From positions 398,908,001 through 398,972,000 of the forward strand of contig OZ024740.1 in NCBI GenBank assembly GCA_964016885.1: DNA of 64,000 nt, in the 5' to 3' direction. Shown piece after piece: positions 1 through 64,000 of this stretch; the first letter of the stretch is position 1; each line of letters begins with the position of its first letter. The notes beneath the pieces were generated by a model. That model was not told the origin of the DNA. It did no database searches and worked only from the letters and a program-made list of their open reading frames with translations. Origin of the DNA: Eledone cirrhosa. Lineage: Eukaryota. The translations under genes and the position numbers were made by a program.

Positions 1-10
1 GATGATGATG

Positions 11-43
<33 letters not shown>

Positions 44-50
44 ATAATAG

Positions 51-222
51 TTTCTACTTTTTGGCACAAGGCCAGCAATTATCCCAGTAATGTACTGGTA
101 CCTTATTTTATCGACCCCGTAAGGATGAAAGGCAAAGTTAACCTCAGCGGGATTTGAACTCAGACCATAAAGCGACGTAACTCTTTGCTGCAAAGCATGG
201 CGTCCGGCCCTCTACCGATACT
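51..222 (-). mobile_element. tRNA-derived SINE (Meta-domain-like core)
   Basis: Minus strand carries B-box GAGTTCAAATCCC followed by GCCTTTCATCCTTACGGGGTCGATAAAAT. More than 10 copies in the window. Confidence 0.85.
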
Positions 223-223
223 A

Positions 224-630
224 TATAATAATAGCATTAATTAAGATGCTGATGTTACATAAATTGTTTATTCATTATAATTATTTCAATGGTTCTCCCA
301 TGCAATTCAAGATGTGGTTCATGCATTTGTTGCTGTTATGAGACATATATCTGCTGGACGCACGAGCAGAAGGATGTGTGTTTTTTTCCTGCCGGCAGCA
401 TCTGAATTTCATCTGAGGATACCATTCTCATAACAGCAACAAATACATGGATTACATCTTGATTGCATGGGAGAACCGTTGAAATAATTATAATGAATAA
501 ATGATTTATGTAACATCAGCATTTTTATTAATATTATTATTATACTGAATCTCCATTGTAACTACAAACTACGAGTGTTGAGAGCTTTCTCCTGCTTGCT
601 CCTGTTTTTACCAAAACAATCTCTTCAGAA
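224..630 (+). mobile_element. Penelope-like fold-back remnant (inverted pLTR plus tail)
   Basis: Inverted arms 224-343 and 426-544, hammerhead motif in the direct arm, tail 545-630, TA-rich flanks. Confidence 0.7.
408..497 (+). ncRNA. Type I hammerhead ribozyme motif
   Basis: TTCAT-CTGAGGA(413-419)-stem II (TTCTC/GAGAA core, long loop)-GAAA(481-484)-TAATTA palindromic stem III-TA-ATGAA. The base of stem II is imperfect. Confidence 0.65.
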
Positions 631-754
631 TATACATACACACACACATATATATATATACAATGATAAACTTAGGAAAATTAACAAAGGGAGGACAAGA
701 CAACGAAGAAAACTAGGCAATATATAAATATATATATATATTTATTAAAATATA

Positions 755-1087
755 GGAGGCACATGGCTTAGTGGTTAGAGCATTGGCTTTGCAATCGAAA
801 GGTTGTGAGTTCAATTCTCAGACCGGGTGATGTGTTGTTTCCTTGAGCAAGACACTTTATTTCACATTGCTCCAGTTTACTCTGCTGTAGAAATGAGATG
901 ATAGGGACTGCAGTCCCTATCATTCCACTGCAAAGTGGTCGTGGAGGTGCCACGGCAAAAAAGCACCCAGCACTCACTGTAAATGAGGTTGGTGTTAGGA
1001 AGGGCATCCAGCTGTAGAAATCAAGCCAGAATCAGTTCCCGTCCCACCCTTGCAAGCAGGGAAAAAGTGGACGTAAAATGAAATGAT
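755..1087 (+). mobile_element. tRNA-head SINE with RTE-derived 3' tail
   Basis: A box TGGCTTAGTGG, B box GAGTTCAATTC, central CCTTGAGCAAGACACTT. The 3' part matches the RTE 3' UTR (4433-4480) and the RTE end at 2085-2133 (minus). Confidence 0.8.
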
Positions 1088-1090
1088 ATA

Positions 1091-1270
1091 TTTATTAAAA
1101 TAACAGATTAAATAACAGCAAAGAATCGCTGCTTTCACCCTTAACGGGATCTTCTGAAACTAAAAAAATTAATCCATTGAAATGTTTGTTCTATGGTTCT
1201 TATATATTTGATATATATTTATCCTTATCAAGCCCTCTTTGGATTTTAGTCTTCACATTTATTATTATTA
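1091..1270. mobile_element. Penelope-like remnant, same family as 35570-35760
   Basis: Shares GCAAAGAATCGCTGCTTTCACCCTTAACGG and an inverted tail with the 35.6-kb hairpin. Degenerate hammerhead on the minus strand. Confidence 0.55.
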
Positions 1271-1306
1271 CTATATATATTTAGTTTTATTTCAAATCTC
1301 TTTCAG

Positions 1307-1523
1307 ATTGTTATGAAGTTTGGATAAGAGAAAATGAATATTCAGCAAGTTTGGGCCTTTCTGGTGATTATTTCATGAAAGTTACACCAGGCTGCTTATT
1401 TTTAAAGAAAGAGTCAAGTAACAGCAACTATGAGTGGCCACTGTCTACATTAAAAAGGTTCTACGTCAAACCTCTGGTACCAAAAGACAATATGAACAAT
1501 ATTCTTATTATCGAAAGTGGATT
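1307..1523 (+). CDS. Internal coding exon of an IRS-type PTB-domain adaptor (DOK/FRS2-like)
   Basis: TTTCAG acceptor at 1301-1306 and GTAAGT donor at 1524. Open frame DCYEVWIRENEYSASLGLSGDYFMKVTPGCLFLKKESSNSNYEWPLSTLKRFYVKP...ILIIESG resembles the IRS-PTB core (WPLxxLRR...FEAG). Ends in phase 2, compatible with the exon at 9244. Confidence 0.8.
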
Positions 1524-1536
1524 GTAAGTATATTTT

Positions 1537-1745
1537 TGACTGTTGATGTTATTAATTGTCATCATCATCATTATCATCACCACCATCATCATCACCACCA
1601 CCACCACACAATACAGCATAACTACCATACTACACTCTACACAACATGTTATAACTACAACACTACAGCATAACTACCATACTACACTCTACACAACATG
1701 TTATAACTACAACACTACAGCATCTCATAACTAACACAGTACAGC
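1537..1745. repeat. (CAT/CAC)n tract followed by an ~52-bp tandem repeat (about 2.5 copies)
   Basis: CAGCATAACTACCATACTACACTCTACACAACATGTTATAACTACAACACTA is repeated directly. Confidence 0.85.
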
Positions 1746-1840
1746 CTACAGAACTCTGAGAGGGAGTGAGGGGGAAGTTAGTGGGAAGAACATGAAAGGA
1801 CGGAAAAAATAGAAATAAAAATAAATATAAAACATATATA

Positions 1841-2942
1841 TATAAATCAATGCAATGAGAGAAGGCACATAATATATTATGTCAGATAACAAGGGATAAA
1901 GTACTACCCTGGTAAAGCACATAAAAACTATGGATGGAGTGGTAAATACAAATTAATAAAATAATCAAAGTGTACATAACTCCACTATAGCGATATATAC
2001 CCGAACATAAGATATACGCTATACATATATTGGTATAATATATACATCACATACATGCATATATATATATATAATCATTATCATCATCATCGTCATTTTA
2101 CGTCCGCTTTTCCCTGCTTGCAAGGGTGGGACAGGTCCTATTCAGCACAGCATCTCTCCCCTTGTCACGGTCCTTCGTCATCTCCTCTGTGAGTTTCAGT
2201 GATCTGAGGTCTGCTCTCACCACTTCTGCCTATGTTTTTCGTGGTCTTCGTCTACTGTGTCTTCCTTCTACTGGGATTTCTTGGCACTTCTTTACCCAGC
2301 GATCATCCTCCATGCGCATCACATGTCCATACCATATATTTTATGTTTCGCTATAAAAAATGCGAAGAATCATAATACATGCAGGAGCTTCTCAATGGGT
2401 GTGACTGCTTCTTATGAGCCTCACATATTAAAAAGAGAGAGAGAGAAAATAAACTAACCTCCGAAAGCACATGGTTCCAATGAATGGGCAGTGCATATGG
2501 GTTAGCCCAGGGCAGCTTGAATAAGCTATTAGGTTGCAAATCAAGTATACAAAGGCTCAACTAAAACAATTAATAAATTAGGAGCCCAAATATGCCAAAT
2601 TAAAATATAGAGTTAGAAACTCACAATAAATCTCCTATGATCAAGGCAGCTAATGTGATGTATATATTAAACCAATATATGTATAGCGTATATCTTATGT
2701 TCAGGTATATATCGTTATAGTGGAGCTATGTACACTTTGATTATTTCAATAATTTGTATTTACCACTCCATCCTTAGTTTTTACGTGCTTTACCAGAGTA
2801 GTACTTTATCCCCTATTATCTGACATAATTTATTATGTGCCTTCTCTCATTACTATGATTTATAAAGGGCTTGGTCTCTCTTCCTTGAGCTTCCTTGATC
2901 ATAAAGGGATTTATTGTGAGTTTCTAACTCTATATTTTAATT
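1841..2942. mobile_element. Penelope-like remnant with two inverted pairs
   Basis: Inverted arms 1841-2050/2655-2864 and 2601-2646/2893-2942. Region 2463-2525 reads ESTWFQ*MGSAYGLAQGSLNK, resembling the PLE GIY-YIG C-terminus (ExxWIxxL...GLN). Confidence 0.55.
2076..2335 (-). mobile_element. RTE LINE 3' fragment
   Basis: Minus strand reads MRMEDDRWVKKCQEIPVEG..RPRKT, with a (GAT)n tail. Same family as 22021-22291. Confidence 0.8.
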
Positions 2943-2960
2943 ATATATATATATATATAT

Positions 2961-4593
2961 AAAGTAAACCCCTATACTTAGCTTTTGTTGACTTGGAGAA
3001 AGCATTTGACAGAGTCCCACGCCCCATTATCTGGTGGGCTCTCAGAAAACTAGGTGTTGATGAATGGCTTGTGAGAGCTATACAAGCCATGTATAAAGAA
3101 AGAGTCAGCAAGGTTAGAATTAACAACGAATATAGTGAAGAGTTTAGCGTAAAAGTTGGTGTTCATCAGGGCTCCGTCCTTAGCTCCCTCCTATTTATTA
3201 TTGCCCTTCAGGCTATAGCAGAGGAGTTCAAGACCGGCTGCCCATGGGAACTCCTATACGCAGATGATCTAACGCTCATAGCTGAATCAATGGCTGAACT
3301 AGAGAAGAAATTCCAAACATGGAAGCATGCCCTAGAATCAAAAGGCCTTAAAATTAACCTGTCTAAGACTAAAGTTCTAGTATCTAGGAAGGAAAATAGG
3401 GCACTGGTCCCATCTGGGAAATGGCCATGCTCTGTGTGTAGGAAAGGAGTAGGCAGAAACTCCATTTTATGTCCCAAATGCAAAGTATGGGTGCATAAAA
3501 GATGTGGGATCACAGGTAAGCTAACTAAGAATATAGATTTTATATGTGGCCGGTGCTCAGGTGCACTAAGTAGCAGCAAGTGCCCACAGAATACTAGCTT
3601 ATTCTATTGCACAGATGGTTCTATAGAAATAGTGGACACCTTCCGTTACCTGGGTGACAAAATCAGCAGTGGTGGAGGGTGCTCTGAAAGTACAGTAACT
3701 AGAGTCAGAACGGGATGGAAAAAGTTCAGAGAGCTTATACCACTATTGGCCGCTAAAGGTTTCTCTCTAAAAATGAAAGGCAGGCTGTATGGTGCCTGCA
3801 TACGAACAGCAGTGTTACATGGCAGTGAGACCTGGGCATTGTGTGCAGAGGATATACGCAGACTGGAGAGGAACGAAGCTTGCATGCTCCGCTGGATGTG
3901 TAATAGTAATATACGTGAACGGCAAAGCATAAATGAACTAAGTGAGAAATTAGGAATAAGAGGGATCAGATGCTGTTTACTCGAGAGAAGACTACGTTGG
4001 TATGGTCACGTGATGTGCATGAAAGACGACAGCTGTATAAAAAAGTGCAGGGCGATCAAAATAGATGGTAGCCACGTAGTAGGCAGACCCAGAAAAACCT
4101 GGGACGACTTGATAAATTCTGACCTCACATACTTACACCTCTCCAAGACAATGTCACTGGACCAAGATCTTTGGCGCTACGCAGTAATACAGAAGATCCA
4201 CCTTGCCTAAGTACAAAACGAAACCTACAGTCAGTAGGCATCTCTTAACCAAAATACACCCCCGTCCCACTACCCCCACCCCATCCATACCACCCCTTTC
4301 GATGTAAAGTTATGTTGGTACCACAACATCCACTCCTAAATAAATGAGGTTGTGTAGGTGTCACGACAAAAAAACACACAGTCCCCACTGTAATGTGGCC
4401 GTGTAGGTAACACGGTAAAAACCTCCCAGTCCACACTGTAAACGTGGTTGGTGTTAGGAAGGGCATCCAGCTGTAGAAAACCCGTTAGACAGTCCTATGC
4501 GAGCAAGACAACCAATCTTGCCTCAAGTGGGAAAATTCCCGTCCAAACTCATGCTAGCGTGGAAGTTGGACGTTAAACGATGATGCTGATGAT
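2961..4593 (+). mobile_element. 5'-truncated RTE-clade LINE (ORF 2993-4210: RT with Cys-rich insertion)
   Basis: AFVDLEKAFDRVPR, GVHQGSVLS, LLYADD, FRYLG, RLRWYGHV and GRPRKTW motifs. The 3' UTR ends in (GAT)n. The 5' end abuts (TA)n. Confidence 0.95.
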
Positions 4594-4645
4594 ATATATA
4601 TACAATTTAGATGTTTAGCATTTGATTTGTTCATTGCTTCCTTAA

Positions 4646-4815
4646 CCCTTTAGCATTTAAACTGGGCGTATCCGGCCAGAATTCTCTCATCTCTTTCTTT
4701 TCAAACCAGCTCAAAATAAATAACCTCAAAATCTCATAGATTCAATATTATGTGATATAAAGCCTTTACGATGAAAATATAATAGTAAATATAGAGTAAT
4801 GTAAATGCTCAAGAG
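4646..4815. mobile_element. piggyBac-like MITE, copy 1
   Basis: TTAA|CCCTTTAGCATTT ... AAATGCTCAAGAG|TTAA. Confidence 0.75.
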
Positions 4816-5143
4816 TTAAACCTAAACTCATTAAAGTATAACATTCTTCATATATATCCTTATAATTGCCACCAATTATTGCCTTATCTTTCTCAATCAC
4901 AGACACTCACATATTTTTACTTGGTATTTCCTCTATATTTTTTCATCCATCTCTCTCCTTTCTCTGTTTCTGTAATGGCTCATTTTCCCCACTAGTCTTT
5001 CACCATCTCCATTTCTCTTACCAAGGGACATGTCATTCTGCTGTAAAAATCTTTGTTCCACTTACACTGGCTCTGTTATATATGCACAATTATATACCTA
5101 TCATTGTTATGGCAAAAGGTCAAGCTAAATCAGACATGTTTAA

Positions 5144-5351
5144 CCCTTTAGCATTTACATTACTCTATATTTACTATTGTATTTTCATGGTTAAATACTT
5201 ATCTCACATAATATTGAATCTATGAGATTTTGGTATTATTTATTTTGAGAACAATATCTTAACATAAGTATGAGCAACCAGTTACAGCCAGTTTAAACAG
5301 AAAGCAGTGAAAGAATTCTGGCCGGATACAGCCGGTTTAAATGCTAAAGGG
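5144..5351. mobile_element. piggyBac-like MITE, copy 2 (opposite orientation)
   Basis: TTAA|CCCTTTAGCATTT ... AAATGCTAAAGGG|TTAA. The internal sequence is the reverse complement of copy 1. Confidence 0.8.
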
Positions 5352-5825
5352 TTAAAATGATGAAACAGCTAAGCAAACAAAATAGAATGGAAAGCTCTTC
5401 CAAATGATGATAATGATGAAGTCAAATATGAGGATTGTTGTAGTTGTTGATGATAGTGATTATTTCTGTTTATAATAATAAAAAGGAGGTGATGGGGGTA
5501 TTGGACAAAGATAGTTGTTTCAGTTGTTGTTGCAGTGTCAAAGGAATCAATATTCAAGTTATGCTTGCATCAAAAGGCCCAATCTTTATTAAACTGGAAG
5601 TCCACGCAACAAGACTGGTTCTCCTGAACCTCCCATGACAACACCTACTTCTAGTGCCCCTCTACAAGTGCACTGCATACCTGCACACATTAGCGAATTG
5701 TTGAAAGAGACATGCATATAACTATAATGAACAGAAGTGCAGTGAGGACCAAACCCTAATGAACTCCTTGTATCATAAAAAAACATTAAAAAAAAAAATA
5801 TCATTATTTACGTCACTACCGTTTT

Positions 5826-5968
5826 GAGTCCAGAAATAGCTGTCGAAACGGCTTGAGCTCTGCCGTCGGGGTCATACTTTTTCCTATTTCCCACTCTACT
5901 ACCCTAAGTATTGAGTACTCTGGTGCGTTATGGTCCATCTGGTTCCTTACCACAATTCCTTTGTTATA
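5826..5968 (+). mobile_element. Penelope-like pLTR/tail remnant with the 3' half of a hammerhead
   Basis: GAAA-CGGC..GCCG-TC-GGGG (stem III plus GUC site). Same family as 39017-39225. Ends in (TA)n. Confidence 0.6.
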
Positions 5969-5982
5969 TATATATATATATA

Positions 5983-6212
5983 TTTAGGTGTATGGTTGCA
6001 AGAAAAATTGCGTCTGTAGCCGGTATGCCGGGTGAGCACTCAATGCTTGCGCAGAGCAGAGTATAATACTATAAGAATAAAGGAACAAAGAATCAGTGTT
6101 GCATCATAACATATTACACATGTTTCACTATCAATCAGCTCGAGAAATGATCTATTATTGACCGAACCTGACTCTGTATACAGAGTCAGGTTCCTTTATT
6201 CGTATAGTATAT
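5983..6212 (-). mobile_element. Small fold-back element (probable PLE remnant)
   Basis: Inverted pair 6066-6086/6190-6210, perfect palindrome GAACCTGACTCTGTATACAGAGTCAGGTTC at 6163-6192, minus-strand GAAACATGT and tail motif CATTGAGTGCT. Flanked by (TA)n. Confidence 0.5.
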
Positions 6213-6599
6213 ATATGTAATAAATATAGCAAGAAACAGTAAAGTAAACATTTTTATTTTAAAAAAGATACATTAGGTTAAAGATTTATAATTTTTGACA
6301 AAATGAAAATGAAAATAGATATTTGTTTAAATTCATTTGTTATTTAAAAGAACAATCAGTGATGTAAATTACGATTTTATTGAAAAAAAATATATATTTT
6401 TTTATTAAAGATAAGAGGAAGTAGTCCTGTAGAACTGCATTGTTTTGAAAGAGTAAGGAATATTTTTTTCTGAAATGTTTGACTTATTAACCTGGTTGTT
6501 TATAGATATGATAAGTAAACAACTTTACAGAATCTGGTGGGTGTGAAGAGCTTTTCCTTTATAATACTATCAGTATTTTAAAGCTTTAATATAATAATA

Positions 6600-7410
6600 A
6601 TAATTATTATTATTATTTTTTTTTTTTTTTTACCTTTTGTAAAGTTTCTCTAGAAATCAGTTGCTAGGTGAAATGTGTTAATTGGCCTCAGATCAATCAC
6701 TGATCTCAGAAGCTCAATATATTGTGTAGGATTCTGGTAGTGCTAGGGATGGTAGACATTTGGGTACTGGCTATGAAGTCGAGGATCCCAAGGCTTTTGA
6801 TGGAAGATGTAAGATGTTTAGGGACTGTACCTAGTGGCACAATTTTTGTCTCTACCTGGTCATCAGTTCTAATAGTGCCTGCAAGGTTTGCATTGTTATT
6901 GATCTTTTCCATTTCCTTTTCAACCACATTGTGGTTTTGAGGGATTGCAAAGTCCATTTTAGGGAGTTGTTTGTTTTTACAACAATATCAGGGCAGTTGT
7001 GTTGGACTTTGTTTGTAGTCTTGATTTTGAGGTCCTAAAATAACTTTACTCCCTCACCTGATAGGCAGGATTCAAGCAGAGTATGTTTGTACCACTGACT
7101 TTGCATTTTGATATTGTATTTTTTGCACAACTCCCAATGGACTCTTTTTGCCATAAGATCATGCTAAAATTGACGTCTTTTTACTAATTGCTCACATCCA
7201 CTAGTAATATGTGCCACAGATTCATTTGCTTTATAGCATACTCTGCAAAGTGAGGAACAATTTTGTATGAATACATAAGAAGAGTAAGGAACATACTAAA
7301 ATCACCTAAAGAGATCTGAAGGTGGAAGAGGTTTTATCAGTGTGGAGGACTGTGTTCAGATGGAGAAGAGCTGTTTACACAAATATATGTCTGAGAGTAA
7401 TGAACCAATG
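6600..7410 (-). mobile_element. Degenerate R4/Dong-like (RLE) LINE 3' end with an inverted upstream piece
   Basis: Minus strand has the CCHC and PDIVV..DFAIP..KEMEKI..IVPLG endonuclease. Region ~7310-7390 on plus reads EGGRGF.SVEDCVQME, as in the element at 29590-31450. Confidence 0.7.
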
Positions 7411-7414
7411 CTTT

Positions 7415-8450
7415 AGGCTTGAGGAAATGCAGTGGATTGCTGACAACTTCTCTCATGAATCTAAAGCTTTTGGTCTGACCATCAGTATTAAAAAGATGGA
7501 GCTTGTCCATCAGCCTTCTCATGACCATCATTCCGCTGTTCCTACTGTTTATGTCGATGGAAAGATCTTGAAAACTGTTTCCTCCTTCACCTATCTTGGC
7601 TCCATTGTATCCAATGATGGAAAGATGAACAAAGAAATAGAGTGCAGGATTGGGAAGGCTAACTCTGCCTTCGGTAGGCTATACCACAGGCTTTGGAATA
7701 TGCACAATGTCTCATTAAAAGTGAAAATTAATGTGTACATATACTCTATGGTGCAGCATCATGGACTCTGTACTGAAAGCACATCAACTAGTTCGATGCT
7801 TTTCACATATGATGCTTACGTACCATCTGCAACATAAAACTAACTAATCACATTAGAAACAGTGAGGTTCTGGCTAAATGCATCATATCAATCATTGAAG
7901 CTATCCTCATGAAATTCCAACTCAGGTGGGCAGAGCATCTTTCTCATATGAATGATAGCAGACTTTTGAAGCAGCTGTTTTTTTGGTCAGTTTCCAACAG
8001 GCAGGCCAGTTGGAAGACCACTCTTGCGCTTCAAGGACAAACTCAAGGACAATTTGAAATTATGCAACATCCTCTTCTTTGAAGGAGAAGAAAGCATCAG
8101 AACACAAGAGCTGGCACCAGTGCTGCGTCTCATCTATTCAAAGGTTTGAGCAGGGCTGACTTGAACATTATGACCAACTATGTGCAAATATCAATGCGTG
8201 CTGGCAGCATACTGCTCCTCAAAATGACAACCTTACTTGCCACTGTTGTTTTATTGCATGGAGCAAAGTGGGCCTTGCAGTCCACTTGTGGAAGCATATG
8301 GTGGGTGATCCACAGACTCTCAAACCGAATGAGTCTGTGACATGCTCCATTTGTCAAAAGATCTGCAGGTCAGCTGAAACATATGTGCATTCATGGAATC
8401 TAGATGCACTAAACATTTTTTTTTCTATTTAAAAAAAAATCCTTGCTGAA
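7415..8450 (+). mobile_element. Degenerate RTE (BovB-like) LINE 3' part
   Basis: FGLTISIKK, FTYLGS, RIGKANSAFGRL and QLRWAEHL motifs, with frameshifts. Confidence 0.85.
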
Positions 8451-9243
8451 TTCTCATTTGTTGTTTTCAATGAGAGAATCACCACCACCAACACCATATA
8501 TATATATATGTGTGTGTATATATATATATATGCTAAGGCCTAGGAAATAGAAACAGATAAAGTTTTCATTAGGTTGCTGTACTGAGTTCAAATTCTTTTG
8601 TGGATTAAGAGAAGGCATTAGATACCATGTGATAACCATGTGTCCAGAAAGTTGCAGGTAAGTTGATAATTGCCTTAATGTTAAGGTAATTGATGTCTAA
8701 TAGTCCTGCCGACTTAGATATGAATAGATAAGTAGAAGCTAGAAAGGATGCTAACATGACCATATGGTTAAGAAGTCCATTACACAATCATGGTGCACCT
8801 TGGGCAAGTGTCTTTTACCAAGTCTTGTGAGTGAAACCTGGTAAAGAGAAACTGAGCGGAAACCCAGCAAATAGAATGTTTATTATTGGCTGATAGACTT
8901 AATCAGCCCTTCTGTATCTGAATAATCCATAAAATATATACAATACCAGCACAGTATATCAGTAGCTCACAGTGCTAAATTTGGATGAACTTGAGCTATG
9001 GTAAAAAATTAATATGGCTCTTCTTTCAATTCTGTCACTACTACTAGAAGTATAAAATAAATGAGCCTCCATAACATTAAAAAAAATATACTATATTTAC
9101 CTCACTTGAATAGATATTCAGTTGTATTTGTCTCTAAATAACAATGAACTTTGTTTCCAAAACTGCATTGTATATGCTAAATGTAATTAACTTCCTTTTA
9201 AAATAATTTTGTTTTTCATTTCTCTTAAAATATATTTATTTAG

Positions 9244-11122
9244 GGTGACCAATATTGGTGAAGCAAGGCTGATATTTGTTTCCCCTCGAGCTGAGCAAAT
9301 TCTGGCTACAATTCGCACCAATATCTATATAGCAATGAAACAGAAAGACAATGATAGTGCTGCATCTCCAAATATAAGAGATGCTTTAGACTGGGAAAGA
9401 GCTTCTCTTAGATCATTAACACTTAACCAAAATCCTCAACTAATGAAGAACTTGAGACGAGAAATATCATATGATCCAAGTATATCAGGCTCTTTGAGAA
9501 GAAATGCTCATGAAGAATTTAAAGGATACCAGGAGCAAGATTTTTCCATATCTACTGGTCCTCCTCCAAAGCCTGCCAGATCTTGGTTGTATATTCCTAG
9601 CTCATCTTCTTCAGTTACCTCTGAAACATTATCATGCCCTGATAAAGTAGCAATGCGTTATGATATGACTGGTGAAATCTTTAACCGAAAATGTAATTTT
9701 CGACACAGTGATTCAGAGCTGAAACCTCACTTAAATGTCAACATCCCCCAGGAGATAATGGATGAAAGTAACAATGTATGTCAAATCAAGACTCCAACTG
9801 AAATGAAAGGGTCAGTTTGCTCCAGAGATTCTGGAATTATGTCTGTATCTGAATATCCATGTCAAGATTTAGAAACTATTAGAGACTATCGTTGCCACAC
9901 TTTACGATCAAATTCAACAGATAGTGCTGTATCTCTGCAATATGAACGTCAAAGATCACAAACCCAAAACAAAATGTCTCTAAATAGTCCCATACTAGAA
10001 AGAAGTTTAAAGCTGCCACCAACGGCAGATTCTTTGGAAGTTCAGTCTAATTGCAACAATATTTACTGGGATATTGACTCCAGTAATGTATCACAGGAAA
10101 TAGAGCCTGATATTGAAGAGAAAAAACAATTTCTTTCACCAAAGGCACGATCAGAATTGAATCTTTCTTGTAAAAAGATCAAAGAAGAAGATGAAAATGA
10201 TAGTTTATCACAAAAAAGCAATCATGAGTACGAAGAGGTGAATTGTGTGAGAGAAAGCTGGACAGAAGAGAAAGTTCAACCTCCGGAACTTCCCAAAAGA
10301 CCAATGTCACTTCTGATCAATATGGATAAATTGCAACAGAAGCCCCCAGGAACTATAATGGAAAAGATTCAGGATTCATTGTTCCAAATATCTCCAAAGA
10401 TTAAAAGAAGAATAAATGACAAACAACAATTGAGAACGAAGAATTTGAATTGTATCATTAATGATTTCCGGACATTTTCTGAAAAGAATAATACAGATCC
10501 AGAAGATGGAACAACAATCAGAAAATACAAGAAAGAATTCAAGCGTCGTGATAGTGACATTGTTGTAGATTTTCAGAGAGAAAAAGCTATATCAGAATGG
10601 CGTGATAACCGTATTCTACATTCCTTTTCTGCTTCAGATGCTTCACAGTTGTTTTGGAATGAAGAAGAGACAAAAGAAGGTGTTTTTGTTGTTGAACAAA
10701 ATATTCCTGAGAAGGAAACGTTTAGAACAAGGGATCCATTTGGTCTACTCCCTGAACAAAAAATTAGACAGCCAATTGAACATGATTTCATTTCTGAAAC
10801 TGCTCTCGATTTAAAACGACGATGTTGCAGTATAGGCCCTGACACAGAATCTAATTCTGCTTCCAGTGATAATGACTCAGATTATGAGCTCACATTTCGT
10901 AGGCGGACAATGTCACTTGAAAGTAAACTTGGGCGCCAGATGATTCTGAAGAAAGTCAATCAGTGGAAAAATGATAATTTTTTATGGAAGGCTTTGCCAC
11001 ATACTGATAAAAATACCTTCTTGTCATCTTCAGATGAGAATTCCTCACAATATATTGATATGGCTGGTAATTTACTTTTGCAGAATACAGCTGAGATAAA
11101 AGAAGAAACCAGGAATCAGTGA
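9244..11122 (+). CDS. Terminal coding exon of the same PTB adaptor (end of the PTB domain plus a long low-complexity Tyr/Pro-motif tail)
   Basis: Pyrimidine tract and TAG acceptor at 9241-9243. TT+G splices to give ...ESGLVTNIGEARLIFVSPRAEQILATI, matching the PTB C-terminal GEGxFxF..A..I pattern. Open to TGA at 11122. Motifs PPPKPAR, PPELPKRP, YWDI, YEEV, YELT and YIDM. AATAAA candidates near 11923 and 12030. Confidence 0.85.
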
Positions 11123-12659
11123 AAGAAATATGTTTAAAGGACAAAAGTGCTTCTACTTGTAGCCTAATTACTCCAAAACATATTGGTTTCTTTTGGATGG
11201 GTACAAAAGCCCCACGTTTTCACTAAGGAGAAATGAGACATTGTGTGATATTAATGTGTCTCTCATAGGCATTAGCAGAAAAAGTGAAGTGAATTAACAT
11301 CACCTGAGAACTGAAATCACATCATGGTCTCAGTTGGCTAGGAGCTTACATATTTATATATGATACTCACTGCAACAAAAATATAAAACAAACAAATGCG
11401 CAGAAAATTCTAAGAGATCTATGTCTTTGAGTATATAACAATATTTTTTATTGCATAGGGATTATATCTTACTATGTATGACAAATATTTTCATGATGGC
11501 ATGCCAAATATTTTCACATCAGAAAGAGAGTCGGAAGAAACTGGAAGTGATCTGTGTTGGCAAAATTTTTACAATGTAATTTATGAGTTTGGATAAAGTT
11601 GTGATTTACATGTCAGTATTACAAATATTTATGAAAGACAAACATCACATCTATGACAAATATCAAATATATGATAAACATTTAAAATTTTACATATATC
11701 TCAAATATAAAAAAAAAAGAAAATATATATTTTTCAATCTTAAATTGTCTTTCATAAAGAACACAAAGATTTATCTATATTTTAATGTTTTTATTTTCAA
11801 GACAATTTGAAACATTGTTTACAATTTGCAAATGATATTCGTTTGCTGTTGCTAAGTATATGACGATGACGATGATGATGTTTCCTACTTTTCATTGGAA
11901 ACCTATCATGTGGTATTTTACTTAATAAAAAATTGAATATTGAGAAAAGAATATTGGAAGATAAAGTATTTTATTTTTTAAACATTATTATAATTATTAA
12001 AATAATTCAATTTATAAATTAAGAGAAAGAATAAAAACTCTGCAAAGGTGTAAATAAATTAATATATATAAAGCAAATTACAAATTATTGCAAAATAAAA
12101 TATTTGATTCATAAGGATGAAATGATGTGAGCTTTTGTCCATGTTTCTCTTTTTGCAGAAGAAATGTGTGTTTTGTAGAATTACTATCGCAATCGATGTT
12201 GGAGTTAGTAAAAGGATTGAAACAGATTTTCACTATTCCGAGCCTCCCTGTCAGGGCTGCCAAAACATTTTTCTCAATAGTACCAAAATATACAAAAATA
12301 TACCAAATCCAATTGCCCACTTCCATACACCTCCCATGTCCTAACATTCCACCTTTCATTCACGTCTTAACACTCCACCCTTCACCAGCTATGTGTTCCA
12401 CCTTACACCTACCTTTCCAATCCCCACCCTACATACACTCACCTGCCCCATCTCAGCCCCCTGCCCACACTGTAAAGTAGTCATTTTGGTGCCATGATAA
12501 AAAGCGCCTAGTCCACACTGTAAAGTGATTGCCTTAGTGCCATGATAAAAATCATCCAGTCCACAGAGTTTGTCAGGTCTCCATTGAATAAATCAAAGAG
12601 CTGGACTCTCCTAAGAAGCTATATAAAACAAGTTAACCGGTTTCATATTAGTCAGGAGA

Positions 12660-12935
12660 TATGCTTTCCTGGATCAGGGTTACTGTTGATGGGAAAGAGA
12701 TCAACAACCTGCAGTATGTTGACGACATAGTGCTCATAGCAAACTCACCAACAAATCTAATACTGCTGGATAAAGTTTACAGAATTTCAAGAGAATATAG
12801 TCTGGAGATCAACAACAAAAAAACAAACGTAATGGGAGCGACTTGACAGAAGGTAGAAATGAATATATGGTGCCAAGGAACGAGGCTGGAACAAGTGGAG
12901 AAGTTCAAATACCTTGGTTCAATACTTGAGCAGTT
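12660..12935 (+). mobile_element. RTE-type RT fragment
   Basis: VDGKEINNLQYVDDIVLIA, LEINNKKT and FKYLGS motifs. Confidence 0.75.
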
Positions 12936-12949
12936 GGGAAAAAAAGGCA

Positions 12950-14176
12950 AGATTAGCAACTAAATAAAATAAAATAAATACATTTTGGGGTTCTCAGTAA
13001 CATTTTTCAATTTTTTCAAAGAGATGTAAAAGGAAAATTGAAAAAGATTAATAAGAAACTCCTCGTATCTGTCATCCAGGTTTGAAACCCAGGGCAGAAT
13101 CTCCACCAACTCTAAGATTTCCCACTAGGCCACCAAGACAGGTACAAAAGTCTAGTGAATAATTATAAACCTACTTTCAAATTAAATTATATTGAATTAA
13201 TAAAATAAAATAAAATGAAATATATAAAATAATATAAATTAAATTAAATTGAATCATATTTCAAAAAGATGAAGTATAGTTCATGCCTTTAATGTTATTT
13301 CTCCGTTTTAGGGTCAACTTGTAAATCATCTAGGTCTTCCCAGATCCTAAAGGATGTATACGACCAAAAACTGCTTCTTTTCCCCTCTAACCTGGCATTG
13401 ACAAGGCTTTATCTGGCCATACCGTAGGAAATCCTATGGGACATATACGCCCTAAAGCCTTTACTTTAGCCCTCTAGCCAGGTATTCACAAAGGTTTAGC
13501 TAGCGGTAGGAGATACTATGGGAAGAATATGAGTTAAAACTCCTATCACCCTCTAATTTCATTGTGATCAGGGATTAGGTGATCCTATGGGAGTTATACA
13601 CCTTAAAACACCTTCTTTTACCCTCTAATCTGTCATTGATAAAAGTTGATCTGACGGTAGGATATCCTCTTTCTCGAATATGATCTTTTATAGTTTGACA
13701 TGTGTTTAGCTGGCCATATATTGTCTAAGCTTCTTTCACCTTCTATACTGCATTGACAAGGGTTTAGCTGATGGAATGAGATCTTATGGGACATATGCAC
13801 CTTAAAGCCATTACTTCCACCTTCTAACCAGGCATTTACCAGGGTTTAGCTGAGATCTCCTAGGTGAGATTAACAACTAAATAAAATAAAATAAAATAAA
13901 ATAAATACACTTTGGGGTTCACTGACATTTTTCAATTTTTTTTCAAAGAGATTTAAAAGGAGAATTGAAAACGATCAATAGGAAACTCTATATGTATCTG
14001 TCATCCAGGATTGAACCCCAGAGCAGGATCTCCAACAACTCTAAGATTTCTCACTAGGCCACCAAGACAGCTACAGAAATCTAGTGAAAATTAATAATTA
14101 TAAACCTACTTTCCAAATTAAATTAATTAAATTAATCTAAAATAACATAATTAGAATGAAATATATAAAATAATAT
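12950..14176. repeat. ~290-bp direct duplication (12950-13240 and 13868-14176) bracketing satellite monomers
   Basis: Both copies begin GATTARCAACTAAATAAAATAAAAT and share CTCTAAGATTTC.CACTAGGCCACCAAGACAG. Confidence 0.85.
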
Positions 14177-14760
14177 GATCCTATGGGAAGTATACACCTT
14201 AAAACACCTTCTTTTACCCTCTAATCTGTCATTAACAAGGAGATCTTGTGATAGGTATATAACCTGAAGACGTTATTTTCTCTAACATGGGTTTATCTGG
14301 CTATAGGAAATCCTATGTGAAATATACGGCCTAGAACTTCTTCTTTCAGAGTACTAACTAAGCAGTAACCAGGCCATTGGAGGTCCTATGTGAAGTATAC
14401 ACAATGTATTGACCAGGGTTTAGCTGGCTGTAGGAGATCCTATGGCATGAATATGACCTAAAGCCGTTATTTTTGCACTCTGACCTGAGTATAGCTGACG
14501 AAATGGGATCCTGTGGGAAGTATATGGCTTAAACTGCTTCTTTCACCTAAGGATAAAATCGCGCCATAAGCATAAATCTGCTTATTTTGTCTTCTAACCT
14601 GGCATTGACCAGGGTTTAGCTAGACATAGGAAATCCTATGTGATGAATATGCTTAAATCTGATTCTTTCATCCTCTATCCAAGCAATGACCAGTGTTTAG
14701 CTAGCCATATGATGTTGTATGGGAAGTATACGACCAGGAACCTCTCATTTACAAGGGTTT
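13335..14760. repeat. ~81-bp satellite, left blocks (13335-13870 and 14177-14760)
   Basis: Same monomer as 17240-20815. Confidence 0.85.
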
Positions 14761-14922
14761 ATAAGGGTATTTATATATTTTTTTAAAATTATAGTTTCAA
14801 GGGAAATTATATGCATTAAATCTAATGCTACATCAGAGCTCGAATTTTCGAATATTGGAAATCTCAATAACGATAACTCCGTCTTTAAAAAATTAGGTAA
14901 TTTTTTCACACACACAGACATA

Positions 14923-14965
<43 letters not shown>

Positions 14966-15003
14966 TAAAGAAGAAATTAAAAGATGGCTAAAAGAGTTCC
15001 GTA

Positions 15004-15073
15004 TATTTTATTATGTGCATTTCGAATACAAAATCATCCTGGGACAAAAATTGTGTTCTCATCAGATAAAATA
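15004..15073 (-). ncRNA. Type I hammerhead ribozyme (inverted copy)
   Basis: Reverse complement of 15203-15272 with an intact core. Stem III is TGCACA. Confidence 0.75.
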
Positions 15074-15202
15074 AGGTAACATGATATGAGGCATAATAGC
15101 ACTTCTTTACAGGAAAGTACTAAGTCTACATATATAGATATGATATGTAGACTTAGCACTTTCCTGTAAACAAGTGCTATTATGCCTCATATCATGTTAC
15201 CT

Positions 15203-15272
15203 TATTTTATCTGATGAGAACACAATTATTGTCTCAGGATGATTTTGTATTCGAAATGCGCATAATAAAATA
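15203..15272 (+). ncRNA. Type I hammerhead ribozyme
   Basis: TATTTTAT-CTGATGA-GAACACAA...TTGTATTC-GAAA-TGCGCA-TA-ATAAAATA: perfect 8-bp stem I, canonical core, palindromic stem III. Confidence 0.85.
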
Positions 15273-15397
15273 TACGGAACTCTTTTAACCATCTTTTAAT
15301 TTCTTCTTTATTATATATGCTCCAGTTCTACCAACTGTTGAGTGCTACTTATCTGATATATACATAGTTTTATTGTTCTACACTATTACCCTGCTTC

Positions 15398-15436
<39 letters not shown>

Positions 15437-15628
15437 CACAACATATATATATCCACATACAAAGGCAGACACATTTAAAATCAATGAAAAGTAATAAATT
15501 CAAGGGAGACAATTCAGTTTAATTTACATTTTTTTCATCTCCCTTTTGTTTGTGGTAACTGTTAAGCAAACGTGTTTAGAAATGAGGTATACACACACAC
15601 ACACACACACACACATACACCGATATAC

Positions 15629-15691
<63 letters not shown>

Positions 15692-15696
<5 letters not shown>

Positions 15697-16040
15697 GATA
15701 TTAATAAATGGAAACTATATTTATAAAACCATATTTATTTCATTATACATATTTCAGGGATACCAAATTAAATTATGGTATGCCTTCATCAGACAAAATA
15801 CAATATATAACAGTTTTACAAATAAGCTTTGACGTACCCTTTTAAAATGCGACCATTATTTTTGGAGGCCATCTGGATACTATGGTATCCTGAAATATGT
15901 ATAATGAAATAAATATGGTTTTATAAATATAGTTTCCATTTATTAATATCGTATATCTACTCCAAATACTTGTCCAGTGCTTTATATCAGTTATAAAAAT
16001 ATTTACTTGTTGTATCCCAACAATTTAAATAAAACTTTTG
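15692..16040 (+). mobile_element. Penelope-like fold-back element
   Basis: Arms 15692-15765 and 15883-15955, tail 15956-16040, (TA)n flanks. Same family as 39250-39465. Confidence 0.75.
15737..15799 (-). ncRNA. Type I hammerhead ribozyme
   Basis: Minus strand: ATTTTGT-CTGATGA-AGGCATACCA...TGGTATCCCT-GAAA-TATGTA-TA-ATGAAAT. Confidence 0.8.
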
Positions 16041-16215
16041 CATATATATATATATATATATATTGTTATGCTTTGGGAGGGTCATGTTGCCAATAAGAAA
16101 CACACGCCACAGTTGCTTTCACTCCAATTTATTAGAAATTAAATTTATAAATTTAAGAATTTATAAATTTCCGGTTGGTTGGTTGGTTCCACAACCGGAC
16201 GGTTGCTCATATATT

Positions 16216-16258
16216 GTCAAAGTTCTTTCGTCACACATTCTGTGACCTCTTCAGTGAC
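16216..16258 (-). ncRNA. Minimal type I hammerhead motif (inverted copy)
   Basis: Exact reverse complement of 16960-17002. Confidence 0.75.
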
Positions 16259-16959
16259 TGAGGATTCTTTTCTTTGTTTTTGTGCCTCTCCTTTGTTCTG
16301 TCCTACGCCATCTTGTTTTTGTGTGTGTTGTGTGCTTAGTTTGCGCATGTGTTACATCCGGGTGTCTGTGTGTGTTTATATTTGTTTATTTATTTGTTTA
16401 TTTACATGTTACTGGTTGGTTGTTTGTTCTATGTGCGTGTGTGTTTTCATTTTGTCCTTAATTGTAAGTTGTGATGTTGCTATTCCATTCATATTTTCTA
16501 TTTAATTTTGGTTGGAGTTCATTTATGTTTATTGCCTCTGTGATTTGTCTAAACATTGCGTCTTTTCTGTGTGTAGATTCTATTTTTATTTCTATTTTTA
16601 TTTCTATGTTCTGTAACTAGAAATAAAAATAAAGATAGAATCTACACACAGAAAAGACGCAATGTTTAGACAAATCACAGAGGCAATAAACATAAATGAA
16701 CTCCAACCAAAATTAAATAGAAAACATGAATGGAATAGCAACATCACAACTTACAATTAAGGACAAAATGAAAATACACACACACATAGAACAAACAACC
16801 AACCAGTAACATGTAAATAAACAAATACATAAACAAATATAAACACACACAGACACCTGGATGTAACACATGCTCAAACTAAGCACACAACACACACAAA
16901 AACAAGATGGCGTAGGACAGAACAAAGGAGAGGCACAAAAACAAAGAAAAGAATCCTCA

Positions 16960-17002
16960 GTCACTGAAGAGGTCACAGAATGTGTGACGAAAGAACTTTG
17001 AC
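16960..17002 (+). ncRNA. Minimal type I hammerhead motif
   Basis: GTCA-CTGAAGA-G-GTCACA-gaatg-TGTGAC-GAAA-GAAC-TT-TGAC. One extra nucleotide follows A9. Confidence 0.75.
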
Positions 17003-17239
17003 AATATATGAACAACCGTCCGGTTGTGGAACCAACCAACCAACCAACCGGAAATTTATAAATTCTTAAATTTATAAATTTATTTATAATAAATTGGAGT
17101 GAAAGCAACTGGTGCGTGTGTTTCTTATTGGCAACATGACCCTCCCAAAGTATAACAATATCGGTTTGAACACACGTTTTCAGATAAAGAATCTTGTTAA
17201 ACAAATTCAGAAACGAAATATATATATATATATATAAAG

Positions 17240-20200
17240 AGAGATCCTATTGGATGTATTCGATATAAAGCACTCTGACCTGGGTTTAGCTGGTCGTATG
17301 AGATCGCATGTGAAGTGTATGGTCGAAAACTGCTTCTTTCACACTCTATCCTCGCATTGACAATGGTTTAACTGACTGTAAGAGATCTTATGTGATGTAT
17401 ACAACGTATACGACCCTTTGCTTTCAACCTTTAGTCAGGCATTGACCATTATTTAGCTGACCATATGGGATCTCATGGGAAGTATAGGTCTAAAACCTCT
17501 TCTTTCACCCTCTAACCTGGTATTGACAAAGGTTTAGCTGGCTGTAGGAGATCCTATGAGAAGCATATGGTCTAAACTGATTCTATCGCCATCTAACCTT
17601 CTATTGATCAGGGATTAACTGATCCTATGGGAAGTATAAACTTCAAAACGTCTTCTTTTACCCTCTAATCTGTCATTGAGAAGGGTTGAGCTGACGGTAG
17701 GAGATCCTATGAAACGAATATGTCCTAAAGCCATTACTTTCGGACTCTGACATGGGTTTAGCTGACTATATGAAACCCTATAGGAAGTATACAGCCTAAA
17801 ACTGCTTCTTTCACCTTCTATCCTGGCATTGACAAGGGTTTAGCTGATGGAAGGAGATCCTACAAGAAGTATACGCCCTAAAGCCATTACTTTCACTCTC
17901 TAACCAGGTATTTACCATGGTTTGGATGGCCATATGAGATCCTATGCACTTAAATCTGATTCTTTTACCCTCTAACCTGGCATTGACAGGAGTTTAGCTG
18001 GCCGTAGGAGATCCTACAGTATTTATACACCTAAAACTGCTTCTTTCACCCTCTATCCAGTCATGGACAGGATTTAGTTGGTTGTATTTGATTCTACATG
18101 GCGTATACGTCATTATACTTTTTTTTTTGCCATCTAACCTTGCATTAACAAGGGTTTAGCTGGCCATAGGATATCCTATAGGATGTATATGGCCTAAACC
18201 TTCTTAAAATCACTGTCTAACCTCATATATATCAGAGATTAGTTGATCCTATGGGAAGTATACACCTTAAAACTCCTTCTTTTATCTTTTAATCTATCAT
18301 TGACAAGGGTTCAGCTGGCCGTAGGAGATCCTATTGGAAGTATAGGCCTTAAAAATGCTTCTATTAACCTCTAACCTGGCATTGACAACAATTTATCTGA
18401 CCGTAAAAGATCGATCTGGTGTATACGACCTAAAACCATTACATCTGCACTCCGACCTGGGTTTAGCTGGCCGTAGGTGACCCTATGTGAATTATACAGC
18501 CTAAAACTTCTTCTTTCACCATTGTAACAGCGTAGTGATGAGGTTTTAGTGGGCCATATTAGATGTTATGGGAATTATACACCTACAACTGCTTCTTTCA
18601 TCCTCTAACAAGGCATTTACCAGGGTTGAGCCGGCCATAAATCTTCTTCTTTCACCCTCTAGCCTGGCATTGAAAGGTATTTAGCTGGCCGTAGGTGATC
18701 CTACAGGACGTATACGACCTAGAGCCATTACTTTTGCTCTCTGACCTGGGTTTAACTGGCTGTAGGAGACCCTCTGTGAAGTATGCAGCCTAGAACTTCT
18801 TTCACCGTACTAACTGCGCAGTGACCAGGGTTTAGATGACCGTAGATCTTATGTGAAGTGTACACCTACAAATGCTTCTTTCGCCCTCTAACAATGCATT
18901 TACCAAGGTTTAGCTGGCCATATGAGATATTATGGGAAGGATACAGACTGAAATGGCTTCTTACACACATGAACCTTGCATTTACAAGGGTTTTGAAGTC
19001 CTATGGGAAGTATACACTTTAAAACTGTTTCTTCTAACCTCTAACCTGGCATTGATAACGATTTATCTGGCCGTAGGAGATCCGATGTGACATATGCCCT
19101 AAAGCCCTTACTTTCTAACTCTCACCATGGCTTAACTGACTGTAGAATATCCTGTGTGAAGTATACTGCCTAAAACAGATTCTTTCATCTACTACCAGGC
19201 ATTGACCAGGGTTTGGAGGGCCGTAGCAGATCCTATGGGACATATATGCCTTAAAGCCCTTACTTTCGCCCTCTAGCCTTGCATTGACAAAGGTTTAGCT
19301 GTCTATAAGAGATCCTATGTCATCAATATGATCTAAAGCCTTTATTTTCGCACTCTAACATGAGTATAGCTGGCCAAATGAGATCCTATGGGAAGTATAC
19401 GGTTAAAACTGCTTCTTTCACTTCTAACCTGGCGTTAACAAGGGTTTAACTGGCCATAGGTGATCCTACAGGACATAAACACCTAAAAGATCCTATAGGA
19501 AACTGCTTCTTTTAAAACTGCTTCTTTTACCCTCTAACCAGGCATTTACCAGGGTTTAACTAGCCAAATGCGATCCTAAAAGATATATATGTCCTCAAAC
19601 TTCTTTCACCCTCTAACCTGGCATTGACCAGTATTTATCTGGCCATATGAGATCTCATGGGAAGTATAGGCCTAAAATTGCGTCTTTCACACACTAAACT
19701 GACATTGACAAAGGTTTAGCAGGTCCAAGGAGATCCTATCAGAAGTATATGGTCTAAAACTGCCTTTATTGTTCTCTAGTATCATTTTGACCAAGGATTA
19801 AGTGATCTTATGGAAAGTATACACCTTAAAACGCCTTCTTTTGCCATCTAATCTGTCATTGACAAAGGTTGAGCTGACGTTAGGAGATTGTATGAAATGA
19901 ATATGTCCTAAAGCCATTACTTTCACACTCAGACATGGGTTTAGCTGGCCATATGAGATCCTATAGGAATTATACGGCCTAAAACTGCTTCTTTCACCTT
20001 CTATCCTGGCACTGACATGGGTTTAGCAGTTGTTAGGAGATCCTATGGGATGTATACTCCCTAAAGCCATTACTTTCGCCCTCTAGCCATACATTAGTCA
20101 GTGTGTCACTTGACATATGAGATCCTATGCGATGTATACTCTTAAATCTGCTTCTTTCACCTTCTGACTTGCCATTGATAGGGGTTTAGCTGGTCGTAGG

Positions 20201-20815
20201 AGATACTACAGGATGTATACACCTACAACTGCTTCTTTCACCCTCTATCCATCATGAACCAGGGTTTAGTTGGCTGTATGTGATCCTAAAGGAAGTATAC
20301 ACCCTCAAACTGCTTCTTTCGCTCTCTAACCTTACATTGACAAGTTAGGAGATCCTATGGGACGTATACAACCTAAAGCCATTACTTTTACACTCTGACA
20401 TGGGTTTAACTGGCTGTAGGAGATCCTATGTGAAATATACAGCTAAAACTGCTTCTTCCACCGTCCTAACCAAGCAGTGACCAGAGTTTAGCTGGCTATA
20501 TATTAGATGCTATGGGAGGTGTACGCCTACACCTGCTTCTTTCATCCTCTAACAAGGCATTTACCAGGGTTGAGCTGGCCATATGAGATCTTATGGAAAG
20601 TATATGCCCTAAAGTCATTACTTTCACCCTCTAGTCTTGCATTGACCAGGGTTTAGTTGGCCATAGTAGATCCTATGTAATGTATATGCTTAAATCTGCT
20701 TCCTTTGCCTCCTAACTGGCATTGACCAGGGTTTAGCTGGCTGTAAAAGATCTGACAGGTAGTTTACGCTTTAAAACTGCTTCTTTTACCCTCTAACCTG
20801 GCATTGCCAATGGTT
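17240..20815. repeat. ~81-bp satellite array (roughly 45 diverged monomers) with higher-order organisation
   Basis: Consensus approximately GAGATCCTATGGGAAGTATACACCTAAAACTGCTTCTTTCACCCTCTAACCTGGCATTGACCAGGGTTTAGCTGGCCGTAG, with ~70-bp variants. Confidence 0.95.
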
Positions 20816-22020
20816 CAGTGGTAATAAATGTGAATATATTGTCAGTGCAGCTTCCATTATGCAAATAATATAATTACATGTAGAGGTGAGATGGCTGAGT
20901 GGAAAGGCATTCATCAGTTCAAAAAATACTTCTCACATTTTGTGTTTCTGGGAAGAACATTTTATTATAAATTGCCTCGATTCATTGGATTATTGGAAAT
21001 AGATATCAGATCATCTTGGAATGTTCAATCTTAAGTTAGAATCCATCAATCATCTCAGTCTGGATTCTGACTATGGGCTACATATGGTGGCTGGTGTGTA
21101 TAACAGCTTATTTCATACTAAACTCATTATATATAGCTATTTATCAATATAGACATTTTTTTTCAATTATGAAGAATTACTGCCAATGATATATCAACCA
21201 AGTAATCAAATTGGAAGATCATTACATTCTAAAACCAATGCTGTATATTATACATTTGAAAAACACTACTGTAACTAATCAAAAGGTTTCCATGTCAAAA
21301 TTCTTTAAGCCTTCTGTGACCATATTTCTAATGAAATATACTGTATTTGAATTAATTATTGAAGAATTTGGAAGGATTAAGATGGTATTCATAAAATAAA
21401 TTCACAAAAAGTTCTTATATAATAATTATGCTTTAAAATTTAAATAGGAACCCATTTAAAATGGGTAGTTTAGTTTATAGAACCAGAGACAGCTTTGTGC
21501 CAAAAAGGTTAAATTATTGAACCTTTGGATTTGAAAGTAATACAGGTAAATCTATGTATAGTTATTTTAAAATAAAAAATAAAAGATATAAAGAATATTG
21601 CAAGATCTAAAAATAGAATGTCACCATTTAATGCATTGAACTTCCAATTATGTCTGTGGCCATATGTGATAACAGTCAGTTAAGATAACTAGACTGATAC
21701 ATACTATCATTGTAACTTTTCTCATCAGTTAACCTGCTAAAATGTGGGTCAGGCTAAATAAATGAAGCTATTTTATTAGTTTTATTATTATTTATTATAC
21801 ATATTATTACTTTATCATTATTAGTTTATCATTATGCATATTATTAGGTTATCATTATACATATAGCTTCATTTATTTTGCCAATGTAACTGGAGCGAGT
21901 TAATGTGTCATTTATAGGAAAAGTATCAAACTTTTGTCTTATTGTTGCACAATTAAACCTTGAACTAACAAACAAAGTCTGAACCAAACAGTTCAAATCA
22001 TTGTGTGTGGAGTGAAGACT

Positions 22021-22291
22021 ACATTAGTATGAACATGTGATGCACATGGATGATAATCACTGGGTGAAGAAGTGCCAGGAAACCCCAGTGGTAGGAAGCC
22101 ACAGTTGAGGTAGACCAAGAAAGATCTGGGTGGAGGTTGTGAGAGTTAACCTCAAATAGCTGAGACTCACAGAGGAGATGACAAAGGAACACAATGAGTG
22201 GAGAGATGTTGTGCTCAAAATGACCTGTCCAACACATGAAAGCGTAGAAAAACTGACATAAAAACAATGATTATGATGATGATGATAATGA
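22021..22291 (+). mobile_element. RTE LINE 3' fragment
   Basis: HVMHMDDNHWVKKCQE..GRPRKIW, followed by a (GAT)n tail. Confidence 0.8.
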
Positions 22292-22587
22292 TTGTGCGAG
22301 TATAATGTTTTTTTTTTTTTTCAGGTGGTTTATGGTTGTGGTTTGTTGCTGGTTGATTTGATTCTGTGTAGGTGCACTACTGACTGTGTAATGGATTGGT
22401 GATTGCTGCAGATGTTCAGAAACCACACGAAATCGCTTTTCCCGCTATTTAACGTATTAGTGTGCACTCTGCTTTCATTGGGTTGGTATCTTAATGATAC
22501 TGGCTTAATTAAGACATTGAGTGAGTGGGAAAACGATCGAAGAATTTTCGGTCCTAGCCGATGACTTCGTTTCAGTATTATTATTTG

Positions 22588-23078
22588 GCAGTGGTGGATT
22601 GGCAGTATCGGTAGAGGGTCGGACGCCATGCTTTGACGCATAGAGTTACGGCCCTTATCATTCTGAGTTCAAATCCCGCCGAGGTTAACTTTGCCTTTCA
22701 TCCTTACGGGGTCGATAAAATAAAGTACCAGTAATACACTGGGGTAATTGCTGGCCTCTTGCCAAAAGTAGAAACAATTATTATTTGGCAGTAGGGGGCC
22801 GGAAGCCATGCTTTGCAGCATAGAGTTACGCCCCTTTACGGTTGAGTTCAAATCCTGCTGAGGTTAACTTTGCCTTTCATCCTTGTGCCAAAAGTAGAAA
22901 CAATTATTATTATATATTGGCAGTATCGGTAGAGGGTCGGACATGCTGTCCAACATAGTTACGTCCCTTTACGATCTGAGTTCAAATCCCGCCGAGGTTA
23001 ACTTTGCCTTTCATCCATACGGGGTCGAGAATGTACTGGGTAATTGCTGGCCTTGTGCCAAAAGTAGAAACAATTATT
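22588..23078 (+). mobile_element. Three tandem Meta-like SINE copies
   Basis: Copies at ~22588-22775, 22787-22902 and 22918-23075. Each has GAGTTCAAATCC and ends AAAAGTAGAAACAATTATTAT. Confidence 0.9.
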
Positions 23079-23330
23079 ATATATATATTTAAGAGACCAT
23101 GGAAAAAAATGGCTTCTCTTGAAAACAAAATATTCCCCCTCTTCCCCGAGATTTATGAGTGTATTCTTTAAATATTCGTAATTAACGCGAGAAAAGCATG
23201 GTTATCAATTATCGAAGAGTATCGAATATATGAGACACAATACTTTTAGGTAAAAGTATGACTTCCAGTTATATAATTCTGGAACTTTCTTTCACTATCA
23301 ATTTATCACAGAACATCTTTGTTTTACTTT

Positions 23331-23365
<35 letters not shown>

Positions 23366-24629
23366 GGGGGGGGGCTAAAAATAGGAAGAAAGCGAAAAAG
23401 TAAAAAGAGGAAAAGACAGACAGACAAACGTAAGAGAAAAAGAAAAGAGGAAAGAAAAAGAGACAAGGAGAGAAGGAAGGAAAAGAAGTAGAATAGAATG
23501 ATGATGTGATGACAAAAAGGAGGAGGAGGAGAATTGGGGAAAAGGAGAAAGAAGATGTGGTAAAGGGGCAGCAATTTTCATTCATAAAATAGTTTTTATC
23601 GTATTAATGAAAATATACTGAATATATTTTTTTATAGTAACTTCTCTGATTAACATTGACCTAAAACAAGTAGAAGTCCAGAACAAGTTATTGGCAACCA
23701 AGCAGCTATTGATATTTCACAGTGATATATAGATAATGCAACTCTCAAAAATAGCTATTTATATCACCAGAAAAATCAATGCACATACAAATGTACGTAC
23801 ACATGCACACACACACACTATATATGTATATATACATATATTCACTTCACCTCGCAAAGACGCTCTTTATACGCGCGCGCACGCACACACACACACACAT
23901 ACACACATATATATATCAAATATGTTTGATTTTTATGCATCTCAATAAAATGCTCAATAGACTTTGTCCTGAGCCATAATAATTCAAGAACATGTCTTTC
24001 ACTTCTATATATATACACAAGGCCGGATTAAAGGAAGCAGAGTTTCTAGACGCAAGAGGACATCTTCTCCCACCTCACACAAGCATCTACTTGCAAAAAA
24101 AAAAAAAAGAAAAAGAAGAAGCTTAATGGAAATTTAAAGTACATACATGCACGTATACAGATAGAACGATGCTGAAATTGCAGAATCGATCCATGTCGAC
24201 CTCTAAATCAGAGGTGACTCTTAAAGAAAAAGAAATACATTTAATAATAGTTAAAATATTCTGAAATTTAACAAAATATGTGATGTTTCATAACAGGGTG
24301 GAGTCCCTCGGACTATAAGGCCCTGGATTGCAGCCTACTTAGCCTATATGTAAATATCCGATATGTATGTATGTTCTTCTGGTTTTATAATTTCACACAT
24401 TTTTTCCCAATAGAGAGAAAGTCGGTTTCTAACATAGACACAAGACTCTCTCATTGGAATTTACACAACATCAACTAGGTAGATTATGTATGTATGTCTG
24501 CATGTGTAGATATGGATGTTATTGTATATGTGGGTGTGTATGTTTTGAGTTGTATGTGTGCATGTGTGTATGCTTTGTATCTGTACATGTGTATATCCAG
24601 TTATTAGATGCAACATTTTTGGAATATTT

Positions 24630-24770
24630 TACAAAAATGGATTGTACTTGTAATTTCCTAACTAGTTGTGTTCTTTCTGTTCCTGTGAAGCCCAGATTCT
24701 CAAGATTTGTATTGAGGAAGTTACTAACATATCCCAGGGCTCCAACAATCATAGGCATAAATCTGAAGGT
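24630..24770 (-). mobile_element. R4-like RLE endonuclease C-terminal fragment
   Basis: FRFMPMIVGALGYV...LENLGF...LVRKLQVQSI, similar to the end of the 49352 ORF. Confidence 0.6.
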
Positions 24771-24825
24771 GTATGTATGTATGTTATTTTGTGTTTTTTG
24801 TGTTTTTTTACACAAAATAACACAC

Positions 24826-24923
<98 letters not shown>

Positions 24924-24989
24924 CAACAACAACATCAACTGCCACCAGCGACCGGGCCTTAAAAAAACAACAACTTTAATAATAATAAT

Positions 24990-25125
24990 TTTTCTGCTTT
25001 TGGCACGGAGCCAGCGCATTACTGGTACTCTCTTTTGTTGACTCCGTGGGGATGAAAGGCAAGGCTGACCTTGGCGGGATTTTAGCTCGGAGCGTGGAGG
25101 GCCATAGCTCTATGCTGTAAAGCAA
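24990..25125 (-). mobile_element. Meta-like SINE
   Basis: Diverged copy (GATGAAAGGCAAGGCTGACCTTGGCGGGATTT). Confidence 0.75.
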
Positions 25126-25210
25126 TTATAATAATACTGAACGGTAATACGAACGGCTTCAACTCTTGAAAGTCAACAGTTGATATAATCTTGTATCAGT
25201 AATGACGGTA

Positions 25211-25242
<32 letters not shown>

Positions 25243-25369
25243 AAGTGAGTAGCGTGTGTGTGTTTGTTTGTATGTATGAGTGTTGGTGTGTGCGCGCGTA
25301 TGTATGTGTGTGTATGTCGTACGTATAAGTGTCAATAAGTGAGGGTTTTTTTTTTTTTGCGCGGGGACA

Positions 25370-25631
25370 GAAATAATCGGGCTGGATACCCGATCGCGCA
25401 GTTAAACTACTGGGAGTGAAGGACCCTTAGCCCTTGTCAGGGCATTCTTCTAGGAGAAGGCATCTCAGGAAACTGGGTTAACTCCGACATAAAACCTGCG
25501 GCTCAGTAGTTACCGATGATGTTGATCTTTTCTTCTTTTCGGGTTATAGCTACTGTCGCTCAGAGAGTGGGATTGGCTCAGTGCACAGTCTTTCCTCACT
25601 TTAAAAATATTCGTCACGCACAGGCATTGCA
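25370..25631 (+). mobile_element. RTE/RTE-X-type 5' leader fragment
   Basis: Homologous to 48798-48990 (CCCTTAGCC.TTGTCA.GGCA..TTCTAGGAGAAGG...GCA.AGGCATTGC). The family assignment is from recall of RTE-type leaders. Confidence 0.5.
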
Positions 25632-25634
25632 CGA

Positions 25635-28600
25635 TTGTATTCCCACGAACACCAAGAACTCTCCCGACAAACATAAGCATCATTGAAATCTCAATAGAAC
25701 AGTACAAACCTTTAAAACAAAAATTCCCTAACGCAGTTGGAGACTTCAGAGGGTCGGTTACCAAGAGGATACTGACATCCTCTTGGAAACACCCATGACC
25801 AGCCAAAGGGACGGTTCTACTGTCCCTTCACCACACGATCAAGGTAAGTGCCCCTGTCTCACTTGCCCCGTTTCTCATCCAACATGGCCGTACTCAGAAT
25901 AGGCAGTATAAATGCACGTGGCCTGGGGTCATCTTGGAAGCAGGGTCACCTGCTCAACGGCCTCAGGTCACTAAACATAGATGTGGTGGCCATCAGTGAG
26001 ACCAGAATCTCCGAAGCACAAGCCTTCGCACCGATCTTCGGCGGCTACGATGTATACGCATCTCCCATCCGTCCAGGATCGGGGGAGGGGTTGCCGTCCT
26101 TTTTCGGAGAGGCTTGGATCTCGCCATACGGACCATCTTCCTAGACCCAGAAGGTAAGTCGGTGGTGCTGGACGTGACCTGCAGCGAAGGCAATGCTTTC
26201 AGGCTAGTAGCCGTCTACGCCCCAACAGGGGCAGGACGGCCAGATTTCTTCAGACGTCTAGAGATCTTTCTTGGAACGTCCCGCTCTTTAGTGTTAGTGG
26301 GCGACTGGAACGGTATCTTGGATGCACGCTGGGATTGTGTGGGGCTAGTGGATAGAGGAGGAGGGTGCAAGAACCTCACCAACCTGCTCAGACGTTTTGA
26401 ACTGTCTGACAGGTATCGACTGGATCACCCGAATGTGCCAATGTGGACATGGACAAATCGCATCGGGTCATCCAGATCATATCTCGATAGGGTATTCTGC
26501 AGAGAACTAGATAAGGCTAGTATAAGTTGTCCACAATTTAAAATAGTCGACTACACAGACCACAAATTTGTGATCGGTGAGATCGACATAGACAGACTTC
26601 ATAGACAAGGGTCTGGTTACTGGAAGCTGAACGCGTCTTTCCAGGCGCGCAAAGTCTACAGAGACCGGATTAGCGTATTAGTTAAGCGGGCGTTGACGGG
26701 AGCGGTCGTCAACAACAGGTAGTGGTTCGCCCTGAAAAGGGCAATTAAAGTAGAGTCGATTAGCAAATGACTAGTGATAGAGGAAAATAGAGTAGAGGGA
26801 GAGCTAGTCAGAAAGCTAGAAGAGGCGTTTAGGACAGGCATCGCAACCGACGTGCTTGCGGTGAGATTGGCACTCGACCAATTCTTCAACGCAAAACACG
26901 AAGGCTGCGTTGTCAGAGCTAGAGCGCGTGCTCTGAAACACGAGGGGACAAAAGCCGTCCAATGGGCCCGGGTCGCAGAGGCGCGACGTGGCAACAAGTC
27001 CACAATTCGGTCTTTGTCTGACCAAAACGGGTGCGTGTTGCTCGAACCCGAGTTGAAGCTTCTCAGCAGCACTTTGCTGAACTGTTCGGGAGCAGCGGCA
27101 GCCCGGATCGGGGCATAGACTTCAGTGCATACCTCGACAGACTGCCTCGGCTCTCGACGACCGCAGCACAGTGTTGCGAAAAGCCAATAACAGCCAGTGA
27201 AATACGGGAAGCGATGGCTAACTGCACGAGGGGTAAATCGCCAGGTTTGGATGGTCTGCCCTACGAGCTTTATGCATTTATACCAGACTTGTTCGGTGAC
27301 CTCTTGGCAGACGTCTACTGCAACCGGCAGCAGAACGGGAGCATTCCCAGTTTTGTGAGCCGAGGAGCGGTGGCGCTGCTGAGAAAAGACCCGAACAAGG
27401 GGGATGTTATCGATAATTTCAGGCCCATAACCCTGCTAAATGCAGAGTTTAAGATTTTGGCCAAGGTGTTAGCAACGAGGTTGGCGCTTGTCGTCAAGGG
27501 TCTGATGGGAGAGGCGCAGACATGCACCATTCCGGACAGATCCATACACGACAACCTCCACCTCATACGATACATTATAGAGAGGGTGGTTAAGGAACCT
27601 GGCACGGATGGGGCCCTGATCAACTTGGATCAATCCAAAGCATTCGATAGGGTCGACCATCGGTACCTGGCGGCGGTCCTTGAGGCAGCCGGTTTCGGGC
27701 CCGTTTTCAGGGTTTGGATCGCTGCGATGTACAGCGACATTGTGAGGGTGAACGGTCACCTGTCGCAGCCGTTCAGCATCATGCGCTCAGTCCGCCAGGG
27801 TTGTCTCCTCTCGTCCCTCTTGTACGTATTGGCTCTCGAGCCGTTACAGCACAAACTGGGGACGATGAGGGGCGTCCCACGTGAACTAGGATGCGGAAAA
27901 TCCGAGTCGGCTTACGCTGACGACTTCACCGTGGTGGTGTCGAGCACCAGACACGTCCAGATGCTCGGCACCGCTCTCAAGGAATACGAAGCGGTGACAG
28001 GAGCAAAGATAAACCAGGAAAAGTCGGTGGGTTTGCAGCTAGGCACCTGGAGAGGAAAGTCCACGCCGACAGGGTCGTGGGGCGTTGGACGGACGGACCG
28101 GTTAAATTGCTCGAGGTCTGGTTCGGACCGGACCTCCAGATGGAGAAAAACTGGAACGAGGTGACGAGCAGGGTGGCCTCCCTCACCCAGAAATGGGCTG
28201 AGAGGAAGCTGTCCCTGAAAGGCCGGGCTGAGGTGGCGAATGCGTACATCGCATCCGTCATCTGCTACCGCCTCACCGTCGTCCCTTGCCCCGGCCCAAC
28301 TCTCACCAAAATCGAGCGCCTCCTCTTCCGCTTTTTGTGGAAGGGACGCGTTCCCATGGTCAGACGATCCATCTGCTGTCAACACCCGTTGCGTGGAGGA
28401 CTGGGCAAGCAATGGCTAAAGATGCGCAAACATGCGCTGAGGCTGCGACATCTCTGGTGCTTCCTTGACAGTGAACAGGTGTGGTCGCCGTGCGCCAGGT
28501 ACGTTTTCCCACAGCTCGTCTCCTTGACGGAGCTGCAGTCCTGGGTCAGAAAAAGACCGAGGGATAGCGCTTGGAAACTGGAATGTCTCCAGGCGCTCAC

Positions 28601-29586
28601 TGCCCTCTGCCAGCTGGGCACCAGTATCGGTGGAACATCCACCTCGGCGTTCTATAGAGGACTAGTGGAGGGGAAGAGCGACGACGTTCTCGGAGAGATC
28701 CTGGGCGTCGAAGAAGATCAGCTGTTTGCTCTCTTCCGGAGAACTTTCAGTCCAGGGCCTATGGATAACTTCCAAAAATCCCTGGCCTGGCAGTGCTACC
28801 GGGGAGCGCTGCCGGTTCGAGATAAGCTCTACAGGCACGGAAGTGCCGTCAGCCGAGCCTGTCCGAGATGCGCGCAGAGCGACGAAACCGTCGTGCACGC
28901 ATTCGTTCAATGTCCGAGCATTGCTGACTTGTGGAGCTATGTCGAACAGTTGCTGTCGCGAGTAGGACTGATCCGGTTATCGACTGAGTCCATTGTGCAG
29001 ATGGTCTCGCCGTCTTCCTTCGGGGAGGAAGGACAGGCGGTTTTCATCTGCCTGGAGGCCATGGCGAAAGAGATTGTGTGGTGGACAAGGTTGAAAGGGT
29101 TAAAGACAGACACTTTCCTCTTCGGCGAATCCCTAATTAACTTTTTCAAGTTTCACTTGAAGAGGAAAATCAGGGTGGAGGGGCAAGTGCTGCCTTCTAG
29201 CAAGTTTGTTGAAAGGTGGGTGAATGTAGCGAGAATGGTCCGAGTGAACGGGACCGCTCTGAATATACGTCTGTAGTTTGAGAAATGGAAAAATTGAGAG
29301 AGGGCGCTTGCCCTGGTGGTCAGGGTGGCCGTGGTCTTTTGTGTGGTTTTCGCCACGAGTAACCCTCGGAGGTTTCCCCCCTATTGGGGAATTTTTCATT
29401 GTTTCAATTTTCATTTTTATTGTTTATATATATATATGTTTCTCTGTCTTTTTTTCTTTTCTTATATAAATAATAAAAAATATTTACACGCACAAAAAAT
29501 ATTTACACGCACAAAACCCACATCGTACCGTCCTGTACCGTCCTGTGCCGTCTGTAATGTTTTTTATTGTGGTCAATAAAGAAATC
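25635..29586 (+). mobile_element. L1/Tx1-clade LINE, 5'-truncated in ORF1; ORF2 25884-29276 disrupted
   Basis: APE (SINARGL, ISET, GDWN, SYLDR, TDH), RT (KSPGLDG, FRPITLLN, DQSKAFDRVDH, RQGC, AYADD) and C-terminal CPRC..ETVVHAFVQC. AATAAA at the 3' end. Confidence 0.95.
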
Positions 29587-31450
29587 ATTATTATTATTAT
29601 TGGTCTTTGAGTCTCAGTCATTGATGTTAGTTAACTGGAAAGTTTGTTGAAATGAATATCAAGCCACTACCTGCAGCCTCAGATATTCAGGACGTATCGG
29701 AGGGTTCTTGCTGTTCCCAGCAAGCATGCCTTTTGAAGCGTTCCAAAAAGCGTGGCGGGGCCAATTTTCTTTAACCATCCCTGGAAACTTTTTGAGATAG
29801 TACCTAGTCCGCCTATGACAATCGGGACCACTTTGACTTCATGGCAGTTCCAAATCCTTTTTACCTCCCACTTTAAGTCCTGGTATCGGTTAATTTTCTC
29901 CCTTTCCTTCTCTTGCACTCTCGTGTCGAATGGGCAGGCCACATCCACAATCAGGCACGATCTTTTTTCCTTGTCCAAAACCACCAGGTCAAGTCAATTG
30001 TGTTCCAGTTTCTTGTCCGTCTGTATCCTAAAATCCCACAGCACCTTCACCTGATCGTTTTCTATCACCGACTCTGGCTTATGCTCATACCACTTCTCAG
30101 AATGTGGTAAATTGTTTACTTTGCATAGGTGCCAGTGGATCACCCTGCCCATCACATCATGTCTCCAGCCTTTATAGTAAGTCTGGGCTAGCCACAGTCT
30201 CCTCTCTCTCTCTCCACAGATCCTGCACAGTGGGCTAGCCTCCTCCTTGTAAATATGGTGTTTCAACCACTTCGTTTTGAGGGCCTGCTCTTGCGCAACC
30301 ATTAACACTCCTTCTGTAGCCTTTTTAAGGTCTCCTCTTTTCAACCAGTTCCATGTCTGTGGATCTCTGAATTCAGTTTTCTCAAAGAAGGTACTATGAA
30401 GGGATTTTTCATGAAGGCTGCTCTTTCTCCTTGTTATTTCCTCCTTGAACATCCCCTGGTCTATTGTCCTTTCCTTCAGTACAATTCTGAGCATTGGCTC
30501 CTTACTATCAGTCACGTATTTGTGTAGGTTGTTTTCCTCCATCTGAACACAGTCCTCTATGCTGATAAGACCTCTTCCCCCTTCAGATCTCCTTATGTAG
30601 AGTCTATTGACATCACTCCTCTTGTGGAACATGTTGTAGATAGTCAATAGCTTCCTAGTCTTCCTATCCATTTCTTTTTGTTCAGCAACATTCCATCTCA
30701 GAATTCCCGCACTTTACCTAATAATAGACACAGATCGGGAATTTACTGCACTTATGGCATTCCTACTATTTAGATGTGATTTTAATACGCTCCTTATTCT
30801 CCGAATGTATTCAGATCTTATCAATTCCTTCATTTTTTTGTTCTTGATGTCATCAGCCTCCAGAATCCCAAATACTTGTATCCTTCTTCAGTGTCAATTT
30901 CCTTTATCATCTCAGCTGTTGGTACCTGGATTCCGTTGCTTCTGCTCAATTTACCCCTCTTCATCACAAGGACTCCACACTTACTAATACCAAATTGCAT
31001 ACATATATCATTGCTGAAAATACGGACAGTGTCAACAAGCACATCCAACTCCTTCTCACTCTTCCCGGAGAGCTTAAGATCGTCCATGAAGAGGAGGTGA
31101 TTGATGGTAAGCTCTCCCTTTCCCAACTTGTATCCTGCTTTCACTTTTCGCAGTATAATGGTCAGGGGCATCAGGGCAAGGACAAACAACAGAGGGGACA
31201 TACTATCTCCCTGGAATATACCTCTCTTGATCTTCACGCCCCCCAAGGATTCTCCAGCTGATGTTAACTCTGTTTTCCAGGACTTCATACTTTTGCCCAA
31301 CAACTGTCTGATGTTATCTGCTACCTTGAAGATGTCCAGGCTTTTGGTGATCCAAGAATGAGGCACCATGTCAAATGCCTTTTTGTAGTCTATCCATCCC
31401 ATGGCAAGACCAGTGTGTCTCCTCTTACAATTCCTCATTACCATCTTGAC
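29587..31450 (-). mobile_element. R4/Dong-like RLE LINE, 5'-truncated
   Basis: WIDYKKAFD, GIFQGDSMSPL, HLLFMDD, GGRGL, CRIC and DLVV..IVDVACPFD..EKI..Y motifs, with an (AAT)n tail at 29587-29601. Confidence 0.92.
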
Positions 31451-31451
31451 G

Positions 31452-33930
31452 GCAAAACCACAGGAGAAGAATATGTTGCATAAGGAACTCAAGGATGTGA
31501 AATCACGTGTTAGGCGGAGTCTTTCTCAGATGAAGGATCAGTGGTGGAGTGAGAAGGCTGATGAGATACAAACTGTGTCAGATTCCAATAACACAAAGCT
31601 GTTGTACAGTCTCTTGCGTGAAGTTTATGGACCGTCTTCTTCTCTGGTGACACCGCTTCGCAGCAAGGATGGCAAAGAACTTCTTCGTGACTCACAAGGA
31701 ATTCTACGAAGGTGGCGAGAGCACTTTGATGATCTTTTGAATCAGCCGTCTGTCGTCAATGAAGATTTCCTCAGTCTCATTCCAGAAAGTCCCGTGAAAG
31801 TAGCTCTCGCAGAATCTCCGACGCTTGTGGAGATTGCAGTGGCTATCTCGAAGCTGAACAGTGGAAGGTCTCCAGGTATGGATGGCATACATGCCGAGCT
31901 CTAACAATATGGTGGTGAGAGACTCCTGCAACATCTTCACTCTTTGTTTGGCAGGATATGGGCTAATGAATCCGTACCTGAGAACTGGTGAGATGCAGTA
32001 ATGGTGGTCTTGTACAAGGGAAAGGGTAACAGGAATGATTGTGGGAACTACAGAGGTATATCATTGCTTTCTGTCGTAGGGAAAGTTTTATGTAGGGTGC
32101 TTCTGGACCGTCTACTGACACACATTGCAGATTGTGTTCTTCCTGAAAGTCAATCTGGTTTTCGTGCTGGACGCGGCACTACTGATATGATCTTCTCAGG
32201 TAGACAGCCCCGGGAGAAGTGTATGGAACAAGGTATGGATCTGTATCAGGTTTTTGTCGATCTGACAAAAGCTTTCGATACTGTTAACAGAAAAGTTCTC
32301 CAGAAACTTGGTTGCCCTGATAAGTTCTTTGCTTTAGTTAGGTCTTTCCATGACGACTTGAAGGCTTGGGTTAATGTCGGAGGTAACATGTCGGAGCCTA
32401 TCTCAGTAAAAAATGCAGTGAAACAAGGGGATATTCCAGCACCGACCCTGTTTGCCATATACTTTGCAATGGTTTTCTGTATTGCATTCAGGAATTGCAA
32501 GCATGGTGTTTACATCCGATATCGAACCTCAGACAGCATATTTAACATCAGATGCTTTGCTGCAAAAACAAAAGTATTTACATCAATCATAAGAGACCTC
32601 TTGTATGCAGATGATTGCGATCTTGTAGCGCACACAGAGTGATATGCAGCACATTTTGAATGCATTTTCTGACGCTTGCACTGCCCTAGGATTGACTGTC
32701 AGTCTCAAGAAAACCGTCGTCAGGTACCAACCTACCCCTGGTGAGCAGTACAGTGAACCAAATATCTATGTGTATGGTAAACGACTTGGAGTGGTTGATT
32801 AGTTTGTCTACTTGGGAAGCACTGTCAATCAATACAGCAACCTTGATAGTGAAATCCCACTCAGGATAAGGAAAGCAAGTGTTGCTTTCGGAAAGCTAGA
32901 AAGGCGACTCTGGGGTCGGCGAGACATATGCAAGAAGACAAAGGTAAAGGTGTACAAGGCATGTGTGCTTTCTTCTCCTCTTTATGCCTGCGAGACCTGG
33001 GTCACACATCGACACCACCTAAAGCAATTGGAGCGTTTCCATCACTGGAGGGACCACATCAGTGATGTCGAGGTTTTGGAAAGTTCTGTGTGACAGTGTA
33101 GCTCTTGTGCTTAAGCAACGACTCTGTTGGAGTGGTCACCTTGCCAGGATGAAGGATTCTAGTATACCAAAACAACTCTTTTATGGAGAGTTAGTTAAAG
33201 GAAAACGACCGCCACATAAACCAAAAAAGAGGTATAAGGATTCCTTGAAAGCCTCTTTGAAAGACGCTAACATCTCTGCTGATACATGGGAAAATGTTGC
33301 TGCTGATCGTAATAAATGGAGAAAAACTGTATATGAGGGAAAAGTTGCCTTTGAGGCATCTCGAATCGCATACGAGAAAGTAAAGCGGGATGTGAGGAAG
33401 AGCATTGCTGTTGCACTTCCAGACGGCGAGGGTCCTCCTATGGTGCTGACATGCAGCGTCTGTGCGAGACTCTGCCTCAGCAAAGCTGGACTCGAAAGTC
33501 TTCTTCGCAGTCATAAAGTAAGACCAGTGGTTGACTACCAGGCTGCTGTTGGAGATGCTACTCATCATGCTTGCCAAGCATGTGGTAGAGAATGTAAATC
33601 AGCAGGAGGGCTCAAGCGACATGCAAAAGTACATGAACTCCAACCACAGCCGGCTATTCCCAGTGAATGTTTTGGTTGCCGACTCTGTGCAAGACATTTT
33701 AGATCATTGGCTGGGCTAAAAAGCCACATTCGATCGCAGCGCTGTTAATTGCTAGCGTGTGTGTGGGTGTATAGATATGTTTATGTGTGTGCGTGTGTGT
33801 GTGTGTATATATATATGTATATCATTATTGTTGTTGTTGTCGTTATTATTATAATTATTGTTATTATTATCTTTTTTTTTTTTTCTCGTGCAATGGCCAT
33901 ACTCGATAATGAGGGGGCAGCCATCATGTA
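31452..33930 (+). mobile_element. RTE (BovB-like) LINE, disrupted, with three C-terminal C2H2-like fingers
   Basis: CGNYRGISLLS, PESQSGFR, FVDLTKAFDTVNR, LLYADD and QRLCWSGH motifs; CxxC-x12-H fingers; 3' stem-loop followed by (TATG)n. Confidence 0.95.
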
Positions 33931-33952
33931 AGTATGTATGTTCTGGTTTTAT

Positions 33953-34152
33953 TGCAGTGGATTGGCACTATCGGTAGAGCGTAGAACAATAACTTCGAGG
34001 CATAGAGTTATGGCCCTTTACACCGTGAGTTCAAATCCACCCGAGGTTAGCTTTGCCTTTTATCATTAAAGGGTCGATAAAATAAAGTACCAGTAATGCA
34101 CTGAGGTCGATTTCATCGACTTTCCCTTTCCCAAATGTGCCTAAATCAGAAA
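33953..34152 (+). mobile_element. Meta-like SINE
   Basis: tRNA-like head, GAGTTCAAATCC and GGTCGATAAAATAAAGTACCAG. Confidence 0.85.
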
Positions 34153-34210
34153 TCATTATTTTATAAATTTTCATCGAAAAATAGAGAGAGAGAGAAAGAA
34201 GGAGAGAGAG

Positions 34211-34281
<71 letters not shown>

Positions 34282-34482
34282 CAATTTCTAATATAAAAAC
34301 AAGACTCTTTCATTGGAATTCAGACAACATCAATTTGGTAAATACGTATGTATGTCTGTGTGTGTTTGTGCTCGATATTTTATCCTTAATAGGATATCTC
34401 AAAACGCGAACGAAACCCCAGGTTAGGGACATAATCATGGTAAGAGTGTACGCATTTCTTCTAACTTTAATTTTATACCTAA

Positions 34483-35256
34483 CTAGCAGTAAAGCCCGGC
34501 GTTGCTCGGGGTCGCTCAGTAGCTGTGTTAAAGTTACAATGTTAAGTTTCTTTTTTGGCTTAAAAACTGTAGTGTCTACTGTGCAGACTTGCATGTGGTG
34601 TTTTTGATTAATATTCCCTCAACCAACAATATGCCTTATGAAGTTAAGAAAACATAACGATAACCCGAATGTTATAACAAAAGAGGATGCTGGGGATAGA
34701 AACTGCACTGGTTATTTATTAACAAAGATCGAAAATGTAAACACTGCAACGCAGAGAAAAACATTAGCGTAACCAAATTATCAGTTATGTCTGTCTGCAC
34801 GCCTATATCACCTCTCTGCACGACTGTCTGTCTGCACGCCTGAAATATTTGCTTGTTTTACGTAGTCTTTAAATAGACTTGTTTTCAAGTAAAAATATTG
34901 TTTTAAAATGCTTTTAAATGGAAATGAAGCAAAACGGAAGCTTAGTGTTCGAATGTTCGTGTATTGTGTTAATGTCATTTTAAACGCTGAGAAAGCCAGC
35001 GTAATTTTTTACGTAAGACGCTCAATGTAAACAGAACAAAGGGAAATAACTGATCACTTACGCTCAAAAATCGATACATTATATTCGATTTCGTCAGATA
35101 GGGTGGGTCAATTTGAAATTTTTTTTTTCCGATGTCTTCGCTAGGGCTCAATGTACAAGTATAGCAATTTCGGTGTAATTCCGTGAGAGATTCTAAGAGG
35201 AGATGTGTGCCAAAAATCGATAGACAGACAGACAACCACAGTTTTATATATATAGA
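34483..35256 (-). mobile_element. Non-autonomous Helitron
   Basis: Minus strand: A|TCTATATATATAAAA ... hairpin CCCGAGCAACGCCGGG ... CTAG|T. The termini match the Helitron at 52287-53475. Confidence 0.85.
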
Positions 35257-35490
35257 TTGTGTATGGTTGACGGTATATTTAGTCGATTTCTACATGCTGT
35301 TGAAATGTTGGGTAAATATTCTATTGCGGTCGGCCGCGAAGAGGCTGCTGTCGTTTATTTATCAAATATTTCTTCATAGGAGCCTTATTCTTATAGCCTG
35401 GTCTAATTGATTTTTTATGTGCTTAATTATGCTAACTGGGAGAGGAAATGGTGTATATATTTTATCAAATGATTCTATGGACATAGTTTA

Positions 35491-35569
<79 letters not shown>

Positions 35570-35570
<1 letters not shown>

Positions 35571-35754
35571 ATAATAATAAATGTGTAGATTAAAATCCGA
35601 AGAGGGCTCGATAAGGATTATATATATGTATATATATATATATATATAAAAATATAAGCAAAGAATCGTTGCTTTCCCCCTTAACGGTTAAGGGTGAAAG
35701 TAGCGATTCTTTGCTTAAACTTTAATCTGTTATCTTAATAAATATTTGCTCTAC

Positions 35755-35760
<6 letters not shown>
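35570..35760. mobile_element. Penelope-like fold-back remnant
   Basis: Hairpin AAGCAAAGAATCGTTGCTTTCCCCCTTAAC/GTTAAGGGTGAAAGTAGCGATTCTTTGCTT within (TA)n. Homologous to 1091-1270. Confidence 0.6.
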
Positions 35761-35808
<48 letters not shown>

Positions 35809-35921
35809 CACCAATATCATTAGCTCGATAAACTGTTTTTAAAAAAACACAGTTGTGAGAAGGATATTACGTTTCTTGAAATTACATACAGAAAAGATTC
35901 GCTTGCTTGGATATATGCATA

Positions 35922-36108
35922 AATTGTTTCTACTTTTGGCACAAGGCCACCAATTATTCCAGTACATTACTGGTACTTTATTTTATCGACCCCGTAAGGA
36001 TGAAAGGCAAAGTTAACCTTGGCAGGATTGGAACTCAGACCATAAAGGGCCATAACTCTATGCTACAAAGCATGGCGTCCGAACCTCTACCGATACTGCC
36101 AATCCACT
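35922..36108 (-). mobile_element. Meta-like SINE
   Basis: Near full-length match to the other copies. Confidence 0.85.
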
Positions 36109-36179
36109 GATATATACATAAATGATGGTTTTCTGTTCCTTGCAGAGCTTGACCTCTTCTTATAACTATAATTGCTCTT

Positions 36180-36905
36180 CTAGCGTGAGATCTTAAATTA
36201 TTTTTGAACGCTTGAAGAGCTGACTGCAAATACTACATCAATATCTCATTTTATCATAAGCTCCATTTTCCGTTTGATAGAATAATTGTTCAAGTGTTGC
36301 TTCAATCCTTCTCGTGACTTGCAGGTTTTTTGACAAACATGGCATTGAAACTGGTCATCTGGAAAAAATTCCAAAAATTCATGCGTGCCTTACCTCCATG
36401 GTGCAATCTCAGACCAGCATGAGATGTGCATGTATAAGAAACATTTAAAAAAAGAATAAGAATAACTCCGAACGCTATTGCTATTAATCTCATTTTTACG
36501 AACTTTTTTTTCGTTTCAGCTCAAAACATTTAACACCACTCCAAAATCGTAGCTCATCATGTTTCCCTATATGTTGTAAGACGTTCAAAACTGTTGTAAC
36601 ATAATTTTAAATTTGATTTTAAAGATCTTTGTATCTTTTCTTTGGCTTACTATTTTTCTCTTTTCCAGCAAAAGCACACTATAAAACATCTGTTTGGGAA
36701 TGCGCTAATCATCCATCTGGATAAGATGTCATGTCCATCGTAGTTGATTCCTAATAAGCATGGCTTGGGTTGATGTTATCCTAGCTTCAGCGAGACCTCA
36801 GTGCCATGAATGAGAGAGGACCAGCTTATTCTGAATATGTAACAGAGACATAGTATTTTTACATGACGGCTGTATACTGTCCATGTTTCACGTACATACA
36901 AACGG
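36180..36905 (-). mobile_element. Highly degenerate RTE fragment
   Basis: Minus strand near 36680-36750 reads QLRWT*HLIQMDD*RIPKQMFY. Confidence 0.55.
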
Positions 36906-36940
36906 CCGCATTAATATAATATACACACACATATAAATAA

Positions 36941-38921
36941 TTCTTATACAGTGCTTACACCAATGTTATAAAAGACCAGGTCATGTGCTATTTTGTTTGC
37001 TATTGTGAATTGTGCCACATCGGCTTGTGATGGGATACAGGGTATTTCTTTCTAGTCTCTGATGTTTCTTGTTTTAGTTTTATCTGTTTGAGCCATGCTA
37101 ATTTCTTGCTAAAAACTTTGTTGCATTTCTGAGTGATGTATTTTTCTTCTTGGGGAATAATGTTCATGTATTCTATTTTTTCTCGTGGTGTGGTGATCTT
37201 ATTTCTTGTCATAGGATGCGTTTCCATTTTTCTTGCTGGCTTAGTTCTGTGTAGATTTTCTTTTTTATGTTCAGGATTAATGTTCGTTTAAGACTACCAG
37301 CTTGTCTTTTCGTTAGTTGGATTCTTCTTACATTGATGTTAAATGGTGTATAAATTCTGGATGAGACACATTGTTTTATGAAGTGTAGTTGTCGAGTTGT
37401 TATTGTTTTCTTCAGACAACAGAAGATGGTGGTTTTCAGTGTCTTCCTAGCTTGACTAAAGCTTACGGTACTTCGTTTTCGTATTTGTTTTGCAAGATTT
37501 TTCATCTGAAAACGTGCGTTGAAACAAATATTGTTATACTTTGGGAGGGTCATGCTGCCAATAAAAACACACGCACCTGTTGTTCTCACTTCAATTTATT
37601 ATTATTATAAACTTTCAGTTGGTTAGTTTAATATCCGGATGGTTGTTTATTTGTTGATTGTCAAAGCTCTTTCGTCACACATTCGCATTATGCCAAACCC
37701 ATAGCCTCCAAGTACCTGATCCACTGAAACTCAGCCATTTCTGATAACATAAAAATAAACATACTAATTGTGGACTTAATAAGAGTGATGAAGAATGTGC
37801 CCCGCATGTGCAATCTTAAAGAATTAGAGAGACACATATAACACTTCGTCCACCGCATACAGTTCTCTGGCTACAATCAGAGAAGCAGGATGAGGGTGTC
37901 TAAAGGAGCCAGGGCCAAATGTATGAAAATTGTAGAAAATGATACGAATGGGACTTGTTCCAATTATAGGAGCAAATTTTGGAATAGGATAGATACATCT
38001 AAGAAAAAGACAAATAAGATCAATAAATTGCAGAGTGGGGTCGTCAATGCTACCCCCAGAGGTGAACTTGCATACAGATTTAGAAGGGTTCTAGACGAAC
38101 TAAAATTAAATATTAAGATAGTAAAAAAACCAGGTATTCCTGTAAAAGCCCTAATTAATAGAACATATCCTTTTGAGACCCACCCCCCTACTAATAGGAA
38201 ATGTATAGTCTGCAAATTAAGCCCACATATTAACTGCAAAACTAGGAATGTAGAGTATAGCATAAGATGTACGGAGGGATAGTGTAGGAATAAGAACACA
38301 CCTCACATAGGTGAGACAGCCCGTAGCATAGGAGAAAGGATAAATGAACACTGGCGAGAACTCCAAGATAGGAAGAACTCATCAGTACTCCACCAACATG
38401 CCAAAATGGAACATGGTATCTCACTAGAAAATATCCAGTTAAAAATTATATCTACACATAAAACAGACACAATGCTCCGACAGATTACAGAAGCGACAAA
38501 CATAAACTCCAACCAAAACTAAACATAAGTGGAATAGCAACAACCTAACAACTAGTAACTAAGGACAAGATAAAGATATACAGAGAAACACAAGAACTAA
38601 ACTAATACAATAAACTAGGCACACACAGATAGAACAAACAACCAACCAGTGACAAAGAAATAAACGTATAAATAAATAAATAAAAACACACACAAACACA
38701 CACACATAGAAACCCAGGTATAACGCATCAGCAGCCGAAGTACACAGCTCACAAAAACAAAATGGTGTAAGACACAACAAAGAAGAGACACACAATAACA
38801 AAGGTAGTCAAAAATTAAACAACCAACCGATTGAGAGTTTATAATAATAATAAATTGAAGTGAAAATCAAAAGGTGCGTGTCTTTTTATTGGCAGCATGA
38901 CCCTCCCAAAGTATAACAATA
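36941..38921. mobile_element. Penelope-like element (Naiad-like) with inversion: ORF 5' part on minus, RT C-terminus + GIY-YIG + 3' UTR on plus
   Basis: Plus strand 37687-38520: HYAKPIASKYLIH..SA..KINILIVDLIRVMKN..QFSGY; CIVC..CKTRNVEYSIRC..C..HIGETARSIGERINEH..HQH..H..MLRQITEA. Minus strand 37685-36941 is the pLTR plus the ORF N-terminus. Confidence 0.9.
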
Positions 38922-38946
38922 CATACATACATACATACATATACAT

Positions 38947-39016
<70 letters not shown>

Positions 39017-39019
<3 letters not shown>

Positions 39020-39225
39020 ACGAAGGAGGTGTGGTAAGGAACCAGATGAACCATAACGCACCAGAGTACTCAATACTTAGGGTAGTAGAGTGGGTAATAG
39101 GAAAATGTTTAACCCCGACGGCAGAGCTCAACCCGTTTCGACGGCTATTTCTGGACGGCTATTTCAGTCCAGAAATAGCCGTCGAAACGGCTTGAGCTCT
39201 GCCCTCGGGGTTAAACATTTTCCTA
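39017..39225. mobile_element. Penelope-like fold-back with two hammerhead 3' halves
   Basis: Arms ~39097-39156 and 39167-39226. Tail 39017-39096 is the reverse complement of 5890-5968. (TA)n flanks. Confidence 0.7.
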
Positions 39226-39249
39226 TATATATATATATATATATATGCA

Positions 39250-39462
39250 AAGTTTTATTTAAATTGTTGGGTTACAACGAGTAAATATTTATAACTGATA
39301 TAACTTTTAAATGGAAGATGAAGTTGAAAGGTATGTCAAATCTATCTATTTATAAGACTGTTTATATTGTATTTTGTCTGAGGAAGGCATATCATATTTT
39401 TAATGTGATATCCCTGAAATATATATAATGAAATAAATATAGTTTCCATTTATTTAATATCG

Positions 39463-39465
<3 letters not shown>
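39250..39465. mobile_element. Penelope-like remnant (inverted tail plus pLTR arm)
   Basis: 39252-39303 is the reverse complement of tail 15982-16035. 39320-39465 is homologous to the minus strand of 15692-15845. Confidence 0.75.
39371..39434 (+). ncRNA. Type I hammerhead ribozyme
   Basis: ATTTTGT-CTGAGGA-AGGCATATCA...TGATATCCCT-GAAA-TATATA-TA-ATGAAAT. Confidence 0.82.
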
Positions 39466-39493
<28 letters not shown>

Positions 39494-40023
39494 GGGGGGG
39501 GGAGAGATTTGACTGCTATATCTAGCGGATCATTCGTCCACTTACAGACTCGCCCGCTGGTTCGTCAACCGCAATGGCATTCGCTTTGCGAGAAAGATTG
39601 AAATAATATGGCCACTGCACCAATTGTTGCAGCTACAGAGGCTACTAAGCAAGTTATTTATTGTTAATAACTACTGTATTTCTCGTCTGTAGCTTCCTGT
39701 TTAAGTTCCCCTTTCCCCCACAAAGGGAGGGGGGAACTTTTGATAAGCTTGAAATGTTAGGTGGGGGGGGGGGTCAGTTTTTCGCAACCAGTGACATTAG
39801 GACGATAAGTTACTTTTAGTGTCTCTTCGAGATTAAGGATCCCGAAGCTTAAGCCTAATTAGTTTCATAGTAGATTCGCCATTGTACTACGCTTAACCCT
39901 TTTCATAGACACCCACCCAAAGTCGCACCCATTTTAAAGGGTTCCCATTTAAATGAAAATCATTCTACGTAATTTAACAAGGATTTGTTGCTAAATTATG
40001 ATATATTACAAATATCATCTTAA

Positions 40024-40066
<43 letters not shown>

Positions 40067-41015
40067 TGTGTGTGTATGAGAGAGAGACCTGTGGTCAAAA
40101 TGACCTGTTATCAAACACATTCTATCCTTAGCCATTCCGTCATATTTTCCAGGCATAATTTATCTAGAACTACATTATATAATGTCTCTTTGCCGTAATT
40201 TGATGGCTGCAATTTCTAACAGAACAAGTGACCGTGTTGAGATTTTGTCGTTGGTGGTAGTAATGGGCGATGCTGATGCTTATGATGATTGTAGTGGTGG
40301 CAATAGTGAAGAGTTTATAGGTGGACAATTAACGAAAGTGCCGGTTTAAAAAAAATTTTTTTTAGATGTTATTAATATAAAGATGTACAGACAAGCAGCT
40401 CTATACAGTGGATACATTGTGAAAATTGTTTCGAACTTAGAATATTGATTGTTTTAAGTCAGCAGGGAGAGTAAAGCGGGAGGAGCTTGAAAATTTATTT
40501 CCCCTTCATATGACACTAAAGTGGTCTTTAGCGTGAAAAACCAACTGTTATTGATTTTTATAGTCTTGCTATAAACTCTAACACTATCTCCTAACCCTTG
40601 AGAACCGTTAGTAGAGTTTACTCTGCTGCAAACATTCGAAACAGGTTACTGGTCTGAAGGTAACCCAGTAGTCATAGTTTCTATTCCCCACCTCTTCCTT
40701 TCACCAGCCACGAAGGTTTTGCCTAAAGATCATAAGCGTTCAGTTTCTGTTTTTGATAAATTCATATAATCAAAACAGAATTTATGAGTTTATGAATTTA
40801 TGCTCGTCTGAACAGAAATAGTACATAATTAGTGCATGTAGTTACGATTCCAAAGGATGGAAACGGCAAAGACCACGCCCCTGAAATTTAAATTCAATAC
40901 ACGGCAAGGCATTTAATTTGACGCTGTACTGCTTTTAACATTACATCGAATTACAAGGACAAACTTTACAGAGGAAGGACACAGCTAATTCATTCTATTC
41001 CGGTAGATAGTGGGA

Positions 41016-41199
41016 CGTTCTTTCGTTTTAAGTACCTCATTAATCTGTATATGTAAATTCTGACGTATTAGTGAAAGAAAATATTTAAAACTATGTTTGA
41101 TAATGAAAATAGAAAATATCAAAGAAAATTATTGTAATTGATTTAAATGAATATAAAATAAAATTATAGAGATTGCTGTCTACTTAAAACGAAAGAACG
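41016..41199. mobile_element. Candidate MITE
   Basis: Perfect 19-bp inverted repeat CGTTCTTTCGTTTTAAGTA (41016-41034) / TACTTAAAACGAAAGAACG (41181-41199) around an AT-rich core. No clear TSD. Confidence 0.5.
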
Positions 41200-41437
41200 C
41201 TATTTTGGATTCTCCGTCACTCTCGATGATGAGTATTCAGGTGTTTGACTAAGTGGTTTCCTACAAATTAACGTGGAAACAGTTGAGTTTCTCACAGACA
41301 ATTCTCAGGCCGAATCAGCTGGACACAATGTGACAGACAATCTAGGATCATTCAATTACATATACAATCAAGAGAGAGAGAGGGAGATAGATAGATAGAG
41401 AGAGAGAGAGGGAAAGATAGATAGATGATAGATAGAT

Positions 41438-41484
<47 letters not shown>

Positions 41485-41488
<4 letters not shown>

Positions 41489-41983
41489 GCGACGTGGTTA
41501 GTCAGTCTGGTCACTACTTCTGATCAGATCCGAGAATAGCCCTTAGAAGGACTGTTATCGCATACGGTCTGATCAGATCTGAAGATAGTCCTTAAAAGGA
41601 CTGTTGTCGCATATAGCCCTTAAAAGAACTGTTGAGGATGGACATACGAAAGCACAAGTTGAAAGGACGAAGCAAGGCGAGATGTAAATTCGATCAGCTA
41701 TTTATCTTCACATGAAGCGACGATACGAGGTACAAGGCGTGTGTGAGTGACAAAGCGTGGCAGAGTAAAGGAACAACGATGCGCTAGCTGACTCTGCCAA
41801 AAGTCGACTAGCGAAGTGTTGGGAACCACTCTATTTATACAGAAACAATCGTTTGATGTTTAGCCGATGTGTAGGCGTTTATTCTGGTAGGTTTTAAGAG
41901 TTCTTTTGTTTCACGTTGAGGTAGCTAGCTAACAGGTAGATGGCGCTGTATATTTCACAGATGTTATTTCCGGTGGCTGTACA
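41485..41983 (-). repeat. 3' LTR
   Basis: TGTAGCGAC...GGCTGTACA, a direct repeat of 46366-46864. TATAAATA on minus near 41832-41839. Confidence 0.97.
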
Positions 41984-42916
41984 TTATCCCCCTGCCAGAT
42001 CTTTTGTACAACAAAAGAGCGAAATATCGTATAGTAATGGGCCAGTGGTGCATTTGTCATGACAATAGCCCCAGGAATGTCCAGCACGTTGTGAAATTTT
42101 GTGATCATCGAGTACAGGACAGAGTCGATGTAAAGATATGGCAAGATGTGTGTGTCAGGAAGAGAAAAAAAGAAATAAACTATAAAATGACTTTGACCAG
42201 ATTTATGCAGGCGTGATGAATGAGCCTGTTGCAATTTGGGTTGAGCTGCCTGTGAATTGCGTGACAAAAAGTCTAACTGGGCAGTGAAGATAACCGTAAT
42301 GTGTGAACTGAATGGTCGTAAGCATGCTGCCTAAAAGTAACAGTTTGCTCCACAGCATATGACTTGAGCGAATGCATGTGGTAACAAAAAATAGCGAGGC
42401 ATTCTCGAGCTATTGAGTGAATGTGTACGTGAAAAAAGAAGGCCAGTGTTTTGAGGATGCGATTTGTGAAATGCGTGATCAAAGAGAAAACATTTTGTAG
42501 TGTAAGAGTTAGAGGGACACAAATATCTATTGCTCCGTGTATGAACCAAAAGGTGAAACAAACGTGGTTTTGTAGTGTGCATGAAAAACAGAATATGTAC
42601 ACGCCTTGTATGTATATAAAAATTATGGCAATTACACAATCAATGTTACAGAACAAGAAAAATAAAAATTTTTGCAAAACAAGAGAGAGAAGAAGAAAAA
42701 ATGTTATACACAATGATATACACAATGTTTGTTCTTAAATAGTGTTTGTAATAAATAATGTTCATAATAAATAATGTTCTTCGTGACATGAGAACATGGT
42801 CACTAAAAATTGCAATTGTTCAAGCAGAAAGTTCATTGTATTTGAAACTGGAAATAGTAAACACAAGAAAAATGGAAATGTTTTGCACGAAGAATGATTA
42901 AGAAACTCACTTGAGT

Positions 42917-45900
42917 TTAACGGTAATTCACATATTGTGCCAACTTGGCGGGCCAATGGACGCGTCGTCCATTTCTCGTGACTGGAGATGAAACAGGTGG
43001 CTCGCTGGGACAGCAATCTGTTGGAGTTTCTGGTGTAGAGACTGTAACAGTATCCATGATGGCTTTTTTTAATCTGTCCACGCTAACAGAATTCTGTTTA
43101 CCATCTAGATCGAGAATAAAATATTTCGGATATTTTTTTAGAACACAATAAGGGCCAGAATATGGAGGTCGAAGATGAGCTGAGATGGTGTCGTTTCGAA
43201 CGAAAACGTGTGTCCAATCTTTAATGTCTGAAGGTACGTGTGTGGCTGTGTTCTGTTGATGGGTGCTTGCAGCAGCAAGGTGAGACATATATTGTCGAAG
43301 ACGGTGTACGTATGATCCTGGGTCTGGAACATCCTGAGGAGAGATGGGAGCAACCATCTGACCAGGTAGAACCAGGGTGGTGCCGTACACTAATTCTGCA
43401 GGTGTGTGTCCGAATTCCTCCTTAACGGTGGATCGAATGCCCAGAAGGATGAGTGGTAGGTATTCAAACCAGTGGGTCTTGTCTGGATATGCTTTTATTG
43501 CAGCTTTCAATTGGCGATGGAATCTTTCCACGAGACCATTAGCTTGCGGGTGATAAGCTGTCGTGCGGATGTGTTTACATCCTAACAGGCGAGTCAGTTC
43601 CCTTAAGAGGTGGGAGTCAAATTAGCGTCCTCTGTCCGTTGTTATTTTCGCTGGGGCGCCATAACGTGATACCAAGTGAAAAACCAAAGTTTTAGCGACT
43701 GTTTCAGCTGAGGTATCATTTATGGGAAAAGCCTCAGGCCAACTAGAAAATCGATCTATGCAGGTGAGCAAGTGTGTGTAGTTCTGTGATGGTGGTAGAG
43801 GTCCGACGATGTCGATATGCACATGATGAAAGCGTGCATCAGGTTAGGCGAATGTGCCGAGTGGAGTTTTGATGTGTCTGTGGACTTTGGCTTTCTGGCA
43901 GGCAATGCAGCTCCTGGACCAGTCGCGCACGTCCTTGTTAATGTTAGTCCACACAAAACGAGCAGAGATGAGTTTCTGTGTAGCCCGGATTCCCGGGTGA
44001 GACAAGCAGTGTAAAGCAGAAATAACTTGACGATGCATCTGTGGTATGTACTGTCGTTCATGACCGGTAGAAAAGTCGCACCAAATTTGTCCCGGAGAAG
44101 AAGGAATGGGAACTTGCTGAAACTTGAGGGATGGCGAATCTCGGAGCTTGATAAACTCTTCGTCAGTCTCTTGGTCAGCTGCGATCTGTTGAAGGTCGAT
44201 GCCTGAATGCACATGTATTGCGTTCAGCTGGATTCGGGACAGGGCGTCGGCTGCTATGTTGTCTGACCCCTTGATATGCCGAATATCAGTTGAATATTGG
44301 GAGACAAAATCCAGGTGTCGGAGTTCTCTCGGTGAATGTCGATCAGGTTTGGTACGGAATGCGTAAACTAGTGGTTTATGGTCCGTGTAGATCACGAAAT
44401 CTGATCCTTCGAGCATGTGCTGAAAATGCTTAACCGAAAGATAGGTTGCCAAGAGTTCGCGGCCAAAGGTACTGTATTTCGTTTCTGCCGGTTGCAACCG
44501 CTTAGAAAAGGATACGGGTTGCCACACGCCGTCGACATGTTGTTGTAAAACGCCTCCAACCCCCGTATCTGATGCGTCCACTAGCAGCGAAAGAAGAGCG
44601 CCAGACCTGGGGAAAACGAGCATGGAAGCGTTTGCCAACATTTCCTTCAGGCGGTTAAAAGATGTTAATTCTTCCTCGTTTAGAGTGATCTCTTCGTTTT
44701 TGCGAGTCCGGTTACGAAGAAGGTCCGTGAGGAGTCTGGCTGCGTCGGAACAATGAGGGATAAAACGCCTATAAAAATTCACCAGACCGAGAAATTCACG
44801 CAGTTTCCGAAGTGATGTAGGTGCGGGAAAACTGCGGATAGCTTCTACTTTCTCGGGAAGTGGACGAATGCTGTCTTTATCGATGATGTGCCCGAGAAAG
44901 GACAGTGAAGGAACGCCGAGAATGCACTTGCTGGGGTTGATGATGACACCGTACTCAGCCAAACGTTGGAAAAGGAGGTCTAAGTGCTTCTCGTGTTCCT
45001 GCTCGGAAGTACTTGCTACCAGTACGTCGTCAATATACGCGTATACGAAGAGTAGATCGCGTAACACGGTGTCAATAAACCGCTGAAAAGTTTGTGCAGC
45101 GTTGCGCAGACCGAACGGCATTCGCAGGAATTCGAATAAACCGAATGGCGTTGTGATTGCGGTCTTCGGAATATCTGCAGGCTCCATAGGTATCTGGTTG
45201 TATGCACGCACCAAATCTATCTTGGAAAAGATGCGTGCGCCTTGCAGAGAGACAGAAAAATCGTGCAGGTAAGGTACAGGGTAATTATCGGGGACTGTAG
45301 AATTGTTAAGTGCACGATAATCCCTACATGGTCGCCAATCATTCTCGTTTTTTTTAGGAACAAGGTGTAGGGGTGCAGACCAGTTGCTGGAGGAAGGGCG
45401 AATGATTCCGAGGTCCAGCATGTGTTGGAACTCCTGCTTGGCGATTCTCAATCGGTCTGGAGGCAGTCTCCTTGGTCGGGCAGCTGTGGGTGGTCCCTTT
45501 GTCTTGATGTGGTGCGTGACACAATGCTTAATAGGACCATCTTTAAATACCGGGCGAGTGATGTCTGGGTATTGCTGGAGAATGCTGTTGTACCGCGAAG
45601 GCTCTGACTGGCAAATTACAGGGCTCACTGTGGATTGCGTGGTAAATATACCTCTCACATTGAGGTTTGTGGTGGTGTCAATAAGCCTCCGGTTCTTCAT
45701 ATCCACCAGAAGGTTGAAGTGGTGGAGAAAATCGGCTCCTAGGATAGGGGTCGGCAGGTCTGCCACAACGAACACCCATTGATAACGCCGCCTCAGGCCT
45801 AAATTGAGGGTCAGTGATTTTTCCCCGAAAGTCGGAAATGACGATCGGGTCACTGCCTGCAGAAAGGACGGGGTTGGGTGTCTTTTGCCCGAGATTAGTG

Positions 45901-46306
45901 AAACAGGAATAACACTAACCTGGGCTCCTGTATGCACGAGGTAACGGATGCCTGTCGCCTGGTCGTTAATAAAAAATAGACGACTTTTCTTTTCAGTACC
46001 AGGGGTGAGCGTCGTCGCTAGGGCCTGGGTGGTATTCCGGAAAGAGCACGGGGCTTTGCACTTAGATGCCTGTGCGCCGAATTTTGCGTGATACCAGCAG
46101 AGGTTGCCAGACACACGATTTTGACTGGGACTTCTGGATCTTCGACTATGAAAAGGCCTGGATTGAGTGTTGCTGCGTCGCCGGTGTGTTTGAAAGGTCA
46201 AGTTCTCTACTTGATTCGAGAGGGCTTTAATTTGACCAGCCCGCTCTCTGATCATAGCCCGCAGCTCTGAAATCTCGGCCTCTGTCGTTGGTTGCGACAT
46301 GTCCAT
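42917..46306 (-). pseudogene. Gypsy gag-pol (truncated gag, PR D->H, RT-RH, broken integrase)
   Basis: ORFs 43844-46306, 43622-43822 and 42917-43531. The protease site reads LVHTGA instead of LVDTGA. Confidence 0.92.
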
Positions 46307-46346
46307 GTTGGTATCTTCTTAGGTGCTGTCTGGTTGCGCGTTCGAC

Positions 46347-46363
46347 TCACGTCGGGGTCACCA
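46347..46363 (-). promoter_or_regulatory. Primer binding site, tRNA-Trp
   Basis: Minus strand TGGTGACCCCGACGTGA is complementary to the tRNA-Trp 3' end (...UCACGUCGGGGUCACCA). Confidence 0.9.
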
Positions 46364-46365
46364 AT

Positions 46366-46864
46366 TGTAGCGACGTGGTTAGTCAGTCTGGTCACTACTT
46401 CTGATCAGATCCGAGAATAGCCCTTAGAAGGACTGTTATCGCATACGGTCTGATCAGATCTGAAGATAGTCCTTAAAAGGACTGTTGTCGCATATAGCCT
46501 TTAAAAGAACTGTTGAGGATGGACATACGAAAGCACAAGTTGAAAGGACGAAGCAAGGCGAGATGTAAATTCGATCAGCTATTTATCTTCACATGAAGCG
46601 ACGATACGAGGTACAAGGCGTGTGTGAGTGACAAAGCGTGGCAGAGGCGAGGGACAACGATACGCGAGTTGACTCTGCCAAATGTCGACTGCTGAAGTGT
46701 TTGGAACCACTCTATTTATACAGAAATAATCGTTTGATGTTTAGCCGCTGTGTAGGCGTTTATTCTGGTAGGTTTTAAGGATTCTTTTGTTTCACGCTGA
46801 GGTAGCTAGCTAACAGGTAGATGGCGCTGTATATTTCACAGATGTTATTTCCGGTGGCTGTACA
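46366..46864 (-). repeat. 5' LTR
   Basis: Direct repeat of 41485-41983, adjacent to the PBS. Confidence 0.97.
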
Positions 46865-46887
46865 TATATATAGAGAGAGATCAACCC

Positions 46888-47032
46888 TGGTACTGGATTG
46901 ATACTTTATTTATCAACCCCTAAAGGATAAAAACCCAAATTGATTTTGGCGGAATTTAAACCCGAATAGCAGGGAGCCGGAAAATCACAACTCATTCTAC
47001 CCGATGCTCTAACGATTATACCAATTCGCCAC
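46888..47032 (-). mobile_element. Diverged Meta-like SINE
   Basis: TACTTTATTTATCAACCCCTAAAGGATAAAA...GGCGGAATTTAAAC. Confidence 0.65.
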
Positions 47033-47807
47033 CTTAGTACTTAGTTTATATATCACTTACGCGATAACCTCTCTGGTAAGATGTACGAATATCGTAATAA
47101 TCCATTCTTTAAATACCAGTAAAACCTTAGACGAAGTGTAGTATACACAACCTAGATTTCCCTTGCTAGTATCTACTATACTTTTTTTGTTTGACATCTT
47201 AAGCTTTCTGCAACAATGACGTTTGTTAATTTTTACTAACTATATTAAATGTTATACGTATAATCAAATATTATTTTAAATTTAACGCCTTGTCCACAGA
47301 TACCTTTGTCTCACTACACACGTTGTTTCACACATGGTGCATTTTTACCAACTGAGGATCATCTTTCTGTGGCACTCCTGCTCCACTATATTCTTACGTT
47401 ACAGGATTAGCAGAATCGTTAGGGAGTCGAATAAAATACCAGTGGTGCTTAGTTATGGCCCTTAGTCAGTCGACCTTACTTTTTATACTTCCAGAATCGA
47501 TAAAATAAAGTAACTGAAGCATCCTAGATTGTGAATGGAATTATAACAGAATACATTAATGCATCAGATATTGAAAGCGCTCCACGATCCCTACACAGTG
47601 TCCTTTCTCCTTCTATTACAACAATTATCTCTCTTCTGAAACGATAATACTCTTTTTCTACCATACCAAGCGTTCAACTACATCATTGTACTGTATCGTT
47701 CCACTGTGTTGATTTTCCTCGATAACTTTTCGCATACATACATTATATATATGCACTAGCTGGTCCCGTGCCATCAAAAATGACAGCTAATTGTAATATC
47801 AATATAT

Positions 47808-47999
47808 AATTGTTTCTACTTTTGGCACAATGCCAGCAAAAAAAATTACCCAGTGCATTACTGGTACTTTATTTTATCGACCCCATAAGGATGAAAGGCA
47901 AAGTTAACCTCGACGGGATTTGAACTCAGACCGTAAAGGGACATAACTATGCTGGAATGCATGGCGTCCGACCCTCTACCGATAATGCCAATTCACCGC
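47808..47999 (-). mobile_element. Meta-like SINE
   Basis: Near full-length copy. Confidence 0.85.
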
Positions 48000-48214
48000 C
48001 TTTTCTATATATAATATAAAAAAGAGATGTTTGTTTGTTGGTCGATTGGTTGGTTCCTTCGCGCTCACTCACATAAGGGATACAAACACACAAACACAGC
48101 TGAGACGAATCTTAGAACACTGGACTTCTATAGTTTCTCACTCCCCCCTTCCTTAGTCATCACATAGATGTGTGTGTATGTAATAATTATTTTTTCTAAG
48201 CATGTCTGTATATG

Positions 48215-48293
<79 letters not shown>

Positions 48294-48589
48294 TTCTATT
48301 GTCTATGTATCTTTCTAAATAAACACACAAAAACACATATACACGCACTCAAACATTCACATAATCATAATAGCCAATGTGTGTAGCCTGTTCACTATAC
48401 ATATACACACACAGGTGTAGTAAATGTCAGTCATCTCTAGTGTATGACGAACAAATACACAAGGCTTTTATTATATTACTGATATATGTATGCGTGTGTA
48501 TGTATGTATGTATGTATGTATGTATGTATGTATGTATGTATGTATGTATGTATGTATGTATGTATGTATGTATGTGTGTATGCATGTAT

Positions 48590-49200
48590 GTCAGGTCACC
48601 AGTTGGTGCTACTGGTAACATGTATCCCAGTACAACCTGTCTCATGGTCGGGTCGTTGGCGACTAAACTGGCAACCCCACCAAGGTTTCTTGATGAGGAG
48701 GGTGACTTTGGACATCCTGCGGGACTAAAAACAAAACCTGTCAAACGGCAAGGGAGCTCTAATAAGAGTCAATGGCCATCCAAAATCACCGGGAGAGATG
48801 ACCCCTTAGCCTTTGTCAAGGCAGAATTCTAGGAGAAGGAAAACTCTGATATAACACCTGCAACCCTGATGGTATCCAATGATGTTGACTTGTTCTTCTT
48901 TTTGGTAAATATCATCTTGGTTAAGAGAGTGGGACTGGCTTTGTGCAGTGCCTTTGCTCACTATAAAAGCTTCACGGCACAGGCATTGCTTTATATCTGG
49001 AGATCTCTCTGCACTTGTCGTCACATGGTACCATGGGCCTAGCACTTTGTGTCAATAATTGTCACAGGTGTAGTGTTTGTACCAGAGTTTTCAAGTCGCT
49101 AGCTGGACTAAAAAGTCACACTCGTTCAGCGCATCGGTAAGGGTTCTCCTACATGGATATAAAGTAGTGGCCGTACTCGAAAACGAGTTGGCAGCCACCA
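48590..49200 (+). mobile_element. RTE-type leader joined to an RTE 3' end (bipartite or chimeric)
   Basis: Leader 48590-48990 is homologous to 25370-25631. 49060-49140 reads CHRCSVCTRVFKSLAGLKSHTRSAHR*, followed by the 3' stem-loop. (TATG)n on both sides. Confidence 0.7.
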
Positions 49201-49284
49201 TGCATGCATGTATGTATGTATGTATGTATGTATGTATGTATGTATGTATGTATGTATGTATGTATGTATGTTTTCTCTTTCTCT

Positions 49285-50122
49285 TAATTTCGAGTATATT
49301 TTTTTGACCGGCCACCTTCCTGGTGGCAAGGTTGTAAAAGAAAAGAAATTGTCATCCCTTGAATCGCAAGAATGTTTTGCAAATTTTGAAGGTGCCAGCT
49401 ATCGAAGCCATTTGTAGACTATGAATTAGGGAGCTGCGCTTTTTGTCCGCAAATCCAAGTTCAGTCGTACTTTGGTTCAAGCGGGTTGGTATATAACCCG
49501 TAGCTCCAATAATGATGGGTATGAAGCTAAAGGTGTATCTTGGATACTGGATTTGTAAACTCCTCATCAATGGTCCGTAGATGTCCTCCTTCTCCTGTAT
49601 TTTTCTGACAACGTTTACATCAAGTGGGTAGCTGATCTCCACAACAGAACACGTTTTCAATGTGTGGTCCCAAACAACAATATCAGGCCGGTTGTGCTTT
49701 AATTTGGTGGCAGTTTTTATTTTCAGGTTCCACCAGTATTCCTTAGTACCATCTGTCTCAATATATTCTTCCTCGTTTGTTGTTAATTTTGTTTTCCGAA
49801 GTGCGTTCCAGATGGTTCTAGCTATCCCATCGTGTCTCATGGGGAGGTAGTAGCGAGATGACATTCTTTCGCAGCTGGCAACAATGTGGCTTACATCCTC
49901 GATCTTTGTTTTACATAGCCTACATTTATTGTCAGCTGCTGGCCCTCCTCTTTTGTGCAGCAGATATTTGGTAGGGAGTTCTTGTTCCTGTATTGCATAG
50001 AGATATCCCTCAAGGTGTGATGTCATAAACTTGTCGGAACTCCATGCCAGGCTTTTTGAGTGGTTTATCCCCTCTATGGTCTGTGTTTTATGCCTCAAGT
50101 ATCCATGCACAACTTTTTCTGT
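49285..50122 (-). mobile_element. R4-like RLE LINE 3' fragment
   Basis: EGYLYAIQEQEL, CRLC..EDVSHIVASC, RHD, HNRPDIVVWD..VEIS.P..K...Y and IPIIIGATG motifs. Confidence 0.9.
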
Positions 50123-50241
50123 AAATATGTATGTATGTATGTATGTACGTATGTATGTATGTATGTATGTATGTATGTATGTATGTATGCATGCATGCAT
50201 GCATGCATGCATGCATGCATGTATGTATGTATGTATGTATG

Positions 50242-50320
50242 TAATTATTATTGTTATTATGTATGTTTTTTTTCTCGTGCAATGGCCATACTCGATAACG
50301 AGGGGGAAGCCATCATCATC
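50242..50320 (+). mobile_element. RTE 3'-terminal fragment
   Basis: CTCGTGCAATGGCCATACTCGATAACGAGGGGGAAGCCATCAT matches 33885-33927. Confidence 0.8.
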
Positions 50321-51049
50321 ATGTATGTATGTATGCATGAATGTATGTATGTATGTGTGTGTGTGTGCGCGTGTATCTATGTATATGTGCGTGTATATCT
50401 ATGTAAATGTGTTCGTGTGTGATTTCTCTTTATTACAGTCTTTATTATAAGAGTAGTACAAAGATCTTTTGTTAAAGTTTAGACAACGACAACTATTGAT
50501 GCAAAAGTTAGCATTAGTGGCTGCTAGTTTAGTAAGCAGATGTCTCTAATTAGATACTGCTGCTGATGATGATGATGAAAAGAATAATTCGTTTGCTCAT
50601 CAGAGAGGTTTTGTCGCAGTAGTGTACAGTTGCACAGCATGTTAACATTTAAAACATTAAGGGCCAATAGAAACAAAAGTTTTAGAGATATGGTAATAGC
50701 TAAAAACAGCGAGTTCCCAATTTTGGAACCATAAATACTTTCCCTCGTCTATTATTTACTGGTACTGGATAAAGTTAGTGTCAATTCTGGGAAACAGGCA
50801 TTATCAAGTAATAAGAGGGAGAAAAATAACTGATAATCTTGTAAACAGGGACAATTTTAAAGACAGTTTATATCACATAGCCATAGAAAAGAGCAGTGCC
50901 CATGGCTCTTTTCAATGCCTCCGAGATTGATGGGAAGGAAAGAAGGTAGATCTGTCTAGAATGCTTACAACAGGGTGGACTACACTGAATGTATCTAAGG
51001 GCCTTGTGGTGGTGTTAGAGCAGGCGATGGTTTAAGACGACCACCCAAG

Positions 51050-51275
51050 TAGACCACGGCAGGATTTCAATTCAAAACACAAAGAGCCGGAACAAATACT
51101 GTAAAGCATTCCGACCGGCACTCTAAAGATTCCAGTTCACTGTCCTAGATTGTTATTTTATTTATCAGCCACCGATGAAAAGCAAAGTTGACCTCGGCAG
51201 AATTTGAACTCAGAACATAAGGAACTGAAATAAATACCGTAAAACATGTTATCCGACGCTTTAATGCTTTTGATA
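51050..51275 (-). mobile_element. Two partial Meta-like SINEs
   Basis: GATGAAAAGCAAAGTTGACCTCGGCAGAATTTGAACTCAG. Confidence 0.65.
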
Positions 51276-52021
51276 ATTTGTGTTTCAGTATAACCGATGA
51301 AATGATTTTGAAAGAAATCTTGGCGTTCCAGCAGCAATCATCCTGTTTTCTTTTCAGGTCGTAAGGTTTAATCCGAGGAAGATTTAGTCGATATGTTTAG
51401 CTACTTAGAAATATTTCTAGTATACTTATATAAGGCTTACTCCGGATGCTAGGTTTAACCATAATTGTATACGTATGTTAATAAACCTATTATTTCAGTA
51501 TATCTTGTTGGTAATTCACATTACAAGTTCAATACAAAACAGTTATAATAACAACGGACTCAATATTCAGTAAATATTAATAATTCTAAGTATAATATAA
51601 GTCATGAAGACCAGATAGGAGAAAGTTTTAAATCATTACGCAAGGAGACTTTTGCAAAAAGCGCGTTCTACTGCTGGTCGGAAATGGTCATTTGTATTCA
51701 TACGTCACCAACCCTACAGGGCTGGCGACTGACCAAAGACGACCAAATTACACCACAGCGATAAAATAGTATTATCCTGTCTCGCTACAAGATCTAAGCG
51801 GAAGATGTTTTAGAATATTTTGAACATGTTGAATTGTTTTTCACGATTCAAAACTTGATATGAAGAAGTAGCAAAACATGGTAAATAGCATTATCCACTT
51901 GTTTCCACAGTCCATCAATGACTTGTCTTACTCTGAAATTAAATGTCGGATTCTTCAGCACTTCCGGCCAATGCAGATTGAGGCAGCTGAACGTGAAACA
52001 TTTCGTTCTTTTGTTCTTAGT

Positions 52022-52190
52022 AATTGTTTCAACTTTTGGCACAAGGCCAGCAATTATCCCAGTGTATTACTGGTGTTTATTTTATCGACCCCTTAAGGAT
52101 AAAGGCAAAGTTAACCTCGGCGGGATTTGAACTCAGACCATAAAGGGCCGTAACTCTATGCTGCAAAGCATGGCATCCGACCCTCTACCG
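52022..52190 (-). mobile_element. Meta-like SINE
   Basis: Near full-length copy. Confidence 0.85.
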
Positions 52191-52286
52191 TGAGATTGAA
52201 TTGGTCTTTCTGTGGTTAGTTGAAAATGGTTCATCATGATCGTTTGATTGCTGGAATTAATGATACCAATTTACAACAGGGATTTA

Positions 52287-53475
52287 TCTTTATATATATA
52301 AAAGCGAGGATGTGTGTGTGTCTGTGTACAACTTGGCATGCATAAGGCTTTCACAATTACCAACTGAATTTGACCAAATTTTCTGTGCACGTTGCACAGG
52401 TCGATAAGATTGTCACATCACAAGCATTTTTCAAATCGACCCACGTTGAGCAATAAAAAAATCGATATCAAAATTATCGGTAGAAAAATTGATGTAAGGG
52501 AGATAACACACTTTATTGACAATCCTTATAAAAAAGGGAGATAACCAACTTTTCAGAAATTGGTTTACCTCCTAATACATTGGTTCTGAAAGAGGGAACA
52601 CCAGTTATTTTGCTGAGAAATATCACTCCACCAAAACTATGCAATGGTACACGCCTTGTGGTTAAAAAACTGTCTCCACTTAGTATTGACGCTACCATTC
52701 TATCCGGATGTGGAAAAGGCGAGGATGTGATAATAACAAAAATTAGCCTGACTACATCAGGCGTGGATACTCCCTTCTCCTTTCGCCGAATACAATTTCA
52801 CCTTCGTGTTGCCTTTGCGGTGTCCATAAACAAGTCGCAAGGTCAAACTCTGTCCGTCGCTGGAATTCACTTGGATGAACCTTGCTTTTCGCACGGACAA
52901 TTCTACGTTGCCTGCTCACGAGTTGGCAGTCGAGATAATCTTTTTTCGAGATAATCGTTTTGCAAAGAATATCGTCTATCCTGAAGTGCTTTAGTGTTAA
53001 CAAAAAACTTATTACAGCTCTACCTTGACTTCACCTTACTCATTACAAAACATACCAATGAATATGTCATGCAGGATATTTTGGATTATAAGTTAAAAAT
53101 TTAACCATACACAGCAAAGGATGCTCTCAAATAATAGATTTTCTCTTATTCTACTCTCATTGTTTTTTTGTTTGTATATAACTCTGCTTTCATTACAACT
53201 TTTTGTACTTTAGCAAAACTGCCTGTTTTTTTTACAGATTTGCAACGTGTATTGTCTTTAATCATTTGTATAACTACATCCTGTTCAGTGTTTTCCTTCA
53301 TTATCAGCATAGTTTTATGTATACAAAGATTGCAATAAATATTCGTTTGCATTAATTATTGAAGACTTCTGCTTATTTTGACAGGTTGGGGACAAATAAT
53401 GTTCTTCTTTTACTTCCTAGCTGTATATTCTTAGCATAATTTCAAACCCAGAGCAACGCCGGGTAAATCTGCTAG
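52287..53475 (+). mobile_element. Internally deleted Helitron with a Pif1 helicase C-terminal fragment
   Basis: A|TC start, terminal hairpin CCCAGAGCAACGCCGGG and CTAG|T end. GLPP..LKEGTPVILLRN..LCNGTRL..QF..AFAVSINKSQGQTL..FSHGQFYVACSRV. Confidence 0.95.
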
Positions 53476-54975
53476 TGTTAGATAAAGGTACACTCCAAGT
53501 AGTAAAACTAAATTGTGGGAAATGTGAAGTTGTCTACCGAGCATCTACTTCATAAACTGTTTCTCTTAGTCAAAGTAGTTCTTTCTTGATAGATGACACA
53601 GAATGTCTAACAGTGGTTTTGATCTTGTCAATCTGTGGGGAACGATGTGATCGAGCAAAATGTAAGTTTAGATATTGTTTGTCATAAATGCCAAAACAAA
53701 GGTATCATCGCCAAGGTTTGTCGTTTAATGTTCTTAACTGATTCAACAGGCAATAATCGTAATTTGTCCTTAACTTTAGTGACACATACTCCATCACACA
53801 TGTAACAATCCTTTAAGTTAGCTTCCGATCATTTACATACTTTCATTATGGACACTGCTAGTACCGAATGGGAGATAAGTTTAGCTGAACTACAGAAATT
53901 TTACCCTGGGGTTAAAATTACACCAAACATACAAATCTATATATGGTGTCATTGGTCATAATTTCCATTGATTGCCCAGATTATTGTTCCTGTAATTTTT
54001 AACGAAATTCCACGTAAAAATTAGTTCTTATATAAACCTGTGAAATGCGTATTGGATTATTAGTAGAAGAAAGAATTATAACACCACTGGATTCTTCGGA
54101 ATGGGCAACTCTTATTGTCACACCATTAAAAAATATTCCAGTCACTCTGAAGCAATTTCCATACAACATTATGTAAGCATTTCCTCCAATGTACTATTGG
54201 GGCATTAGAGGATATTTTTACATTGAAAGTATCATTTCACATATTCTCAAAGATCGCTCTATAGAAAGGCTTCTTACAAATTCCATTAGACAAAAATAAA
54301 ATACCCTTGGGCCATTCAGATTGTTTCGGTAAAACTTCTTATGTACTAAATTATCTGTTTCGTCCACAATATTCCAATCTACCACCAATTTCAATATTGG
54401 TAAATTGCCTGCTGTGATTTGTTCATGCAACTGATAAGCCAACTTACGATAAACGTTTGTTGCAATTGTTACAATTACTCGGTTAATGCACTATCAACAT
54501 TAATGGTTCTGAGTGTCAATTCTATATTTCACTAATTCATTGTCTGCGTTATATTGTTAGTTCTAATCGCAGCAAACCGGATTCCAATTGACTATAAGCT
54601 GTAATGAATTCTCCACCACTTACTGACTTTATTAGCTTGTATTCCATACTTGATGCTAAAGAGTACTATTCACGACTCAGTCCAAATTTCACCGGAACAA
54701 CTGATTCACTTTTAAATTTACAATCTGAATAACAATTAAAGTAGATAACCGTTCACATCAAGTCCTGCTGAGCTTCCTTCCGACTGATGCTGGTCTCCAT
54801 CCCTATTCACTACAACGCTGGAGTGGTGATCTTAGTGGTTGTCTTTGCGACATTGAACACCGCAAAAGCACGAGCATACTGCATATCGATTTTCTTTCTC
54901 ATTACTCTAACAGCAAGTTGACTCATGATGGATTGATTGGCTGTTTATTAAACTTTCACTTGTGAGAAGTAATTT

Positions 54976-55163
54976 AATTGTTTCTAGTTTTGGCACAAGG
55001 CCAGCAATTATCTCAATGTATTACTGGTACTTTATTTTATCGACCCCGTAAGGATGAAAGGCAAAGTTAACCTCGGCGGGATTTGAACTCAGACCATAAA
55101 GGGCCGTAACTCTTTGTTGTAAAGCATGGCGTCCGACCCTCTACCGATACTGCCAATCCACCG
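54976..55163 (-). mobile_element. Meta-like SINE
   Basis: Full-length copy. Confidence 0.88.
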
Positions 55164-55417
55164 CTCTATGCAACACGATGTTATTTAACAGAATCTATGC
55201 CTTCGCCATTTTATCCGCTGGACGCGGCTGAGAGATACCGTTCAGACTGGGGTTTAGAGTCTACCTCTCCCCCCACCTCTTTTTCCTTCCTTTTGTTGTT
55301 TAATTTCTTCTTTTCTTTTATTTCTTTTATTTTTCTTCTATTCTTCATTTTCTTATTGCTTTGTATAAATATTTCTGTAAGTGAAGGTATATACAACATC
55401 TACAAGCCGATCTCAAA

Positions 55418-55597
55418 TAATTGTTTCTACTTTTGGCACAAGGCCAGCAATTACCCCAGTGCATTACTGGTACTTTATTTTATCGACCTCGTAAGGATGA
55501 AAGGCAAAGTTAACCTCGGTGGGATTTGAACTCAGAACGTAAAGGGCGTCGATAACTCTATGCTGCAAAGCATGGTGTCTGATGCTCTACCGACACT
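55418..55597 (-). mobile_element. Meta-like SINE
   Basis: Near full-length copy. Confidence 0.85.
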
Positions 55598-55823
55598 GTT
55601 GGATACTGGCGTCTTCTTTGTTCTATGTCAGTTTGATATTATTTTTCTTAGCATTGTAAACAAACAAAACGTTTAGATGACAAGCAGTTCCCCTCTTCAA
55701 CGTCTAGTTGCCGCACTGCACCTAAAAAGTAATTAATTCGACATTATACAAGTAGTACATTTCTTTAGATTTTTATCAATGAATAAAGCGATAAAACGTA
55801 ATGTACAAGGAAAATGATTCCCT

Positions 55824-56483
55824 GGTTTCTGTTTTTCCCTGAGGCTCGGCCTCCGGATCTGCCAGCCACACCAATGTCGCTGAAGTTCCACCGTGGACTC
55901 TTTCGGCCTCCACCCGCTTTCCTGTTGCCACAGTGCCAGCCGCATTCCACGCCATGCTGCCCTCAACGAGGTCATTAAGCATGGCTTGGACGCTGCAGGC
56001 TTTCCTTCCCAGCTCGAGCCGGTGGGGCTGGATCGAGGGGACGGCAAAAGGCCAGATGGCATGACCATCTTCCCGTTCCGCGGTGGCAAACCCCTCGTCT
56101 GGGATGCCACTTGCACCGACACTTTCTGCAGCCGCAACCTGGTGCAGTCTGCGACTGACCCAGGTTCTGCTGCACGTCGAGTTGAGGAGGCCAAACTCCT
56201 CAAATACCGGTCGCTCTCCAACAGGTTTGCGGTCGTACCCCTGGCAGTGGAGACTTCTGGTGTCCTAGGCCCCAGGGCTACCTCCTTACTCACCACCATA
56301 AGCGCTGAGCTGGCCAGCCGCAGGTGTGAGCCCCGCGAGTTGGAGTGGCTTTTCCAGCGCGTCTCCCTCGCCGTCCTCCGGGGAAACGGCTTCTCCATTC
56401 TGTCCGCGGGGCTGTGGGTGGGGGGCCCCATCGCGTATCATTTTTGTAAATATGACAACAGTTTATGATTAAAAAAAAAAAAA
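55824..56483 (+). mobile_element. CRE-like RLE LINE, 5'-truncated, with poly(A) and 13-bp TSD
   Basis: GLHPLSC..RH..EP.GL...KRPDG...LVWDATC...K..KY...PLAVETSG...FQRVSLAVLRGN. TSD AAAATGATTCCCT at 55811-55823 and 56484-56496. Confidence 0.9.
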
Positions 56484-56689
56484 AAAATGATTCCCTATGT
56501 TGTGTTAGTAATATCATTTTATCGTATTCCACGACTAATAAAATATTTCCAGATACATTTCAGGGGTGATGGGATAGGGTGAGGGGCAGCCCCCCCCCCC
56601 TAATTATATTTTTCTCCCCAAACTACCCAAAACACACATCAATTTGTATATACGCAACAATTTATGTACAAGCTATGTAGAGACATATG

Positions 56690-56850
56690 GGAGAGATAGA
56701 TATAGATATAGAGAGGGGGAGAGTTTGGTGGTAATTGATATAAAGAGGAAGGTTGAGAGAGTGTATTGTATATTAGATATACAGAGGGAGAGAGTTTGGT
56801 GGTAATTGATATAGTGAGGGGGGTTAGAAGAGAGTTCCGTAAGGTAGATA
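56690..56850. repeat. ~30-bp purine-rich minisatellite, left part
   Basis: GATATAGAGAGGGGGAGAGTTTGGTGGTAATT units. Confidence 0.75.
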
Positions 56851-59800
56851 TATATTTCTATTTATTTGCCACCAGGGCATCAAAGATTGGGACAAATACA
56901 AAGGGGGGAGTTTACATACATTTAAAAAGACGTGTAAAAAAACATATAACAAATTAAATTTAACAATCGATGTCCTCAATGGGGAGGGGCGTTGACATGG
57001 GTCGCACACACCCCCGAAAAAATGTGCAACCCTCCTCTTCAGGAGCACAAAGAGCGGGTGCTTCCTTCCTCTTCTCATTCTTCTCCTCTCTCACCTACAG
57101 GCTGATATAGAGAGAAGGCCCATTCACTCGGGCCATTCTCGCTACTTTCACCCACCTTTCATAAAACTTGCTGGGGTAGAGCACCTCTCTCTCCATTCTG
57201 ATCCTTCTTCTAAAGTGGTACTTGAAAAAAAAGACCAGTTGTTGGCCGGAGAGAAAGGTGTCTGACCTCAGCCCTTTCAACCTTGTCCACCACACAACTT
57301 CTTTCGCCATAGCTATCACACAGAGGAAAACCGCCTCTCCTTCGTTTTTGAAAGGGGGAGGCGGTTTGATCGTGACAATGTTCTCGGTGGTCAACCGGAT
57401 TGGTCCCACCCGCGACAGTAGTCGTTCCACATAGCCCCACAGCTCAGCAACGCCCGGGCAGTGTACGAATGCATGTGCGACGGTTTCCTCGTCACGCACG
57501 CATCTCGGACAGATCTTCTTCGAGGGGTCCTTACCCGGGCGCCCGTGTCTGTAGAGCTTGTCCCGAACGTGTAGAGCTCCTCGGTAACATTGCCAAGCCA
57601 GGGACTTTTGGAAGTTGTCCATCGGTCCCGGGCCAAAGATCCTACCGAACAGACTGGCCAGCTCATCTTCCTCCATGCCCAGAGCCTCTCCGAGAGCGTC
57701 GTCGCACTTACTGAGCACCAACCCTCTATAGAATGTTGAGGTTGAGTCTCCACTGATTGCCGGATCCGCTTGCCAGAGCGCCGTGAGCGCCTGGGCACAT
57801 TCAATGAGCCAGTCGCCCACTTTTCTCGGTCTTTGCTTGACCCAGGATTGCAACTCGGTGAGTGAGACGAGTCTCGGAAAGGCTCGCCTCACAAACAGGG
57901 CCCACACCGGCTGACCGGTGAGGAATACCTGGAGGTGCCGTAGCCTTAATGCGTGTCTACGCATCGTCAGCCACGGCATCCCCAGCCCTCCGTTCGAAGG
58001 GTGTTGACAGCAGATGGATCTTCTCACCAAAGGAGCCCGCTTCTTCCAAAAAAATCGGAAGAGCGCGCGCTCCATTTTGGCGAGTGTTTTCTCTGGGCAA
58101 GGCACGACGGTCAAGCGGTAGTAGATGACGGACGCTATATAAGCGTTCGCCACCTCCGCTCGACCTTTCAGGGTTAGTTTTCACTCGGCCCACTTCTGGG
58201 CGAGTGCAAACACCTTGCCCGTTACCTCGTCTCAGTTTTTCTCCACCTGGAGGTCCGGTCCGAACCAGACCCCGAGCAGCTTCACCGGTCCCTCCGTCCA
58301 GCGTCCGATGCCCCTCCACGTCCCGAGTTTCAAACCGACGGACTTGTCCCGGTTCAGCTTGGCTCCTGTGAACCTTTCATTTCCTCCAGTAAGGTGCCGA
58401 TCTGCCCGATTTCCGAGGCGCACGACACCATTACTGTCACGTCATCGGCGTAGGCCGACACCGCTTTCTGCAATCCCGGTTCCAAGGGGATGCCCTGCAA
58501 CAGCTCCAGCTTCCGCAGTAGTGGCTCGAGAGCCAGCACATACAGGAGGGAGGAGAGAGAGCATCCCTGTCGGATGGATCGCGTGATTTGGAACGGCTCC
58601 GAGAGGTAGCCGTTCACCTTGACCCTCGAGCAGGTGTTGCTGCTGTGCATTGCAGAAATCCAGCCCCTGAAAACGGGTCCGAAGCCTGCCGCCGCGAGCA
58701 CCGCATCCAGGTACCGATGGTCAACCCTATCGAACGCCTTAGATTGATCCAAGTTTATCAGGGCCCCACCAAAGCCGGGTTCGTTCCCTACCCTCACTAC
58801 GATGTATCGCATGAGGTGGGGGTTGTCGTGTATGGATCTGGACGGGATTGCGCATGTCTGCGCTTCTCCCACCAGGTTCCCGACGACAAGCGCCAACCTC
58901 TTCGCTAACACCTTGGCAAAAATCTTTAACTCTGTGTTTAGCAGAGTTATGAGCCTGAAGTTATCTATGTCATCCCCCTTGTTCTCGTCCTTCCTCACCA
59001 GCGTGACTACGCCCTTGGTCACAGAACTGGGAATTCTCCCGTTCTGTTGCCAGTTGCAGTAGACCGCCTAGAGGAGACCGGAGAACAAGCCCGGCATCGC
59101 TACATAAAGTTCGTATGGTAGACCATCGAGACCCGGAGATTTGCGTTTGCCGCATTGGCTCAGCGCTTCCCCTATTTCAGCGGCTGAAATCAGCCTCTCG
59201 CAGGACTTTGCCTCCCCGTCCGAGAGCTGCGCCAGACCGTCGAGGTATGGACCGAAATCCATGGCCCCACCCGGCTCGCCGCTCCTCCCGAACAGTCGTG
59301 CAAAGCGCCGTTGAAAGGCCGCGCTCATCCGCTCAGGTTCAAGGATCACGCGTCCATCCTGGTCCTTCAAAGACCGAATCGTGGACTTGTTTCCACTTTT
59401 TGCCTCTGTCACTCGGGTCCAGCTTTGGCTTCCTTGTTACCCAGAGCACGTATTTTACTCCTGACAACGCAGCCCTCGTGCTTCGCATCAAAGAACTGGT
59501 CTAGGGCCGTTCTTGACGCCAGCACGTCGGCCACGTTGCCACTCCTAATCGCCTCTTCTACTCTATTTGTTAATTCCCTTTCAGGTCTATTCCTATCTGA
59601 TGCTAATTCCCGACTAAAACCTATCGATTCTATTCTAATTTCTCTCTTGAGAGAGCCCCACCACCTGCTGTTGACAATTGCCCCCGTCAAACGCTGCTTA
59701 ACTAGTATGCTAATCCGCTTACTGTAAGCTTTGTTTGTCGGTAAAGACAAGTTTAGCTTCCAGTAACCGGGTCCCTGTCTATGAGTTCTATCAAGGTTGA

Positions 59801-62560
59801 CCACTCCGGTCACCAACTTGTGATCCGAATAGTCAACCATGAACATTCGTGGACAGCTTAATATGTCCCTATCCTTATTTCTAACTAGGAACCTATCTAG
59901 GTACGACCTAGATGTTCCGCTGGGATTAGTCCACGTCCACAGTGGCACAGTCGGAAAATCTAGTCGATATCTATCGGCCAGATCAAATCGCCCGATTAAT
60001 CGTTTGAGGCTGTTACACCCCCCTCTATCGTGACATGCCTCTACATAGTCCCAACGTGCATCCAGGATACCATTCCAGTCCCCCACTAAAAGCAAGGAGC
60101 GAGACGTTCCCAGGAAATTCTCCAGGCGTCGGAAGAAGTCCGGTCGCGGTGTCCCAGATGGGGCATACGCTGCCACCAGCCTGAAAGCTCCACCTTCACC
60201 AGTGCCGACGTCTAAAACCACCAGTCGACCCTTCGGGTCCAGGTGTACCTTCTGTGTGGCAAGACCCAGGTATTTTCGCAGCAGAACGACAACCCCACCC
60301 CCACCCCTCGACTGACAGAGAGATGCGTAGATCTCAAAGTCGTCGAAGATGGGGGCTAGTTGGCGCTCGCTGCTGATCCTGGACTCGCAAATAACCATTA
60401 CATCCACTCTGTGCGACCTGAGGTCATTTAAGAGTTTGCCCTGTTTCCAGGACATCCCCAGGCCGCGTGCATTCACACATCCAACTCTTATATTGGCCAT
60501 GTTGGTGCTGAAGAGTTAAAAAGGAAGAGGAAAGAAAATTACTTACCTCTTCGTCTCCTGGGGACCAGGCTGCACAATTTCCATGTGGTGTTGGAAGGGT
60601 TGTTTGGTGGGGTGGTGGTTTGTGGTGGGGTGAGGACATCAGTGTGTGGTGGGATTAGGGTGTTTGGTGGGGTGTGGGTGTCTGGTGTGGGGGTGGGGAA
60701 ACATCTTAATAGGACGTGGTTAAGTGGTTTGGTGCAGTTGGTCCCTACATGCATTGGATGGTTCTTTTTCAAAGTTACATAGGTTTCCGTTGGGACCCTA
60801 ATCATCATTAGGTGCGGTTTGTTCGCTGCGTAGGTGAAAGTGATCCTTCGGTTTCCACCGAAGGGTTATTTTCTATTGCTTTCATCAAATTTTTATTGTT
60901 CTTGTTAATGTATGTATAGAGTTTTTGTTGTGTTGCGTTTGTTTTTGTTTGTTGTTCTTGTACGTGTTTGCGTTTTGTAGTATGTGTTATGTTTTGGGGA
61001 GGGGTGGGTTTTTTTGTTTGTGATGTTTGTTCTGTTTGTGCTGGTGGTTGTGTGTTTGTAGCATTTTTGTTAATGTGGTGCCTTTTTTTTTTCCTTTTCA
61101 CCTGTTGAAAGGGTTCTCCCTCGTCGTCACTGGGTGACGTTGATACGGAGTCCTCTTCCATGTTGTTGGGGAGGGGTATATTTTGGGGTTTTGTTGTGGT
61201 TGCTTTTGTATTTGTTTTAGGTGGGAGGGGTTGGGTGGAACAGTGTTTTGTGTTGTTATTTTTCCGTGTTGTTGTGGTTGTTGTTGTTGTTGTGGTGGTG
61301 GTGGTGGTGGTGGTGGTGGTGGTGGTGGTGGTTGTGTTGTTGTGTTCGGGGTTGGCAGAAGAGCCTTTTTTTTTTACTCGTTAATTGAGGACAGGCAGCC
61401 CTCAGGTGACTCCTGCTTAAGCAGTGGTAACATGACGGCCGCCTTCCCTCCACTGAAATGTTTATATAAGTTAGCCCGTCCAGAGGCACGCGTTGTGGGA
61501 TATTCGCTATTCGTTCTGGGCTCATTTGCACCAGAACTTCTACGCTGGTCCCACCAAATACACCTCCGGAGGACTTTCCTATTGAAATTATCTTGTCTTC
61601 ATCAAAGTCAAGGATTCCACATAGTATCCACCAAATATTTACATTTGGTGTGATACTCATTATTTTTATTCTTTGTGTCCTTTTTCCCCTGTATGTGGGG
61701 AAAAAGGTGAAGCGGGGGGACACAATGGGTGATACCGAGTACTTTTGTGCTGTTGACTGGTTGTTCATTAGCACCGAAATGCTACCAAACAGTTTTCCTT
61801 TTTGTATGAAGGTTATGTCCTTCATTGCATCTTTTAGAACCAGCTCATTTTCATTTTGTGATAATTGAGCTGGTTTTCTTGTTTCGTTCGATATTGTCCT
61901 GAAAACCACAGTTTTCAGGACAGCCTCTCTACGTAATTCCTGTGGAGAATTGATGCTAAAAGCACCGTTTTCGCCAAAAGTCACGAATTGTTTTGCGTCT
62001 TGTAGTAGTTGTTTAGCATTTGTTATGTCAATTGGCGTGTATAGTTCGTTTTTTTTACAGTCTGTGCCAACGTTGTTTTGGTGTTGTCTTTTTTGTTGCT
62101 GATGTTGTTGTCACTGTTGTTGATATTGTTCATGTTTTCCTTGGTGTTGTTATTGTTGCAGTTGTCGGTTGTGGTGTTATTGTCATTGTTCTTGTTGGTG
62201 CTGGTATTATTTACCGGGTTTGGTTTCGTGGTTTCAATATTTTCAACGTTTTTCGATAATGCGAGGGGGGAAGGCTGCAAGCTTTGTACTCCTACCTTCC
62301 CTCCACCACTTTTCTTAGTGAACGTGGCACTCACGACAGTGTGCGAAATTGAAATGGCATCCATTGCTGACTACCAAGTCTACACAATTTTGAGATGAAA
62401 ATGAAAATTTCGCCCCAGAAAGGGGCAAAAATTAGTTGACTCAACGTCTGAAGACCCAGGCAAGGGGTTAAACTAAACAATGCTATTAAATTGAGCAATG
62501 AACTCACAGTTTTTTTTTACAATAATCCGTAAAAGTCCGGAGCGAAGTAATTCACGTCTA
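56851..62560 (-). mobile_element. Near full-length L1/Tx1-clade LINE (ORF1 ~62400-60539, ORF2 60500-57095, both disrupted)
   Basis: ORF1 zinc knuckle CYHCLSRSHLRAAC. ORF2 has APE (CVNARGL, GDWN, SYLDR, SDH), RT (DQSKAFDRVDH, AYADD) and CPRC..HAFVHC. Clearly paralogous to 25635-29586. Confidence 0.95.
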
Positions 62561-62564
62561 TATC

Positions 62565-62950
62565 AAGTGGTAATTGATATAGAGAGGAGAGTTTGATGTT
62601 AATTGATATAGAAAGGGGTAGTGGAAGAGAGTTCCGTGTAGATACAGAGAGGGGGAGAATTTGGAGGTAATGAATAGAATGAGAGGATTGATAGAGATAT
62701 GTATTGATAGATATAGAGAGGGGGAGAGTTTGGTAGTGATGGTTAGAGTGAGAGGGAATGAGATAGAGTGAGAGTTGTATGGTAGACATAGAGAGTGGGG
62801 ATAGTTTGGTGGTAATTGATATATAGAGGGGGATTAGGAGAGAGAGAGAGAGAGACTACCGTAAAAGATATATAGGGGGGAGTTTGGAATGTATAGAGAG
62901 AGAACGATTACGAGAGAGTGTAGTAGAGATGGCGAGGGGGAGAGTTTTGA
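62565..62950. repeat. ~30-bp purine-rich minisatellite, right part
   Basis: Same units as 56690-56850, including GAGAGTTCCGT. Confidence 0.75.
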
Positions 62951-62951
62951 G

Positions 62952-64000
62952 ATCTTCTTCTGTTCGTATCTTCGAAGCATGTGGTTATAGGACAGTTTCC
63001 CATTTCTTTACACAGTCCTTTGCATTATTATTAAATTCTGCGAGATCTTTTAAGCTGCACTGGTTGGGTAGTAGAGGGCAAACAAGGCAGTGCTGCATCC
63101 TATGGTCCTCCTCTCCGCATTCGCAGATGGTTGGGCCGGTCTTGTAGCCCCATCTGGCCATAGCAGCTTTTGATCGCCCCATTCCTGTTCTCAGGTGGTT
63201 GAGTGTCTTCCACTGGACCCATGGTGCTTCTGAGCCAGGAGGGAGGGCTTCAGAAGGAGGGGATTCCCATGTCAATAGGAGGGGAGTCATTCTCTAGCTT
63301 TCTAGTCCATAGCTCTAGTCTGGTTTCTTCCTGAGATGTTGTTAGGGGCTGGACATGGTTGAGGAAGCTTCTCCTTGACTTCAGTCGTTGGGCCGGAGGT
63401 TCACCTCCATGAAGGAGGTGGCGTTCATCACTGATAGCCTTTGTGATCTCTACTCAGCTGGCAGCTTCCCGTCTCATATCTGCAGGGGCAATGCCACCGA
63501 GGAGATGCAGGTTGTTCGGGTTGGTAGGCTTCAGGCAACCAGTGATCAAACGGCAGGTGATGTTCAACGCTGGGTTTAGTTTACTGGCATGGGTTGATCT
63601 TTCCCAAACAGGACACGCGTACTCCGCAGAGGAATAGCACAGGGCCAAGGCAGTACATCTTAGTGTGTGTGCTGTGGCTCCCCATTTGGAGTTAGTCAGT
63701 TTCCGTAGGATGTTGTTCCGGGAGCTGACTTTCAATTTGGTGTTTTTGATGTGTTCCTTGAATGAGAGGGCGCGGTCCAGGGTTACGCCAAGGTAGACAG
63801 GATTGGTGCAGTTCTCAAGTGGTGGTCCTGACCATGTGATGTTAAGAGGTCGATTGGCTTCCTGGTTCCTGAGATGGAACGAGCAGGCTTGAGTCTTCGC
63901 AGGGTTTGCGTGCAGGTGGTTGCTCTCGTAGTAGAAGAGTAGCTCATCCAGGGCTGAGTTGAGGTTGCTTCTACTGCTTCGAACGTACTCTCTTGTGATG
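62952..64000 (-). mobile_element. RTE-X-like LINE 3' part (runs off the window)
   Basis: PVYLGVTLDRALSFKEH, RNNILRKL..WGA..LR.TALALCYSSAEYACPVW, WKTLNHLRTG and CECG..H...C motifs, with a (GAA)n tail. Confidence 0.9.

Follow-up and report, generated by a model that had tools for sequence, protein, structure and literature searches.

The Eledone cirrhosa assembly (3.0 Gb) holds, set among (TA)n and (CA)n tracts, three consecutive fold-back elements (E1, E2, and E3) that carry hammerhead ribozyme motifs, an arrangement which raises the question of whether such hairpins move as units in their own right or are deposited by longer elements. The locus lies in a window of 64 kb that spans positions 398,908,001-398,972,000 of its contig, the whole stretch of DNA analyzed here. 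A sequence-only reading had described three fold-backs in (TA)n, each composed of an inverted and a direct arm, and these arms were recovered by their coordinates at identities of 93-99%: 14960-15133 with 15143-15316 in E1 (97%), 15688-15758 with 15889-15959 in E2 (99%), and 16060-16603 with 16615-17161 in E3 (93-97%). The common architecture ascribed to them holds for the three fold-backs as such, but E2 is asymmetric and has a whole hammerhead in its long arm only. The features of the locus, in window coordinates, are:

14920-14964, no strand: (TA)n target tract left of E1, a repeat tract
14960-15133, minus: E1 inverted arm, tail-less; begins at the 5′ wall A, 258 nt from the family 3′ end
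15012-15065, minus: E1 hammerhead of the inverted arm, core to predicted cleavage site; descriptor match
15134-15142, no strand: E1 junction filler; the junction recurs once in the genome, 51 kb downstream
15143-15319, plus: E1 direct arm, a Hydra-clade PLE 3′ end; begins at the same wall A as the inverted arm
15211-15264, plus: E1 hammerhead of the direct arm, with 8-bp helix I and palindromic loop 3
15320-15400, plus: E1 tail, 81 nt; same sequence at the start of the parent body
15401-15695, no strand: E1-E2 interval of (TA)n, unique spacer, (CA)n, and (TA)n
15688-15879, minus: E2 inverted arm, tail-less, a second Hydra-clade PLE 3′ end; begins at +3 of the TCACT wall
15744-15792, minus: E2 hammerhead, the sole complete one of E2; descriptor match
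15883-15959, plus: E2 short direct arm and 9-nt filler; hammerhead 3′ half only
15960-16042, plus: E2 tail
16060-16598, minus: E3 inverted arm, tail-less
16220-16254, minus: E3 hammerhead of the inverted arm, with 4-bp helix I and non-palindromic loop 3
16619-17161, plus: E3 direct arm, the 3′ end of a C-terminal-endonuclease PLE with linker zinc finger
16620-16760, plus: final 46 codons and stop of the parental GIY-YIG endonuclease, within E3
16964-16998, plus: E3 hammerhead of the direct arm
17162-17218, plus: E3 tail, then (TA)n

Diverged 81-bp tandem satellite arrays flank the stack (17283-17599, 18245-18412, and 19932-20332).

Hammerhead motifs were sought with a descriptor ordered as helix I, CUGANGA, helix II, GAAA, loop 3, and UH, which matched all five complete type I hammerheads claimed for E1-E3, at 15065(-), 15211(+), 15792(-), 16254(-), and 16964(+). 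The window contains six such motifs, as compared to a mean of 0.04 and a maximum of one in 100 dinucleotide shuffles, and 40 evenly spaced 10-kb stretches contained 17, as compared to none in 10 shuffles. The extrapolated genome-wide number is ∼127,000 (74,000-204,000), a lower bound because the descriptor misses variant cores, in agreement with the claim that this genome is densely seeded with hammerheads. An Rfam scan recognized no hammerhead and returned microRNA matches below threshold only. In 400 kb of random stretches (L246, L253, L244, and L279), at least six more families of hammerheads with palindromic loop 3 were observed. Conservation of the hammerhead core over its flanks, set beforehand as a test, was borne out: none of the 33 core columns carries a lineage variant, as compared to 101 of the 483 remaining columns (p = 0.001). 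Rare post-insertion changes do reach the core, at 1.5-3.0% as compared to 2.8-3.2% outside it. Absence of lineage variants from the core together with presence of rare changes there indicates that selection acts in active parents while the inserted copies (stubs) decay, the hammerheads of the stubs likely being passengers.

In predicted folds of whole-hairpin transcripts, the probability of an unpaired core is 0.001 in E1 and E3 and 0.5 in E2; predicted core accessibility in single arms is 0.34-0.77. Full-hairpin RNA is predicted to hide four of the five ribozyme cores. The antisense arm of a head-to-head pair precedes the ribozyme whichever strand is transcribed, each hairpin has at most one hammerhead per strand, and the repeats are inverted, unlike those of tandem retrozymes, so that the earlier term “ribozyme-hairpin system” is unsupported for these elements. 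Hammerhead cleavage was considered as the origin of the 5′ ends and rejected, with 0 of 44 E3 arms ending near the cleavage site; E1 is barely informative on this point because its anchored arms had to pass that site. The E3 result fits the available text of PMC11167929, in which uncleaved RNA is the substrate.

Autonomous parents with RT and GIY-YIG were located for E1, E2, and E3, which upholds the earlier identification of the hairpins as pLTR ends of Penelope-like elements (PLEs). Upstream, E1 runs on into L142, an element of ∼3.5 kb in which DKT, an RT of Hydra type, and the CxxC and CxH motifs were read; the E1 tail sequence reappears at the start of its body, and the RWK position reads RW-I in this single old copy. 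E2 continues into an element (L096) that has a complete CxCx5C linker, GIY-YIG, and CxxC and CxH, has no CCHH, and is cut before the DKT position; the CxCx5C linker is decayed in L141 and L142. These two parents, whose hairpins had been called unrelated, are homologous, with 67% identity across 673 nt of RT and an alignment score of 125 over the last 340 nt, as compared to a shuffled maximum of 95. Their RTs agree, when compared by eye, with the supplementary Hydra proteins of PMC8557442, and the Hydra-clade features given in section 11 of that source include those read here. Motifs and this by-eye RT comparison point to E1 and E2 as related Hydra-clade PLE families. Exact-word counts across the genome were 246 for an E1 22-mer, 5,450 for E2 proper, 27,093 for E2 and its sister subfamilies, and 22,763 for E3. 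Integrase frames resembling an LTR retrotransposon were observed beside one E1 insertion (L143:1-1647).

The E3 parent, read in L101 and L141, has an RT, a CX4CxxC linker, and a CCHH (C..C/H/H) C-terminal endonuclease; the linker zinc finger is seen in L105 and L101, and the motif at the DKG position reads DKS. Its protein has 163 homologues, the nearest named one being an Octopus vulgaris RT protein (69%), and its type was absent from the PMC8557442 supplement alignments in which it was sought. Endonuclease and linker motifs suggest a Neptune- or Nematis-type PLE. E3 arms retain the final 46 endonuclease codons, and the description of the hairpins as ORF-less is incorrect for E3. A longer, diverged E3 relative (72-88%) with an inverted arm lies at 37483-38921 and had gone unmentioned in the sequence-only reading. 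For the parents, Pfam gave RVT_1 below cut-off only (E 3e-5) and neither a Hydra nor a GIY-YIG match, the GIY-YIG motif having been read by eye. The PLE hallmarks found are an ORF for RT and GIY-YIG, a partial tandem pLTR, an inverted copy, an optional tail, and a minimal type I hammerhead with conserved core in the pLTR.

Central junctions occur genome-wide twice for E1 and once each for E2 and E3, which argues that the hairpin is not the replicating unit. Whole-element similarity matches have the look of a fixed unit, which was rejected as evidence: they are the best 40 of 1,700-2,600 candidates, chosen by resemblance, and each has a different junction. Position-ordered pattern samples were used in place of best-scoring matches, and in these inverted arm pairs lie 35 nt to 5.5 kb apart; arm lengths range from ∼50 nt to several kb. 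By the junction test proposed along with it, the notion of a mobilized hairpin unit fails, since junctions are unique, arm lengths vary, and autonomous parents exist. One E1 hairpin copy lies 51 kb downstream (L110:1986-2384); it is tail-less and has the same junction, in another (TA)n and with unrelated flanks, and differs at 10 positions in 348 nt while having one private arm asymmetry in common. The shared asymmetry and junction indicate a single copying event from the resident E1 hairpin, through either duplication of DNA or read-through retrocopying. The 3′ ends of arms fall at two fixed places, with and without tail, and are followed by (TA)n in 74 of 92 (E1), 29 of 30 (E2), and 33 of 35 (E3) cases, as compared to 8.9% of random places, confirming the proposed (TA)n targeting. 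Stacks recur independently, E3 adjoining E2 in L036 and L042 and E1 in L350, as would be expected of families with (TA)n as a common target.

A clade of short copies was also sought and rejected, with 16 label changes compared to 14 shuffled on a tree in which 2 of 44 branches are well supported; short and long E1 copies are intermixed on this weak tree, and no self-propagating short family emerges from it. The idea of a non-autonomous class survives in part at the level of RNA, where the fixed 5′ end described below points to a short template, and loses it at the level of descent, the short copies forming no lineage. E1-E3 vary in length and have RT-bearing parents, unlike MITEs, and exhibit neither the direct tandem same-strand hammerheads nor the fixed-unit spread of retrozymes. 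They are, with high confidence, one-off insertions of PLE 3′ ends. In kind they are ordinary, being stubs of two Hydra and one Neptune/Nematis-type families, and a new class is unsupported.

The same design had been reported at five other places in the window. At 39017-39465 lies a composite, in which a sister of E2 carries a whole motif, at 39378, and is accompanied by a half motif; the others have half, variant, or long-helix-II motifs: 5826 and 35570 retain the 3′ half of variant hammerheads only, and 1091 has a variant core with an altered cleavage-side strand. The count of six families was judged fair, 5826 and 39017-39226 forming one and 1091 and 35570 another. The 5826-5962/39017-39226 family is abundant (88 arms in sampled loci), and its long copies (L041, L022, and L157) are predicted to fold into a three-way hammerhead junction (MFE -23.2) with a 5-bp helix III and a GUC site, the core being a variant one in which position 3 is U or C and position 8 is A. 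The 1091-1270/35570-35760 family has a conserved hammerhead-like motif with short helices and A at core position 4 (CAGAAGA), and some of its 5′ ends fall at TTAGTT. The fold-back at 224-630 has an E1-like tail and one hammerhead-like motif at 413 with a helix II region of 61 nt; no second copy was found in the sampled loci. Also seen in the window were a small TA-embedded fold-back built around a palindrome of 30 nt and not related to the 5826 family (6040-6212); inverted-repeat pairs with arms 300-1900 nt apart, possibly MITEs or other PLE ends (1841-2864, 4642-5355, and 33993-36070); two identical 49-bp dimer repeats (41519-41613 and 46400-46494) that lie 4.9 kb from each other and may be terminal repeats of an element within positions 41.5-46.5 kb; and a weak tRNA-like match of 27.5 bits, below cut-off, near a 70-nt repeat frequent in the window and probably a SINE (764-821).

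In three families, namely E1, E2, and the 5826 family, the 5′ ends of many arms cluster on one base, the A of a motif resembling an initiator, referred to here as the wall. For E1, 18 of 60 wall-reaching arms in the first sample end 253-262 nt from the 3′ end, as compared to a background of 0.041 per 10 nt, this interval having been picked post hoc and including the window's own arms, with duplicate loci removed. The same end was found in 4 of 8 arms from 15 fresh loci, and a sister subfamily of 77% identity has, by eye, 6 of 10 arms that stop there. In fresh E2 loci (74 arms), the ends of 18 of 53 arms fall between +1 and +10 and four more start at +1 by eye; none of the other 31 ends at -14 to -72, the 59 nt between the wall and a ∼250-nt pyrimidine tract that lies just upstream in both E1 and E2. 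TCACT or a one-letter variant is kept at the equivalent place in long copies of diverged E2 subfamilies. In the 5826/39017 family, 28 of the 39 arms that include the A of TTAGTC are without the parent's upstream sequence (24 exact by eye), and short copies have half a ribozyme because the wall lies within loop II. The 1091 family has four such starts as compared to ∼17 arms passing the site, counted by eye. Wall sites in all four families are pyrimidine-A. Within the window, both E1 arms begin on the A and the E2 long arm begins at +3. The E1 motif, a CATATG palindrome, is a poor initiator. TCACT has been named as initiator-like in the pLTR (PMC3846280), and the Penelope promoter has been mapped inside the pLTR (PMC2377424), in the portions of these sources available.

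No AG precedes the wall A, and a splice acceptor was rejected on these grounds. A cap is expected to leave an extra G before the start A in copied RNA ends. This signal is weak: such a G precedes the wall A in 10 of 27 E1 ends as counted raw (∼8 of 25 minus ambiguous rows, marginal alone) and in 4 of 7 E2 ends; with pooling by hand and eye, 15 of 40 ends have it, as compared to ∼20% (p = 0.008). Upstream pLTRs of near-full-length E1 copies behave differently. Drawn from 30 loci with the E1 body start, with four tandem duplicates counted once, 0 of 13 wall-reaching pLTRs begin at the wall (p ∼0.01), and the simple prediction that they would do so failed. Their failure to begin there speaks against a stop that the sequence itself would impose, as well as against the A as the start of full-length RNA, such that a second template must be assumed that is longer, tandem, or circular, as proposed by Cervera and de la Pena (PMC4209133, available text). 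E3 has no sharp wall but a broad rise, with 9 of 34 arms ending within 30 nt, its 5′ ends being rough since one E3 reference was effectively used; an apparent fixed E3 5′ end in similarity matches was the query end and was discarded. The rise lies 310-340 nt from the 3′ end, around a motif that resembles a YY1 site. E1 has a second pile-up at the 5′ edge of the hammerhead, to which 10 of 86 arms contribute, often with both arms of a hairpin ending alike; it falls 189-199 nt from the 3′ end. We lean toward reading the wall, from its sequence context and end counts, as a transcription start.

Among 29 abutting E1 hairpins, 24 have one tail, four have none, and one has two (24/29, p = 0.0005 against 0.5), and all eight abutting E3 hairpins have one tail. 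By hand tally of the 24 one-tail E1 hairpins, the tailed arm is shorter by >15 nt in 11, longer in three, and approximately equal in 10. In those 11, each arm has sequence absent from the other, which snap-back copying cannot explain. Partner arms have minor letters in common more often than other copies do, in 27 of 131 compared to 204 of 9066 instances (2.3%) for E1 and in 49 of 95 compared to 316 of 2035 (15.5%) for E3, consistent with a single template, gene conversion being an alternative source. Arm lengths are coupled, with 13 of 30 pairs within 15 nt as compared to 6.1 when permuted (p = 0.0009). Joining of the arms is heterogeneous, being blunt or by filler or microhomology. Junction microhomology of ≥3 nt was found in 5 of 48 E1 (null 5%), 12 of 35 E2 (16%), and 4 of 11 E3 junctions (9%), and is raised in E2 and E3 only; palindromic microhomology as a general joining rule was rejected, not being enriched in E1. 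The junction-filler null alone yields 13-29% false filler. To account for the arm asymmetry, two cDNAs copied from RNA are needed for at least some hairpins, and derivation of both cDNAs from one RNA is fairly probable. The replicated fixed start, which was unexpected, together with this one-tail, one-template pattern is the part of these observations worth pursuing.

Several rival explanations bear on these patterns. It is unlikely, though by no means negligible, that only ordinary 5′ truncation of full-length RNA is at work and no short RNA exists, the wall being (TA)n microhomology or an RT stop, imposed either by a structure or just short of the pyrimidine tract. In its favor, the E1 CATATG matches TA/TG flanks, both E1 and E2 have the tract adjoining the wall on its upstream side, full-length copies begin elsewhere than at the wall, short copies are mixed with long ones, and E1 has its second pile-up at the hammerhead edge. 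A built-in stop should, however, work in every context, yet none of the 13 upstream pLTRs stops there, and neither does any of eight shorter arms of long insertions (hand tally); moreover, the E2 wall is not TA-like and is separated from its tract by 59 nt devoid of arm ends, and the 5826-family wall is located inside hammerhead loop II. In snap-back, one cDNA or an antisense template (PMC3846280, available text) would fold and copy itself into the second arm, as symmetric hairpins centered on natural palindromes (L210, L215, and L226), inverted filler at many junctions, and coupled arm lengths would suggest. This may explain the symmetric subset; it is improbable overall given the 11 of 24 one-tail E1 hairpins, and the E2 of the window, in which each arm has sequence missing from the other.

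A non-autonomous, retrozyme-like class, the unit of which copies itself via self-cleaved or circular RNA, draws on the E1 junction that recurs 51 kb away with unrelated flanks, shared asymmetry, and 10 differences in 348 nt, on the 40 top-scoring matches that look like whole units, and on the conserved hammerhead core. Those matches were picked for similarity and each has a different junction, the junctions of E1-E3 are present 2, 1, and 1 times, the core-unpaired probability is 0.001 in four of five whole transcripts (0.5 in E2), 0 of 44 E3 arm ends fall at the cleavage site, and the repeats are inverted, not tandem; such a class is very improbable and largely already refuted. Near-perfect palindromes amid microsatellites, at a locus bridged by no read or contig, could also reflect an assembly artifact from fold-back long reads or MITE-type DNA transposons. 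The chance of this is minimal, as the arms differ by 1-7%, each family has fixed positions for its tailed and tail-less ends, RT and GIY-YIG are encoded by the parents, and loose ends in short reads pass from tail-less positions into (TA)n.

The sequence evidence favors a reading in which the stubs, as one-off insertions of PLE 3′ ends, likely arose from a single RNA that was reverse-transcribed twice, this RNA often being short and likely begun at an internal promoter. The PLE enzyme would nick both (TA)n strands; priming would occur on one strand where the tail starts and on the other 60-84 nt upstream, at the tail-less start, and both cDNAs would extend toward the RNA 5′ end before being joined head to head by filler or microhomology. 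If the wall is a transcription start, both E1 arms and the E2 long arm would be run-off copies of short pLTR RNA; E3 would be an ordinary truncation. A tentative extension posits two templates, in which short capped RNA begun at an initiator within the pLTR gives rise to hairpins and a longer, possibly circular, hammerhead-processed RNA to full-length copies. A dimeric enzyme would copy the short RNA twice, once per target strand and start site, seeding tens of thousands of pLTR-only hairpins, and the long RNA would have no 5′ end, such that upstream pLTRs run through the wall. Were this so, the stubs would map PLE transcription starts genomically and would be a footprint of the unexplained inverted-pLTR step. 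The origin of inverted and tandem pLTRs is called open in the available text of PMC8557442 and PMC2377424, and the abundant short insertions of this genome offer countable ends for the inverted-pLTR question, with the one-tail rule, coupled arm lengths, and fixed 5′ wall as sharp testable predictions. Such stubs are liable to be misread as MITEs, microRNA precursors, or retrozymes, and, if transcribed, would be expected to yield long double-stranded RNA instead of active ribozymes.

The design of inverted pLTR plus tail, the hammerheads, and (TA)n targeting are previously published, as are opposite-strand hammerhead pairs 100-700 bp apart (PMC4209133, available text). A search of the open literature, mostly by title, returned nothing on an initiator 5′ wall or on two primings per RNA in PLEs. 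Like the stubs, the non-LTR retrozymes described in the available portions of PMC7229834 and bioRxiv 10.64898/2026.07.22.740005 are short, non-coding, and linked to PLE pLTRs, with type I hammerheads; those elements form direct tandem repeats with at least two same-strand ribozymes and circular RNA, in contrast to the stubs, which are inverted, carry a single ribozyme on each strand, and have junctions that are unique. MRC1 and other non-autonomous Chlamys elements (PMC8557442, available sections) are likewise short PLE derivatives with the parent's 3′ end, but self-propagate as families, whereas the short copies here are unseparated from long ones. Hydra-clade PLEs as covered in the same sections (Craig et al. 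2021, including Hydra-1_Obim) are like the E1 and E2 parents in DKT, CxCx5C, and CxxC and CxH, and have in common with them the C-terminal GIY-YIG, hammerhead, and (TA)n target. The parents here are longer (E1 ∼3.5 kb, with a 3′ UTR of 1.1-1.2 kb including the pyrimidine tract) than Hydra elements described there, the E1 and E2 tails measure 81-84 nt as compared to 30-40, copy numbers reach thousands to tens of thousands, unlike those described, and a 5′ wall, none being described for Hydra in those sections, is present.

The canonical PLE insertion, as presented in the available parts of PMC3846280 and PMC8557442 (Fig. 2 of the latter), consists, as here, of an inverted 5′-truncated copy and a direct copy head to head, with a tail on one end and palindromes or microhomology at the junction. 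The body is absent here, unlike in the canonical inverted-pLTR insertion, for which the published account is self-priming. The in vitro activity of PAc Poseidon (Frangieh et al. 2024, PMC11167929, available text) agrees with two reverse transcriptions on one RNA, in that the enzyme cuts and extends both strands; hammerhead cleavage is unnecessary, and a dimer is predicted. Its two RT start sites bracket the tail and its target is AT-rich, like the sites seen here. PAc Poseidon belongs to another clade and exhibits no strand difference in start site, whereas hairpins here mostly pair one tailed with one tail-less arm (24 of 29 in E1).
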